The notes under the pieces: generated by a model | Told to the model about the DNA's origin: nothing | Database searches by the model: none | The model's input: only the letters and a program-made list of their open reading frames with translations | Translations under genes and position numbers: made by a program | NCBI RefSeq assembly: GCF_032062105.1 | Contig: NW_026925206.1 | Location: forward strand, 62,001 to 126,000 | DNA from: Saccostrea cucullata | Taxonomy: Eukaryota | Length of the DNA: 64,000 nucleotides | Direction: 5' to 3' | Part shown: positions 1-64,000 of the stretch, piece by piece | Layout of the letters: each line of letters starts with the position of its first letter | Position numbering within the stretch: the first letter of the stretch is position 1

Positions 1-225
1 ATGTACTTTTTTTGAGAAGAAGATTTTAAATGAATATTTCCTATTTTTCATTGAAAAATTTGATTATCCATTGTGTCCCCACCTTACCACGGAGGCTGAA
101 TATATAATTTATAAATCTAAAGTTCTAAACTTTTCTCTATATATGTCAGGAAACTTTGAATTCACATATTACAAGTTTATTCATTTCTAATCAAGTGGTT
201 CTTCGTCAGATTTTTGAAGACTTCC
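1..225. repeat. Fragment of a Helentron/HINE-associated internal repeat (oyster satellite-like)
   Basis: Motifs gagaagaagattttaaa, ccattgtg.cccacc.tacc and caagtggttct resemble HINE internal repeats; truncated by the window edge. Confidence 0.45.
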
Positions 226-1071
226 ACCAAAGTTTTATTGACTTTATATGGCAAGATTTCCCAAATCACTTGTTGTGACACTGATCTGAGATTTATGGTC
301 AGTACAATTTTTTTAATCTCAACAAATATTTGTTGGTGAATGTGATTATACTATAACTACGATACACTTGAGAAGAGTGTTCTGACGGGTTAAAAGAGGA
401 AAGTGAGAGAAAGTAGAAAAAACAATAGAATGAAAAGGAAATAGTAGAGAAACAGTATTCACACCCCCTTCAAATTTTTTGGAGTTAAATATGTAGTCAC
501 AGACAATAATTTATAAAATATCTTTTATGTCTCTGATATCCTAGTAAAGTACATCCAAAAAAAAAAAATCTTTATCTGAGTCGATATCGACTTACGTGTT
601 CAAGAATCTTGTTCCAAATTACGCACTTAGGACCCTACCTGATTTTACTCAATACTGAAAGATGAAGTGGAAGAATAACGATATGTTGTCCAACAAATAG
701 GCCAATCCTCCAAGATTTGCAAATTCGATTGGACGAAATATATTTACCCACTACGTTGTAATCGTCTAACCTTCACCTTTAGGAAGTCAGCTAAGGCGAA
801 ACAGTGGGAACTAATTACCCTGAAGTTACATGGATACCTGTGGTTCGGGATAAAGTAATGCATTTACCAGATGTTCTATATAATATATTTATTACAGCAT
901 TATTTAAGTTAAGTTATAAATATTCATTCAAATTTAATCTTGAGTCCATTTGGGTTTCTTTTTTGGTAAATCGGGGCTTTCCGAATACGCTGATGTACGA
1001 CTCACTAGACTCTTTATATGATCCCCGCACGGGGAAAAATAAACAGTTGAATTTCGTCTGCTGAAGTGGAA

Positions 1072-4000
1072 ATGTTACTAAATTTGCTGACTTTCTTCGT
1101 AATAATTCATGGTAAGAAACATACCTCATTGTGTGTTATTTTGTTTTGTTACTTTTTTGAAAATTGCATACGATAAAACCCAAAATGATAACCCAATAGT
1201 AATAACTAGGCCTAAAACCAGTAGGCCTAGCCTTCTGAATATCGAAAATTTTTATTTGTTTGTGTTTTGTTCAAGAAACCCCTATTTTCACTGCATTTGT
1301 TTTGTTATAAATTAGACCTATTGTTCTATTTCTTAATAAATAAGGTTTATGTTCGAACACATGCACATGTTCTGTAATAATTACAATAAAAAATTAAATG
1401 AATTAGACAGTATCCTCCCTCTATTCTCTAAATAGAAATTATATGGAGAGGCATATGGATTTAAGCTTTTGATACATGTGCACTTCTCTAAAGAGAAATC
1501 TGGTCCTCCATGTACTTTTGGAATAGGGAATGTCCTCTCAAAATTATGTTGTACATACCACAAAGCTTGACAGCTAGTATGTACCTAAAATCAATAATTT
1601 TATTCTCCCCTCCCCATCTCTCTTCTTCAGGCTCATTTTGTAGTTCTGTTTTGAGAAGAAAATATTAGATGCATCGGTGTAGCCTGATGATCAAAGTCTA
1701 AGCTGATCAATATGATAATTTCTAGAATGATCTGATGTCATTTGAAATGGTGATTTAAACTGTACCATGTTTACAGTAAATAACTGCATTATGCATCTCA
1801 CCAAATTATATGCATATGGTAAAGATACATAATAGTCTTTTGTTGCCCTTGTGTGGCAGTGGTAAGAGTATTTGCTGGAGTTGCGAAGTAAGGAATTGAT
1901 CCTTATGTCACAGGTTCAGATCCCAAAGAAAAAGATCCCTCACTGCTTAATGGCCCTGAGTGCAGAGTATCTGTAGCTATATAAGACAAAATTTGCAGTT
2001 ATCCACTGGCAAATGGTGGCGCTGAACAAATCTCATAAGGGACATTAAACAGTATACAAACAAACAAAACATAATAGTTTTATTCAATGAAGTTGCATTT
2101 CACACAGAGGTCTTTACTTTGCACTTGCATACATGCCAACTTTCCCGATTTAGGCGGGATCCTCCCGATTTTACCCTTTCATCCCGCCTTCCCGATCAGG
2201 AGAGAAAAATTGCCCTAATTTCCCAATTTGTAAAAATTCACCCAAAATTTCCGATTTTATAAGTTTCCCTATACCGCTGAATTTTGTCAATTGGGATAAC
2301 AATATCAGACTTGTTTATTCAATGCACACAGATAAGTTTCATTGTTTATTTAGGTGTTAATCAGCCACAGGAAATCACTTCACGCTTGAACGCATGTCCA
2401 GGTACAGGTAGCTTATAGCTTGGGGCAGTTAATTAGGGGATTGTCTTTTCAGTTAAAAGGGTACGCAAGGTGAAACACATAATAATTGTTAGTCATTTTA
2501 TTGAAAACATAAATTAAAGACAACTAAATAATAACTAGCTGCAGATCTGTAGCGTTATGGTTTTATATATTTGTCTTTGACCATAACGCTACAGATCCCT
2601 TAGTGCAAAAAAGGTGCAATTTACGGCGCAATATTTTTTGCGCACTTTTGGGGAGAATTTCTCCACTTCCTAGCTTTGGTCAATCAACTACCTTTCACTT
2701 TCTAATTCTAGACACATTCTGTAGCCAATATGTATAGTTTATCCACCTCCCAACCATTTATAGTTGCATGTCTCTACAGGCAATAAAGCTGGATATGAAT
2801 TTTCAGATAAATTTAACAAATAATTTTAATCAAGCGAGTTTATCACTTGTAGAGACGACTATAAAGGGTTGGGAGATGGATAAAATATACAGATTAATTA
2901 AATAATGTGTCTAGAATTAGGGGTTGAAAGGTAGTTGATTGAACGATGCTGAAAAGTGGAGAAATTCTCCCCAAAATAGCGCAAAAAATATTGCTCCGTA
3001 AATTGCACCTTTTTTGCACTACGGGATCTGTAGCGTTATGGTCAAAGACAAATATATAAAACCATAACGCTACAGATCTGCAGCTAAATAATAACCAAAC
3101 CATAAAATTGGAATCCAAAGAGATCGTTATTTGAAAACGAAAGTAGAAAACTACAAAGCATAGCTGCTGACTTTATCTACCTATAATTAAAAAATATTGT
3201 AAAGTTTGCCAGTTAAGGTTATCCGATCCTCAGGTTCCGAAAATCAGGCATTAAGTAATTGAAAATGCTCACAAAGACGTCTCTAAATTCTCAAATTAAA
3301 ATGTATTTACCCACGGTGTTTCTTTAAATTTCATCTTTAAATTTAATCATATTATATAGGGAAAATTAGTAAATCTCAAATATTTTTTTCAGGAAATGCG
3401 ATTTGAACTACCTACTGCATATTTTTTAATTGATAATTGATCAAGAAATACATTTTAGGAATATAAATCATAGGTATCCAGGCTTTTAAAGAAAATTGCA
3501 TGAATTTTACACTTATTTAGTACTTTACTTTCTCTTTCTTACTTCCATCGTTTCATAATGCATAGTGTATGAAGTGTTTCCTTTCAAAGAAAACACCGTA
3601 AATCACTTCTAATTTCAAATCATGCTTATAAACATTGGTAACTAAGGCTAAATTAAAAGAAATTTGATTTCTTTAAAATATGCAAGGTTTATTTAATGTT
3701 ATGAGGTACAAAAGTCAAATTTTTTTTATACCGTTTGTTAAAACTTTAAAGAGCATTGAATCATACGTAGAGGCATAAAATGAAAATTGTTGCATAAAAA
3801 AATTTCAATTTCAAGCTTTATTTAAAGACTTTTTGAATTAAATTATAAATTTAGGAGTTATCCTTCCTGGCTGAGGATCGTATATCCTTAAAATAACATG
3901 AAAAAAATCCTGATGAAATAATAAAGTCTGTGTCAATTAGAATTTCTTTTCCCTCCCTTCTCCCAAAAGTAATTAATATTGTATGCATAAGTGACTACGA

Positions 4001-7000
4001 AATACCCACATAGCACCATCAAGCCTGCCAAAGTTTGACTGTAAAAAAAATAATTTTCCCAGGATAGGTGGTATCTTTGTGTTAGAAAATTGATGATTTA
4101 ATTCTTCAAACCTGATGGTTTATTTCTTTGAATTGTTTTGTGTGTGACATAAAATTAAGTGTTTTAATGATATGTAACAGGAAAGGAGAAAATGCATGGC
4201 TGGACCGGGAATCGAACCTGGGACCCCTGTATCTCTAGTCAGGTGCTCTACCAACTGAGCTGTCCAGGCCGATATCCACGGCCCAAACCATTACATTCCT
4301 CCCTCCTTAAATGGTCTTCGTCCTCGAAGACACAACCCAAGTTCTTATTGCCCCTGGCAGGACTTTCACCTGCAATTCCAGGGGTGGTCAACGACACCAA
4401 ATCTGTAACAGGGAAGGAGAAAATGCATGGCTGGACCGGGAATCGAACCTGGGACCCCTGTATCTCTAGTCAGGTGCTCTACCAACTGAGCTATCCAGGC
4501 CGATATCCACAACCCAAACCATTACATTCCTCCCTCCTTAAACAGTCTTCGACCTCGAAGACACAAGTTGTAGGGCCCTGTCAGGAATTACTAATTTACA
4601 CATACACTGTAACCTGAACAAGGCACCAAATGTAATGGGAGAGGAGAAAATGCAGCGGACCAGACCGGGATTCGAACCCGGGCCCCCTGAAACTCCAGTC
4701 AGGTGCTCTACCAACTGAGCTATCTGGCCAACAGGTTCGAATCCCGGTCTGGTCCGCTGCATTTTCTCCTCTTCCGTTACATTTGGTGCCGTGCCATGCC
4801 CTGGAATTGACAGGTGAAAGACCTGACAGGGATTCTGGGTTGGGGTCTTTGGAGGGCCAAAGACCTTTAAGGAGGGAGGAATGTGGCGGTCAGCCGGGTT
4901 CGATCGCCGGTGGCCAGATAGCTCAGTTGGTAGAGCACCTGACCGGAGTTTCAGGGGGCCCGGGTTCGGATCCCGGTCTGGTCCGCTGCATTTTCTCCTC
5001 TCCCATTACAGATAAATGTACATACCATGAGGAACAAACTTTCTCATCTCCCACACAAAAAAATAAATGCATTGCAATTTCTCAAAATTTCTTTAAATTT
5101 AATATCTGATTAGAATTTCTAATTAATTAAAATATAAAAATCTCAAAAATGTTCCCAGAAACAGTACTTTACGTATCAAAAGTTGTACAATTTTCAATTT
5201 TTCATCAATTGAAATTATGTGTCTTAGCTTGTAAAAAAAAAGTTTACATATGTAACTAAATATCCCTTCTTTAGTGAGAGAGGCACCTATTTGAGCAAAA
5301 AATATTTCAATTTTGGAAAGAAAAACCTTATTTTTGTGTTATTTTTATCTTTTAGTAGTATTAATAAGTGATATTGATTATATTATAAATTTTAAAAAAA
5401 GGACCATGTCATAATCATTTAATTTCACGACAAAATGTTGCGAATTTAAAGCTATGAAAAATGTCGTCACGCGCAAAATCCCCCATGGGAATTTTCAAAA
5501 GTTGGCATGTATGCACTTGTCACTGCATAATTGTAACAGGTGAGCAGAAATACAAAGAATCAGGATTTGAACCCGCTCCCCCCTTGAATCTTCAGTCAGG
5601 TGCCCTTCCCACTTAGCTATCTGGCCACTGGCCATCAAACCTGTCTGAGACACAGACCATTACATTATGATATGAAGCTTTCAGGAAAAGTACACTTATA
5701 TGGATGGACAGAGAGGAATACTTGGAAGGGAATGTTTACTGTTGTAGTTTTACAATGGGAATATTGATGTTAAAGCAATGGTGTTCTTATTGTATACTTA
5801 TAACTTGAAAAACAGATCTGTTTAAATTTTAGAAAAAACAATGCCTCGATCTTTCTATACTTATATTGTTTCAGTTTTCCAATACACACTATAATTTACT
5901 TGACACATTGATTTCTTGCTTAGTATCAATTGTTTGTACGTATTTTAATAATAAACAAAAAGTTCATTAATCATACCAGTAAATGATCATTATTGGGCAT
6001 GGTTACAGAGTGATCAAGATGTGTCAGAGTTTTTTTTCCCCCTCTAACCCCATGACACACGAGGGTAGTGGCGGGATGCACATTACCTGGGTGCATAATT
6101 GATTAATTAACAGTAGCATGCTTCTGAGTTACTTTATGATGTTCATGTTTAAAGGAGATAATCATTGGCAAATCTCTTAGGATTATTTGGTTGATGCATT
6201 TTTCATAAGGAGATCTAGTCATGGACCCCTAAAGGAAAAAAAATGTTACAGCAAAGCCTTTTGATTAAATTGATGAATTGTAGAACTGAGGAAAATTACT
6301 CTCAAAGGAATTCAGACAGATCCATCTTTAAAGAAAGAAAAATTCATACATATATATCTCATTTTTCAAATGTGTATATATTATGTTCATTATCATGGTT
6401 ACATTAACGATATAGTATTGATCTTTACATTTGAAAGAGGAGATAAAGAGAAAATAAGAAAGGGAGATAATTAAGAGAGAGGGGGATAATAATGATTGAA
6501 ATGAATTCATGTCCCGAGGTATAAAATAACGAGGAAGTATTCATTATCCTGAGCTTGCTCAAGTGACTAAACAGCATTTCTCAGTAATCATGAATGTCTT
6601 TTTTTCTAATCAAAAGTCAGTAAAGATGTGAAATACAATACCACATAGCAAAATTTTAAATTAAAATCATTGATGAAGATAATGCAATGTTAATTGAGAA
6701 GGACACTCCTCCTTAAAATTGTTTGGTTTACCCAATCAGATCTAGATCACTTGATCAATCATTGTGTAAACTTTAGAAAAGAAATAGAATAGAAATAATC
6801 ATGTGATAAAAGAATGTGACTATTACTATTATCATTCATGTTAATTAAATTTTCATGACTCTTTAAATAATTCCATTCTTTCTGAATATGCTCCATTTAA
6901 GAGCTGAAGTGTGATGATGCTAATAATCAGCTAAATCAATATGTCTCTCTGTCTCTTCCTTCAGTGACACTGAGCCTATTGACATTGAGGGGCCCATATA

Positions 7001-10000
7001 ACCACACTGCAGTGGTCCAGGACAATGTAACGCTGAGCTGTAAGCTGTTAAAGGATGGAGAAACTGTCATCAATCTTCATATAGTGGGAGAACCCTATAA
7101 ACTGGTCTGGAATTTTACAGGTAGGAAATTAATTCTCTCAGCTACCATTTTATAAGTAGAAAATTCTCCCTAGCGTTTCCATGTATCCATCTTTTTAATA
7201 AAATCTATTTTATTTTGTGTTCTTTTATTGTTCCTATTACTGTGAAAAAATCTATTATATTATCTAGGCCATTCATCATCAGATAATTTATTAAACCACC
7301 CAATTTGGTCAAAAAAATATTCATATGTCTAAGATGTATATTCACTAGGCTTAATCATTGATTTCAAAGAAAATTTCAAAGAAAAAAAAGAATCTGCCGA
7401 AAATTAAATCTTCGAAGGATTGGATGCTTTTCATATTCTCTAAAATTTACTATTTTTCTGATTCGTAATTCATGTTTCCTTGAAATCTGAAAAGGAAGGG
7501 TGTGTAGTAGCTTCTACAAAATTGTAGCGGGATTAGTGTTCATGTACAGAACAAACACAGGTATGCCATATACTCTATGACCTCTAGCTTACATGTACTA
7601 ATTCCCTTGATACAGGTAGTTATACAAGTAACAGATGTACTACTACATGTAGTATGGCCAGGGTGTGAAATATTCTTAAAATATGTAGATCCTGTCCAGT
7701 TATAAGTCAATTGTATTTTAGCACAGGGGCTTGCTCCTGGCATGTATGATTTTATTTATCTAAAAAATCATAAAAGGTAATATTACTATGATTACTGAGC
7801 AAGCCCCTGTGATCTGAGTGAGAAAATAGCTGACTAGCCATGCTCTAAATGGTTCACATAATCATTGCTAATCTAAATGTAATAGCGCCCTTATCTGAAG
7901 TGACTGTACTATGTTTTTTTATTTACCTTCAAAATGGGTAAATATATCGAATGAAAACAATATTATTTATAGTTTTAACCATGATACAACATGGACAATT
8001 AAGAATATGTACAAATATTTTAATTTAAAAATTCCATAAAATTGAAGAAGGTTTGCTATGTCACAATGATCATAGGGGCTTAATATATTCTTTGGCGAGG
8101 CTAATAGATTTATGTAAGATTGTGGAACGTGCAGACACAGACAGGGAGTGTTATATATTACATGTAGATATAAGCATTCATCTGCTCAGTATTAACATTT
8201 CTTAAAGTTATGATTTACATGTATTGTACCTGGCTGCATTATGCATGGGTAGGTTTGTTTTAAAATTGAATGGGAGTCTAAACTGTTGAAAAGTTTAAAA
8301 TACATCACAAATTATGAAATAATTTAACCACTATGAAAAAGCAATAGGTAAACATAAAGTTTGTCATTCAATGAGATATTTCCTCCAGACAACTTAAAGG
8401 AAGTGAAAGCATACAGTGTAGGGACTATAAATCATTTATAGATAGAAAAGAGTTGTCTTATTTACCAGTAGTATTCCAAAATCATTGATAATTTTAGTTC
8501 ACATAATCTAAAAGCTCAAGTGAGATTTTCTGATTACATTTAATTTAGTTGCCCTCATGCCGCAGTGGTTAGAGCATCTGCTCTAGAGTCACAAAGTAAG
8601 GAAATGATCCTTATGTCATAGGTTCCACTCCCACTGTGGGACGTAGAGACTGGTCCTTTGTATAAATCGAGATCCCATGTTGCAGTAGGTGCTGGCATGA
8701 AAAAGATCCCTCACTTTAAATAAGTATAGGACAAAATTTGCAGCTCCGCCTATGTGCCATTTTCATATGAATGAAAAATGATTGAGAGGGATGTTAAACA
8801 ACATACAAACAAACTTGCAAACAAAACTGAATACATTTTGTCTAGCATCTGATTTTTCTGCCCATTTGTCTGCATACTTTTCACAGAGTTGAAGTCTTGA
8901 AAACTCAGTTAAGAATGACTAGTGATGACCCAATTTCTACCAAACTTTTTACAAAGTATATCTTTGGAGAAAGGGTATTTAATTTTGTTTTTAAAAATGC
9001 ACCCTTTTTCAAGGAGAGATAAGGAATTTATTTAGTAAAAAATTAGTGCATAAGCTTTATTCAGAAAAACCAATGGGCCAAAAATATCATGACCTCTGGG
9101 GGTAAGGTAGGGTGGGTCTTAATGGGCAATCAGAGTTATAGAATATGTAAGAAATATTTGGGAAACCCGATAAATTTTAAAATTTTCTTTTCAAGAAAAG
9201 CAAAATCATGATTAGTCTTATTAAAATGAAAGCATCCTGTACGTTGAAGTTTACAGTTCAAATCATGTCCCTCAGGTACTGTAAATCACTTTTTATTCGC
9301 GAGAACTTTATTTTCACGTTATTACGCAAGACAGTAAGCACGCAAAAAATTCATTCTCGCGTATAATAGTATTCCTTAAGATTATATAAAGAAATATTAA
9401 CAATTCATGAAAATTATGTCTCGCTTATAAAGAGTCAATGACTATCTCGCGAAAATAAGGTGTCACGAAAATTAAGTGATCTACAGTATACTATGGGTTC
9501 ACAATGATAGTGGTAATATTTTTGTTAAGGACATTATGAACTTAAAAAGGAAAAAAAGACCTATGTTGTCCTTAGTGTACATGTACATCTAAGAGCACAT
9601 GATATGAATTTCAATTTTCAAAATTTAATAAAATGTATTCAGATTGATCGTTTTAAATGCTAAATATGCAGAATAATTTGATTGTGTGGGTATTTTGCAG
9701 GGGTAGGAGAAACAGAACCTAGGACAATACATGTCGTCTCCAGCAATGGATTAGCTCTACCTAGCTTCTCTGTAAAGTTCAACAATACTCACTACCAGAG
9801 CGACTCTGACACTTCTCTTCACATCCTAAATGTCTCTTTCTCAGACGCTGGAACTTATACCTGTTCTCTTAACAGTGAGAGCAAGTCATTTGAGCTGTAT
9901 GTTATAGGTAAGGTGACATTTTGTATGGTGTAGTCATTATAATTACAGTTTTTGGATAGGCTGACAACTGAACTGAGCTAGGATAAATGAATGTTCCTGG

Positions 10001-13000
10001 ACAATCCAGGCACATATTTATTAATTTAAACATATTAAACAACATTGAAGTTTTTCAATTTCTGAACATCAGTAATTTCAAAAATGATTAAATTTTCGAG
10101 ACACCCTAAGCCGGTTTCAGGACAAAGAAAAAGTTCCTTAAGATTTTCTTAAAGGTTTTAAAGTACCATATCTTTTTAAAGAATACATCTATGTTCTTTC
10201 TTTCATTTTCCATACTGGTTACAAGTATTTAAATACATGAGGTTTAATTGTTTCTTTCAGAAAAACCTTACTGCCATAATTATAACAGTAGTGTGATAGT
10301 GAACCAGCAGGCCTATTTTGACTGCAGTGTCAATTTTCATGGAAATGATCGCCCTGAAGTGAGTTGGAAACATGGCAACAAAGAGCTGAATTTCTCTGTT
10401 GATTTCGAAAATGAAACTTACAGCTTAGCTCGTATGTCATTGGTTGCTTCAGAGGAAGATGATGGAAAGGTGTTCATTTGTCATGTTACATTTCCTTATG
10501 TCCATAATGGTTTTATCTGCCAAGCTCTCCCAAAGCTGAAAGTTTATTGTAAGTAAACTTCATACTAGTATGACATTAGGAATTTGATATAAGCATGGGA
10601 AAAAGTAATTGAGCACATGTATGTATTTGGTAATTGACCTTATCATTGGTCAGGTGGTTCTGAAGAAGAATATATTAAAAGGATTTTCCCTTTATATCCC
10701 TATGTCAATGTTAATTAGATCTGTATAAAAGTAATTAATTCAGAATTGAGAAAGTGATATCTATAAAGCATTTGTTCTGAATTAGATATGTATAAAAATT
10801 ATGAATTCAGAATTGAGAAAGTGATATCTATAAAGTCCTTGATTTGCACACTTATATTTACAGTTCCTGTGAAAGAGACAGACATTATTCTTAGTCCATA
10901 CAAAAAGGAGTATGAAGAGGGAAGCAATATTCTTCTTCGTTGTGTTGCCATAGGAGAGCCCCACCCCCGTTACAATTGGACATTCACCCCCCTTTCTGAC
11001 CCCCTTAATGAATCTGTGAGGTCAACCCATCCAGCGTACAAAATCGTCAATGCCCATAGAAATGACATAGGAAACTATACATGCATTGTTCACAATGAAA
11101 TTAATCATACAGTGTATACAGACACTAAAGTTGTCTTCTTGAATATAATAGGTAAGAATGAATTAATTTCTGTTAAAATACAAAGAGAATGCACTAAGAG
11201 GTTTTAAAGAGAAGAATTTTTATTTCAAACTATTGTCATTTTAATATGGCATGGAAATTAAGATAGCATCAATTATTCCAAAATATTTTAGTACAGTGTT
11301 AGGAGTAATTATATAAAAATCACCCCACCCCATGTCTTCTGTTTTAAAGCAATGGAATATAGTCAAATTATTATGCAGTTTGAATATAATGCATCATTTC
11401 AGGCAGAAGAGAAAGTAATATTGTCTAAAAAAAAAATTGTAGAAAATAAAGTAACAACAGTAAAACCTAAATACAGAATGATGCCTAAGCCAACAGAGGA
11501 CAAAGGAGATGGAGACATTAACTGTAAGTAATTATCTGAGAAATTTTCTTATGGATCATGGGATGACATCTTATGTGATAAAGTTGATTTTCCACTTGGT
11601 ACATGTATTTGTAAATTTTTGAATGTGTCTCAATCCCTGCAGTACATGTACAGTTGATACTGTCACTATCTGTCATGATGTAGGTTTGATACAGGGATAC
11701 ACTGATGATGATTCTGTCAATATAATGTATTTACAGTTTAATACAGATGTACTGATGATTAGGTTTTTGTTTCAGTCAATGCCTATGCTGTAGGAGCTGT
11801 TGTTAGTTCACTGCTAGCCATTCTGCTGATTGTAGTCTTCATCCTGCTGGCCATCAAATTCAGGGTACGGGTGATATAAAGGAGTTTCATTGAACATCAC
11901 ATGTAGTGTTTTGTACATAACAGCTGGAACTAGATAAAATATGCATGAAATAAATTTTGATATCTTACTTAAGACATTAATTAGTAAAAATTGATGTTTT
12001 CCTCTGGTAATTAGGCAAGAGAGCAGAAATACAGAGAAGGCATGTCCCTGGTGCAGGATGATTTTACAGATGATCAGGAATTGTTAGATGAGGACATGAT
12101 AACAGCAAATGGAGGGACCGAGGAGGTAGGAGGGACATGTACACGGTTATATTCATCTTACATGAATCGTAGATTTCTTTAAAAACAAATTTTCATTTCA
12201 ATATTGTGCATAATGATATGTATCTTAAAGTTCCAGAGCTTGTATAGATACATGTATAATTACATTACTGAGTCTGAAAAAACAAAATCATGATTTTTTT
12301 CTGATAGTTTTGTTTGAATTTAGTATGTTATACTCCATTGTAGACCCAAGGTCAGTACAGGAGACTTGGTCAGTATTGGGAAATCCCTAAGAGAGATGTT
12401 CGCCTGATGGACCTGATTGCTACAGGGTCGTACTGTGAAGTCTGGAGGGGGAGGATGAGGAAACACTCAGACAGTACAGATGTTCTTAGGGTGGCCATCA
12501 AGAAAATGCTAGGTACAGGTTAAAAAATGTAGTATTTCCCTTTGCAAAGAACCTTGATGGGGTTAAAAGCAATCTTAGAGTTTCATGGATATCATTCAGT
12601 TATGCTAGTTCATCTGTTCATGAGGTAGTAAGAGTCTGTCTCTGTTTGTTCAGATGATGCATCAGAAGTGGGCAGGAAGTTCTTTCTGGCAGAGATGGAA
12701 GTGATGAAAACATTGAAGGCTCACAGTAATGTGATCACCCTTATTGGATGTTACACATTAACTGGTAATTCTTTATAAATAATATTTCAAACTTAATGGA
12801 TATATTAACCAGTTGGTTATGGCAAAAGAAAAAGAAACATGCCTAGTATGCATTATAGAAAATGATTTAATTCATGTTTGGTAAACAAAAAATCTTGATT
12901 TTCCTAAAATAGACTAGATATTAAATAAAAGTTTGTTATATCCTGATTTATAGCTGCATTTGTAATAATTATGTCAAACATTTGCATTACTAAGTAATTC

Positions 13001-14644
13001 ACATTCTTACCTTTATTTTGCATATTTGAAGTTGCTTTAGAAACGTTATCTATGAAAAGCACTAGAAAAATTGAAACTTATAGGATTTTCTTAATCTGGT
13101 GTTCATTTTGACTACAACTTATCATTTAATTCATTCAATTCAGAACCTTGGATGCTGATGCTGGAGTATGCACATGAGGGAACCTTGCAGAAATACCTGA
13201 AGAAACACAGACCTGGTTCACAGCGTGTTGAGATTCAATCTCAGGAATCGGTCAGACTTAAGAATAACAGGATAGATGCCAAGAAACTCCTAACTCTGGC
13301 TTCCCAGGTCATCAGTGGATTGCTGCATTTGACAAAATATAAGGTAGGTTTTCAAATCAAATGTATTGCAAATCATAGAACAGAAGTTTGATCATAGAAT
13401 TTATAGGTCATGTGTGATTTCATAAAAATTTGTGTCAACTTTGCTTAGAGGTGGAAAAAACACCTTATTTACATTCTATTCTAAAAGTAAATTTATTGAA
13501 TTTTTTTCAATAATCACAATTATAGAGTATCTTTTTGTACATTGTATATTGAAGAATAAAAAGAATTATGTTTTATTCTACCAAAACTGTGTTTTTATAC
13601 CACATATAGCTCCTATACTACCGACTATCTGCATCCAGTGTCCTTGTGGCCAAAGGAGGAGTGTGCAAGTTATCAGGGTTTATGTTTCAGAAAGAAATAA
13701 CAGAGAGGAATTTGTATGAAAAGGTAATGCCACTTTTATTGTAGTTTTCTACAAAATGATGCTGTATTACAGAAAAGTAGATCAATCTCTTTTATGACTG
13801 TTGATTTTTGATGCCAATTTACTTACAGGAATCTCTACCTGTTCGCTGCATGTCACCAGAATCTTTGTCACAAAATATATTTGATACAAAGACCGACACA
13901 TATGCCTTTGGTATTTTGTTATGGCAGATTATACATTTTGGTAAGAATTTATCATAGGACTGGTATAACATTCTTGGTATTTGGGTTAACAATAGCCACA
14001 GTACTTGTTACACCCCTCTCAGAATTAAAATAAAATATATCAAATTTTGAACCTCTGTGAAGAACAATTTATAACCTTATAAAAATAAATTTATTTCCTA
14101 TAGGATTAAGGCCGTATCCCTCTATGGACATTGAAGAAGTGAAAGAGAAAGTTCTCTCAGGATACCGCATGCCTCAGCCACCGCACTGTAGTTCTGAATT
14201 GTATGTTAAAGAAATGTTTATATTTCTCTGTCTAAATTCAATGAAATGTTGGGAAAATGAAAAATTCACTGCAATTGCATCATTCTTCATTGTATTTGTA
14301 AACATATGCATTGTTAACAATTTTTTGAAAATAAAAATGGAGGCTAAGTATTTAATTTATTTCAATTTCCTATGCTATTATGTCTGCTTAAAAAGTTATT
14401 ATTGAATTATAATTTTATTTAAGACGACCACTTCAGTTTTAAGATAAAGACTCTTCGTCTGTATTTAAGGTTTGCCTTAATGGATAGATGTTGGAGTGTA
14501 AATCCAGATGAGAGACCCCTGTACCCTGATATCTTACAAGCCCTGTCTGTCCTACAAACCAACAGTGACACAAACATTGTTCTGGAGGATCTTCCAGGCC
14601 TGTCAACCTCTGAGAGTGAGACCGAAACAGAATGTAATCCATAG
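1072..14644 (+). CDS. Ig-domain receptor tyrosine kinase-like protein (FGFR/RET-like fold), predicted pseudokinase, ~745 aa, 15 coding exons
   Basis: GT-AG exons: 1072-1111 (signal peptide MLLNLLTFFVIIH), 6965-7120, 9701-9907 (Ig1 ..DAGTYTC), 10261-10548 (Ig2 ..DDGKVFIC), 10864-11151 (Ig3 ..DIGNYTC), 11443-11523, 11776-11864 (TM AYAVGAVVSSLLAILLIVVFILLAI), 12015-12125, 12344-12512 (YWEIP..VAIK), 12654-12764, 13144-13343, 13610-13723, 13829-13940 (LPVRCMSPES..DTYAFGILLWQI), 14104-14200 (PYP..GYRMPQPPHC), 14470-14644 (CW..PDERP). All phases are compatible; total 2238 nt. Exon 1 and the 11443 acceptor are the least certain. Confidence 0.9.
1845..2070 (+). mobile_element. tRNA-derived SINE (Deu/Nin-like core), degenerate
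   Basis: A-box-like gtggcagtggtaagag, B-box-like ggttcagatccc, core aaagatccctcactgct, (CAAA)n tail; homologous to 8551-8827. Confidence 0.7.
2536..3086. mobile_element. Foldback MITE, Mutator/MULE-type
   Basis: ~185-bp TIRs starting TAGCTGCAGATCTGTAGCG; perfect 9-bp TSD AATAATAAC (2527-2535, 3087-3095). Confidence 0.88.
3217..3887. mobile_element. Non-autonomous TTAA-TSD DNA transposon (Kolobok-like)
   Basis: TTAA on both sides; imperfect TIR GGTTATCCGATCCTCAG / CTGAGGATCGTATATCC; a related terminus occurs at ~55372-55440. Confidence 0.72.
4173..5010. mobile_element. Composite of miniature LTR retrotransposons (TRIMs) with tRNA-like sequence in the LTRs (Helenus-like)
   Basis: LTRs with TGT..ACA termini at 4173-4295 (-), 4404-4526 (-), 4631-~4730 (-, truncated), 4732-4781 (+, 3' half) and 4882-5010 (+). 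PBS TGGTGCCGTG at 4784-4793, with variants at ~4389-4399 and ~4619-4628 on -. PPT TTAAGGAGGGAGGAA at ~4867-4881, and at 4296-4310 and 4527-4541 on -. GATA flanks both outer ends. Confidence 0.85.
4912..4984 (+). pseudogene. tRNA-like cassette inside a TRIM LTR (Pol III A/B boxes), not a canonical tRNA gene
   Basis: Acceptor stem GGCCAGA/TCTGGTC, A box TAGCTCAGTTGG, T-loop GGTTCGGATCC; the anticodon arm is irregular and differs between copies. Confidence 0.75.
5532..5664 (-). mobile_element. Degenerate solo LTR of the same tRNA-containing TRIM group
   Basis: TGTAACAGG...CCATTACA termini and a decayed tRNA-like core; flanks TAAT/TTAT match 3 of 4. Confidence 0.7.
8551..8827 (+). mobile_element. 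tRNA-derived SINE (Deu/Nin-like core)
   Basis: A box gccgcagtggttagag, B-box-like ggttccactccc, core gtaggtgctggcatgaaaaagatccc, (ACAA)n tail. Confidence 0.75.
9279..9486. mobile_element. Tc1/mariner-type MITE (TA TSD)
   Basis: TA|CTGTAAATCACT...AGTGATCTACAG|TA with internal CGCGA repeats; same type as 57870-58086. Confidence 0.8.
10713..10836. repeat. Intronic tandem duplication, ~68-bp period
   Basis: attagat.tgtataaaa...aattcagaattgagaaagtgatatctataaag occurs twice. Confidence 0.85.
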
Positions 14645-14708
14645 AAGGTCATCTTGATAATCCAAAGAAGGTCATCTGGATTATCCATAGAAGGTCATCT
14701 GGATTACG
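14635..14708 (+). repeat. 3 x 23-bp tandem repeat overlapping the RTK stop codon
   Basis: ccatagaaggtcatcttgataat / ccaaagaaggtcatctggattat / ccatagaaggtcatctggattac. Confidence 0.9.
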
Positions 14709-14807
14709 TAATCTGTTAAGATACTCGTATATTGATGAGGCACTCACAAATTGAACTTGATTTTTTTTTTCTTAAATACATTAATTTTGCCATTGACACA
14801 AGGATAA

Positions 14808-15442
14808 TTTTTAGCTCACCCAAGCCAAAAGCTCACTGTAGCTTTTTTCTGATTAAGGAATGTCCAGAGTCTGTCTGAGTGAACTTTTCACATATTCAAC
14901 TTCTTCTCCAGAACTATTTAATTAATGAATATCTTGTTTCTTAGTGCTAGGTGGGGGGGGGGGGGGGGCACAATAGGGGTCAATGATTTATATTAAAATT
15001 TAGGGGGATGTGTGTAGAAAGTTTCTACTCTGAAGAACAGCAGGGTCACAATCAAGTAGTGAAGGTAGACATTTTACCTGCCCTCTGACAAGGTTGGGGG
15101 TCACAGTAGGTATTAAAAATTACATGTAAATGGAAATATTTAGGGAAAAATTGGACAAGTAAGTGTCTTACAAGCATGACTGCAGGAACTACACTTAAGC
15201 CTTGGTAAATAGCAAAGTTTTATACAAATATAATTATACTAAATCATGAAGTCTACAATTTGTAAAGTTGACCTAGAGCGTTTAGTACATTACAATGATT
15301 TATAATAATTATTGTTGAAATCTTTGATGCTAATTTGGTGACCACAAAAGGGGATTTCATACATTAGAGAAAACATGTACTTATTTATTAGGAAGAGCAT
15401 AATGACTCAGATGAGCATTATGGCCCATGGGCTTTTTTGTTT
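14808..15442 (+). mobile_element. Helentron-derived non-autonomous HINE just downstream of the RTK stop
   Basis: 5' ttttagctcacc..aaaagctca; 3' ctcagatgagcattatggcccatgggct..tgtttt (subterminal inverted repeat plus hairpin); T-rich insertion site. Confidence 0.7.
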
Positions 15443-16453
15443 TACTTTGTATCACATATGATAGAAAGGTATTTGTACATTTGATATTTATCATTTATAA
15501 CTTTAATTACAGTAAAACCTGCAGATCTCATGGTATACTTTTGTTTTATAATCACAGAATACATTTCACATATAATTGCAAAGGTTAGACAAATGAATTG
15601 AATTTTTAAAATAACTGTTTAATAATTGTGCGTTTCTTTATCATACATCATATAATTCATATACTAAGGTTATTATCATGTACCTTCACTTTTTGGGTGC
15701 ATTTTCTGAGAGAAAGTTGATTTTACACAGAATGAGAAGTCTTTCCACACAATATTATATAATTAAAAGGTAGATATGGCATCAGGAATTGGGGGAAAAA
15801 TGGACTGATTAAAATATTTGTATGCATAATATTAAACTTTGTAGTATCTGAATCACCTTTCCCGTCCAATATAAAATAATAGAACTAGAAATTTAGATAT
15901 AATATCTTTTATTCACATTCACATATCAAGAACTCTGTCCACTTCTGTATATTCATATTTTTATATCTACTGACATTACATGCCATTGTTCAGTTCTTAT
16001 TAGATATAAAGAATTTAGAAATTTTCAAGTCAATTAATTTTTGCATATTTAGGGCAACATATGCATATGCATCTATATGCTTTTAAAGTGCCTAAATCCC
16101 CTCAAAATGTATTCCTATGCTAAAATCATGTAAACTAACCAATTTAAAATAGCTGACAAAGGATTTATACTTGTGCATTTTGGTTCATTTGAGTTTAAAA
16201 ATAATATACATTTTACATGCATAAGTTTCAAGTTTTACAATTAAACTTACCATTGAGGTTAGCAGGCATTACACTTAAAAATTATTAAAGCGTATTATAA
16301 ACATTTATTTAAACTTAATTTGAAGAAGGACATTTTTGTGAAAACATTGCATGCACATATCTGATAAAAAGAAAAATTGACTATAAAATTTCCAATTCAC
16401 CTAGAGTAGGTGTATTTTTACCGGTATCTGTCTAACATTTACTTGTATATTTA

Positions 16454-17292
16454 TACTGACACGCAAAAGAAACGCAACAAGCAGTAATCTACAAATGTTT
16501 GAATTTTTTATCTAATGATTTTTAAAAAGGAATACAGTAAGACTAAAATCACTTTTCAGAACATCAGAGATTTGATAAAAATGTTAAATGTTTATCTTTT
16601 AACTTTACTAAGTAACATATGACTTTTAAAACACCCCCCTCCCAGCCATTCAATTACAACGTGCAAGACTGTCCTAAACAACATTAGCAGTTTAATTTCT
16701 AAGATACAATAGGTTAATCAATATCGAGATCTGAGCGAAGGAATTATTCTTTATCATTTTTAAATGCCTGTTTTTCAGATGATTAGGTCGCATTTTCTCT
16801 AACTTAGCGCATTGTAGTAACCCTTGGACTTCCGGTCCAAAGACTATCATTTATGAATAAAATAGGTAAGACCCTGTTGAGACGTAATGTAGTGAATTTT
16901 TGCATCATCAACTCTCCATCGCCATTACTTTGTGATTTTCCAGCTAGAGCAATGGAAATGCGCACTTAAGCCATTTTCAAGAAGCTTTAACGTCGTTACG
17001 GGAGACGAAAGGAGATTTTATTTTTTGAAATATTGCTGCATTACTTAAGATGAACAGTACAAACCCTTAAAACTCCATAATATTGCCAGCTGTTTTGTGA
17101 AACATGCGATTTTCGATTTCTGTTATGCAGACTCAAACTTGACTTTCGGTTATGGTATGAAAATCGTTCAACCGTTAAATTACCGATATTTACCAATTTG
17201 AAGATATCCATAATTTTAAGATTTAAAATTTTTTACTTTACATAGTTATTTCACCCTAAAGTAGGGTGTTGCGTTTCTTTTGCGTGTCAGTA
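16454..17292. mobile_element. Non-autonomous Tc1-like DNA transposon
   Basis: Perfect ~26-bp TIR TACTGACACGCAAAAGAAACGCAACA with TA flanks; no transposase ORF. Confidence 0.88.
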
Positions 17293-18375
17293 TATGTCAA
17301 ATAGTGTTCATTATGAACTAAGTGTAAGGAATTTGTTTTGTTCCTTAATCAATTACCTACACAAAAACATATGTGATGATTCATGTGTTTTTAGCATTTT
17401 TGTAACATTAATTCTATGTTAAAATAGACTTAGTATCAATATAAAATAGAATTCATACTTATTTCTTAGTACAAATGTCTCTGATTAAAGTGCTAAATGA
17501 TTCTATCCTTTTGACTAATAGTTCTTGTGTATTTGCAGTTCTGTTCACGATAATTTACTATTTAGTGTGTGCTATATAAGATACTTTTCATCCTACCATG
17601 TTTTTTTGTACACCTCGATCAGATATTTTTTTTAACGGAACTATTTTGAATTCAGACAGAATTTCAGACAGTGTTTTTAGAACATTCTTTTGTCAATTAA
17701 GGTGCACATTGTGTTCAGAATAGAAAGGTTGGTTTAATTGTTTTTGTTGTGTTTATAGGGAATTGTTTTTGTTGTGTTTATAGGGTTTTATTGTTTTATC
17801 AGGATGTGGAAAAAGATTATCCTGTTAACTAATTGTTAATTTTTTGCTTCTACTAAAAGAATAAGGAAAAAATTGTAGTGTGACTTTGTTAATTGTTAAT
17901 GCTAAGAAAAAGTGCAATACTCAACATGTAAAACTAACTAATGTATCTTTATATGCTTAAAAAAATGGTGACATTTCAAAAAAAATTCTCATGAATGTAT
18001 TAGGATTCTGTCTGAGAATTATGTGTATTTTTGCTCTATAAAACTGTATGACCAATCGGACTAAAACTTTATGTCCAGAAAGATTTCTATACTATGGATT
18101 TTGTACAGGGTAACAGTGATGTAATTTTTCCTGAAATAAGATTTTACAAAAAAAAAATTTCAAATTGGATATGAAGTACAAATGGTGAATCTTTTGTTGT
18201 TGTTTTTTTCTGTCATTGAATACTGTTAAACATTTTTTTTTTTAGATATTTGATATTTTATTTATTTCATTGATAATATTTAAGAAATTTGGTTCAAAAA
18301 TTAATATATTTATGGAACAATGAAATTAAATATCCACAAAATGATTTTTGATCATAATTCAATGAAATTTTAACA

Positions 18376-20138
18376 TAAGGCCATGTATAAAAAAAAATGT
18401 TTGGTTGCCCTCTCCCGACTAATTGTCTAAAATGACCCAACTCAAATTTTTTTTTTATTTCTACGAGGGGTGATCAAAAAGTTCGCAAAACTAATTGAAT
18501 GACTTCCATAAAAGAAACATAATTTGGTCAGTGTAGATTATATTTTAAATTAGTCCTCTCCAATTTTAGTGCGCGAGTCACAAGGTATAGGCTGTCACGT
18601 GACCTGCTCCGTAGCTTTCTGTCACGAAAGCTGAAAGGTTTTTCTGAGTTTTATATTTCTTTCCGTGCGAGTTAATTTTTATAACAAGAACAGGTCATTT
18701 GTCAGAAATGGTCAAATCTCGGCAAAAGAATGGGTGGATAAGAATATCCTTTCCCAAAATGAGCTTGGCAACGATCAGAACTTAAATTCTCTGTCTTGGG
18801 AGAGTTGTTTTTACAAGGTGGATAAAGTATGGGTGCCTCCTTTTTATCATATCTAATTTGTTAAAAATCTAAAGTAAACGATATCTTCGGTATTTAATAA
18901 TCATATTATTGTTAAGATATTCAACTATTTTTCAAACTGTAAATTGGAGGTTTTTCATAACAAATTTGTTAATTAAAAACACACCTCTTTTCAAACCTGC
19001 TTTCACTGGGCAACAGAACAATTAAAATTTTTAACCATCTCCCTTCCTTCGCTTTAACGATCGATCCAATCATTGATTAAATTTCTAGGAAGTCATTTGT
19101 CTTAATAAATTGTGTACAAATTATTATATGCTACTAAAAAGGAATTTCCAAGTTATTCCATAAACTTTACAGCCGTTCGTTGAACGAGTACGACTGAGAC
19201 AACCAATTTTCGTCACAAGTGATCTACATATTGACGTCATTTTCACATTGTGACGTCACAAAGAAAGAGCAAAACATTATTCAACATATGCTATTTATAG
19301 AACTTGTGTATGGCTATGTGTGTACCAAATTTTATTCTAATCTGAATAGTGGTTTTGTAGATATAGAGATAGTTCGCTAACTTTTTGATCACCCCTCGTA
19401 TGGAAGATAGAATCTAAAGTTATACATGCTATAACTTGCGTCAGTTTAAATACGGTTGGAAATTTATGCATTTAGTTCACGAAAATACTGTAAATTACAC
19501 CATTAACAGTGAAAGTGCTACAAAGATATCAAATTATAATTATATATTATCCTGTAAGGAAAGTAATGCTTCTCTGACTGTTAAAATAAATCCATGGCAT
19601 GACGCCGTCGCTTCTTTTAGATTGATTAACAAATATGGCATCAAGAAAACAAGGAATACAACTATTTACTTTTGACATGGATGGCAAACGTCTTACTGTG
19701 AAAGATACTTATCTTTTAATTTAATGTCTATCAACCAAGTACTCTGTAATGACACATATTAAGCTTTTATAAATAATTGTAGTCACAACCTCATTGTCTA
19801 TGATTTCTCATGGACCTGCGTAAACTGTTTATGCTCTCCCTTCATCAATAATTTTGAAAAGACTAAATTCTTAATTGCAGATATTGCTTCATTGTTTTGT
19901 TATTACGTCAACTTCCATAAAATTTTGTGGAAAGTATTAAATTTTTTATACACTCCATGAGTCTCAAATCATTTAATCAATTCTTTTCACACTAAAATTA
20001 GCTTTTATATAGTGTCAATATCTTTAAAAATTAACATTGAAATTTTTTGAGAATTTTTTTTATCACCTACTTACTTAACTAATATTTACAGTCCGAGCTG
20101 GGAGAGGGAAACCAAATAATTTTTCAAAGATGGCCTTG
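18376..20138. mobile_element. Degenerate TIR DNA transposon (TAAGGCC termini) hosting a mariner-like element
   Basis: aaggccat..tttggttgccctctccc versus gggagagggaaaccaaa..atggcctt; a related short copy lies at 24047-24290. TSD unclear. Confidence 0.6.
18464..19398. mobile_element. Non-autonomous mariner-like element
   Basis: TA|CGAGGGGTGATCAAAAAGTT...AACTTTTTGATCACCCCTCG|TA. Confidence 0.9.
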
Positions 20139-21745
20139 TAAAGATTTCCAACAGTCTCTAACAGTAGTAGATTCCTAGTTATAAAACTGAAAAAATTATT
20201 GAAACAAAAATTGTAACTCGTATCATTTAAAAGTTTTAATTGATTTGTGCCGTAACGAATTTAGTGATTAGAAATTATGTATGCATAAATAAAATTTAAA
20301 TTGTATTTGTTACCATAAAACATGACATAAAACAATTGAAAAGGACAGGGTATTCATACATGATAGATAAAAAAGTTTTTAGTTGTTGATTATTTTTCCT
20401 AAATTCTATTGAATTTGGTTATTCATATTGTTTTCTTTTTAAATTTAAGCAATACTTTGTGTTAGAATATGGAAAGCTATTTTCCCCCATTACATGTGTA
20501 TTGTATTTTGAGTTGTTAAGTTTTCTTTTGCTGGCTTATCGTATGTTTTGTTATTGAGGTAGAAAGAACCATGATAATGTTGTATGAGTGTTATTTGTTG
20601 TCAGACATTCTATTTGGTGCTTGATTAATTCTTCACTGGCAATATAAAGATTTACATTAAATATATTAATATACAAGAAAAAAAAAGTGATAAATGATTA
20701 TACTTATATACACAAAAAAATTAGTAATAAATGATTATATTTGGAAGGGTAATCATGGAATAATTGAAATATTGTTGTTCAATTTATTTTCTACTTTGAT
20801 AGAAATCCAGGATCTTTTTTGTTTCATAAAATCAGAATATCTTATTAAGTTGTTCAAAAAGTACATGTATATTATAATTCCTTGTGCCATTTTCAGTGTG
20901 TAGGCATTTGTTTTGCTTATGTTGACACATAGACACTGCTTTCAGTGCTTTGTTTGCTTTTTCTGCTTAGTGCAATTTTTTATGTATTAAATATTGTACA
21001 CCTATTATTAAATAAATGTTTAAATTAATGACACTTCATATTTAGATATATTTTGTTTTTTAACCAGATTTGTTTTTCTTTTCAATCAATTTAGCAAGTC
21101 CTTCAACACACAGGGACCAGTAACATAGTGTATTTGATTTTACGCAATCATGATCCTGCATACAAAAAGGAAAAGGGATCTAACGTCAGCTCGCATTTGC
21201 AATGCCCCTGTTAACTGTGTAAACATATAGGGCTTAGCTGTACAAGTACATCTCTGCATACTTCTTCAACTCACATGGTTTTACGCACACATTAAGGTCA
21301 CATTCTTATAATAAACCTTGCCATTATCAAACATATGTAGGACGACATAACCTTAATATGTATTACTTATCTCATGCCAAATGTACATGTTCTCAAAGTC
21401 AGTGTTTTAAAGGGGGGCTTATCAATAGATAATACATGATGTTACGTCTGTATGATTCTTCATAAGTTTTTACAAATCAAATTATTCTAAAAATTTCATA
21501 CTATTTAGTTGAAAATTTCAAATTGTCTTCTTAAAGACGCATTAGTATTTTTCTAAGTACTTTGCACAATTACCATACTCGCGTTGGTTTTGTCGAAACG
21601 TAACGCTGAAAAATGACAATGCTGCATGAAGAAATCTAGCCAAAAGATAGGGCAATAAAGTATTGTTTTAAATTGTTACTATTGAAAAAAAGTTCTTTTA
21701 CATATTTTGAGCAAACAATTAAGATACCACTGGGAAAAACTTGTA

Positions 21746-23942
21746 TCACATGAGATCAAACTCGGCTTCGATGTAGACATTGTTAGTGATATCCAATTCT
21801 TCAATTCTTATCTCTGTCCTTCCAAAGTATACTTTTGTCTTAAACTCCACGAGGTCGGGCCATCCCTTCTCTGGTGGTTGGTTTGTTATTTTCCCTACTG
21901 GTTTTATTCCCTGATCTGTGATAAATGTTAGCTTATCTCTCTTGATATCTTTTCCAGCATAGATTGCTGTTTGTAGTGGTATTTGCTTTCGATCTGCTTG
22001 CCTATGACTGCTCTTTAAGAGACAAATCTTTGGTTCATCATATTTAATTTTTTTTCCTTCGTAAACGAGAACAAAAAAGATATCTTTGCAGACCACTTCA
22101 CCGTCTACAATAACTCGCTTCTCTTCTGGATGCCTCGATTTATCAAATTCTTGATGTACCTGAATGCCATACGTATATCGACATATACGGAATTCAACTT
22201 GCTCTGGATTATACCCAAATATGACTGCTCCCTGAAGAACTGCCAGGCCCGGATCTTTGGGACAACAGAAGTTGATATTTGAGAAATCAGAGTGGGATTT
22301 TATTTGTTCACATAGATACTTGGAACAGGAAAATCCTCCAACGAGAAGAATTTGATCTAAATGTTTCACTTCTATTAGAATCTCTTTTATCAGATGTATA
22401 ATATGAGTCTTTGCTTCTTCAAAAAATTCTTTGAATTTTGAGTTTTCTACGTATAAGTGATCAAAAGTAACCGAATCTTTCTCCGATATGCTTGTATTGG
22501 CAAACATTTTTAATCTACCCGGTAATTTAAGTCGAATATTTCCATAAGGTACATTACTTATTTGTCTTTTCTGCATTTCAAATTCCCTTTCCATATCAAA
22601 TGCATCTCTTGGAGCAATTTCCCACAATTCTTGTAGACATGATTCGTTATTGAAGACCATTTTAACGTATTTCTCGAATTCTCTGTCAACTGTTGTTCCT
22701 CCCCAGTTGCCACCAGAAGCCTTATAAACTTCTGCTAGTCTACCATCTTCTAAAACTTCATGGACCACAACATCAACTGTTCCACCTTTCAAAAAAAAAA
22801 TCAATAACAGAAAGATAATTTTTCATTTCAATCCATTGTTCAAGTCTAAATTTTGAATATCATCCCATTGCTCTTTTGCAGGTTGATGTATTACAGTATA
22901 ATTAATATTTTTTTGTTATTTTGTCCGAACTAAAGAATACTTTAGATAAATCAAGGTTTTCATTGAGCAATGTATTTATGTTTGGTTACCCCCAAGATCC
23001 AAGACCATGTATCTTTTCTTTGGTTTAAATGTTTCTGTAAGTGTCTGATCGGGTAGAGATTTACAGTACATTGCTGCAGCCTCTGGTTCTAAAGCAATTA
23101 AAAACTGTGCCTCAGGAATCCCGCTCTGCAATTTGCGAAAACATAAAAGATTCAGGGTAATAGAGTAAACGAATTTACCTTGGCCTTTTAGTATTAATTT
23201 GGTGGAAAATTATATGATAATATAAATTACAAGACAGAGTCAAAATATCTAATTTCTCTCATTGAATTATTTGAAGCCCTTTAGTACCTTCAAAGCAGCT
23301 TCTTTCATGAAGAGTTTTGCAGATTGTCTCCAAATTGCAGGTACTGTTATCACATATAAAATGTTGTTTTTATCAAATGCAAGAGACCTGTCTTTCACTG
23401 TGGATTCGAAGTGATTTTTTAGGGCCTGAATGGCCCATGCAAAGATATCTAAAGCTGGAAGTGAAAGTCTACCAGAGTCATCCTTAATTTCTATACTGCG
23501 TTGAACATTCTGTAATTAAACAAAGCATTAACAAGTTGAATGCTTTTATCTTTTAAATGTTACATGTAGGAAGGAATAGAGAAAGAAAAAAAATACTTGC
23601 AGTTTCCTCATAAAGAATCAATTTGAAATTTCTGAATCGATACCAATCTTCGTGGTTCTTTTGGCAGACCCGCTGTGCATAAAATTCCTCTGCTTCGTAT
23701 CCAAAAGAATGAAAAGACTTATCTTTGTCAACAAGAACTGTAGTTGGTGCTTTGGCCCTCGGATCTGGGACCATGTTTCCCATCCACTGATTCAGGGAGA
23801 TTGATTTTGTGTTTATTTCCTTTTTATCACAAAAAGCATAACCCGAATTACTTGTTCCGATATCAAAAGCCACCACAATATCCCACAAATCTCTAGGAGG
23901 CACTTCTGATACTTGAATCCCGAATTTCTGTTTGGGATCCAT
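21746..23942 (-). CDS. HSPA12: Heat shock 70 kDa protein 12-like, copy B, ~579 aa
   Basis: Exons 23942-23601, 23509-23288, 23125-22990, 22785-21746 (1740 nt, open). Motifs VVAFDIGTSNSGYA, KAPTTVL, VITVPAIW, IALEPEAAAMYC, YMVLDLGGGTVD, ASGGNWGGTTVD, LLVGGFS, LAVLQGAVIFG, CRYTYG. The intron 1 donor is GC. Confidence 0.93.
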
Positions 23943-24046
23943 TTTTAAATTCACACCTGTAAAGGAATGTTATGGTGAAGGACTTTTCACCTTGAATTTG
24001 ATACGAGAAAGATCGCTCAAGATTTGACAAGGGTTATCAAATTTAT

Positions 24047-24290
24047 TAGGCCACTTTAAAAAAATTATTTGGTTTCCATTTCCCGACCGACTGACAAGAA
24101 ATGGTCTGACTCAAAACTTTTTTTTCACATTCCACGGGACGACATTTTTCTGATTATTCCTCTCATCCCATCAATGGATATGTTGAAAGTTTTTTCTGGA
24201 AAAAAGATTTCCATGCCTAAACCTACCCACCCAATATTTTTATCCTGAGTCGGGAAAGGACAAGCAAACATTATTTTAAAGGTAGCCTAG
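24047..24290. mobile_element. Short TIR MITE related to 18376-20138
   Basis: taggccactttaaa..ttcccgac versus gtcgggaa..tttaaaggtagccta. Confidence 0.6.
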
Positions 24291-24904
24291 TTCATATCAA
24301 TCTATTCAAAACGATATAGATATTACAGAACATTATAAATCGAGGAGATAGACACTATGATCAAACAACAGATTACATAAAATATTTTCATCCCATCAAG
24401 TTAAAACTTAAACTTTCCAAAACGGATTCTTTGAAAGACATTCTCAGGAAACAGACTTGAACTGTAAATAAGTTAAACCTCTTTAAAACATATTTGTGAA
24501 GGCATATCTCTATGTGGCCCACACAGCTTGCGTTTTAACATAATTATCTTGCAAATAGACATAATTTTGCATATTGACATATATTTTTCTTGCTTGTTAT
24601 CATAATTTATTCTGTATGTAGGGGGCACAAATATACCACCGTAGTATAGTGGTATTGACACATATACCTATATCCTATTTTTAGGTGCCACTTGGCTAAA
24701 CGCCAGTGATCTTTAATAGAACTTTATTCATAGACTCTGTACGAAAATCTGTCATCAAAACATCTTTTTTCGGTAGAATTTTAAGACAGCCTTGCATGGG
24801 TTTAATGTATTTTCATCAAGAATAGGTAAAAAAAAATTGTATTTACTAAGTTGTAAAAATATTGATTATTACAGCGAATTATGAAATACCGGTAAAGTTT
24901 TTTA

Positions 24905-37609: not shown

Positions 37610-38480
37610 AAAAAATAGGGGCAGAGCAAAGTTTAACATGCACGTCCAAAATATCAGAGATGGGATCGGATGTCATGAAGGAGTAAGCATCACCTGTCGA
37701 CCGGTCACACCCACTGTGTCCTCTTTGTCATGATCGGGAAATAATCTGTCGTAAATTCAGTGTATAGATAATAATAATTAGTACGAAAAAGGTCAGTCAG
37801 TATCTGACTCATTGATAAATTGTATTTGCTGACAAGGTCATTGTATCGACCATAGAACTTACGAAATGATGCCTTAAAACGAGACTGCTGATATTCATGT
37901 TTCATCAACTTGTTTGTCAATAATTTACCTCGTTTAGAAGTTTTTCATATGTAGAGCATGCTCTTGCGTATCGAATCAACTGAGAGATACAAACTACACG
38001 TGATGAAGGTATATTGCAACCTGAGTAAGAAAAGTTGTCGATTGAATTCCAATAGATATTGCCAATCAGGAACTCAAGCATCTTTTTGATGTAAACTTCA
38101 GAGCAACTGTGTGTAAAGTCAGAATGTTTTAACAAAGGTTTAGACAAATTCCGCTTAATATGAGTACAAAAATAGGTCTGCTAATAACGGGGTCTGATTG
38201 GTACCCATGGGTATTCCAATAGATATTGTCAATCAAGAACTCAAGCATCTTTTTGATGTGAACTTCAGAGCAATTGTGTGTACAGTCAGAATGTTTTTAA
38301 CAAAATAATTTTGCAAATAACCAATGACAATGAAAGTAAATTACTAGTTCCATTTTTTTTTTAAACAGCTGTCAATTATCAAAAAGTCTGGACTTTAATT
38401 TATCGTGGAGAATGGTTGTGTATTAAGTTGAAAAGTCGTTAGTCTTTAAGCTGTTGATTTCGGTAAAGCCAATTTCACGA
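37610..38480 (-). mobile_element. Penelope-like retroelement relic (RT C-terminal part)
   Basis: Frameshifted peptides KKMLEFLI.NIY, IPMGTN..PLLADLFLYSY, ISQLIRYARACS and KASFRKFYGRYNDLVSKY; internal ~90-bp duplication; related tail remnants at ~34355-34415 and ~44520-44620. Confidence 0.75.
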
Positions 38481-39213
38481 TTTCACAATTATCCTATGTA
38501 TATGTCATCACTTTTTAATTAGCAAAATGAATTTTTTGAGTTTATAACATATAATATTCAAGCTCAAAGTCTAAACGAATCAAATCAAGAGCAGAGCAAA
38601 GCCATAACTCCAAAAATATCAGAGGAGCTGTTTCCTTTCGTCGAGAACAACTAAGAAAATATGTCGGTTTTAAAATCACTAAAAGATGTGGAGGTCAGAC
38701 CAAGAGCATGTCATAAATTAAACATAACAAAATATATAGATACATATTGTATCACAATTCAAAGTATACTAAAATCCACTTGCTTTATGCATGTTGTGGC
38801 AAAATATCAAATATATATATATAAGTTTCCTCTTGTCGTTATCTTATTCTAATGCATTGAAGTATTACGTTTGATTACTTAAAAACAGATTCGTAATGAA
38901 AGCTTACAAATCAATACTGAAAAGATATACAACACTGACATGGACATATAAGTTATTGATTTTTAGGAATATTTATATCAATTTAAATAGCTCTCATATT
39001 TGTTTTTAAAAAAATCATAAAATTACAATTCTCAGTTGTATAGTTTTCGATACTATACTCGTAACAAGAGAGGCTTGCAGCATTTAGTGAGGGCACTAAC
39101 ACCTTATGTTACAGGCGTTCAGTAACCATTGCAACAGGTGCCCTTTGATAGAGTATTTGTTTTCATTAAATTGCTACCGTGTAATATTGCCACTGACAGT
39201 CTCACGTTCACAG

Positions 39214-42200
39214 ATGGCAGCAATGGAAGCCTCATATCGGATCATCTTTCTCTGGATCTCTATTGCTGTATGTCAAAATGGTAAGATTCTTGGGAGATAT
39301 TGATACATTTTCTGCTATCTTGGCATTCGCTAATATCTTTATTTCTATATTACAATTTTAGCGGAGTTTTATTTATGTTTCACAATATATACGAATCATC
39401 TAAAAAGCAACTTACCAATATGAGTTTCTGATTGTTACATTTGCAAGATAAGAGCCATCTCAGAATTTATAAACCTTATTAAGTCATCCAACAATAAGAA
39501 GAATAATTCATATCATATCTATGCATTTGCTTGCAGGAGTCAGTGGTTTGGATTTTTCATACAACTCATCGAGTGTTGGGCTCTGTGTACACACGATTTT
39601 GGATGCAACACTGACTCTAAACTTACAAAAGGAAGAAAAGACACGGAATGTACCTCTAACAAAAGCAACAGTATCGGCTGGAAGTTGCAAAGAGAGCAGC
39701 TCAGAAATACATGTAGATCTCCAAGATTCCCACTCCCTTTACATCAGTTTTACAAAAGCAAACGATGGAACTGTATCTGTCTCCTACAAAATTGTCTACA
39801 AAAGACAAGGTAATCTGTGGGAAAATATTACATGGAATATCAATCTAAGAGATGATGTCGAAGACATTTTAAACTTAGGAAGGTTCGACTGAATCCATTT
39901 TTTGTGGAATTAGCTGAGACATCCTGTGACTAACAAACTGAGTTCTACGCATGTAATTCAAAAGAACAAAACAAGATCTCAAGTAGTTTAAAATATTAGT
40001 TTGATTTAAGCAAAATTATTATTTGTAAACAACCAGTACTAAAAAAAATAACATATAAAGGGGTAATATTCAGATTACACTTGTCACAAAGTCACCTGAT
40101 TAATATTACAAAAGTTAACAAACGGTCAACATTATTCTGAAACCGTAAAAGTCACATACTTTTGGGCTGCTTTTTTATATCATTTTTTTTTGCAGATAAA
40201 TAATGTTAATATTATCAAGCGGTCATTTGTTACATGTAAGAGGATAAAAATCGACATGTTGAAATGTATATTCTCACTGAAACATATGTTAAAAGTTTTC
40301 AATCGATTCGTTTTTAATGCAGGGTTTTTAAGGGGTTTTTTTTTAATCCTTGTTGTGTATCGATTTGAGAGAGATACAGTTCTATGATGACATATCATAA
40401 CGGAATCTACGAATATGTAATAAAAATCAATAAAATAAACTGAACGATAGTATGTATTTTAAAACATGCTAAATTGCTTTGCAATATTATTTCAATAGAA
40501 TCAAAATTAGTCATAGCTTGATTTATTAATTATTAAGACATAATGTAAAACGTTTTAACTATTTTTTCTATGAATAATAATTATTATTTTTTATCTAATA
40601 TATATCATTAGCATTCAAAAAATGTTTCAAAATATTCAGCAGAAATACTTATGATTTTTGTAGTGAAAATATCTGTTTTATGCATGCTCGAGTTAAACCA
40701 CCAAGAAAGTAATTTTGTTGTTGTTTTCCCTTTTCTAAAAAATAAACATAATAAAGTTAGCCTAAATTAAAGAAAATATTTATTTTGTATGTTGTCCAAC
40801 CATTTGCTTTGATTTACTTAATGATTTTAAAACAGTATGCAGAAACTCTCTTTTTAATTTTCTTTATATTTCATTTGTTAATTATCAAAGATCCTGCATG
40901 GTCTTAAGTTTCAAGAAAACTTTTCACTTAAATATCTATTTAATTAGTGCAGGATTAACCTTTTGGTATTATAAATATTGTTATATAAGCTAATGTCTAA
41001 ATCAATTTAAAAAATATTGATAATTTTTATGTAAATGAATTATGCAAAATAAAACAACAAATCCATTGATGATTAAGGAGATCAACAGATAAATCAATCA
41101 ATTACGATTAAGAAAGAATTGTCAAATAAACGAGCACATAAGTAAGCAAGCTAATATATTAACAGTTTATATAAATTTAGCGTTAATTTTAGTCCTGTGT
41201 TTTAATGGTTTCTCATCAATGTTTTATCCTTTCAGGGCAGACATCTATAATTCTTGAGAGTGAGCCTGTGTCACTTTCCGGAGCAGACGAGGTTTATAAA
41301 TGTAACGCCGTTGACACAGTTCTTCTACACGATGACTCTAATAACAATTTTGGAACACTGTTCATATCCAATGCTACAATGCAAGGTTTCGGAATTCAGA
41401 ACGGGACATTTTCCGAAAAAGGTATAGCTGTTTGTGAAAATACTGTTTTTTAATGTATCCTGTCCCTTCATAAGCATGTTTTTCAAATAAAAAAATAAGT
41501 TTTATTTAAAAAAATTCAATACAAAATTTAGATAGGTTTCATACTCATTGAAACCATAATATTGAACATCTTAAAAAATTAAGTTTATTTTTGCAATATG
41601 CGGTCGGTTTTTTTTTATTTAAGTGAGGACATGCTCAATAGACAACACAAATTCCACTATGAAGCCCCAGACACTAAATCAAAATGAAGATGTTACGAGT
41701 AAAATTAACCTATTTGCGTTGAGGGATGCTGATGGTAATGTCTGCATTAGACTTAGTGGGAAACTAGAGTTAGAATATCTGTATGAGAAAAAAGATGGTA
41801 ACAAGGTAAGTAATTATGGTTTTACTTTTTTATGTACATGTAATTCTGGCTACATTTTTAAAATAATTGTGCGAAAGAAAAATATAATGAATTTTATCCT
41901 ATCTTTTTTATTGTTCCTTGTTCTAATATATTAATCAAATCGCTACAAAAAATTCCATTGGTTTTTTATATACTTTTGATAAAATAGATTTTATATACTT
42001 TTAATAATATAGATTTCTTTGTCGAATAGAAACGATTTTTTAACCAATTAGTTCGAATTGATATGGAAAAAAGATAGTTCATAGCTTTCTATATCAAAAT
42101 GAAGTTTATTTTTACGAATAAGTTCGAATAAATGTGAAAAAAAGTTCAAAGTGCAACATTTTAAATTTTATATTCTTATATTTCTTTGACTATGTACACA

Positions 42201-45200
42201 GACCAGTGTAACACTTAAGATACCGAATACTGCCATTGTGAGTGGATTTTGTGATGAGGAGAAATCTTTCCTGGTTTTGCGCTATAAAGAGGGAGGCTCT
42301 AATAGAGTCCTGGCTTTCTACTTCACCAACAAGGAAAATCAAACAACTTTGGAAAACATCGAGACTATCATCAAATTAGACAATGCAACATTTCCGGACG
42401 CCAAACTTGCGAATGGTATGATGTAAAAAAGATGATATTAATTTCAAAGATTAAATTCAATCTAATTTTGAAATGACCATTTGTTATGTTATGTTTGTGG
42501 ATAACGAATCCAGAAAATAAAAAAGATTATCTCTGAAGTACTGATCACTCCATGTTTCTGTTAAGATGTTCTTAGATCGTATGGAAGAATTGGTATACGT
42601 CTGGGTTCAGGGGAAAGATTCTACGGATGTCAACACGAAAAGGAATTCTTAGGAAACGACTTCAGTCTCAAAACAAGGCATCTCAAAATTCAAACATCAA
42701 ACTCTGGAGTTCCTGAAAAATTTTCCGTAGCAAGTATGTTTTTCCTCTACAAATCGTATTTGGCAAACATCAAGTTCAGACTCCATTGCATTGATTTTTT
42801 TAAATAAAATTTTTATAAAATCTTACCGAGAAAAATAATTCAAAGCAATATGATTTCACATTTTAAATATCCTTCTATTAATATAAGTAACAGATAAAAC
42901 AGTAACAGATATAAACCAAAATAAAGTAAAGACTACATATATTAAAAATTTTATAAATAATTTAAACATTTTTAAAAATCTTTAAATACTAGTTCATGTA
43001 GTGTTGGGTGATTTGAAAGAAAAATCATTCGATTAATTAACACATTAAGATGAATTAAGATGATTTTTTAAACAAATCAGTGCATTTAATCACAAAATAG
43101 AACAATCTATTTTCTTGGTCACCATAATGTTGTATTTAAGAATGTGACATATTTGTTCCCAGGATCAAGATCTGATGCTAACATTCTTTTACTACTGCGC
43201 CATGCAATAATTACACTTTATATGTACTAGAATTTACTTCAGCAAAGTAGCATTTTTTCAAGCTCGGAGTATTTTTTTTACCAGTTGAGCAATATATCTT
43301 TATGAACATGTACGCTGAAGGTTTGTAAAGATAAATATCATTGTAACAGCTGTACCAGAAAGTACTTGATATTGAATTTTCTGAAGTTTTATCATTAAGA
43401 GAATTAATGTCATAAAATGTAACATACTACATTTTAAAACAAATTATGCACCTTTTGGTTACTTTAAAAAATATCTTCATTGTGTATCATTGAATGAAAA
43501 ATCAATATACCGGTACGTTTATATGCGGTTGAACCTATTATCCTTTTGTTATTTTAAAGATTTTGGTGAAAGTATGACTGTATCATCTGGAATTGATTTT
43601 AGTGTCGAAAATTACACGAAAATGTTTGTTTCTCATATATGAACAAATATGGATATCATAATAATGCCTTTCTTTAAGGCCAAGTTTTTCGAAAACCTTT
43701 TTGGAACAACATAGAATATAAGATAAAGAACTTCAAAGCTTGACCAATTCAAAGAAGTGAATTTCATATACTGGTATGTTTCAAGACATGGCGAGCGGTC
43801 CTTCGGATGAGACTGTATACACCGAGGTCCCGTGTCGAAGTAATTGTTTGCACGAAAAAGATCCCTCTCTGCTCAATGGCTCTGAGTGCCTATCTTTAGA
43901 CAAAATTTGCAACTCTCTATCGGCAAGTGGTTGCGTCTCCTGATGAGTGAAAGATTCTCGAGAGGGACGTTAAACAACAAATTATATGTTTCAAGATATG
44001 TCATGACATGTTTAACTCTCTAAAACATTATTTTTTTTTAAATATTACATGTATCATTAGGAACTCAGTGTCCTGAAGACAGTGTAAAAATGACGGAAAC
44101 ACAGCTGTTCTCTCTGAAGGACGGGAATCAGAGTTGTCTGCTTCTCTCCGGTGCTTTCCGTATGTCCATTCCCTACGACTCAAGGGAAAACAAGGTACTC
44201 TTTATACATTCGACATTTTTTGTGTTTTATTTTTACTGCCATCGCTTCTAATGATTATGTCACTTTTGGTGATTATGTCATGTTGTACTTCCAAAATGAC
44301 AATTACGTTTGAAGTATTCTCTTAAATTTAGAGAAGTGGACATGCTTCGTAGGTGAAAGCCTCCACTTCTCTCTAAAGAGAATAACCCACGACTTTCTGT
44401 CTATAGAGCATATTCTATTATTCTTTTTAAAAAATGATGATGAAAAGCAACTGTGTTAAATCTCTCAAATCTTACACTAACCAATTCGTTATAGAGCAAA
44501 AAACACTGATCTATGGAAACTTCTATGAGGAAGGATAAAGTGTTTAGGAGGGGTAAACATCTCTTATCTACAGGGTCACACCCTCTGTAAGCCCTCTGTA
44601 GTGATCAGAAAAACTAAGTGGTTCATAGTCGAAATAAGTTAAACATGTATATTGCTACATCAATAAGATGTGTTGCTGGAATATTCACATTTTTTGTTGT
44701 GTTGTTGTTGATGGGGGCTTTTATTTTCGATAAAAGATTCTTAATTTTCGATTCTTCTTAGTCTTTTTGAGTGATTTTGTTCTGTGTTTTATCTATCCCT
44801 TCTGAGGTATGATATGTTTTGTTGTTACAATAGAGGTGAATTGTTTGATTGTCTTACTAGTTTGTTATGATAATTATAAAATGTGTAATTCTTTGTGGTG
44901 TCATTAAATGTCTAATGCTTTGCAGTGTGTATTTCTATTGTTAATTTCAGACTGAGAAGCAGCTGGTAAATGTCCCCTTTTCTACCTCTATTGATGTATC
45001 AGGGAACTGTAGTTCAACGAAGAAACAGGATATGACGCTTTCCTTCTATGACGACTGGAAATTAAAGTATCGAATTTTGTTAATAAAAAAAAGTTAACAA
45101 AAAAGTTCAAATCAAAATGAAAAATGTCTCGTATATTGGACTATCAACAGTTATTTCACAGTTGTTTTAAGACACATTCAATAAGTCGTTCATGTATATA

Positions 45201-47622
45201 TACTTATATGGTACTGTTTATCATATTACTCTATCTACAAACATGGCACAATTGAGAGAAATAATTCTTCCTCCTTGTTGTAGTCTGTGTTCATAGGTTT
45301 GTCATAATGGATCCCGATAGTCATATTAACTATATATATGTTATAACTTTATCCAAGTTTGAAATTATAGGCACAAACATCTACTCAGTGCCAAAATCAT
45401 TTTACCGTATACAGGTTTGTATTCGAATCCACGTCTTCAAGTGGGTCAACCCCAGACAGCGCTATTCTTGGTTATCAACTAACCAATATAAACCTCACTT
45501 ATGTCCGATCCCCTCTGGTCTTCTACAACCCAAAGGAAAAGTCTGCAGGTATGGTAACTCAGTATATAAACGTACGTTTAACATGAGAATAATCACTATG
45601 TCATTCACAATGATATCAATAGTTATGATAATTTAGGTCAGGAAGACGAATGTATTGTTCCTATCTCCCTGAGTTCGTTTAAGCGTCAATCCTTCAAAAT
45701 CTTGAGGCCTAGTTTTGCCTAATATATTTTGGAGGTACCTAGTCAATATGAAATTATGAATTAATCGGAATATATTGGAATCTTTATTTCTCTCAAAGGG
45801 TTATTCTATAAATGAATGTCGTTTCTTTTGTCATTTTATTAGATAGAAGCCTTTATATTGTGGAATCATTTTATTTCGTGGGGGGTCGATGTTTATGGGC
45901 AAGCAACAATATTGGTTCGTGGAGGCGTAATTTCATGGGTATAAAGAAGTTCAATAAATGATTATGTTGACGAAATAATTGTTCTTAATGGTGTTAGTTC
46001 GTGAATAAGGGTGACCCACGAAATCCAAGAACATTGGTACCCCACAAACTTTGATAATTCAACCTTTACTAATTTTATTTTTTAAAACAACATTCTATTG
46101 GTAATAGAGAAGTTGAAGTTATCATGCACGCTTATCATAAAGTGTTGATATAATTTTTCTCTTGTAAAACAAGAATTGTGCAAGACTCTTTGGTGTCTTT
46201 TATCTTGAGTTCATAGGGATATTTTCTATCAACGTAGAATAATATTGAATATATTGTATATGTGTAGATTGATAAATCTCATTGGTCATCTATTCTCACA
46301 TAATCCGTCCACATGCAGCCTGACTTTTATTTAAAAAATAAAGTCATTATTTTGGAGAGAAGTCGATGTTTTTATGCAAACAAAACAATGGAGAATTATT
46401 TTTTTCAAAATATCAGAACTTAACCATGCACGATAAGAAAAATATTCAATGACTTATATAGGTAGGGTATTTTCCTCTGTAATTTACGTTATTTTCTTAG
46501 GTCGATTTGACCCCCTCAAAAAGTCTTTTTATTGCCAAAATAAATGTTTAATTTATTTGGGTTTTTTCGAACTATGTCTGTACTAAAATATATTTCAAAA
46601 ATTTTGTTTTTGTGCCAGTGTTTTTCTCTTAATTTGTAATTAACAAATGTTGTTTCCTTTATTCTTATTTTTTACTGAAATAATTCTGTTCTTTTCAGAT
46701 ATTGCATGTCAATGGGACACTCATGCACCTTTTTTTCACATCAACCTCTGAGTTTTTCATATATTTTACAGCGCTTAATATTTTCTTTGGATATTTGTGA
46801 CAGTTTATTTCTTTTTACAAGGTCAGGCTGTGTCTGTGTCCAGCAAGTCCTTCGATTCTCCACTTAAGGCCAGAGCCAAAGGGAGCTATAAATGTGATGA
46901 TACTATCAAAGTAACATTTACTGATGATGTTGTATTAGAGGCCAAAAATCTACGCTTCCAAGCTTTCCAGAAGAGCAAGTCCGAAAAATTTTCTAAAGGT
47001 GAGTAAAAGCAAAGTTCACATGTTAAATGCAAGTTATGTTTATTAAACTTTTTATTTCGTATATCTAGATCTGTTACTTTTAGTTAAAATCTTAGCAAAA
47101 AAAAATCCTCACACCAAGGGGAAAAAAGGTTTTTTTTGTAATTTTGATTATCCAAAGCTTAAAAAGATTTTTTTTTTCGATTTTAATACAGTAAATAATG
47201 AATAGTTACAATAAAAAAATGACGATATTCTCAAACTAAATAAAATGAAGAGTTACTTTTAGGAAAACTACGTACTTACGTTGCAATCTTAGATTTTTGC
47301 CCCAATTATTGTGTTTTGTATTATCCTGAATTGCTTATTTCACAATTAATATGTTTTGTGTTTTAATGTGTATTCTATATGATATGAATTTGGATAAATG
47401 AAATGAAGAAATCGAACATTACAGCGTTTGATATTGTATTACCTGGTACATATTTTTCTTTCAGATGTAAGGACGTGTAATTCGCCCGCAAAGGAGGAAA
47501 AACGTTATGCCGTTTATATCATCATTGCATTGGCTATCGTGGCCTTTATTGCAATTATCATCATTGTTTTTGTTGTCTCGTTTAGGAAAAAACAACGAAG
47601 TTCCTATGAGAAAATGAATTGA
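39214..47622 (+). CDS. LAMP-family lysosome-associated membrane glycoprotein with three LAMP domains, ~602 aa, 11 exons
   Basis: Exons 39214-39280 (signal), 39537-39809, 41236-41421, 41624-41805, 42202-42415, 42566-42733, 44061-44194, 44951-45066, 45415-45548, 46822-46998, 47465-47622 (1809 nt, open). LAMP signatures G-x-C, SYKC, LRFQAF and C before the TM; several N-x-S/T sequons; TM YAVYIIIALAIVAFIAIIIIVFVV; tail RKKQRSSYEKMN. Confidence 0.88.
43789..43980 (+). mobile_element. 5'-truncated SINE (Deu/Nin-like core) in a LAMP intron
   Basis: cggtccttcggatgagac..ccgaggtcccgtgtcg..gcacgaaaaagatccctctctgctc..gagggacgttaaacaac. Confidence 0.78.
45857..46065. mobile_element. Degenerate TA-type MITE
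   Basis: tattgtggaatcattttatttcgtggggg..cccacgaaa..ccccacaaa; same type as 61468-61674. Confidence 0.55.
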
Positions 47623-47630
47623 TAAGCGGG

Positions 47631-47747
47631 TAATCCGAGGTGCCTCAGACTCTAACCCCTGCTTTTTATATTGTGACATGTGCAGGGGACCCCTGCACAT
47701 TTCATAATATAAAAAGCAGGGGTTAGAGTCAGAGGAATCTCGGGTTA
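47631..47747. mobile_element. 117-bp palindromic MITE immediately after the LAMP stop codon
   Basis: TAATCCGAG..GACTCTAACCCCTGCTTTTTATATT..TGCAGGGGACCCCTGCA..AATATAAAAAGCAGGGGTTAGAGTC..CTCGGGTTA; 9-bp flanks ATAAGCGGG/ATAAGGGAG match 7 of 9. Confidence 0.8.
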
Positions 47748-47794
47748 ATAAGGGAGGGAAAATGTATTTATGGTCATGTGTGACAAAGTCTCAA

Positions 47795-49735
47795 TTTTTT
47801 ATGCCTCCACAATCAAAGATTTGGAGGCATACATATTTTTCCTGTCTATCCGTCTGTCTGTCTGCAAAAACCTGGACCTTATTAACTTTCGATTTTAGTT
47901 GGAGCTATGCCTTTCATATTTTCTCAGTATATATTTCTAGAGACAAGACCATTCTCGGGTAGCAACATATTTAACGTCTTAGCTATGGAGTCTGAATCAT
48001 TTTACAAAAATTTTTTTTACTAAACTTTTGTTTTGGAAGATTTGTGCTAGGGCTTTCATAATTCACATGCTTATTCTTTGCGACAGTTTGTTTTCATAAG
48101 ATCAATTTTTATGCCGCTGTAATCAAAGATTCGAGGGAATATAGTTTTTGTCCTAGCTGTAAGTCTGTCTATTCGTTTGGAAAACTTCAACCTTGCCCTT
48201 TACTTTTATTGGTTGAAGCTGTGGTTTTCATGTTTCACAAGTGTATCTATTCTTGGTGAAAAGATCTTTCCTTGGGCATAAAGATATTTATCATCATCTT
48301 GACTTTGGCCCTGGAGTTTGACGCACTTTTGAAAAAAAAGCCAAACTTTAACCTTAGCCGCATCTTTTGCAACAGTTGGTGCAGTAAAATTTAACATGTA
48401 TATTTTTTCAGACAAGGCCTTTCCTTGGGTGATGAATATTTTTTACCCATTGATCTTGATTTTAAAGTTTGACTCATTTTTATAGAACTTTAACCTTGGT
48501 CATATCTTTTGAACAGAGTACTAGGTCATGTATATTTTTCACAGCTGTATTCCATGTGACAAGATCTTTTCCTGGGCATCATTAACTTTGACTTACTAAT
48601 GAAATGAAAAACTTTAACTGTGGCTATAACTTTTCCAAGGCAGGAGCATAATGCAAACAAGTTATTATCAAAAATAACTCAAATGTTAATTTATTTTGTG
48701 TCATTCCTCGCTAACTTCACACCACTTTCACCAAAGGTTTTTGCTCGTGCACCAAGACAAAGGCAAATGTTTGATTAAATTTACACCTTGCTCTATCCAG
48801 AAAAATTGTTCAAAGTCTTGGAAAAATTGGGATTTTTTTTTTATTTAATGATAAAAATTGGACATATACAATGTATATAAAACCACAAAATATGGAGTAA
48901 AATGCTGTTTTATTTCCACCTCCTCGCCAATTCTCCATTGGAGTCGGTGCACTCTAGTATTATATAATGGAATCCCAAAATGCAGTGCACTTTGGCAGGA
49001 AATACAAAACTCCCAAGAAATCAATGTTGTCCAAGTAGGATATAAAAATAACTTAGTGATTATTTTTAAAATTGTGTGTAAAATAACTAAAGCTAAAGTT
49101 TAATTTAACTAAAACTGGAGGTACTCTGAGCAATGAGCTCACTAAATGATACCCCCGCCTCTCATATGATTATAATGGAAGAAGTCCATGTTTTGCTGTG
49201 GCCGGAAAACTCAAAATATGTGTCGGATCAAAAAATAAAATAGGAGGTTCACAATGGCAATATGTAATAAAGATTCTGTGAAAGTTTCATTAAATTTCCT
49301 TCAGTGGTATGAGAGGAGTTGCGGATAAGAGATGGGTATCCCAAATCGTAACAGACGGACGGACGGACATACCGATTACTATATACCCTCCCACTTTTCA
49401 AGCGGGGGGTATGATAAGTTATTTTCTGATAACTTGTTTGAGTTATGTCCCTGACTGTTTGAAAAGTTAGAGAACGGGCTTTTATTTTTCACGTGTGTAT
49501 TTTTTTTTGTGACATGACCTTCTCCTTGATACCATTATCCTGTGGTTTTTATTTACTTTAAAAAAATTCACCTTATCCGGCGTCTGGATTTAATATTCAT
49601 AGAGACAAGTCCTTTCTTTGGGTAACAATAATTTGATACCTTGCCGTTTGGATTAACTTGCATTTGAAAAACTTAAACCTTCACCATAAGCTGCCATATG
49701 GGGCATCAGTGTTTCACAAACGCATCTGGTTTTTC
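47795..49735 (+). mobile_element. Cluster of degenerate Helentron-derived HINEs
   Basis: 5' tttttatgcc..atcaaagatt..gagg heads at ~47795 and ~48106, (GTCT)n, internal aactttaaccttg repeats, and a 3' end ggggcatcagtgtttcacaaacgcatctggtttt. Confidence 0.6.
49114..49417 (-). mobile_element. Helentron-derived HINE (DINE-1-like), same family as 62727-63128
   Basis: On -: ATACCCCCCGC...GGGTATA inverted repeat, (GTCC)n, and a 3' end gggggtatcatttagtgagctcattgctca..cc.gttt. Confidence 0.8.
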
Positions 49736-50998
49736 TACCTTATGATCTTGTCCTATAGTTTGACTTTTATCTTGGTCATAACTTTTGAACAGCTTTCATA
49801 TACTTCACATTCTCTCCCACTATTTTCTGCAAATTACAAACATTTTGTTCACATATCATTTAACACAAGTGTGTATTTTTCAAAAGTTTTATTGACCATG
49901 TCTTAAAACATTTATCTAATAGTTGATTTTGTTCAATAAATAATTTTTTCATGGTTTTTTCTTCAAATTTTATAATTAAATATATGGGTATATACATCCT
50001 TGTAGCATTCCATGATTCTGACTCACAAGTCTGATATCCCATTTGACTTGTACAGAATTAGTGAATACCGAGTACAATCATCAGCTGTATGTAACAACAT
50101 CACTTGTACATGTAGATGTATGACAATGCTTCACCACCACCTTTTTGATACTCAATTCTTTTCAAGAGCCATTGATACCAGGTATGAAAGAAACATGCCT
50201 TAATTTTTCACACTTCAAAATATCTCATACAGATGAATCGAGGAAGTGGCACAATATTCCTGTAACTAATGGAAATTTACATCAACATGTCATTGAAATA
50301 TTACCTGTAATGCTATTGTTCACTTATTCATTTCTATGAATTAGTTTCCCGCAAAATAATGTCAATGAACAAGTTAGTGTGTTTGTCCCAACAAGATGTT
50401 CAACTTGAAATAGCATCTGGATAATTTTAAAGTACTAAGTAACTGTTGCACTTTCCATACTAATCTAATTCTCATGAATTTTAATTAGCTTTCAAAACAT
50501 AAAATAAATTCACGCAATTTTAGAAACATTTGAATCTTTATTTACTTATAAATAAATACAAAAAAATGGCGAACATTACTTTGTTTACTGATGATAATGA
50601 AGATACATGTACATGTTAACATTTTTAAAATCAAAGGATTTGTGCTGCCTCTTAAATGGACAATATGAAATATTTATCTTCTTGCAAGACAATGCATTTT
50701 ATCCTGAGTACAATTTATAAATAGGAAACTTTAATTTGAATAATCTTAACATGAGCCAATTGACTGTCTAATGATACCTGATTCATTGTATAAGAGTATT
50801 TCATTTGATACAATTTTTTTTTTTTAAAGTTTGAGAATTAAGCAATGAGACATCCATGCCTATTACCCTCTATTCCTCTTTGGTATTCCTTGCTCAGCAC
50901 TCTTCTTTTCACTTAGACAATGATTCCCATATTAAGAATAAATTATCTTGATCAACGACCAATGTCATTCAACAACAATGAACAGGAGAATGTTTCCA

Positions 50999-54431
<3,433 letters not shown>

Positions 54432-54786
54432 TTTCTCCTGTTACACAATAAAAATTATAAATAAGTACAGGGCTCCATTAGGTTCACAACTAAATTGTAT
54501 TGATTGAATGGATTAACAGATATAAGAATAAAGTTGCCATTTAAAATTAATTGTTCAATGTTCACATAACTGATTATACTATTGAGGTCCTGATACATGA
54601 ACATTACCAGAAAAAAAAAATCTTCAGTTCTGAACGCGTTTTCCACTGACTACTCTTCCGCAGTATTCAAGTTTCAACGGCTTCTTCTCATTTGTACAGA
54701 TGCAAGTATTTGACGCAGTCAATAAATCTGTTTAAACTCATTTAAACAAATCCCCTCATGAATATTTTTTCAAAGCAGCAGAAATC

Positions 54787-54840
54787 CTTACTTGTCTGAT
54801 ACAAACAAATAAAGCGCCAATCCTTAGCGGCCAATCAATT
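54787..54840 (-). promoter_or_regulatory. Putative CDC7 5'-UTR exon donor and promoter motifs (E2F-like ATTGGCGC, two CCAAT boxes)
   Basis: GTAAG donor on - at 54791; aaagcgccaatcc..ggccaatc. Motif match only. Confidence 0.35.
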
Positions 54841-56402
54841 TCTTGGTTTCAGTTAAATTTGTATCACGAGCCCGAGCTATTATGTAGTCTTAGATTGTCT
54901 AATAGAAGTCTCGACTTTTTCAAATTTTCCCCTTCAAAAACAAAAAAGTACTTGTTGATACCTTTTTTTTTTTAAAAATCCCCTCTGATTTTATTACACG
55001 GCCATGGACTGTTTAAAAGCATATAGATCCTGTTACTGTACCTTATTTAATCATGTTTTAAAATTACAATAAAATTTCTAGTTGTCTAGTTACGTAATTT
55101 CTCTAGACATTATCATGTTATGAATATTTTTTTTTATCAGACGCCTTTACTGAAAAAAATGAATGAGATGAGTTTCTTTAACACAAACCAGCTTGAGCAC
55201 AAACCATTTGGCAAAAAATCACCATATCAGCATTCATTAATTTGGTTTACTTGGATCGGACAGGGGAAAAAATTCAACATTTTATTGCACATCTACAGAA
55301 TCTGCAGAAACTGAAGTCCCTCAAATTACAGATGTTCCAAATTAAAAGAGGATTTGGCTTCTGTGTCAGGGTTTAAGGATATCCAATCCTGAACTCAGGA
55401 AGGATAACTCTTCTTAATTTATACGGTTTTAACAATTAGGTTTTTATTGATACATCGTTGAAATTATATACAACATATCTTCCTCATCTAGTATTATATG
55501 ACAGTATTTACATCAATACATTTCATAGCATTTAGTCAAAACAATCACTAAAACGCATGCATTCTCATAAATAAACATTAAAAATACATGTAGCAGCAAG
55601 TTGCTCTGGTTAACTTTTAAAAAAAAAATCTCAAAAACAAAATGAAGTTTATATCCCGAAATAAATTTCGAGTTTTAATCACATTCCATTATCATGATCA
55701 TATGACGACCAAAAAAAAAATCGAATAATAAAAATCAATTTGCTATTTCTTATGGTACAAAGAAGAAATGAATGGAGCCTGCCATCTGTCTCCGGAATAT
55801 TGTACATGTATTGTCCAGTTATATCGACTGATCGAATTGAGGTTAATGAACTCCAATTGTCTAATTATCATTATATGTAACAAATGAACAAGTATGTAAG
55901 GTCATCTCTTTGATTGGGTCCTTAAAGAACGTATTAATTTTTGGAGAGGACTTATATATAGGCCATGTCTGATGTCTAATCCAATTAATAAATACATGTA
56001 TGTAAACTGACTTTGCATAATAAAATATTGATTAGATTAAATTAAAGAATGTATCAAAGTTTGACTAAGAGAAGTGAATTGTGCTTAAAATTATTTTCTG
56101 ATGAAATATACCGGACTTGGGAAAGAGCTTTCCTTTTATTTTCTCTCTTTTTTCTAAGGAAAGAATGTTGTTTCACTCTTAATGGTGAACGAATATTAGC
56201 TTTCTAGACAATTTTCTATGACTGCACATCCGTACCACAACATTCGTAAAAAATATATAAATAGATAAAGAAATAAATAAATGACATAGTTGTGATCATT
56301 ATTCGGAATTCATAATATAACAGATTAAAATCGACTGTACAAACTCGAAATAAATAAATATATTCGAATTCAATTTACTAAACACTCCATAAGTTGAATT
56401 TA

Positions 56403-57479
56403 CGAGGGTTGTCCCGTAAAATCGTGGACAAGTTGTCTCGCATGAATAATTATCAACACTACGTTCTGAAATTTTCACTACTTCTTAGTACATATTTTCT
56501 GAATAAATATAGCAAATTTCAAATAGATATATGCATAAATAAACGAATTATGAGATTTAATTTTATGTATTGTATCGCCTTACGGCGCACGGATGATAAC
56601 GTCAAAGTGCCTAAAACAGCGTCAGGTACCTCAAGTTTCATCTTTGCACTAAAGATAAAGTTGGATAAGTCCCACTTAAATTTCGAAATTTCATTGAAGC
56701 ACATACTTAAGTCTCCATAAACAATCGAGGAACCAATCTGGCACAAATGTACGATCTTCTGATGATTAATTACTAAGAGACTGACAATATTCCAACATCA
56801 TTCAACTAAAAGACAATCTTATATTGACGCGGTCAACATTGACAGCGTCTTTAGCTATTACAATTGTAGTTTGTCTGTATGTCTTGTACATGTATTACCT
56901 CGGGACTCGATCAAGAAAGACTTTACACAGAAAACTCCCATTTCATTTATATACTAAAGATTTGGCAATTTTTTGGGATTTTTTTTCTTCTGTATTCATT
57001 TAAAGTTTTATACGACGTTATTACACCGTCTAAATCATAGCGAACTGATCTTCGGTGCGCCTTAACGTCACCAAACGTCACCATTCTTCGTGTGTTGTGT
57101 TCCCCACTTTCCCATTTCAAATGCTCGGGAAACTGTCAAAAATTGACCAAATGCATTGAAAATTTTAAGAAGACAACAAAATAAATTGTGGAATTGAATA
57201 AGGATAATTTTTACCCTATTCGTATCTATTTAAATCTTTTGTTTCAAATCAATACTCATGTATTCTCTTATAAAACCTTCGATTTTTGACCGTGCGCCGT
57301 AGGGCTTTACCCTGTGCACATTCAAGCATTATAAAATCTATATTTTTGTGTATATTTTATCCAAAACACTATAATTAACTTAAATATGATAAACAAACAT
57401 TCACTGAAAATTTCAGCTTATTACGTCCATTATTTTTTGAGAAAAACGCTTTGTCCACGATTTTACGGGACAACCCTCG
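56403..57479. mobile_element. Non-autonomous mariner-like element
   Basis: TA|CGAGGGTTGTCCCGTAAAATCGTGGACAA...TTGTCCACGATTTTACGGGACAACCCTCG|TA (perfect 29-bp TIR). Confidence 0.9.
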
Positions 57480-57659
57480 TATTTATGAAAAATTGGCCGG
57501 GTATCAAAGGAAAACAAAAACATGCGGCTCATGGACTGCAACGCTCACCTTATGTATATTTCCAGCATGAAAAACTTGATCATACCAACTAGTAACTAAT
57601 TTCCTCTCCCCGTAGCTCATAATTTGAACAAATTTAAATAACACTGTATCTGGTTATCT

Positions 57660-58330
57660 GTGTTAAACTCTCCTGTATGGCTCAGACCGAGTGCTGGCGT
57701 GTTTTTGACAGCGACATGAGAAAAGTAGAAGTTTCCACAACAACTGTCCTCGAAAAATTCACCGTATCTTCCGGCCGAACAAGATCTCTAACAGAGACCT
57801 CCACAAGAAAAGCAAAAGCAGGAGCATAACAACTGAAATCAAGCAAAGAAGACTGAGATGGTTGGGATACTGTAAACCAACTTTTATTCGCGACGACTTT
57901 ATTTCGCGATTGTCAAGGGGTAAACTAGTTCACGACGATTAATTTTCGCGATCAAGCCTTTTTGGATCTGTTGATGATAAACACAGAGACCATAAGGACC
58001 GGTTCGCGGCGAGAAATATTCGCGATGACTAGGCTCTCGCGAACCTCGCGAAAATTTCTCGCACGCGAATAAAAGTTGGTTTACAGTATGTGATGACAAT
58101 GCCCCGGTGCAGAATACCTAAAACAGCGTTACATTGGACACCATCTGGAAAGAGGAAGCGAGGTAGACCGCGAACAACTTGGAGAAGAACCCTAGCATTA
58201 GAGCTATAGAGGAAATGGGCTACTCGTGGGGACAGGCACAGTATGTGGCAAAAGACAGAGGAAGATAGCAACCGACTTGTGAAGCCTCATGTCCCATCTG
58301 GGATGAAGAGGATAAGTAAGTAAGTAAGTA
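57660..58330 (+). mobile_element. 3' fragment of an RTE-type LINE interrupted by a MITE
   Basis: EIKQRRLRWLG[Y]VM..RIPKTALHWTPSGKRKRGRPRTTWRRT and a (TAAG)n tail. Confidence 0.8.
57870..58086. mobile_element. Tc1/mariner-type MITE
   Basis: TA|CTGTAAACCAACTTTTATTCGCG...CGCGAATAAAAGTTGGTTTACAG|TA; removing it restores the LINE frame. Confidence 0.9.
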
Positions 58331-58474
58331 TCTGTGTATAATTGCAACTTTAAATAATATGTTAAATAAATACGTATATATATTATACATATGTGCACTT
58401 TATCGTGATGAAAAATGCCTTGAATACAAAATATATATCATTCAAAATTATAAAATATGGCCAGAAATATGAAT

Positions 58475-59785
58475 TTAACTGGAGAGCTTCCGTCTCCTTT
58501 CTTCTAAGAATTCTCCAAATTCCCGAAAAGACGGCAAAAGGCTATTCAAGCCTGTCTGGTTTTCCGTGCAATAATTGTGTGAACTCGCGCCCTCTTTGAA
58601 TTTGAACACACTGTGGTCTGAATAGTGGTGATGATTTGAAGAATATGGACCAGGTGATGATATGAAAGATGGACTATTAGAGGAAACACTTTTAGATGAC
58701 AAAGTACCAGGGTTATTCAGGGATTGTTTTCCTTTCGCGGGAAAGACACTTTCACATTCGAGATTATTGATTGTCTTTGTTTTTCTGTCACAATTTGAAT
58801 TACTGCAAGACGTAAACGTAGTGCTGTGGAATGGCTCGTGAACGTCTTTTATCTGGGCTCTATTAAAATTTTCATCCACAGGCTCGTCGTTGCTGCTCAT
58901 CGAAATCACATCGAATGATGACTGATGATCAATTTCATCTAAATGTCTCCTTTCTGGACTTCCTGTTCTGTGAACTGTGAAATCACCCACTTCGTATTTA
59001 GATAACCTAGCACGCAATATCCTATTATTTCTGTTACTATCCAAATTGTTCAGATACACAGAATAACGTTTAGGTTTACCAATAGTTCCCTTCTTTGCCC
59101 ATCTCCTATGCTGATGGTAAATGAAGCTTTTATCCACGGCAATTGGAATTTCGTTACTTCCTTTTTCTAAAGTCTCCGGCATAAGAACCCTGACCAACTT
59201 AACATCGGGCGCTAGACATAGTTCTGGCTTGCTGGCGCTCTTTTTCTTGTTTGCTTTGTCAAATGTAGAGCGACATTCTGGCATTGAACATGTTGGGATC
59301 TCTGTTTTACTGGAAATCACAGATATACCAGAATCCAACTCTGCGCCGCTACTGCAGCTTCCAGACTCGTACAAGGTGTCAGATGAGCACACTTTTCTTT
59401 CAAGTTGTTTTGGAACTGTTCTTTTCTCTGTGAAAAAAGACACAGGGGCGTTTACCTCTTTGCTGTACACGGGACTGTATGGGTCATGTAAGCTGTGTAT
59501 GTGATGCGTCATGGATTTTGTACTAGTTCTACGATGCCTGGCCCTCCTCCGATGACCTGTCGTCAAGACATCGTGGTGTCGTAGATGGAGCAGACGAAAC
59601 CTCGCTCTGGATATAGAATCACGACACTTCCGGTTAATAAACGCAATCACGATTCCCATGATGATGAGGACAGAAACAAATGTCGCAATCAGTAGGTAGG
59701 TATCTCGAGTGTGAATCGGAAGTGAATTGTCTGGCTGAGGATAGAAGGGAGTGGTGGTCACATTTTCTCCCGGCTTTGAATACAT
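58475..59785 (-). CDS. Uncharacterised single-pass (type III-like) membrane protein with a long Ser-rich cytoplasmic tail, 436 aa, single coding exon
   Basis: 1.3-kb ORF in AT-rich DNA; one hydrophobic helix (YLLIATFVSVLIIMGIVIAFI) followed by a basic stretch; no signal peptide; in-frame TGA 12 codons upstream of the ATG; plausible acceptor at 59863 and upstream donor at 60455. Confidence 0.8.
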   Translation of the reverse strand: MYSKPGENVTTTPFYPQPDNSLPIHTRDTYLLIATFVSVLIIMGIVIAFINRKCRDSISRARFRLLHLRHHDVLTTGHRRRARHRRTSTKSMTHHIHSLHDPYSPVYSKEVNAPVSFFTEKRTVPKQLERKVCSSDTLYESGSCSSGAELDSGISVISSKTEIPTCSMPECRSTFDKANKKKSASKPELCLAPDVKLVRVLMPETLEKGSNEIPIAVDKSFIYHQHRRWAKKGTIGKPKRYSVYLNNLDSNRNNRILRARLSKYEVGDFTVHRTGSPERRHLDEIDHQSSFDVISMSSNDEPVDENFNRAQIKDVHEPFHSTTFTSCSNSNCDRKTKTINNLECESVFPAKGKQSLNNPGTLSSKSVSSNSPSFISSPGPYSSNHHHYSDHSVFKFKEGASSHNYCTENQTGLNSLLPSFREFGEFLEERRRKLSS

Positions 59786-61467
59786 GTTAGAGCCAGCATG
59801 TTTTCTGGAGAATGCGTTGAATCAAAATCCAAGAGTTTCCATGTCAGTGTGACACATTCCCTTCTCAAGAAAAAAAGAGAAGACATTATTAGCATTAATT
59901 ATTATTGATCCATGTTTTCTTCTTTTATTTCTTAAATCATTTTACATAGTTAGAACATTAAGGTTGTTGCCCAGACTTTGGCAAATAGCACGTGATGGAT
60001 GATAAAAATTACGTGCAATAGTTACAGGCAATTGTTTGGGGTTATAATGGACGTTTCACATAAACATAAATATTATTGTTATTATTAATTTATAATTTGA
60101 GGTCAGACAAGACGTTCCTCAGATATCTGTTTTTATAAATTTTCGTAATGTATTAAAAATGTGTAACATTGTCAATACCCTACGATTTTTAAACAGGTTT
60201 CTATAATTGTCTTTAAAAAATAAAACAAATTAATGCTATTATTTTTTATGTGGGCAATTTAAGATTTTTTTCAAAAGAATTGTAATGTATAAGAAACACC
60301 ATCATCTGGTATCTTGCACAAATGCCTGGTAAGCTATTGCGAATAAACAAGTTAAAGTACGATTACTTAAATGACAAAATCTCAGAAAAAATTACACTGT
60401 ATACACTATTTAGGAACGTATCGTCTGTCCTTAAACTTTTAAAATATATACATACCTTTAACTTCAAACGCAGTTTATTATAGCACAGAAAGGGAAGTAT
60501 AGAACTGACAGGCTGACGGACTGGCCACATTGTATAAGGAAGAAAAGGTATCCTTGGTGATCCAACAGATGTTGAGATTTGTCTACCAACATGTGAATGT
60601 GCGAATCATTGGATGAGTCAGTGAAGTTCAATGGCTCTAAATGTACTTAATGGCTGAAATCGATACAGATTTATTTACGTTATATAACCAAAGACGAAGA
60701 CATACATCTCTATATTTGTGCATTTAAATTTTTTTTGGTAACAAATGTACAGTTTTAGAAATTACCGATTCGAAAAAATTATTTTTGATGTTTTATAAAA
60801 AAGAAAATTATCATCCCCCAATATAATTACAGATTTTATTTTATTTTTTGCAAAGTTTGTAAACTAGAGGTATTAATTTAATTGACATGTGCCCTTGAAT
60901 TGAGATATGTAATACATCTCAAAGCAATGCGTCATATTGAAATTTGATAAATTAATATGAAATTTTATAACAAGAAAAATGTGACCTTAAAGGACTTATC
61001 CCACGTTTCCAACTGCATGCGAAAAACAATGTGAGCTTTAAAAATACACGGAGCTGCACATGTACATATAGATATGATATGCATGTACATCTGAATTAAG
61101 AACCATCCAAGTATAGCGTGTATATAGGTTAAGTCTGGTTGCACGAGTATTAACTTAACAAGAGTGTACTGTACAGTAGCATATTTATAGGTTTGAGTGA
61201 AAATTTTACCTCTTGAGCTCTTTAATGATGAAGAAAAGTAACAAATTTAAGCACATTCTTAAGCATTCAATAATCAAATTTGCGTACACTGTGCTGCTGC
61301 ATGTTTAATTTTTTTTCTTTCGAAAAGCATACTTTGTTGTTTTTTTTCTGAAATTACTGCTTAACGCATTTAACTTTCGCGTTTATTCACAAAAGTTATG
61401 CACCATAACGCAATTTTTTGTTATATTTTACCTTGTAAAATGAGCCCAATGGGCTTCATAATTTTCT

Positions 61468-61674
61468 ATGTGAAATCACTAATTTTCATGGGGTTTATTT
61501 TTCGTTGTTTTCGAGGCAAAAAGAGACCCACGAATTTATGACCACCACGAAATGTAAAATTCAATATACATTACTTCTAAAACATCTTCATCCACGAAAT
61601 CAAGTCCCCATAAACCAAAATTATATCCTCGAACCTCGAAACTTTGACCCCACGAAAATATGTGATTTTACAGT
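61468..61674. mobile_element. TA-type MITE, degenerate
   Basis: tgtgaaatcactaattttcatgggg...cccacgaaaatatgtgattttacagta with internal CCACGAA repeats. Confidence 0.6.
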
Positions 61675-62726
61675 ATATCAAAATCAGTTAACAATCAATA
61701 AACAAATCTTTCCTTTTTTCTTTCAGTGGAATTGGGAACTATTGAGTAAAGAATATGAATTATCATAAATATCGGAATGATGGACCTAGCTATGAAATAT
61801 GAAGAACATTTTGCTGTAAGCTAGTTTATATACAAAAACCAAAAAAATTATTGAGGAAGATTAATGCTTATACACATGTGTAATTTTATTTCATTCCATT
61901 ATAAGTTTGTTATGGTCTTTTTTTACGGAGAAGATTCTGAAGTTGTCTTTGTAAATGTTGGATTCACTCATGGGAAAATATAAATCTGACATTGACAGAT
62001 ACGGAATTGTAATTGGACTGGAGTTACAGAATCGATAGTCAGTAAAGCTGTATTCAGTAGGAGGTCATACACTGAGAACATTCTCATTTCAAATGTGTTG
62101 TGTTGTTCGTCCGTCGGTGGCGGCGATGACCACTGTCTCATCTTCGTGGGGGAGGGGGTTGACCTGGACGGTGGGTGCGGAGGTGACTGGCCGGGCCGAT
62201 CCTCGCAAGGAATAGTCTCGGACAGTGAGGGCAGGGGATGGTGGCAACTGCCGGGTCCTTAGCGCTGTCTTTCCTGACCTGCCTGCGTTGTTTTGCTGCG
62301 GCTCTCGACCCACACCTGTCTTGTGCTGCAACTTCCCAGGAGTCAGGGTTGATTCTGAATGCCTTGAGGGAGGCCTTTAGGGTGTCGTTGAATCGCTTTT
62401 TCGGGGCACCACGGACACACTTTCCTTCCAGTAGTTCACCAAAGAGTAGTTTCTTTGGGGAGTCGATGGTTCGGCATACGGACTATGTGTCCCGCCCAGC
62501 GGAGTTGTGACTGCATGAGCACGATGTAGATGCTGGGCAAGCCAGCTCGGATGAGCTCGGGGACTTCTGTGTCGGGTATATCTTTTCTTGCCACTTCATA
62601 CTGAGAAGCTTTCGAAGGCTTGACGAGTGGAACTGGTTCAGCTTTTTGGCGTGCCTCTGGTAGACAGTCCACGCTTCACAGCCATACAGCAGTGTGGTGA
62701 GAACCACTGCACGGTAGACCTTAATT

Positions 62727-63128
62727 ATTATACCCCCCCCCCCCGCTTGAAAAGTGGGGGTATATAGTAATCAGTATTTCCGTCCGTCTGTACGTCCGTC
62801 CGTCTGTTACGCTTTATCTCCATTAATCGCAACTCCTCTTATACTACTGAGTGAAATTTAATGAAACTTTCACAGAATCTTTATTACATATTGCCATTGT
62901 GCACCTCCTATTTTACTTTTTTATTTGACACGTATTTTAAGTTTCCCATAGCAAAACACGGACATTGCCATTATATGTTTACCTATGACGTCACATATAG
63001 AAGCTTCTGGATAACATTTGATAGGACGAGTTTACACATTACCGTGAAACAATATATAGCAACACATGGACATTATGGGAGGCGGGGGGTATCATTTAGT
63101 GAGCTCATTGCTCACAGTACCTCTAGTT
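62727..63128 (+). mobile_element. Helentron-derived HINE inserted in the LINE at a TT site
   Basis: ATACCC..GGGGGTATA, (GTCC)n, 3' hairpin and CTAGT; the flanks rejoin as ITTETK|IKVYRAVV on -. Confidence 0.85.
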
Positions 63129-63260
63129 TTTGTCTCTGTTGTGATGCCTCTTCTGTCCCATACGTTCTTGTACAGTCTGCCGAAAGCAACGCTCGCCATT
63201 GCCAGTCTAGCGTTTACCTCGTCATCGATCACAACGTTCCTGGACAGAGTGCTACCGGGG

Positions 63261-63388
63261 TAATAATAATAATAATAATAATACTTTATTTAAAGAGGGT
63301 AACCCGATTAGTGCAAGCACTAGTCTTCCTCGGGGCCCTCTATACATGGATAGTACAATTATGAATACAACAGTACAATACAACATAC
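63261..63388 (-). mobile_element. 3' tail of a second LINE (CR1/L2-like) inserted in the RTE element
   Basis: On -: gagggccccgaggaagactag..ccctctttaaataaag(tat)n, interrupting the KFTY|xGSTL motif. Confidence 0.65.
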
Positions 63389-64000
63389 GTGAACTTGTCC
63401 ACAACATTTAGCTGTTGGTTGTTGATGGTGATGTTGGGCTCAACATACGGTTCGCTTGGTGCTGACTGGTGCATGATTTCGGTGTTCTTTGTGCTGATAG
63501 TCAGGCCAAAGTTGTCGCAGGCATCAGAGAACTTGTCAACGCTGTGCTGCATATTTACCTCGGAGGTAGAGTTGAGGGCAGATTCATCAGCAAACAGGAG
63601 GTCGTTGATGGTGTCCAATTGAACCTTGGACTTCGCTTATAGACGTCTGGGGTTGAAGACTGAGCCATCAAAGCACCATTTGATGCCAATTCTAGGTCCG
63701 TGCCATCGAAGGCATCATTCAGCATGGCGGAAAACATCAAACTAAAGAGCGTCATGGCGAGGACGTAGCCCTGCTTCACTCCAGTGGAGACAGAGAATGG
63801 CTCTGATGATTTGCCGCCGTCTTGGACTCTCGCCTGCGTCCCATCGTGCAGCTGTCGAACGATGGTGATGAATTTTGTTGGGCATCCATACTTCGCCATG
63901 ATTCGTTAAAGGCCTTCTCTGCTGACAGTGTCAAAAGCCTTGGTCAGATCGACGTAAGTTGAGTACAGGTCGGAGTTCTGTTCCTGACACTTCTCTTGCA

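Follow-up and report, generated by a model that had tools for sequence, protein, structure and literature searches.

A head-to-head chimera of Helenus-1, -2 and -5, likely joined in reverse transcription and inserted once through two U5 ends

Helenus elements are TRIMs that carry a tRNA cassette in the LTR (Kojima 2024, PMC10886601); Pol III transcription from the cassettes of Helenus and TRIMp3 is presented as a prediction in that paper, which also reports tandem arrays for a fish Helenus family. One locus in a 64,000-nucleotide stretch of Saccostrea cucullata DNA (the window) raises the question of how two arrays of such elements come to face each other in opposite orientations, end on both outer sides in an LTR 3′ end, and are flanked by the same four bases. 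Here we propose, with considerable confidence, that the locus is an inverted chimera of three Helenus families that was likely joined in reverse transcription and likely inserted once, by a Gypsy integrase acting through two U5 ends.

Direct reading of the sequence and mapping confirmed what the earlier note had described, a head-to-head composite at 4173-5010 with U5 at both outer ends and GATA on either side (Table 1). The outer termini read TGTAAC... on the left and ...ATTACA on the right, and both are LTR 3′ (U5) ends. When the pieces were compared by eye, rather than by alignment, with the consensuses in the supplement of PMC10886601, the right arm and the central LTRs matched Helenus-1_SaGl, the left arm Helenus-2_SaGl and the internal domain at 4527-4630 Helenus-5_SaGl; the LTR at 4882-5010 agrees by eye with the published Helenus-1 consensus at 127/129 positions. 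In the parts of the paper available, these three families resemble the pieces of the window in LTR and internal sequences, tRNA cassette, PBS, PPT and 4-bp TSD. The chimeric nature proposed earlier therefore stands, whereas the count of two TRIM subfamilies does not, because three published families are present and 4527-4630 is a different internal domain.

Table 1 Features of the inverted composite and its host transposon (window coordinates)
Position	Strand	Feature	Remarks
2128-5513	.	Non-autonomous DNA transposon, 16-bp TIRs, 6-bp TSD (2122-2127, 5514-5519)	Host of the composite
4169-4172	+	Left TSD copy, GATA	Sequence reading
4173-4295	-	Helenus-2-type LTR; its U5 forms the left terminus of the insertion; tRNA cassette 4197-4269	Family match by eye
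4296-4403	-	Helenus-2-type internal domain, His-type PBS and PPT	
4404-4526	-	Second Helenus-2-type LTR; tRNA cassette 4428-4500	
4527-4630	-	Helenus-5 internal domain; own 5′ end and PBS swapped for a 7-nt His-type PBS start (4622-4628)	
4631-4730	-	Helenus-1 LTR positions 30-129, without U3; whole tRNA cassette (4657-4729) and U5	
4731-4734	.	Inversion junction, 4-nt stretch common to both arms	
4731-4781	+	Helenus-1 LTR 3′ part; 4734-4781 runs from the T-stem to U5	
4782-4881	+	Helenus-1 internal domain, His-type PBS and PPT	
4882-5010	+	Complete Helenus-1 LTR; its U5 forms the right terminus of the insertion; tRNA cassette 4912-4984	
5011-5014	+	Right TSD copy, GATA	

The component units are ordinary TRIMs, with two LTRs ending in TG...CA and a short non-coding internal domain; they measure 229-232 bp, within the limit of about 1 kb, and occur as ordinary copies genome-wide. 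The composite departs from a canonical single TRIM, which has one U3 end, one U5 end and direct LTRs, in having two U5 ends and inverted arms. All four cassette-bearing LTRs gave Rfam tRNA matches (40.7-62.2 bits), and ARAGORN called a tRNA in three of the four without settling the isotype. The Helenus PBS matches over 9-10 nt a tRNA-His(GTG) gene that was verified in the genome, and a PPT precedes each LTR. The two Helenus-2-type LTRs differ at 4 of 123 positions. In the Helenus-5 domain the swapped PBS start is attached over a 3-nt GCC microhomology, and a Helenus-2 LTR, not its own, then follows. Among the matches listed, 20/20 other copies of this domain retain their native LTR and another PBS; in the window, the PBS is replaced exactly where mis-transfer is predicted to act.

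At the inversion junction, the shared stretch corresponds to LTR 26-29 on the minus arm and to 79-82 on the plus arm, with two of its four bases changed since. The earlier statement that the junction breaks inside the tRNA cassette holds for the plus arm, which begins in the T-stem, but not for the minus arm, which retains the whole cassette and stops just upstream of it; the extent of this minus-arm LTR would be that expected of minus strong-stop DNA. The hairpin arms (4619-4678 and 4734-4793) are 60 nt long, 95% identical and include the PBS start, and 4632-4781 folded as DNA reaches -65.6 kcal/mol (z -16). Rfam miRNA matches to this hairpin all lay below the gathering score, and a miRNA identity was rejected.

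The composite lies in a DNA transposon that measures about 1.25 kb when empty and holds further nested repeats: one at 2529-3093 with 236-nt inverted arms, and a high-copy repeat at about 3600-3893 (2292 first-look candidates). A query of 3600-4172 matched only a nested repeat; 3900-4172 gave host paralogues. All eight paralogues with both ends detected, some of them possibly duplicates, have a 6-bp TSD, a length reminiscent of the hAT6 group.

The earlier note expected empty host copies to be contiguous around one GATA, and this is not the case. Each of the five paralogues that cover the site has 14 more bases and none has a single GATA, and an exact-flank pattern search for the empty site gave three matches, all with extra bases. 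This finding speaks for two independent Helenus insertions in opposite orientations about 14 bp apart, with GATA/GATA arising by chance and a later deletion, which took out the two U3 ends along with the intervening host DNA, fusing the pair. The arms also belong to different families, and a 17-nt inverted homology between U3 and T-arm could have served the deletion. We nevertheless consider this explanation improbable. In the paralogues the corresponding bases are GATT to the left and (T)GTA to the right; either copy of GATA draws bases from the two sides of the 14-bp gap, a pattern that fits a deletion first and a duplication afterwards. One earlier deletion and a duplication would thus suffice, whereas two insertions need two further flank changes, both creating the match by luck. 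That the earlier deletion fell exactly in the target is a coincidence in itself and counts against a single insertion.

The window composite is one of about twenty inverted joins in the genome. An initial genome search yielded four further inverted sites. A head-to-head pattern of terminator motifs returned 37 sites. Of these, 18 are scorable composites (that of the window included) and 1 is a double inversion; another 12 are not composites, 2 are duplicates, and 4 (L035, L043, L081 and L115) were left out of scoring because their ends are decayed or missing. The mirror, tail-to-tail pattern returned 12 sites: the double inversion again, 3 tail-to-tail composites and 8 sites without Helenus inversion. 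Both patterns need both motifs exact and their gaps are unequal (400 and 300), so the counts and the 18:3 ratio should all be read as minima. Other inverted TRIM composites, which the earlier note proposed to seek in the genome, were thus found as 17 further scorable head-to-head cases, 3 tail-to-tail cases and 1 double inversion. The exact U5 motif occurs 606 times; the matches listed (100) represent 65 sites, at least 3 of them of mixed orientation, and C3836, a known composite with one inexact motif, is a fourth such site among those listed. On these figures, roughly 5% of sites with young U5 ends are inverted.

Exact 4-bp TSDs flank 10 of the 18 head-to-head composites and at least three of four bases match in 13, leaving 5 with two or fewer; the exact share becomes 10/22 if the four decayed composites count as misses. 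The tail-to-tail composites (L050, L052 and L053), which have two U3 ends, have a TSD in 3/3 cases, and so does the double inversion (1/1). Unrelated flanks of the family match at four bases in 24/930 pairs (2.6%) and cross-pairs among the composites in 1/306, giving a binomial probability of 5e-12 for the excess of exact TSDs in the 18 head-to-head composites, or 1e-10 without the window site. Ordinary Helenus insertions have the 4-bp TSD in exact form in 23/31 cases, a baseline that may include one duplicate pair (L023/L024), and the composites do not differ from them significantly (10/18; Fisher p 0.22). The doubt whether the GATA match is due to chance is thereby largely met at the level of the class: the single site provides modest evidence and the class strong evidence. 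Two independent insertions would leave each such match to chance, at 2.6% against the 10/18 observed.

Amplification of one ancestral inverted element was considered and rejected: arms and flanks differ from site to site and, although junction positions recur, the whole structure is shared only in two duplicate pairs. These pairs (L002/L003, 98.4% identical over 3.5 kb, and L032/L034) are diverged and probably allelic copies. The scored composites are therefore unlike a MITE or foldback element, in which one inverted structure is fixed and multiplies as a family. Two sites have a MITE-like look, being minimal palindromes of LTR 3′ parts only: L116 (1414-1586; 173 bp, TSD CGTG) and L112 (1162-1205; 44 bp, without TSD). 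In L045 (1268-1719) and L115 (1399-1646), two whole LTRs are joined end to end, U3 to U3; L045 has a second inversion, normal outer ends and the TSD GAGA.

Among the mapped head-to-head junctions, the arm boundary lies in the T-arm (75-95) in 13/17 and at LTR 26-39, a stretch around the 5′ end of the tRNA, in 6/17; L001 and L017 were re-read by eye, the aligner having extended into the U3/T-arm homology. The window junction and that of L017 lie at nearly the same place and have CCGG in common. Positions 13-29 of the Helenus-1 LTR, in U3 (window 4894-4910), are an inverted near-copy of the T-arm and make a second T-arm/B-box-like near-palindrome, so the breakpoint hotspot could reflect DNA homology rather than an RNA 5′ end. 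Five junctions join a Helenus-1 LTR to a Helenus-2 LTR, for which two molecules are most simply needed.

Copies of the primer tRNA provide a further indication of when the joins arose. All three tail-to-tail junctions start at a copy of the tRNA-His 3′ end, of 18, 13 and 39 nt. These exceed the 9-10-nt PBS of the family, and the extra bases therefore likely derive from copying of the primer, as happens for plus strong-stop DNA; the end of the 18-nt copy fits what we take to be the modified A58. In the head-to-head composites L031 and L083/L158, the arm adjoining the central palindrome bears a tRNA-His copy, as does that of L076 when read by eye. The window junction lacks an extended tRNA copy. 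Such extended copies make up 10 rows among 74 contexts and 4 of these 10 are in ordinary elements, so they are not specific to inversions and PBS mis-transfer is common in Helenus. Three ordinary Helenus elements (L009, L130 and L133) have the PBS lengthened to a 17-22-nt tRNA-His complement with loss of the adjacent internal bases, which reads as a mis-aligned second strand transfer. Taken with a Gypsy chimera enclosed in one TSD, the junction copies make it likely that the inverted junctions formed during reverse transcription; two independent insertions leave both these copies and the PBS swap at 4622-4630 unexplained. The origin suggested earlier, in which template switching or cDNA joining gave an inverted chimera that integrated through two U5 ends, is thus supported by tRNA-primer copies at several junctions and by a class-wide TSD rate far above chance and like that of ordinary insertions.

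The Gypsy chimera, L158 (G000:C4640, 2239-4906), consists of an inverted Helenus-1 composite followed by a 17-nt tRNA-His copy, four unmatched bases and the 3′ half of a Gypsy element, with TTTA/TTTA around the whole. The Gypsy part comprises the pol 3′ end (integrase C-terminus), a PPT and an entire 978-bp LTR. A Pfam search of the integrase fragment gave nothing useful, and domains were assigned from an intact relative, L199 (G000:C276), whose RT, RNase H and integrase follow the Gypsy order and which has a 4-bp TSD. The last nine bases of the LTR of this full-length relative are those of Helenus-1; its PBS differs and is, we assume, of Lys type. The L158/L199 family is a candidate helper for Helenus. 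We regard L158 as the best single evidence for joins among co-packaged cDNAs, and packaging would then disregard primer type. Gypsy helpers were inferred from PBS similarity only in the available parts of PMC10886601, whereas here a His-primed Helenus is physically joined to a Gypsy element with another PBS.

Rebuilding at the DNA level is as unlikely an origin as two separate insertions. A single ordinary insertion would have given the TSD, after which the U3 side became a U5 end, either through a nested antisense insertion combined with deletions at microhomologies or through template switching of replication at the inverted T-arm/U3 homologies. Antisense nested insertions are known, as the available text on EVD describes (PMC11624286), inverted homologies are present in the LTR, and the right end of the composite has eight terminal bases in common with a Helenus-2 U3 end. 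The process would, however, require that a deletion run exactly from end to end at each site with a TSD, even at the all-Helenus-1 L017, whose ends share only three bases. Fold-back during replication would invert the flanking DNA and not leave a direct TSD, and neither the 17-39-nt copies of primer tRNA seen at junctions nor the Gypsy chimera is readily derived from chromosomal DNA. An assembly or library artefact from a fold-back chimeric read is very improbable: although, of 22 public sequencing runs listed (best word share 0.33), contigs of X1, X2, X3, X4, X5 and X8 carry the Helenus families and no piece spans the locus flanks at 99% or bridges the junction, the arms come from different families, 2/48 mirrored bases differ, the host flanks are contiguous, there is a TSD, and two other composites exist as the diverged duplicate copies described above.

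For an origin in reverse transcription, we propose the following course. Pol III transcripts of several Helenus families, starting near the tRNA cassette, would be co-packaged in one Gypsy particle. A minus-strand cDNA that reaches the RNA 5′ end (LTR 26-30) would skip the jump to the 3′ R and instead pair, over at least four bases, with its own T-stem (79-82) or that of a second minus strand, and then copy the strand so paired; across the class, a minus strand stalled at the T-stem may also use itself or a second minus strand as template. Once extended onto the tRNA primer, the product would be a palindrome at the centre, flanked to left and right by a copy of the PBS. A 'second strand transfer' could then follow from either flank, each to a different full minus strand: on the right to Helenus-1 via the PBS and on the left to Helenus-5/-2 via the GCC microhomology. 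The linear product would have two tRNA-generated U5 ends, which the integrase would accept and insert with a 4-bp TSD. Joins of plus strand to plus strand would produce the mirror class with two U3 ends. At the window site, self fold-back and two-molecule priming are both possible. When the minus arm ending at 4734 was folded, its 3′ end was not placed on the T-stem (z -0.73) and paired there only with U3 included, so fold-back is possible but not energetically favoured.

Several elements of this course have precedents. The 'complex' insertions of Sabot and Schulman 2007 (PMC1950507) likewise fuse two parents in reverse transcription into one insertion with a TSD around the whole, as in the composite of the window. 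As far as the available text describes them, they run head-to-tail with near-identical outer LTRs and normal U3 and U5 ends, and number 2 among 400 LTR insertions; here the joins are inverted, unite different families in the window, have U5/U5 or U3/U3 ends and occupy at least 3 of 65 sites among the matches listed. Similarity also exists to Cassandra (PMC7215508, PMC4079214), biv-TRIM (PMC6934838) and sugar-beet families (PMC13570524), with their LTR(n)-internal(n-1) arrays and their reshuffling between families, and in the available portions of those accounts no inverted single-insertion composite was seen. Self-priming of HIV-1 minus strong-stop DNA, in which a 3′-end hairpin is extended by RT (PMC6088434), is a known reaction and supports an inversion born in reverse transcription. 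Its products are, in the sections available, in vitro dead ends that are suppressed by nucleocapsid and undetected in particles, which counts against such an origin; here comparable products appear to have been completed and integrated, with a hairpin from a tRNA-derived R region. The words 'inverted', 'head-to-head', 'chimer' and 'palindrom' do not occur in the main text of PMC10886601, and a literature search, which covered little of the older virology where inverted proviruses might be found, gave no report of inverted TRIM or Helenus insertions with like ends. Helenus elements, head-to-tail template-switch complexes, tandem and chimeric TRIMs and strong-stop self-priming are known, and inverted TRIM insertions with like ends are apparently new.

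If this reading is correct, a Gypsy-type integrase in a natural genome accepts U5/U5 and U3/U3 end pairs, and supposed dead-end intermediates of reverse transcription can become germ-line insertions. It would also give LTR retrotransposons a route to palindromes and MITE-like hairpins such as L116, possible sources of dsRNA or instability, which LTR finders requiring direct repeats would overlook. Which autonomous element moves Helenus, and how strict the pairing is, are left open in the available text of PMC10886601; chimeras that physically record co-packaging, here across primer types, provide a handle on both. More tentatively, we suggest that the tRNA cassette of Pol III-type TRIMs may make strong-stop DNA a double-headed linker, such that self- or cross-primed cDNAs are completed and integrated through two like ends in about 1/20 insertions, splicing families with different primer tRNAs and even the helper Gypsy. 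The genome would then record which RNAs shared a particle, and the family could supply its own silencing RNA through the hairpins.

Other repeats lie near the composite and further along the window. An old solo Helenus LTR (5532-5664, minus strand) whose flanks match at 3/4 bases sits 18 bp outside the host transposon. A large imperfect palindrome at 24900-27300 has numerous nested arms in inverted orientation and, internally, a 610-bp duplication, and diverged copies of a 2-kb segment are found at 21746-23894 and 30119-32241, 8.35 kb apart.

Follow-up and report, generated by a model that had tools for sequence, protein, structure and literature searches.

Helenus elements are TRIMs that carry a tRNA-derived sequence in their LTRs (Kojima, 2024, Biology 13:119, PMC10886601). 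The supplement of this paper lists, from the host Saccostrea glomerata, Helenus-1_SaGl (LTR 129 bp, internal region 103 bp, total 361 bp, TSD 4 bp), Helenus-2_SaGl (123, 108, and 354 bp, respectively) and Helenus-5_SaGl. Neither the mobilising autonomous element nor the start of the template RNA of a Pol III-type TRIM was established in that study, in which helpers were proposed by PBS similarity (Gypsy-39_CGi for tRNA-His; PMC10886601). The plant TRIM Cassandra (Kalendar et al., 2008, as summarised in PMC10886601) is similar to Helenus in having a small-RNA gene, a Pol III promoter and a terminator in each LTR and in forming tandem arrays, but its unit is 5S and not tRNA-like, its hosts are plants, and 5-bp TSDs have been reported (PMC10886601). 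While Cassandra has been reported to be transcribed from its small-RNA unit (PMC10886601), Pol III transcription of Helenus is inferred only, both here and in PMC10886601. The tRNA-derived SINEs (SINE2) resemble Helenus in that a tRNA-like head contains the A and B boxes, and in being short non-coding sequences of high abundance that annotation is likely to mistake for tRNAs, but they are devoid of LTRs, PBS, and PPT, and have A-rich or LINE-derived tails and variable TSDs. Finally, complex LTR-retrotransposon insertions with three LTRs and flanking TSDs were ascribed to template switching in the particle, a multi-unit block within a single TSD being regarded as a single integration that followed when two co-packaged RNAs were reverse-transcribed abnormally (Sabot and Schulman, 2007; PMC1950507).

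The 838-bp block at 4173-5010 of the window (the whole 64-kb stretch of DNA that was analysed) is a single insertion built from several Helenus copies. We are highly confident that it consists of members of Helenus-1, -2, and -5, non-coding TRIMs probably moved by Gypsy machinery and putatively copied from a Pol III template, and that its parts form a head-to-head mosaic, which would have existed before insertion. The family is not new, having already been published, very probably from the species of the window, to judge by the match with the consensus; the head-to-head mosaic is absent from PMC10886601, in which tandem arrays are mentioned for one fish family only.

Layout of the block and identity of its parts

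The first-pass annotation of this DNA had read the region as miniature LTR elements, with LTRs (TGT..ACA) of about 125 bp each enclosing a tRNA-like cloverleaf with A and B boxes, separated by about 100 bp with a PBS after one LTR and a PPT abutting the next, and without coding capacity. The elements are indeed there. The block contains five LTR pieces, which are 123-129 bp long where whole and end in TGT..ACA, and four of which carry tRNA-like units with Rfam scores of 41-62 bits; the LTR-to-LTR spacers are 100-108 bp, and the ORFs crossing the block gave no match in a Pfam search. They do not form a simple row: three minus-strand units meet a 5'-truncated plus-strand element head to head, with the junction at about 4733/4734, and three families (Helenus-1, Helenus-2, and a Helenus-5-like one) are mixed. 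The outer ends on both sides are LTR 3' (U5) ends, flanked by the two copies of a GATA target-site duplication, of which the left (4169-4172) lies directly before 4173 and the right is at 5011-5014.

The left half, on the minus strand, starts from its outer U5 end with a 123-bp Helenus-2 LTR (4173-4295; TGTAA..TTACA; tRNA-like unit at 4197-4269, T4 at 4189-4192), followed by a 108-bp Helenus-2 internal region (4296-4403) running from the PBS (gatttggtgtcg..) to the PPT (..aaggagggaggaa), and a second 123-bp Helenus-2 LTR (4404-4526; TGTAA..TTACA; tRNA-like unit at 4428-4500). The next part is a 104-bp Helenus-5-like internal region (4527-4630), compared with Helenus-5_SaGl-I and Fig. S2C of PMC10886601, whose tRNA-Ile-type PBS is shortened to TTTGGTGCC by a deletion of ~14 nt. 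The inner end of this half is a truncated Helenus-1 LTR without U3 (4631-4733, LTR positions ~28-129), which ends no more than 3 nt from the 5' end of its tRNA-like unit (4657-4729). The right half, on the plus strand, begins at its inner end with the 3' part of a Helenus-1 LTR (4734-4781, LTR positions ~77/82-129). Together with 4631-4733 this piece forms an imperfect palindrome, and the Rfam matches to mir-4776, mir-877, and the like at 4637-4774, all below the gathering score, are an artefact of it. A 100-bp Helenus-1 internal region follows (4782-4881), with the PBS TGGTGCCGTG at 4784-4793, 2 nt past the LTR end, and the PPT AAGGAGGGAGGAA at 4869-4881, adjoining the complete 129-bp Helenus-1 LTR (4882-5010; TGTGG..TTACA) that makes up the outer U5 end. 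This last LTR has an A box (TAGCTCAGTTGG) at 4919-4930 and a B box (GGTTCGGATCC) at 4963-4973 within its tRNA-like unit (4912-4984), and T4 at 4991-4994.

The assignment of these elements to Helenus-type TRIMs in the first-pass annotation is supported: the units agree with the published consensus sequences of Helenus-1, -2, and -5 (Kojima, 2024) almost letter for letter, as judged by eye against the supplement text and not by a computed alignment. By this comparison, the units of the window differ from the Helenus-1 and Helenus-2_SaGl entries at 2-4 positions per part: 4/123 in the LTR at 4173-4295, 2/108 in the internal region at 4296-4403, and 2/129 in the LTR at 4882-5010; the Helenus-1 spacer at 4782-4881 has a deletion of 3 nt besides two substitutions. 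RNA reads labelled with the same species show the consensus letter wherever the window copy deviates from it. Part by part, the likeness to the three published families extends to the LTR lengths (129 and 123 bp; published internal regions of 103 and 108 bp), the PBS (tRNA-His; tRNA-Ile in Helenus-5), the PPT (..AAGGAGGGAGGAA) and the 4-bp TSD, and there is no difference at the family level. What sets the local copy apart is its arrangement, a rearranged head-to-head mosaic with truncated inner LTRs and a deleted Helenus-5-like PBS.

Copies, target sites, and primer

In the genome of the window itself, a first look yielded 1,487 candidates for Helenus-1 and 1,866 for Helenus-2; the copy number is in the hundreds to thousands, far beyond chance. 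The site sample comprised 26 independent Helenus-1-bearing sites, 16 of which are simple 361-bp LTR-internal-LTR copies; simple copies measure 354-361 bp. Perfect 4-bp TSDs flank all 26 sites, where chance would give one at ~0.006 per site at 33% GC. The LTRs within a copy are 88-100% identical to each other, and the pairs that are fully identical, in 3 of the 16 simple copies, indicate recent activity. Mobilisation by LTR (Gypsy-like) machinery, as supposed in the first-pass annotation, is well supported by the LTR-PBS-PPT-LTR layout together with these TSDs. The features named there as speaking against it, namely loss of the TG..CA termini, of the PBS/PPT adjacency or of the 4-bp TSDs, and SINE-like tails, are all absent from the copies.

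The tRNA-His PBS proposed at the same time was found as well. Fig. S2 of PMC10886601 is our source for the complementarity of the PBS to tRNA-His. At 56 exact sites the Helenus-1 LTR end is followed by the imperfect PBS that belongs to the element itself, and at 14 by a perfect 17-nt complement of tRNA-His; this copy of the tRNA-His 3' end reaches 18 nt in the loci L010 and L022. Because there are 14 such sites, some of them in arrays with a period of 226-228 bp, a Helenus-1 subfamily with a perfect tRNA-His PBS evidently exists.

An alternative reading takes the units as SINE2 (tRNA-derived SINEs) that a LINE has mobilised and that have come together by chance, with LTR, PBS, and PPT over-interpreted; the tRNA-like heads, with their A and B boxes, and the shortness and abundance of the units favour it. 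The structure of the copies and their TSDs refute it, and we give it next to no credence: the units end in TG..CA and the copies in ..TTACA with no A-rich or simple-repeat tail, the tRNA-like part is present twice, on either side of a PBS/PPT spacer, perfect 17-18-nt tRNA-His copies adjoin the LTR, and the TSDs are uniformly 4 bp at 26/26 sites, whereas LINE-driven insertion leaves variable ones. Still more improbable, virtually to the point of dismissal, is that the units are genuine tRNA genes or clustered tRNA pseudogenes. The four tRNA-like units (4197-4269, 4428-4500, and 4657-4729 on the minus strand; 4912-4984 on the plus strand) do exceed the gathering score of the Rfam tRNA model (40.7-62.2 against 29 bits), but ARAGORN did not call the unit at 4197-4269 and gave no isotype to the other three, each being reported as tRNA-??? 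with a 4-base 'anticodon' in an 8-nt loop. Judging from this loop, the tRNA-like units are not decoding tRNAs. They also lie inside longer repeats with fixed flanks at >1,000 candidate places, and most Helenus tRNA-like units fail isotype checks (PMC10886601). Because the four Rfam tRNA matches in the 64-kb window are all Helenus LTRs, the tRNA and SINE annotation of oyster genomes is inflated unless Helenus TRIMs are masked.

Pol III signals and RNA reads

Among the 32 LTRs of the 16 simple Helenus-1 copies, the A box (LTR position 38) is intact in 29, as is the B box (LTR position 82). Every one of the 32 contains exactly one run of T4 or longer, at position 110-113, and none was found elsewhere in the element in these 16 copies. 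This run lies only 6 nt past the tRNA-like unit, a location that should end much of any Pol III transcription ahead of the PBS. In the Helenus-1 U3 there is a T-arm-like copy in direct orientation, whose score was reached by 2 of 2,000 shuffles; the idea that U3 is an inverted copy of the element's own 3' part was discarded, the reverse-complement alignment not being significant (250 of 2,000 shuffles reach its score).

The RNA reads compared over 4050-5150 came from three raw-read runs (oligo-dT) and one contig run (random-primed). The Helenus elements are covered 10-50x, equally in both read directions, and the own flanks of the locus are silent in these reads. In the oligo-dT runs, 70-79% of the reads continue into the flanks of other loci, and no pile-up of read starts or ends was seen within the elements; the Helenus sequence in these reads looks like passive Pol II read-through from other loci.

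Head-to-head composites and a candidate helper

Four other head-to-head composites have perfect TSDs of their own, namely C20375 (tacc), C10704 (catc), C2442 (ccta), and C4640 (ttta), and with the window locus they make up the five loci on which our model of the composites is based. Their flanks are unrelated to one another and to those of the window block. C10704 has a second copy, C7174, which is 98.3% identical and lies on a separately assembled contig. The genome has only two places with the exact junction type of the window block, and in two composites a U3-less LTR ends ≤3 nt from the 5' end of the tRNA-like unit. Scans of the genome with Helenus-1 patterns gave no match for face-to-face units (LTR-PBS joined to PBS-LTR) and none for U5 abutting U5, while blocks with two outward U3 ends were found neither in the site sample nor in two such scans. 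Both flanks of the window block are repeats themselves. Three paralogues of these repeats lack the block and are 90-96% identical, with a 13-14-nt difference at the site; 13 nt stand where the window has the 838-bp block and an extra copy of the 4-bp duplication. Although these paralogues demonstrate that the block was inserted, they do not count as real empty alleles and do not by themselves prove the TSD.

In C4640, Helenus-1 is joined to a truncated tRNA-Lys-primed Ty3/Gypsy element, exactly after a 17-nt copy of tRNA-His, and both lie within a single TTTA duplication. The view that the perfect tRNA-His PBS of C4640 is a unique copy of the primer was weakened by the 14 sites that have such a PBS, but the position of the breakpoint directly after it holds despite them. 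The Gypsy element of C4640 is of the oyster Gypsy-125_CGi type (Fig. S2C, PMC10886601), with the tRNA-Lys PBS TGGCGCCCAACGT. Like Helenus-1, it has 4-bp TSDs, and the last nine bases of the LTR (CCCGTTACA) are common to both; unlike Helenus-1, its family is autonomous, with a gag-like ORF and RT-RNaseH-integrase, has LTRs of ~980 bp without a tRNA-like unit, and is primed by tRNA-Lys instead of tRNA-His. The sharing of one TTTA duplication suggests that this Gypsy family is a candidate helper of Helenus-1.

In the mechanism that we propose, Pol III would make the Helenus template RNA from the tRNA-like promoter, starting at about LTR position 28-31, reading through the T4 of the 5' LTR (position 110-113) and stopping at that of the 3' LTR, which would give an R of ~85 nt and an RNA of ~320 nt. 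The reverse transcriptase of an autonomous Ty3/Gypsy element would copy this RNA with tRNA-His as primer, and the integrase of such an element would insert the product. Before integration, two cDNAs in one particle, reverse-transcribed incompletely so that the 3' LTR was finished and the 5' LTR was not, would have given rise to the mosaic in the window; the unfinished ends would have been joined together, and the integrase would have inserted the joined cDNAs through the two finished U5 ends, giving a normal 4-bp TSD. The layout suggests a joint integration of two unfinished cDNAs, which seems to be undescribed, and an ability of the integrase of an LTR retrotransposon to pair, in vivo, two U5 ends that belong to different cDNAs. 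The direct arrays and Helenus-1/-2 chimeras in our sample (L009, L010, L017, L022, and L030) fit the complexes of Sabot and Schulman (PMC1950507), but those are only direct (head-to-tail) with normal U3 and U5 outer ends, whereas the window block is inverted with two U5 outer ends; a literature search found no description of such an inverted block.

Two steps of this scheme have competitors. The template may be a Pol II transcript, from host read-through or an unrecognised LTR promoter, with the tRNA-like unit kept for another role, such as a packaging or strand-transfer structure, an insulator, or a binding site for Pol III factors. The T4 6 nt past the unit in every LTR, which would stop Pol III at ~85 nt, and the poly(A)-selected libraries, with Helenus in both read directions and mostly with foreign flanks, make us allow this a minority chance of some weight. 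Read-through transcripts, however, do not have the terminal R repeats that strand transfer requires; the copies conserve both boxes, A and B, together with one T4 per LTR, and have no other T4; the U3-less LTRs of two composites end where Pol III would be expected to start; and in Cassandra, which has 5S in the analogous place, transcription from this unit is reported (summarised in PMC10886601). The block itself could have arisen after integration, if nested or adjacent independent insertions later underwent deletion, inversion or ectopic recombination, or it could be an assembly artefact, with GATA/GATA a coincidence. While Helenus copies are abundant and recombine, palindromes are prone to rearrangement, and the exact junction of the window is found at only two genomic places, we regard this as rather improbable: all five head-to-head blocks are spanned by perfect 4-bp TSDs (~0.006 each by chance) amid unrelated flanks, an inversion or deletion cannot convert a U3 end into a U5 end with the TSD preserved, neither two-outward-U3 blocks nor U5-to-U5 abutments turned up in the sample and the two Helenus-1 pattern scans, and two contigs that were assembled separately share one composite at 98.3% identity. 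That the head-to-head blocks are fossils of non-canonical integration of two joined cDNAs via two U5 ends is a proposal whose chances we judge to be evenly balanced.

If the joined-cDNA reading is true, C4640 would physically mark the tRNA-Lys Gypsy family as the helper of Helenus-1, or at least as its particle-mate, though their primer tRNAs differ (tRNA-Lys vs. tRNA-His). The inner breakpoints would be the natural ends of reverse-transcription intermediates (PPT, PBS, and the end of the tRNA-primer copy), and the U3-less LTRs of two blocks would put the 5' end of the template RNA ≤3 nt from the tRNA-like unit, which in Helenus would be the first support at the sequence level for initiation by Pol III. 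The face-to-face build hints at how Helenus is copied and at the larger element that may mobilise it. While the Helenus family itself is of practical importance only, the head-to-head observation could matter more; TSD-flanked blocks of this kind would offer a purely genomic route to the mobilising element and to the start of the template RNA.

Apart from the composite, the window has a degenerate solo LTR of 133 bp on the minus strand (5532-5664; TGTAATGG..CTGTTACA), which belongs to an older Helenus-like family. It gave no match in an Rfam search, its flanks (taat/ttat) agree at 3 of 4 positions, and it is 79% identical to the Helenus-1 LTR.

Published Helenus elements and their genomic copies

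Reading of the sequence at window 3600-5700, together with repeat analysis, resolved five LTR pieces within 4173-5010. Three are on the minus strand: complete 123-bp LTRs at 4173-4295 and 4404-4526, and, at 4631-4733, an LTR from which the first ~27 bases are missing. The plus strand has a 48-bp 3' LTR piece (4734-4781) and a complete LTR of 129 bp (4882-5010). The LTR termini are TGT (5') and ACA (3'). The spacers between LTRs measure 100-108 bp, each opening with (ga)tttggtg.. 2-4 bases past an LTR end and closing with aaggagggaggaa, which directly adjoins the next LTR. Rfam tRNA models matched four LTRs at 40.7-62.2 bits (gathering score 29), the sole above-threshold Rfam hits in the entire 64-kb window, and ARAGORN called three of these four units, with a 4-base anticodon and no isotype. 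An A box (TAGCTCAGTTGG) is found at 4919-4930 and a B box (GGTTCGGATCC) at 4963-4973, and the ORFs crossing the block had no Pfam match. Every structural detail in the first-pass annotation of this block (LTRs, A and B boxes, spacers with PBS and PPT, no coding capacity) is therefore present.

TRIMs with tRNA-derived sequence in their LTRs, a PBS and a PPT have been named Helenus (Kojima, 2024; PMC10886601). Their TSDs in animals are 4 bp, their listed hosts include bivalves of five pteriomorph orders, and the supplementary FASTA holds Helenus-1_SaGl, Helenus-2_SaGl, and Helenus-5_SaGl, all from Saccostrea glomerata (PMC10886601). Compared with these entries by eye, 4882-5010 differs from the Helenus-1 LTR at 2 of 129 positions, 4782-4881 from the Helenus-1 internal sequence by two substitutions and a 3-nt deletion, 4173-4295 from the Helenus-2 LTR at 4 of 123 positions, and 4296-4403 from the Helenus-2 internal sequence at 2 of 108, while 4527-4630 corresponds to the Helenus-5 internal sequence with a ~14-nt deletion within its tRNA-Ile-type PBS. 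The lengths and TSD that we measured agree with the published LTR, internal, and total lengths (129/103/361 for Helenus-1, 123/108/354 for Helenus-2) and TSD of 4 (PMC10886601). Wherever the window copy deviates, RNA reads with the same species label carry the published consensus letter, including a GAG insertion at 4833, so that the genome is probably that of S. glomerata or of a species very near to it. Because the elements in the window belong to an already published family, the observation as originally stated is ordinary.

In the genome that contains the window (1.17 Gb), a search returned first-look candidates for both units, 1,487 for Helenus-1 and 1,866 for Helenus-2. Thirty excised Helenus-1 loci represented 26 independent sites, comprising simple LTR-internal-LTR copies of 347-365 bp (16 sites), same-family three-LTR tandems (two), direct Helenus-1/Helenus-2 chimeras (three), and head-to-head blocks (five). 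A perfect 4-bp TSD flanks all 26, where the chance of a match is ~0.006 per site at 33% GC, and no examined copy ends in a SINE-type tail. The TG..CA ends, PBS and PPT, TSDs, and lack of SINE-type tails thus favor the LTR reading, and these copies, along with the definition in PMC10886601, support the earlier interpretation of an element moved by LTR machinery. In the 16 simple copies the LTR pairs are 88-100% identical, three of them fully so, which indicates recent activity.

The direct chimeras (loci L009, L017, and L010), each within one perfect 4-bp TSD and exemplified by a Helenus-2 5' LTR followed by a Helenus-1 spacer and Helenus-1 3' LTR, suggest between-family exchange in reverse transcription. 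A degenerate solo LTR of 133 bp (TGTAATGG..CTGTTACA) from an older Helenus-like family lies on the minus strand at window 5532-5664; it shares 79% identity with the Helenus-1 LTR, its flanks (taat/ttat) agree at three of four positions, and its decayed tRNA-like unit has neither an Rfam hit nor a T4 run.

Head-to-head blocks and their proposed origin

The left half of the composite, on the minus strand, consists in element sense of a Helenus-1 LTR without U3, a Helenus-5-like spacer, a Helenus-2 LTR, a Helenus-2 spacer, and a second Helenus-2 LTR, and the right half, on the plus strand, of the 48-bp Helenus-1 LTR piece, a Helenus-1 spacer, and a Helenus-1 LTR. Because the halves abut head to head at about 4733/4734, the block terminates on either side in an LTR 3' (U5) end, and GATA is duplicated around the whole (4169-4172 and 5011-5014). 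The repeat into which it is inserted (window 3888-4171 and 5013-5202) has at least three paralogues at 90-96% identity (L049-L051, on contigs C13041, C22662, and C19103), and these carry 13 nt (taagcttgcattg) in place of the 838-bp block and the extra copy of the 4-bp duplication. Both flanks of the composite are abundant repeats: 3650-3892 (unit of ~243 bp, 1,833 first-look candidates, 92-98% identity) and 5058-5513 (~455 bp, 352 candidates, 89-95%). Rfam microRNA-precursor models also gave sub-threshold matches at window 4637-4774 on both strands (mir-4776, with 55.7 bits where the gathering score is 97, mir-877, and others); they stem from the ~100-nt palindrome at the junction and do not represent miRNA genes.

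The same architecture recurs at four further sites with unrelated flanks, each with its own perfect TSD: C20375 (tacc), C10704 (catc; a second contig, C7174, carries the same block at 98.3% identity), C2442 (ccta), and C4640 (ttta). The two halves sometimes come from different families. The inner ends are incomplete 5' parts in every case, with LTRs starting at about position 28, 36, 71-77, 85, or 98, or a spacer cut at the PBS, and the right half at C10704 starts exactly at the PPT. Blocks with two outward U3 ends were absent from the 26 sampled sites, and pattern scans returned no Helenus-1 LTR-PBS/PBS-LTR or U5/U5 abutments.

Such a block could arise if two cDNAs with finished 3' LTRs and unfinished 5' LTRs were joined at their incomplete ends, whether through template switching during reverse transcription or through end joining by the host, and if integrase then inserted the joined molecule via its two U5 ends. 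Inversion, deletion, or nesting after integration cannot leave a U5 terminus on each side of a block inside a single TSD; we favor joined cDNAs. TSD-bearing three-LTR complexes have been attributed to template switching between co-packaged RNAs (Sabot and Schulman, 2007; PMC1950507), but those are direct, whereas the block in the window is inverted with two U5 ends. The literature searched contained no account of an inverted form with two U5 ends, and the TSD-flanked head-to-head architecture may be new. Read jointly, the blocks might be informative on integration through two U5 ends, on the helper, and on the RNA start; we regard this reading as about evenly poised between right and wrong.

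Primer and candidate helper of Helenus-1

The PBS of Helenus-1 itself matches tRNA-His (as printed in Fig. S2 of PMC10886601) over only ten contiguous bases. Genome-wide, there are 56 exact sites at which the Helenus-1 LTR end runs into this imperfect PBS and 14 at which it runs into 17 nt perfectly complementary to the tRNA-His 3' end, in units whose spacer is 9 nt shorter. The three-LTR arrays L010 (C7616) and L022 (C20201) have a perfect 18-nt copy in the first unit and the imperfect PBS in the second. In retroviruses, plus-strand strong-stop synthesis swaps an imperfect PBS for a copy of the primer, and the perfect copies are accordingly good evidence that tRNA-His serves as the Helenus-1 primer. 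Two perfect-PBS units in succession at 226-228-bp spacing on C414 and C14870 indicate that a heritable perfect-PBS subfamily also exists.

The C4640 composite (L031, block 2239-4906) has an inverted Helenus-1 element as its left half. Its right half starts with a Helenus-1 LTR (36-129) and a perfect copy of 17 nt of tRNA-His; after four additional bases comes a Ty3/Gypsy element from its C-terminal integrase region onward, through its PPT to its own ~980-bp LTR. This Gypsy LTR ends in ..CCCGTTACA, and the next four bases, TTTA, also stand immediately before the opposite Helenus-1 end. Two native members of the Gypsy family, L044 (C11247:15500-25499) and L045 (C276:18500-28499, minus strand), have a tRNA-Lys PBS (TGGCGCCCAACGT), a G-rich PPT, the 4-bp TSD cagg, and LTRs running from TGTAGTAG to CCCGTTACA, with a nine-base 3' terminus identical to that of Helenus-1. 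The family is about 8.8-9.5 kb long, with ~980-bp LTRs 91-96.5% identical within a copy, and includes eight or more copies that are 90-95% identical. One native copy retains two long frames, a 428-aa gag-like ORF and a 1,437-aa pol ORF whose RT, RNase H, and integrase domains follow the Ty3/Gypsy order; the pol of the other is broken into several frames. At C4640, an end of Helenus-1 and an end of the Gypsy family were apparently inserted in a single integration event. This makes the family a candidate helper or, at the minimum, a particle-mate, although a single locus is suggestive only. It differs in its tRNA-Lys PBS from the tRNA-His Gypsy suggested as helper from PBS similarity (Kojima, 2024; PMC10886601).

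The putative Pol III template

Of the 32 LTRs in the simple copies, 29 retain an intact A box and 29 an intact B box. Runs of T4 or longer occur exactly once in every LTR, at LTR position 110-113 and 6 nt downstream of the tRNA-like unit, and nowhere else in these elements. The U3-less inner LTR, both in the window and at C20375, stops at most 3 nt from the 5' end of the tRNA-like unit. Because of these features, the elements are consistent with a putative Pol III template that would start at the tRNA-like unit, read through the first T4, and end at the second. The main argument against it is that T4 should end most transcripts after about 85 nt. An analogous scheme, with a 5S unit in place of the tRNA-like unit, is reported for Cassandra, as summarized in PMC10886601, and Kojima (2024; PMC10886601) presents Pol III transcription of Helenus as an unproven inference.

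The available RNA data, three raw-read runs primed with oligo-dT and a random-primed contig set, show nothing beyond read-through originating at many loci: the two read directions covered Helenus elements equally, 70-79% of reads continued into foreign flanks, no starts or ends were preferred, and the composite's own flanks were silent.

A second T-arm/B-box-like motif, in direct orientation (CCGGGTTCGATCGCCGGT), lies in the Helenus-1 LTR U3 at window 4894-4911, immediately upstream of the tRNA-like unit; its alignment score was reached by only 2 of 2,000 shuffles, and it may be the remnant of an upstream tRNA half.

What the first reader, a model, noticed from the sequence alone, without database searches (positions are those of the whole stretch)
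12344..14644. Intact receptor with a thoroughly dead tyrosine kinase domain
Seen: Gly-loop LGEGAFG->IATGSYC, catalytic loop HRDLAARN->YYRLSASS and DFG->GFM. The VAIK lysine, the alphaC glutamate (FLAEMEVM), an activation-loop Tyr (NLYEK) and the C-lobe motifs are retained, and all 15 exons splice in frame. Known: vertebrate RTK pseudokinases (PTK7, RYK, ROR1/2, ERBB3, EPHB6, EPHA10) have different ectodomains, and FGFRL1 has three Ig domains but no kinase domain. Inference: a lineage-specific three-Ig pseudo-RTK acting as a scaffold, decoy or co-receptor.
Basis: partly seen in the sequence, partly recalled or inferred. Interest (0 to 1): 0.75.

Follow-up and report, generated by a model that had tools for sequence, protein, structure and literature searches.

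The report
Mollusc receptor with dead kinase domain
This oyster gene encodes a cell-surface receptor whose tyrosine-kinase domain has lost its catalytic residues, and the same dead-kinase receptor is kept in bivalves, snails and octopuses, so it probably signals without enzyme activity.

Summary
Window 1072-14644 (+) holds a 15-exon gene for a signal peptide, three Ig domains, one membrane helix and a tyrosine-kinase-like domain. That domain reads IATGSYC for the Gly-loop, YYRLSASS for HRDLAARN and GFM for DFG. The VAIK Lys, alphaC Glu and an activation-loop Tyr are kept.

- **Transcripts:** Spliced contigs in 4 of 4 runs laid, from four studies of a ~95%-identical relative, join the last 13 exons exactly as predicted. 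This includes 13343|13610 and 13723|13829. No other HRD/DFG exon exists.
- **Family:** Orthologues carry the same losses in 21 of 21 sequences with that region, from bivalves, gastropods and cephalopods. Sources name them inconsistently: FGFR-like, PDGFR-beta, VEGFR2 or Cad96Ca.
- **Placement:** The family is one clade (100/100) on a long stem beside FGFR/PDGFR-type kinases, not inside FGFR (AU p 0.0015). The genome has a separate canonical FGFR.
- **Selection:** Kinase exons k1-k3 show 12 synonymous and 0 replacement differences among those listed.
- **Literature:** I found no paper describing this family.

Verdict: a real, expressed, mollusc-wide receptor pseudokinase. It is a new member of a known kind; how it signals is inferred.

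The parts
1072..1111 (+). Exon 1: start codon and signal peptide (MLLNLLTFFVIIH, then one base of a split codon); the donor GTAAGA follows
   Evidence: Script scan for ATG, a hydrophobic run and G|GT. 7 of 13 residues are identical to the N-terminus of P0002. Not confirmed by reads.
6964..7121 (+). Exon 2: first half of Ig1 (V-set)
   Evidence: Sequence. 46 of 51 residues are identical to P0002 15-65. The loose ends of the transcript contigs before 9692 match its 3' end.
9701..9907 (+). Exon 3: second half of Ig1 (V-set, E 1.8e-08)
   Evidence: Pfam; joint to 10261 in 4 of 4 runs.
10261..10548 (+). Exon 4: Ig2, with an extra Cys pair that is conserved across the family and brackets the domain
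   Evidence: Pfam I-set 8.6e-06; joints; C139, C156 and C208 invariant and C221 nearly invariant.
10864..11151 (+). Exon 5: Ig3 (Ig_3 / I-set)
   Evidence: Pfam 1.2e-11; joints.
11443..11523 (+). Exon 6: extracellular stalk
   Evidence: Joints 11151|11443 and 11523|11776 in 4 of 4 runs; sequence.
11776..11864 (+). Exon 7: transmembrane helix (NAYAVGAVVSSLLAILLIVVFILLAIKFR), the most conserved segment of the family
   Evidence: Sequence; joints; 29 of 29 residues identical to P0002; family mean identity 63%.
12015..12125 (+). Exon 8: juxtamembrane segment with the acidic motif DDQELLDED
   Evidence: Sequence; joints; D398, D402-D408 nearly invariant.
12344..12512 (+). Exon 9 (k1): conserved juxtamembrane Tyr, WEIP, degenerate Gly-loop IATGSYC, VAIK Lys
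   Evidence: 55 of 55 aligned residues identical to P0002.
12654..12764 (+). Exon 10 (k2): alphaC helix with the retained Glu (FFLAEMEVMK), then beta4-5
13144..13343 (+). Exon 11 (k3): hinge, a family-specific insert, alphaE
   Evidence: This piece was the query of the exhaustive search.
13610..13723 (+). Exon 12 (k4): dead catalytic loop YYRLSASS (for HRDLAARN), GFM (for DFG), activation-loop Tyr (ERNLYEK)
   Evidence: No Pfam match. Joints 13343|13610 and 13723|13829 in 4 of 4 runs.
13829..13940 (+). Exon 13 (k5): PVRCMSPES (APE region) and TDTYAFGILLWQI (alphaF)
   Evidence: PF07714 1.4e-08; PDB matches; joints.
14104..14200 (+). Exon 14 (k6): alphaG region (GYRMPQPPHC)
14470..14644 (+). 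Exon 15 (k7): alphaH-I (CWSVNPDERP), C-terminal tail with the conserved L(E/D)DLP motif, stop TAG
   Evidence: P730 nearly invariant.

Best explanation
Window 1072-14644 (+) is the single-copy oyster orthologue of an unnamed, mollusc-wide family of type-I membrane receptors.

Shown:
- The protein has a signal peptide, three Ig domains (V-set, then two C2/I-type), a short stalk, a strongly conserved membrane helix, an acidic juxtamembrane motif and a kinase fold of the FGFR/RET/PDGFR type.
- The catalytic Asp is Arg (HRD reads xYR). The Mg-binding Asp of DFG is Gly. The third Gly of the Gly-loop is gone.
- The gene is intact.
- In a close relative the orthologue is transcribed and spliced exactly as this gene model predicts.
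- The gene is under purifying selection, strongest in the dead kinase and the membrane helix.
- The losses were already present before bivalves, gastropods and cephalopods split.

Inferred:
- The domain cannot transfer phosphate. It works as a folded pseudokinase.
- The ectodomain, which in the model looks like three-Ig adhesion molecules, binds a ligand or a partner on another cell.
- The receptor pairs with an active tyrosine kinase through its membrane helix and/or its pseudokinase domain.
- It then acts as an allosteric partner and as a docking platform. The partner would phosphorylate it in trans on the invariant activation-loop Tyr and the nearly invariant juxtamembrane Tyr.
- The retained Lys-Glu pair may still allow nucleotide binding without metal, or may simply hold an active-like shape.
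For: - **Anatomy and motifs:**
- **Splicing:** all 12 joints from Ig1b to k7 are GT..AG and appear in contigs of 4 of 4 runs laid, from four studies. The contigs are 2.0-3.3 kb, except for one short 550-letter piece in X3.
- **No rival exon:** no other kinase-like exon and no HRD or DFG motif lies on the + strand of 11000-15500. Five canonical RTK queries hit only these exons.
- **Family motifs:** 21 of 21 members with the region lack the HRD Asp (20 Arg, 1 Gln) and lack the DFG Asp. 22 of 22 lack the third Gly and keep the VAIK Lys and alphaC Glu. 21 of 21 keep the activation-loop Tyr.
- **Named members:** 16 bivalve, 5 gastropod and 3 cephalopod species.
- **This copy fits the family:** it keeps 50 of 51 family-invariant residues, and the 51st is a Gly in a split codon.
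- **Tree:** the family clade has 100/100 support and a stem of 1.18, with inner branching that follows cephalopods, gastropods and bivalves.
- **Selection:** in k1-k3 the listed differences are 12 synonymous and 0 replacement. In the ectodomain they are 14 and 12.
- **Domain identity across the family:** membrane helix 63%, kinase 57%, juxtamembrane 53%, ectodomain 29%.
- **Fold:** with a 52-row alignment, the AlphaFold2 model of the cytoplasmic part of the S. echinata orthologue has pLDDT 85 and pTM 0.81, with canonical kinase secondary structure. Its nearest solved folds are FGFR1-4 and RET, TM 0.80-0.88.
- **Ectodomain model:** pLDDT is about 85-94. Its nearest folds are nectin, Necl, MAG, SIRP-alpha and RAGE three-Ig ectodomains, TM 0.31-0.59 normalised to the target (nectins and Necls 0.42-0.59), at 15-18% identity.
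- **Precedent:** a review states that human receptor pseudokinases signal by allostery, membrane-helix dimerisation and docking (PMC13259870, passages read).
Against: - No assay: loss of catalysis is inferred from motifs alone, and kinases lacking canonical residues have been found active before.
- The transcripts come from a relative about 95% identical to the window. No run held even a tenth of the sampled words of the stretch (shares 0.05-0.08).
- The substitution counts use only the 40 of 62 differences that one search printed, and none from k4-k7.
- No partner, ligand, tissue or phosphosite is known.
- The first AlphaFold2 run (23-row alignment) modelled the N-lobe badly, with pLDDT under 50. 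The good second model leans on canonical kinases in its alignment.
- The ectodomain's likeness to adhesion molecules is generic for chains of Ig domains.
- The oyster branch has drifted further than other members (GFM, PVRC, DTY, LLWQ). That could mean weaker constraint in oysters.
Confidence: 0.72

Rival explanations
1. It is still an enzyme: an atypical, weakly active tyrosine kinase that uses the retained Lys-Glu pair, the invariant Tyr-Arg of the altered catalytic loop, or a different metal geometry.
For: The VAIK Lys, the alphaC Glu and the second Gly of the Gly-loop are invariant. The kinase core is the second most conserved part of the protein. The replacement catalytic loop is itself conserved: Y584 is invariant and R585 nearly so, so it is not random decay. 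From recall, not from a call here: kinases once called dead, such as WNK, CASK and HER3, showed some activity.
Against: Both acidic residues that position the substrate hydroxyl and the Mg-ATP are gone in 21 of 21 members. The catalytic-loop Asn is kept in only 4 of 21. A positively charged Arg sits where the catalytic base should be. Pfam finds no kinase signal in exon k4.
Confidence: 0.1
2. It is simply the mollusc orthologue of a characterised receptor (FGFR, PTK7/Off-track, RET/Cad96Ca or VEGFR/PDGFR), badly diverged, as the database names suggest.
For: Sources call members FGFR1/2/3/4-like, egl-15, PDGFR-beta-like, VEGFR2 or Cad96Ca. FGFR1 is the best PDB sequence match at 172 bits, with PDGFR-alpha at 159. 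FGFR and RET are the best structural matches. Three of its six introns inside the kinase domain sit at the same place and phase as in the oyster FGFR gene.
Against: The same genome has a canonical FGFR with GEGAFG, VAVK, HRDLAARN and DFG on contig C22168. The AU test rejects family plus bilaterian FGFR as one clade (p 0.0015). Sister placement to the whole FGFR/PDGFR/FLT3-like group is 87/88. There is no acid box between Ig1 and Ig2. PTK7 has HKD and ALG motifs (PMC13259870 Table 2); its seven Ig domains are recalled, not from a call. A scallop survey found FGFR, VEGFR, ROR and PTK7 candidates plus four further Ig+kinase genes that it left unnamed as possibly mollusc-specific (PMC11814522, section 2.2).
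Confidence: 0.08
3. It is a decaying pseudogene or an annotation artefact of one assembly.
For: The assembly holds three copies. The copy on C4723 shows a TAA and indels in exon k3.
Against: The 13 exons walked have no in-frame stop. Spliced transcripts were seen in four studies. Orthologues occur across three mollusc classes with 51 invariant residues. Only synonymous differences were listed in k1-k3. The copies are about 99% identical through the introns too, so they are haplotigs, and C4723 has 15-16 gap openings as a poorly polished contig would.
Confidence: 0.01

Closest known systems
FGFR and RET kinase domains (receptor tyrosine kinases of the FGFR/RET/PDGFR/VEGFR group)
   Same: They are the best sequence match (FGFR1 at 172 bits) and the best structural match (FGFR1-4 and RET, TM 0.80-0.88 at 27-31% identity). 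The layout is the same: three Ig domains, one membrane helix and a kinase domain. Three intron positions and phases are shared with the oyster FGFR gene.
   Different: The catalytic Asp, the DFG Asp and the third Gly-loop Gly are lost. There is no acid box. The ectodomain shows no significant sequence match to FGFR D1-D3 (stretch scores 0.8-6.9 bits). The family is a separate clade, and the AU test rejects union with bilaterian FGFR. A true FGFR coexists in the same genome.
[quoted passage not shown]
   Same: All are membrane receptors with a kinase fold that lacks catalytic residues, and they signal by allostery, docking and membrane-helix dimerisation (PMC13259870, passages and Table 2). EphA10 also reads GFG for DFG and has lost the HRD Asp.
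   Different: The ectodomains differ (Eph, EGFR-type, WIF, Fz/kringle). By recall, PTK7 has seven Ig domains. All eight human proteins keep the His of HRD, and all keep Arg or Lys after it (Table 2). Here all three positions are replaced (x-Y-R). In my tree RYK, ROR and INSR lie outside the group that holds this family. PTK7 and the Eph and EGFR families were not in the tree.
FGFRL1 / nou-darake type decoys
   Same: Three-Ig, single-pass receptors thought to modulate signalling without catalysis.
   Different: By recall, FGFRL1 has no kinase-like domain at all. This protein keeps a complete, conserved kinase fold of about 290 residues.
C. elegans KIN-16 family pair OLD-1 / FLOR-1
   Same: This is a lineage-specific RTK family in which an active receptor pairs with a pseudokinase member (PMC10523662, start of the abstract as shown in the search listing). 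It is a precedent for the proposed pairing.
   Different: It is nematode-specific and belongs to an expanded family. Here each species shows one orthologue, and the active partner is unknown. An Acropora protein named kin-16-like sits elsewhere in the tree.

Membership tests
Protein tyrosine kinase fold (Pfam PF07714) | Colinear match to the kinase profile over both lobes | tested here: met
   6 of 7 exon pieces match PF07714 in order (E 1.4e-08 to 0.16). Only k3 and k5 reach the curated score on their own, and k4 has no match. P0002 carries PF07714 in the precomputed list. The model has canonical kinase secondary structure at pLDDT 85.
Pseudokinase (lacks at least one of VAIK Lys, HRD Asp, DFG Asp) | HRD Asp absent | tested here: met
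   YYR aligns to HRD. Arg in 20 and Gln in 1 of 21 family members.
Pseudokinase (lacks at least one of VAIK Lys, HRD Asp, DFG Asp) | DFG Asp absent | tested here: met
   GFM in the window and in S. echinata; GFG in the other 20 of 21.
Pseudokinase (lacks at least one of VAIK Lys, HRD Asp, DFG Asp) | No phosphotransfer activity | not testable with these tools
   Needs a kinase assay on purified protein.
FGFR family | Kinase domain groups within the FGFR clade | tested here: not met
   The family is its own 100/100 clade outside the bilaterian FGFRs. AU p 0.0015 against union. The tested group was named after the tree had been seen.
FGFR family | Acid box between Ig1 and Ig2, and an active HRDLAARN/DFG kinase | tested here: not met
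   Ig1 runs straight into Ig2 (…FELYVIG / EKPYCHN…) with no acidic run. The catalytic motifs are lost. The genome's real FGFR has them.
FGFR family | Binds FGF | not testable with these tools
   No ligand test is possible. The ectodomain has no significant sequence match to FGFR D2-D3.
PTK7 / Off-track | Seven Ig domains (recalled); HKD kept and DFG reading ALG | tested here: not met
   Three Ig domains. The motifs are YYR and GFM, against HKD and ALG in Table 2 of PMC13259870.
PTK7 / Off-track | Kinase domain groups with PTK7 | not tested
   No PTK7 sequence was available to me. No PTK7 chain is among the best 60 PDB sequence matches or the 50 listed structural matches. A scallop survey lists a separate PTK7 candidate (PMC11814522).
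RYK / ROR | WIF or Fz/kringle ectodomain, and kinase in the RYK or ROR clade | tested here: not met
   Only Ig domains are present. RYK and ROR rows lie outside the group that holds the family (long-branch warning on RYK+ROR).
FGFRL1 | No kinase-like domain after the membrane helix (recalled) | tested here: not met
   A complete kinase-like domain is present.
Unnamed mollusc 3-Ig pseudokinase receptor family (P0002, P0030, P0045, P0006, P0021 and others) | Colinear full-length match, family-invariant residues, and the xYR / GF(G/M) motifs | tested here: met
   674 of 734 aligned residues are identical to P0002. 50 of 51 invariant positions are kept, and the last is a Gly in a split codon. Motifs.

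The most novel reading that the evidence does not exclude
This could be a previously unrecognised class of animal receptor tyrosine kinase that has been catalytically dead since before the conchiferan molluscs diverged. It would be an adhesion-type (nectin-like) three-Ig ectodomain wired to a pseudokinase. Its membrane helix, the most conserved part of the protein, would lock it to an active partner kinase. On that reading molluscs have their own HER3- or PTK7-like allosteric co-receptor for cell-contact signalling.
Probability: 0.3. Interest if true: 0.65.

Novelty: new member of a known kind. Interest (0 to 1): 0.5.

Why it matters
Receptor pseudokinases are a small, much-studied group, eight of them in humans, that show how a dead kinase fold can still signal. 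This family is a further, independent case. It is kept across three mollusc classes, has a more thoroughly rewritten catalytic loop than any human example, and has an unusually conserved membrane helix.

It offers a natural experiment on which features of a kinase fold matter when catalysis is gone. It also shows that current database names for these genes are misleading for anyone counting FGF, PDGF or VEGF receptors in molluscs. The names in use include FGFR-like, PDGFR-beta, VEGFR2 and Cad96Ca.

Tried and rejected
- **Alternative catalytic exon:** rejected. A motif scan and tblastn with five canonical RTKs found no other kinase-like exon in the window, and the transcripts join k3-k4-k5 directly.
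- **Paralogue expansion in this genome:** rejected. Exons k3 and k4 find only three places, all about 99% identical through the introns, so they are haplotigs. The tool warns that its counts are lower bounds.
- **Membership in FGFR:** rejected.
- **Exon-by-exon PDB searches:** uninformative for family placement. k5 ranks ALK/ROS/IGF1R first because of the PVRWM-PES words, and k4 gives a single RET match at E 1.5.
- **The two region searches:** biased by their word filter. One search is flooded by IGF1R, and FGFR was largely missed. I therefore used them only as a source of named sequences, not as a ranking.
- **First AlphaFold2 run:** the 23-row alignment gave an unusable N-lobe. I replaced it with a second run using 52 rows.
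- **Intron comparison:** made only with the oyster FGFR. My memory of human FGFR, RET and KIT exon sizes was not used as evidence.
- **Range outside Mollusca:** none was seen. The exhaustive search with k3 gave 29 hits. The full-length ones that carry a name are all molluscan, apart from one insect protein of 3836 aa matched in 30 short stretches. The remaining 10 short hits were not looked up. A 66-aa query would miss distant members, so absence elsewhere is not shown.
- **Papers:** six searches found no description of this family. I read passages and section 2.2 of PMC11814522, passages of PMC4883820, and passages with Table 2 of PMC13259870. For PMC10523662 I saw only the listing. The supplementary tables of the oyster kinome paper and the scallop paper may list this gene; they were closed.

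Full report
**What is in the sequence.**

Reading 12344-14644 on the + strand gives seven exons with GT..AG borders in one continuous frame. They end at TAG 14642-14644. They encode a tyrosine-kinase-like domain with these features:
- The Gly-loop reads IATGSYC.
- The beta3 motif is VAIK and alphaC is FFLAEMEVMK.
- The catalytic loop reads YYRLSASS and the DFG triplet reads GFM.
- The activation loop keeps a Tyr (ERNLYEK).
- The C-lobe is recognisable but further altered (PVRCMSPES, TDTYAFG, CWSVNPDERP).

The single PDB sequence match of exon k4 lines YYRLSASS up with HRDLAARN and SGFM with SDFG of RET. At E 1.5 it is weak on its own, but the family alignment below confirms it. Pfam PF07714 matches six of the seven exon pieces in colinear order. 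It finds nothing in k4, the exon that should hold both catalytic motifs.

Upstream lie:
- a split V-set Ig domain (6964-7121 and 9701-9907);
- two further Ig domains (10261-10548 and 10864-11151; Pfam);
- a stalk (11443-11523);
- a membrane helix (11776-11864);
- an acidic juxtamembrane exon (12015-12125).

A 13-codon signal-peptide exon at 1072-1111 completes a 15-exon gene.

**Is the exon model real?**

No public run held more than 0.08 of the sampled words of the stretch. I laid four runs from four studies on 9600-14700. Each holds long contigs of 2.0-3.3 kb, about 93-97% identical to the window exon by exon. These contigs skip every predicted intron. All 12 joints from Ig1b to k7 are GT..AG at the predicted bases, including 13343|13610 and 13723|13829. 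Their loose 5' ends match the end of the Ig1a exon.

The contigs come from a close relative ('organism A'), not from the window's own genotype. They show that the orthologue is transcribed and spliced this way. Exon 1 and the first joint rest on homology only.

A scan of the + strand of 11000-15500 for HRD- or DFG-like motifs found none. tblastn of five canonical receptor kinases against the whole window hit only the same exons. The 13 exons carry no in-frame stop.

I did not search or fold a joined spliced model. Exon pieces were searched one at a time, and the database orthologue stood in for the whole protein.

**Copies in the genome.**

Exons k3 and k4 occur at three places in the 1.17-Gb assembly. 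The other two are about 99% identical to the window through the introns as well, so they are haplotigs of one gene. The copy on C4723 has many small gaps and a TAA in k3. I take this as poor polishing or an allele, not as a second locus.

**Relatives.**

An exhaustive HMMER search of 1.84 billion representatives with exon k3 found only 29 proteins at E up to 0.001. The full-length ones, of 600-784 residues, all share the architecture. Look-ups and two further searches name them:
- **Bivalves:** Saccostrea echinata, Ostrea edulis, Magallana gigas, Pinctada, Mizuhopecten, Pecten, Argopecten, Ylistrum, Mytilus, Dreissena, Mercenaria, Mactra, Potamilus, Sinanodonta, Tegillarca, Solemya.
- **Gastropods:** Patella, Haliotis, Batillaria, Pomacea, Bradybaena.
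- **Cephalopods:** Octopus bimaculoides, O. sinensis, Argonauta.

The S. echinata protein is 92% identical to the window's exon pieces. The names given by the sources disagree with one another: FGFR1/2/3/4-like, egl-15, PDGFR-beta-like, VEGFR2, Cad96Ca.

The motifs across the family are as follows:

| Feature | Result |
|---|---|
| HRD Asp | missing in 21 of 21 with the region (Arg in 20, Gln in S. echinata) |
| DFG Asp | missing in 21 of 21 (GFG; GFM only in Saccostrea and the window) |
| Third Gly-loop Gly | missing in 22 of 22 |
| VAIK Lys | kept in 22 of 22 |
| alphaC Glu | kept in 22 of 22 |
| Activation-loop Tyr | kept in 21 of 21 |
| Catalytic-loop Asn | kept in 4 of 21 |

The loss of catalytic residues is therefore ancestral to at least the bivalve-gastropod-cephalopod ancestor. 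Oysters show extra drift (PVRC, DTY, LLWQ).

The window keeps 50 of the 51 residues that are invariant in a 23-sequence alignment. The 51st is a Gly encoded across a splice site.

**Constraint.**

One search counted 62 differences between the window and organism A's transcripts and printed 40 of them. Of these 40, 28 are synonymous and 12 are not.
- In kinase exons k1-k3 all 12 are synonymous.
- In the ectodomain the split is 14 to 12, giving pN/pS of about 0.23.
- The 22 unprinted differences and exons k4-k7 are not covered, so this is a sample.

Across the family the mean pairwise identity is 63% in the membrane helix, 57% in the kinase domain, 53% in the juxtamembrane segment, 29% in the ectodomain and 28% in the tail. 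The dead kinase and the membrane helix are thus the most constrained parts. This is the opposite of what a decaying domain would show.

**Placement.**

The best PDB sequence matches of the S. echinata orthologue are FGFR1 (172 bits) and FGFR2, with PDGFR-alpha close behind at 159 bits.

I built a careful maximum-likelihood tree of 42 kinase domains. It held:
- 20 family rows;
- four FGFR or FGFR-like rows;
- PDGFR-beta, a FLT3-like row and a kin-16-like row;
- two gastropod 'FGFR4-like' proteins;
- two unnamed receptor rows from Logan assemblies (one grouped tightly with the tick FGFR) and a nematode receptor row that grouped with INSR/IGF1R;
- IGF1R, INSR, RYK and ROR;
- Src, FRK, Fes, Fer and a choanoflagellate kinase as outgroup.

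The tree puts the family in one clade (100/100) on a stem of 1.18 changes per column. The inner branching follows mollusc classes. The clade is sister (87/88, not starred) to the whole FGFR/PDGFR/FLT3-like group. An AU test rejects joining the family with the bilaterian FGFRs (p 0.0015). That group was named after I had seen the tree.

All eight non-family receptors that I checked carry canonical motifs: HRDLA(A/C)RN and DFG in all eight, and VAVK in seven.

The same genome encodes a canonical FGFR on contig C22168, with GEGAFG, VAVKMLK, HRDLAARN and DFG. Three of the six introns inside the window's kinase domain share place and phase with that gene:
- after VAxK+4, phase 1;
- in the residue after C-x-T-x-x, phase 1;
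- two residues before LPV, phase 0.

The other three do not match, and the FGFR gene has two introns of its own. This fits common descent within the FGFR/RET/PDGFR group but not orthology to FGFR.

PTK7, RET, Tie and VEGFR were not in the tree, because the tools gave me no such sequences. Against PTK7 stand the three Ig domains (not seven, by recall) and the motif pattern (PMC13259870 Table 2). A scallop survey also lists separate FGFR, VEGFR, ROR and PTK7 candidates plus four unnamed Ig+kinase genes that it calls possibly mollusc-specific (PMC11814522 section 2.2).

**Structure models.**

A full-length AlphaFold2 model of the S. echinata orthologue with the 23-row family alignment gave confident Ig domains (pLDDT about 85-94) and C-lobe, but an unusable N-lobe.

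Foldseek matched its ectodomain best to three-Ig adhesion ectodomains: nectins, nectin-like proteins, MAG, SIRP-alpha and RAGE. The TM-score normalised to the target is 0.31-0.59, at 15-18% identity. It did not match FGFR D1-D3. This is a generic likeness and no more than a lead.

A second model, of the cytoplasmic part with a 52-row alignment that includes canonical kinases, reached pLDDT 85 and pTM 0.81 with standard kinase secondary structure. The stretch just after GFM is modelled as a helix. Its nearest solved folds are FGFR1-4 and RET. The domain is therefore predicted to fold as a kinase. The tools do not give coordinates, so I could not inspect the pocket.

**How it most likely works.**

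Shown: the gene is intact, its orthologue in a close relative is expressed and spliced the same way, and it is strongly constrained. It encodes a membrane receptor whose kinase fold lacks the catalytic base and the metal-binding Asp.

Inferred from what is established for receptor pseudokinases (PMC13259870, passages):
- The domain does not phosphorylate. It serves as an allosteric partner and docking platform for an active kinase.
- The invariant activation-loop Tyr and the nearly invariant juxtamembrane Tyr would be trans-phosphorylation sites.
- The exceptionally conserved membrane helix, rich in small residues, would mediate the pairing.
- The retained Lys-Glu pair may support cation-independent nucleotide binding or only a stable conformation.

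I put identity as a conserved receptor pseudokinase at about 0.95, true lack of catalysis at about 0.85, and the co-receptor or scaffold mode at about 0.6.

**Novelty.**

Six literature searches found no description of this family. These included a search for five accession numbers, which found no paper.

The genes are in public databases under misleading automatic names. The kind, receptor pseudokinase, is well known. This is a new, phylum-wide member with an unusually complete rewrite of the catalytic loop.

Noticed in passing
window 4428-4500 (-), 4657-4729 (-), 4912-4984 (+): Three tRNA-like elements with odd four-base anticodon loops lie inside intron 1. Repeated open frames surround them (…GWTGNRTWDPCISSQVLYQLS…), as tRNA-derived SINE or TRIM copies would give.
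   Followed up: partly
G000 contigs C11570:20268-23845 and C4723:1207-4785: The assembly carries three copies of this gene's 3' half, about 99% identical through the introns. They are probably uncollapsed haplotigs. The C4723 copy has 15-16 gap openings and a TAA in exon k3.
   Followed up: partly
window 11776-11864: The membrane helix is the most conserved segment of the whole protein family, with 63% mean identity against 29% for the ectodomain. It is rich in small residues (AVGAVVSS). That is unusual for a single-pass receptor and hints at helix-helix pairing.
   Followed up: partly
G000:C11084:63380-64210 (-) and G000:C128:495649-496527 (+): Two complete kinase domains, 36-39% identical to a tick FGFR, lie in single open frames of 569 and 505 residues without introns. 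They may be single-exon receptor kinase genes.
   Followed up: no
window 14645-14710: Just after the stop codon a unit of about 25 bases (…gaaggtcatct.gat.atcca.a…) is repeated three times. The relative's transcripts stop matching the window at 14679 and continue with a similar repeat unit, so the repeat may differ there.
   Followed up: no
proteins P0114 (Nucella) and P0117 (Babylonia): These gastropod proteins of about 700 residues are named FGFR4-like or hypothetical. They have Ig domains and fully canonical kinase motifs, and they form their own 100/100 pair apart from arthropod FGFRs and from the pseudokinase family. They may be another mollusc receptor kinase lineage or the gastropod FGFR.
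   Followed up: partly
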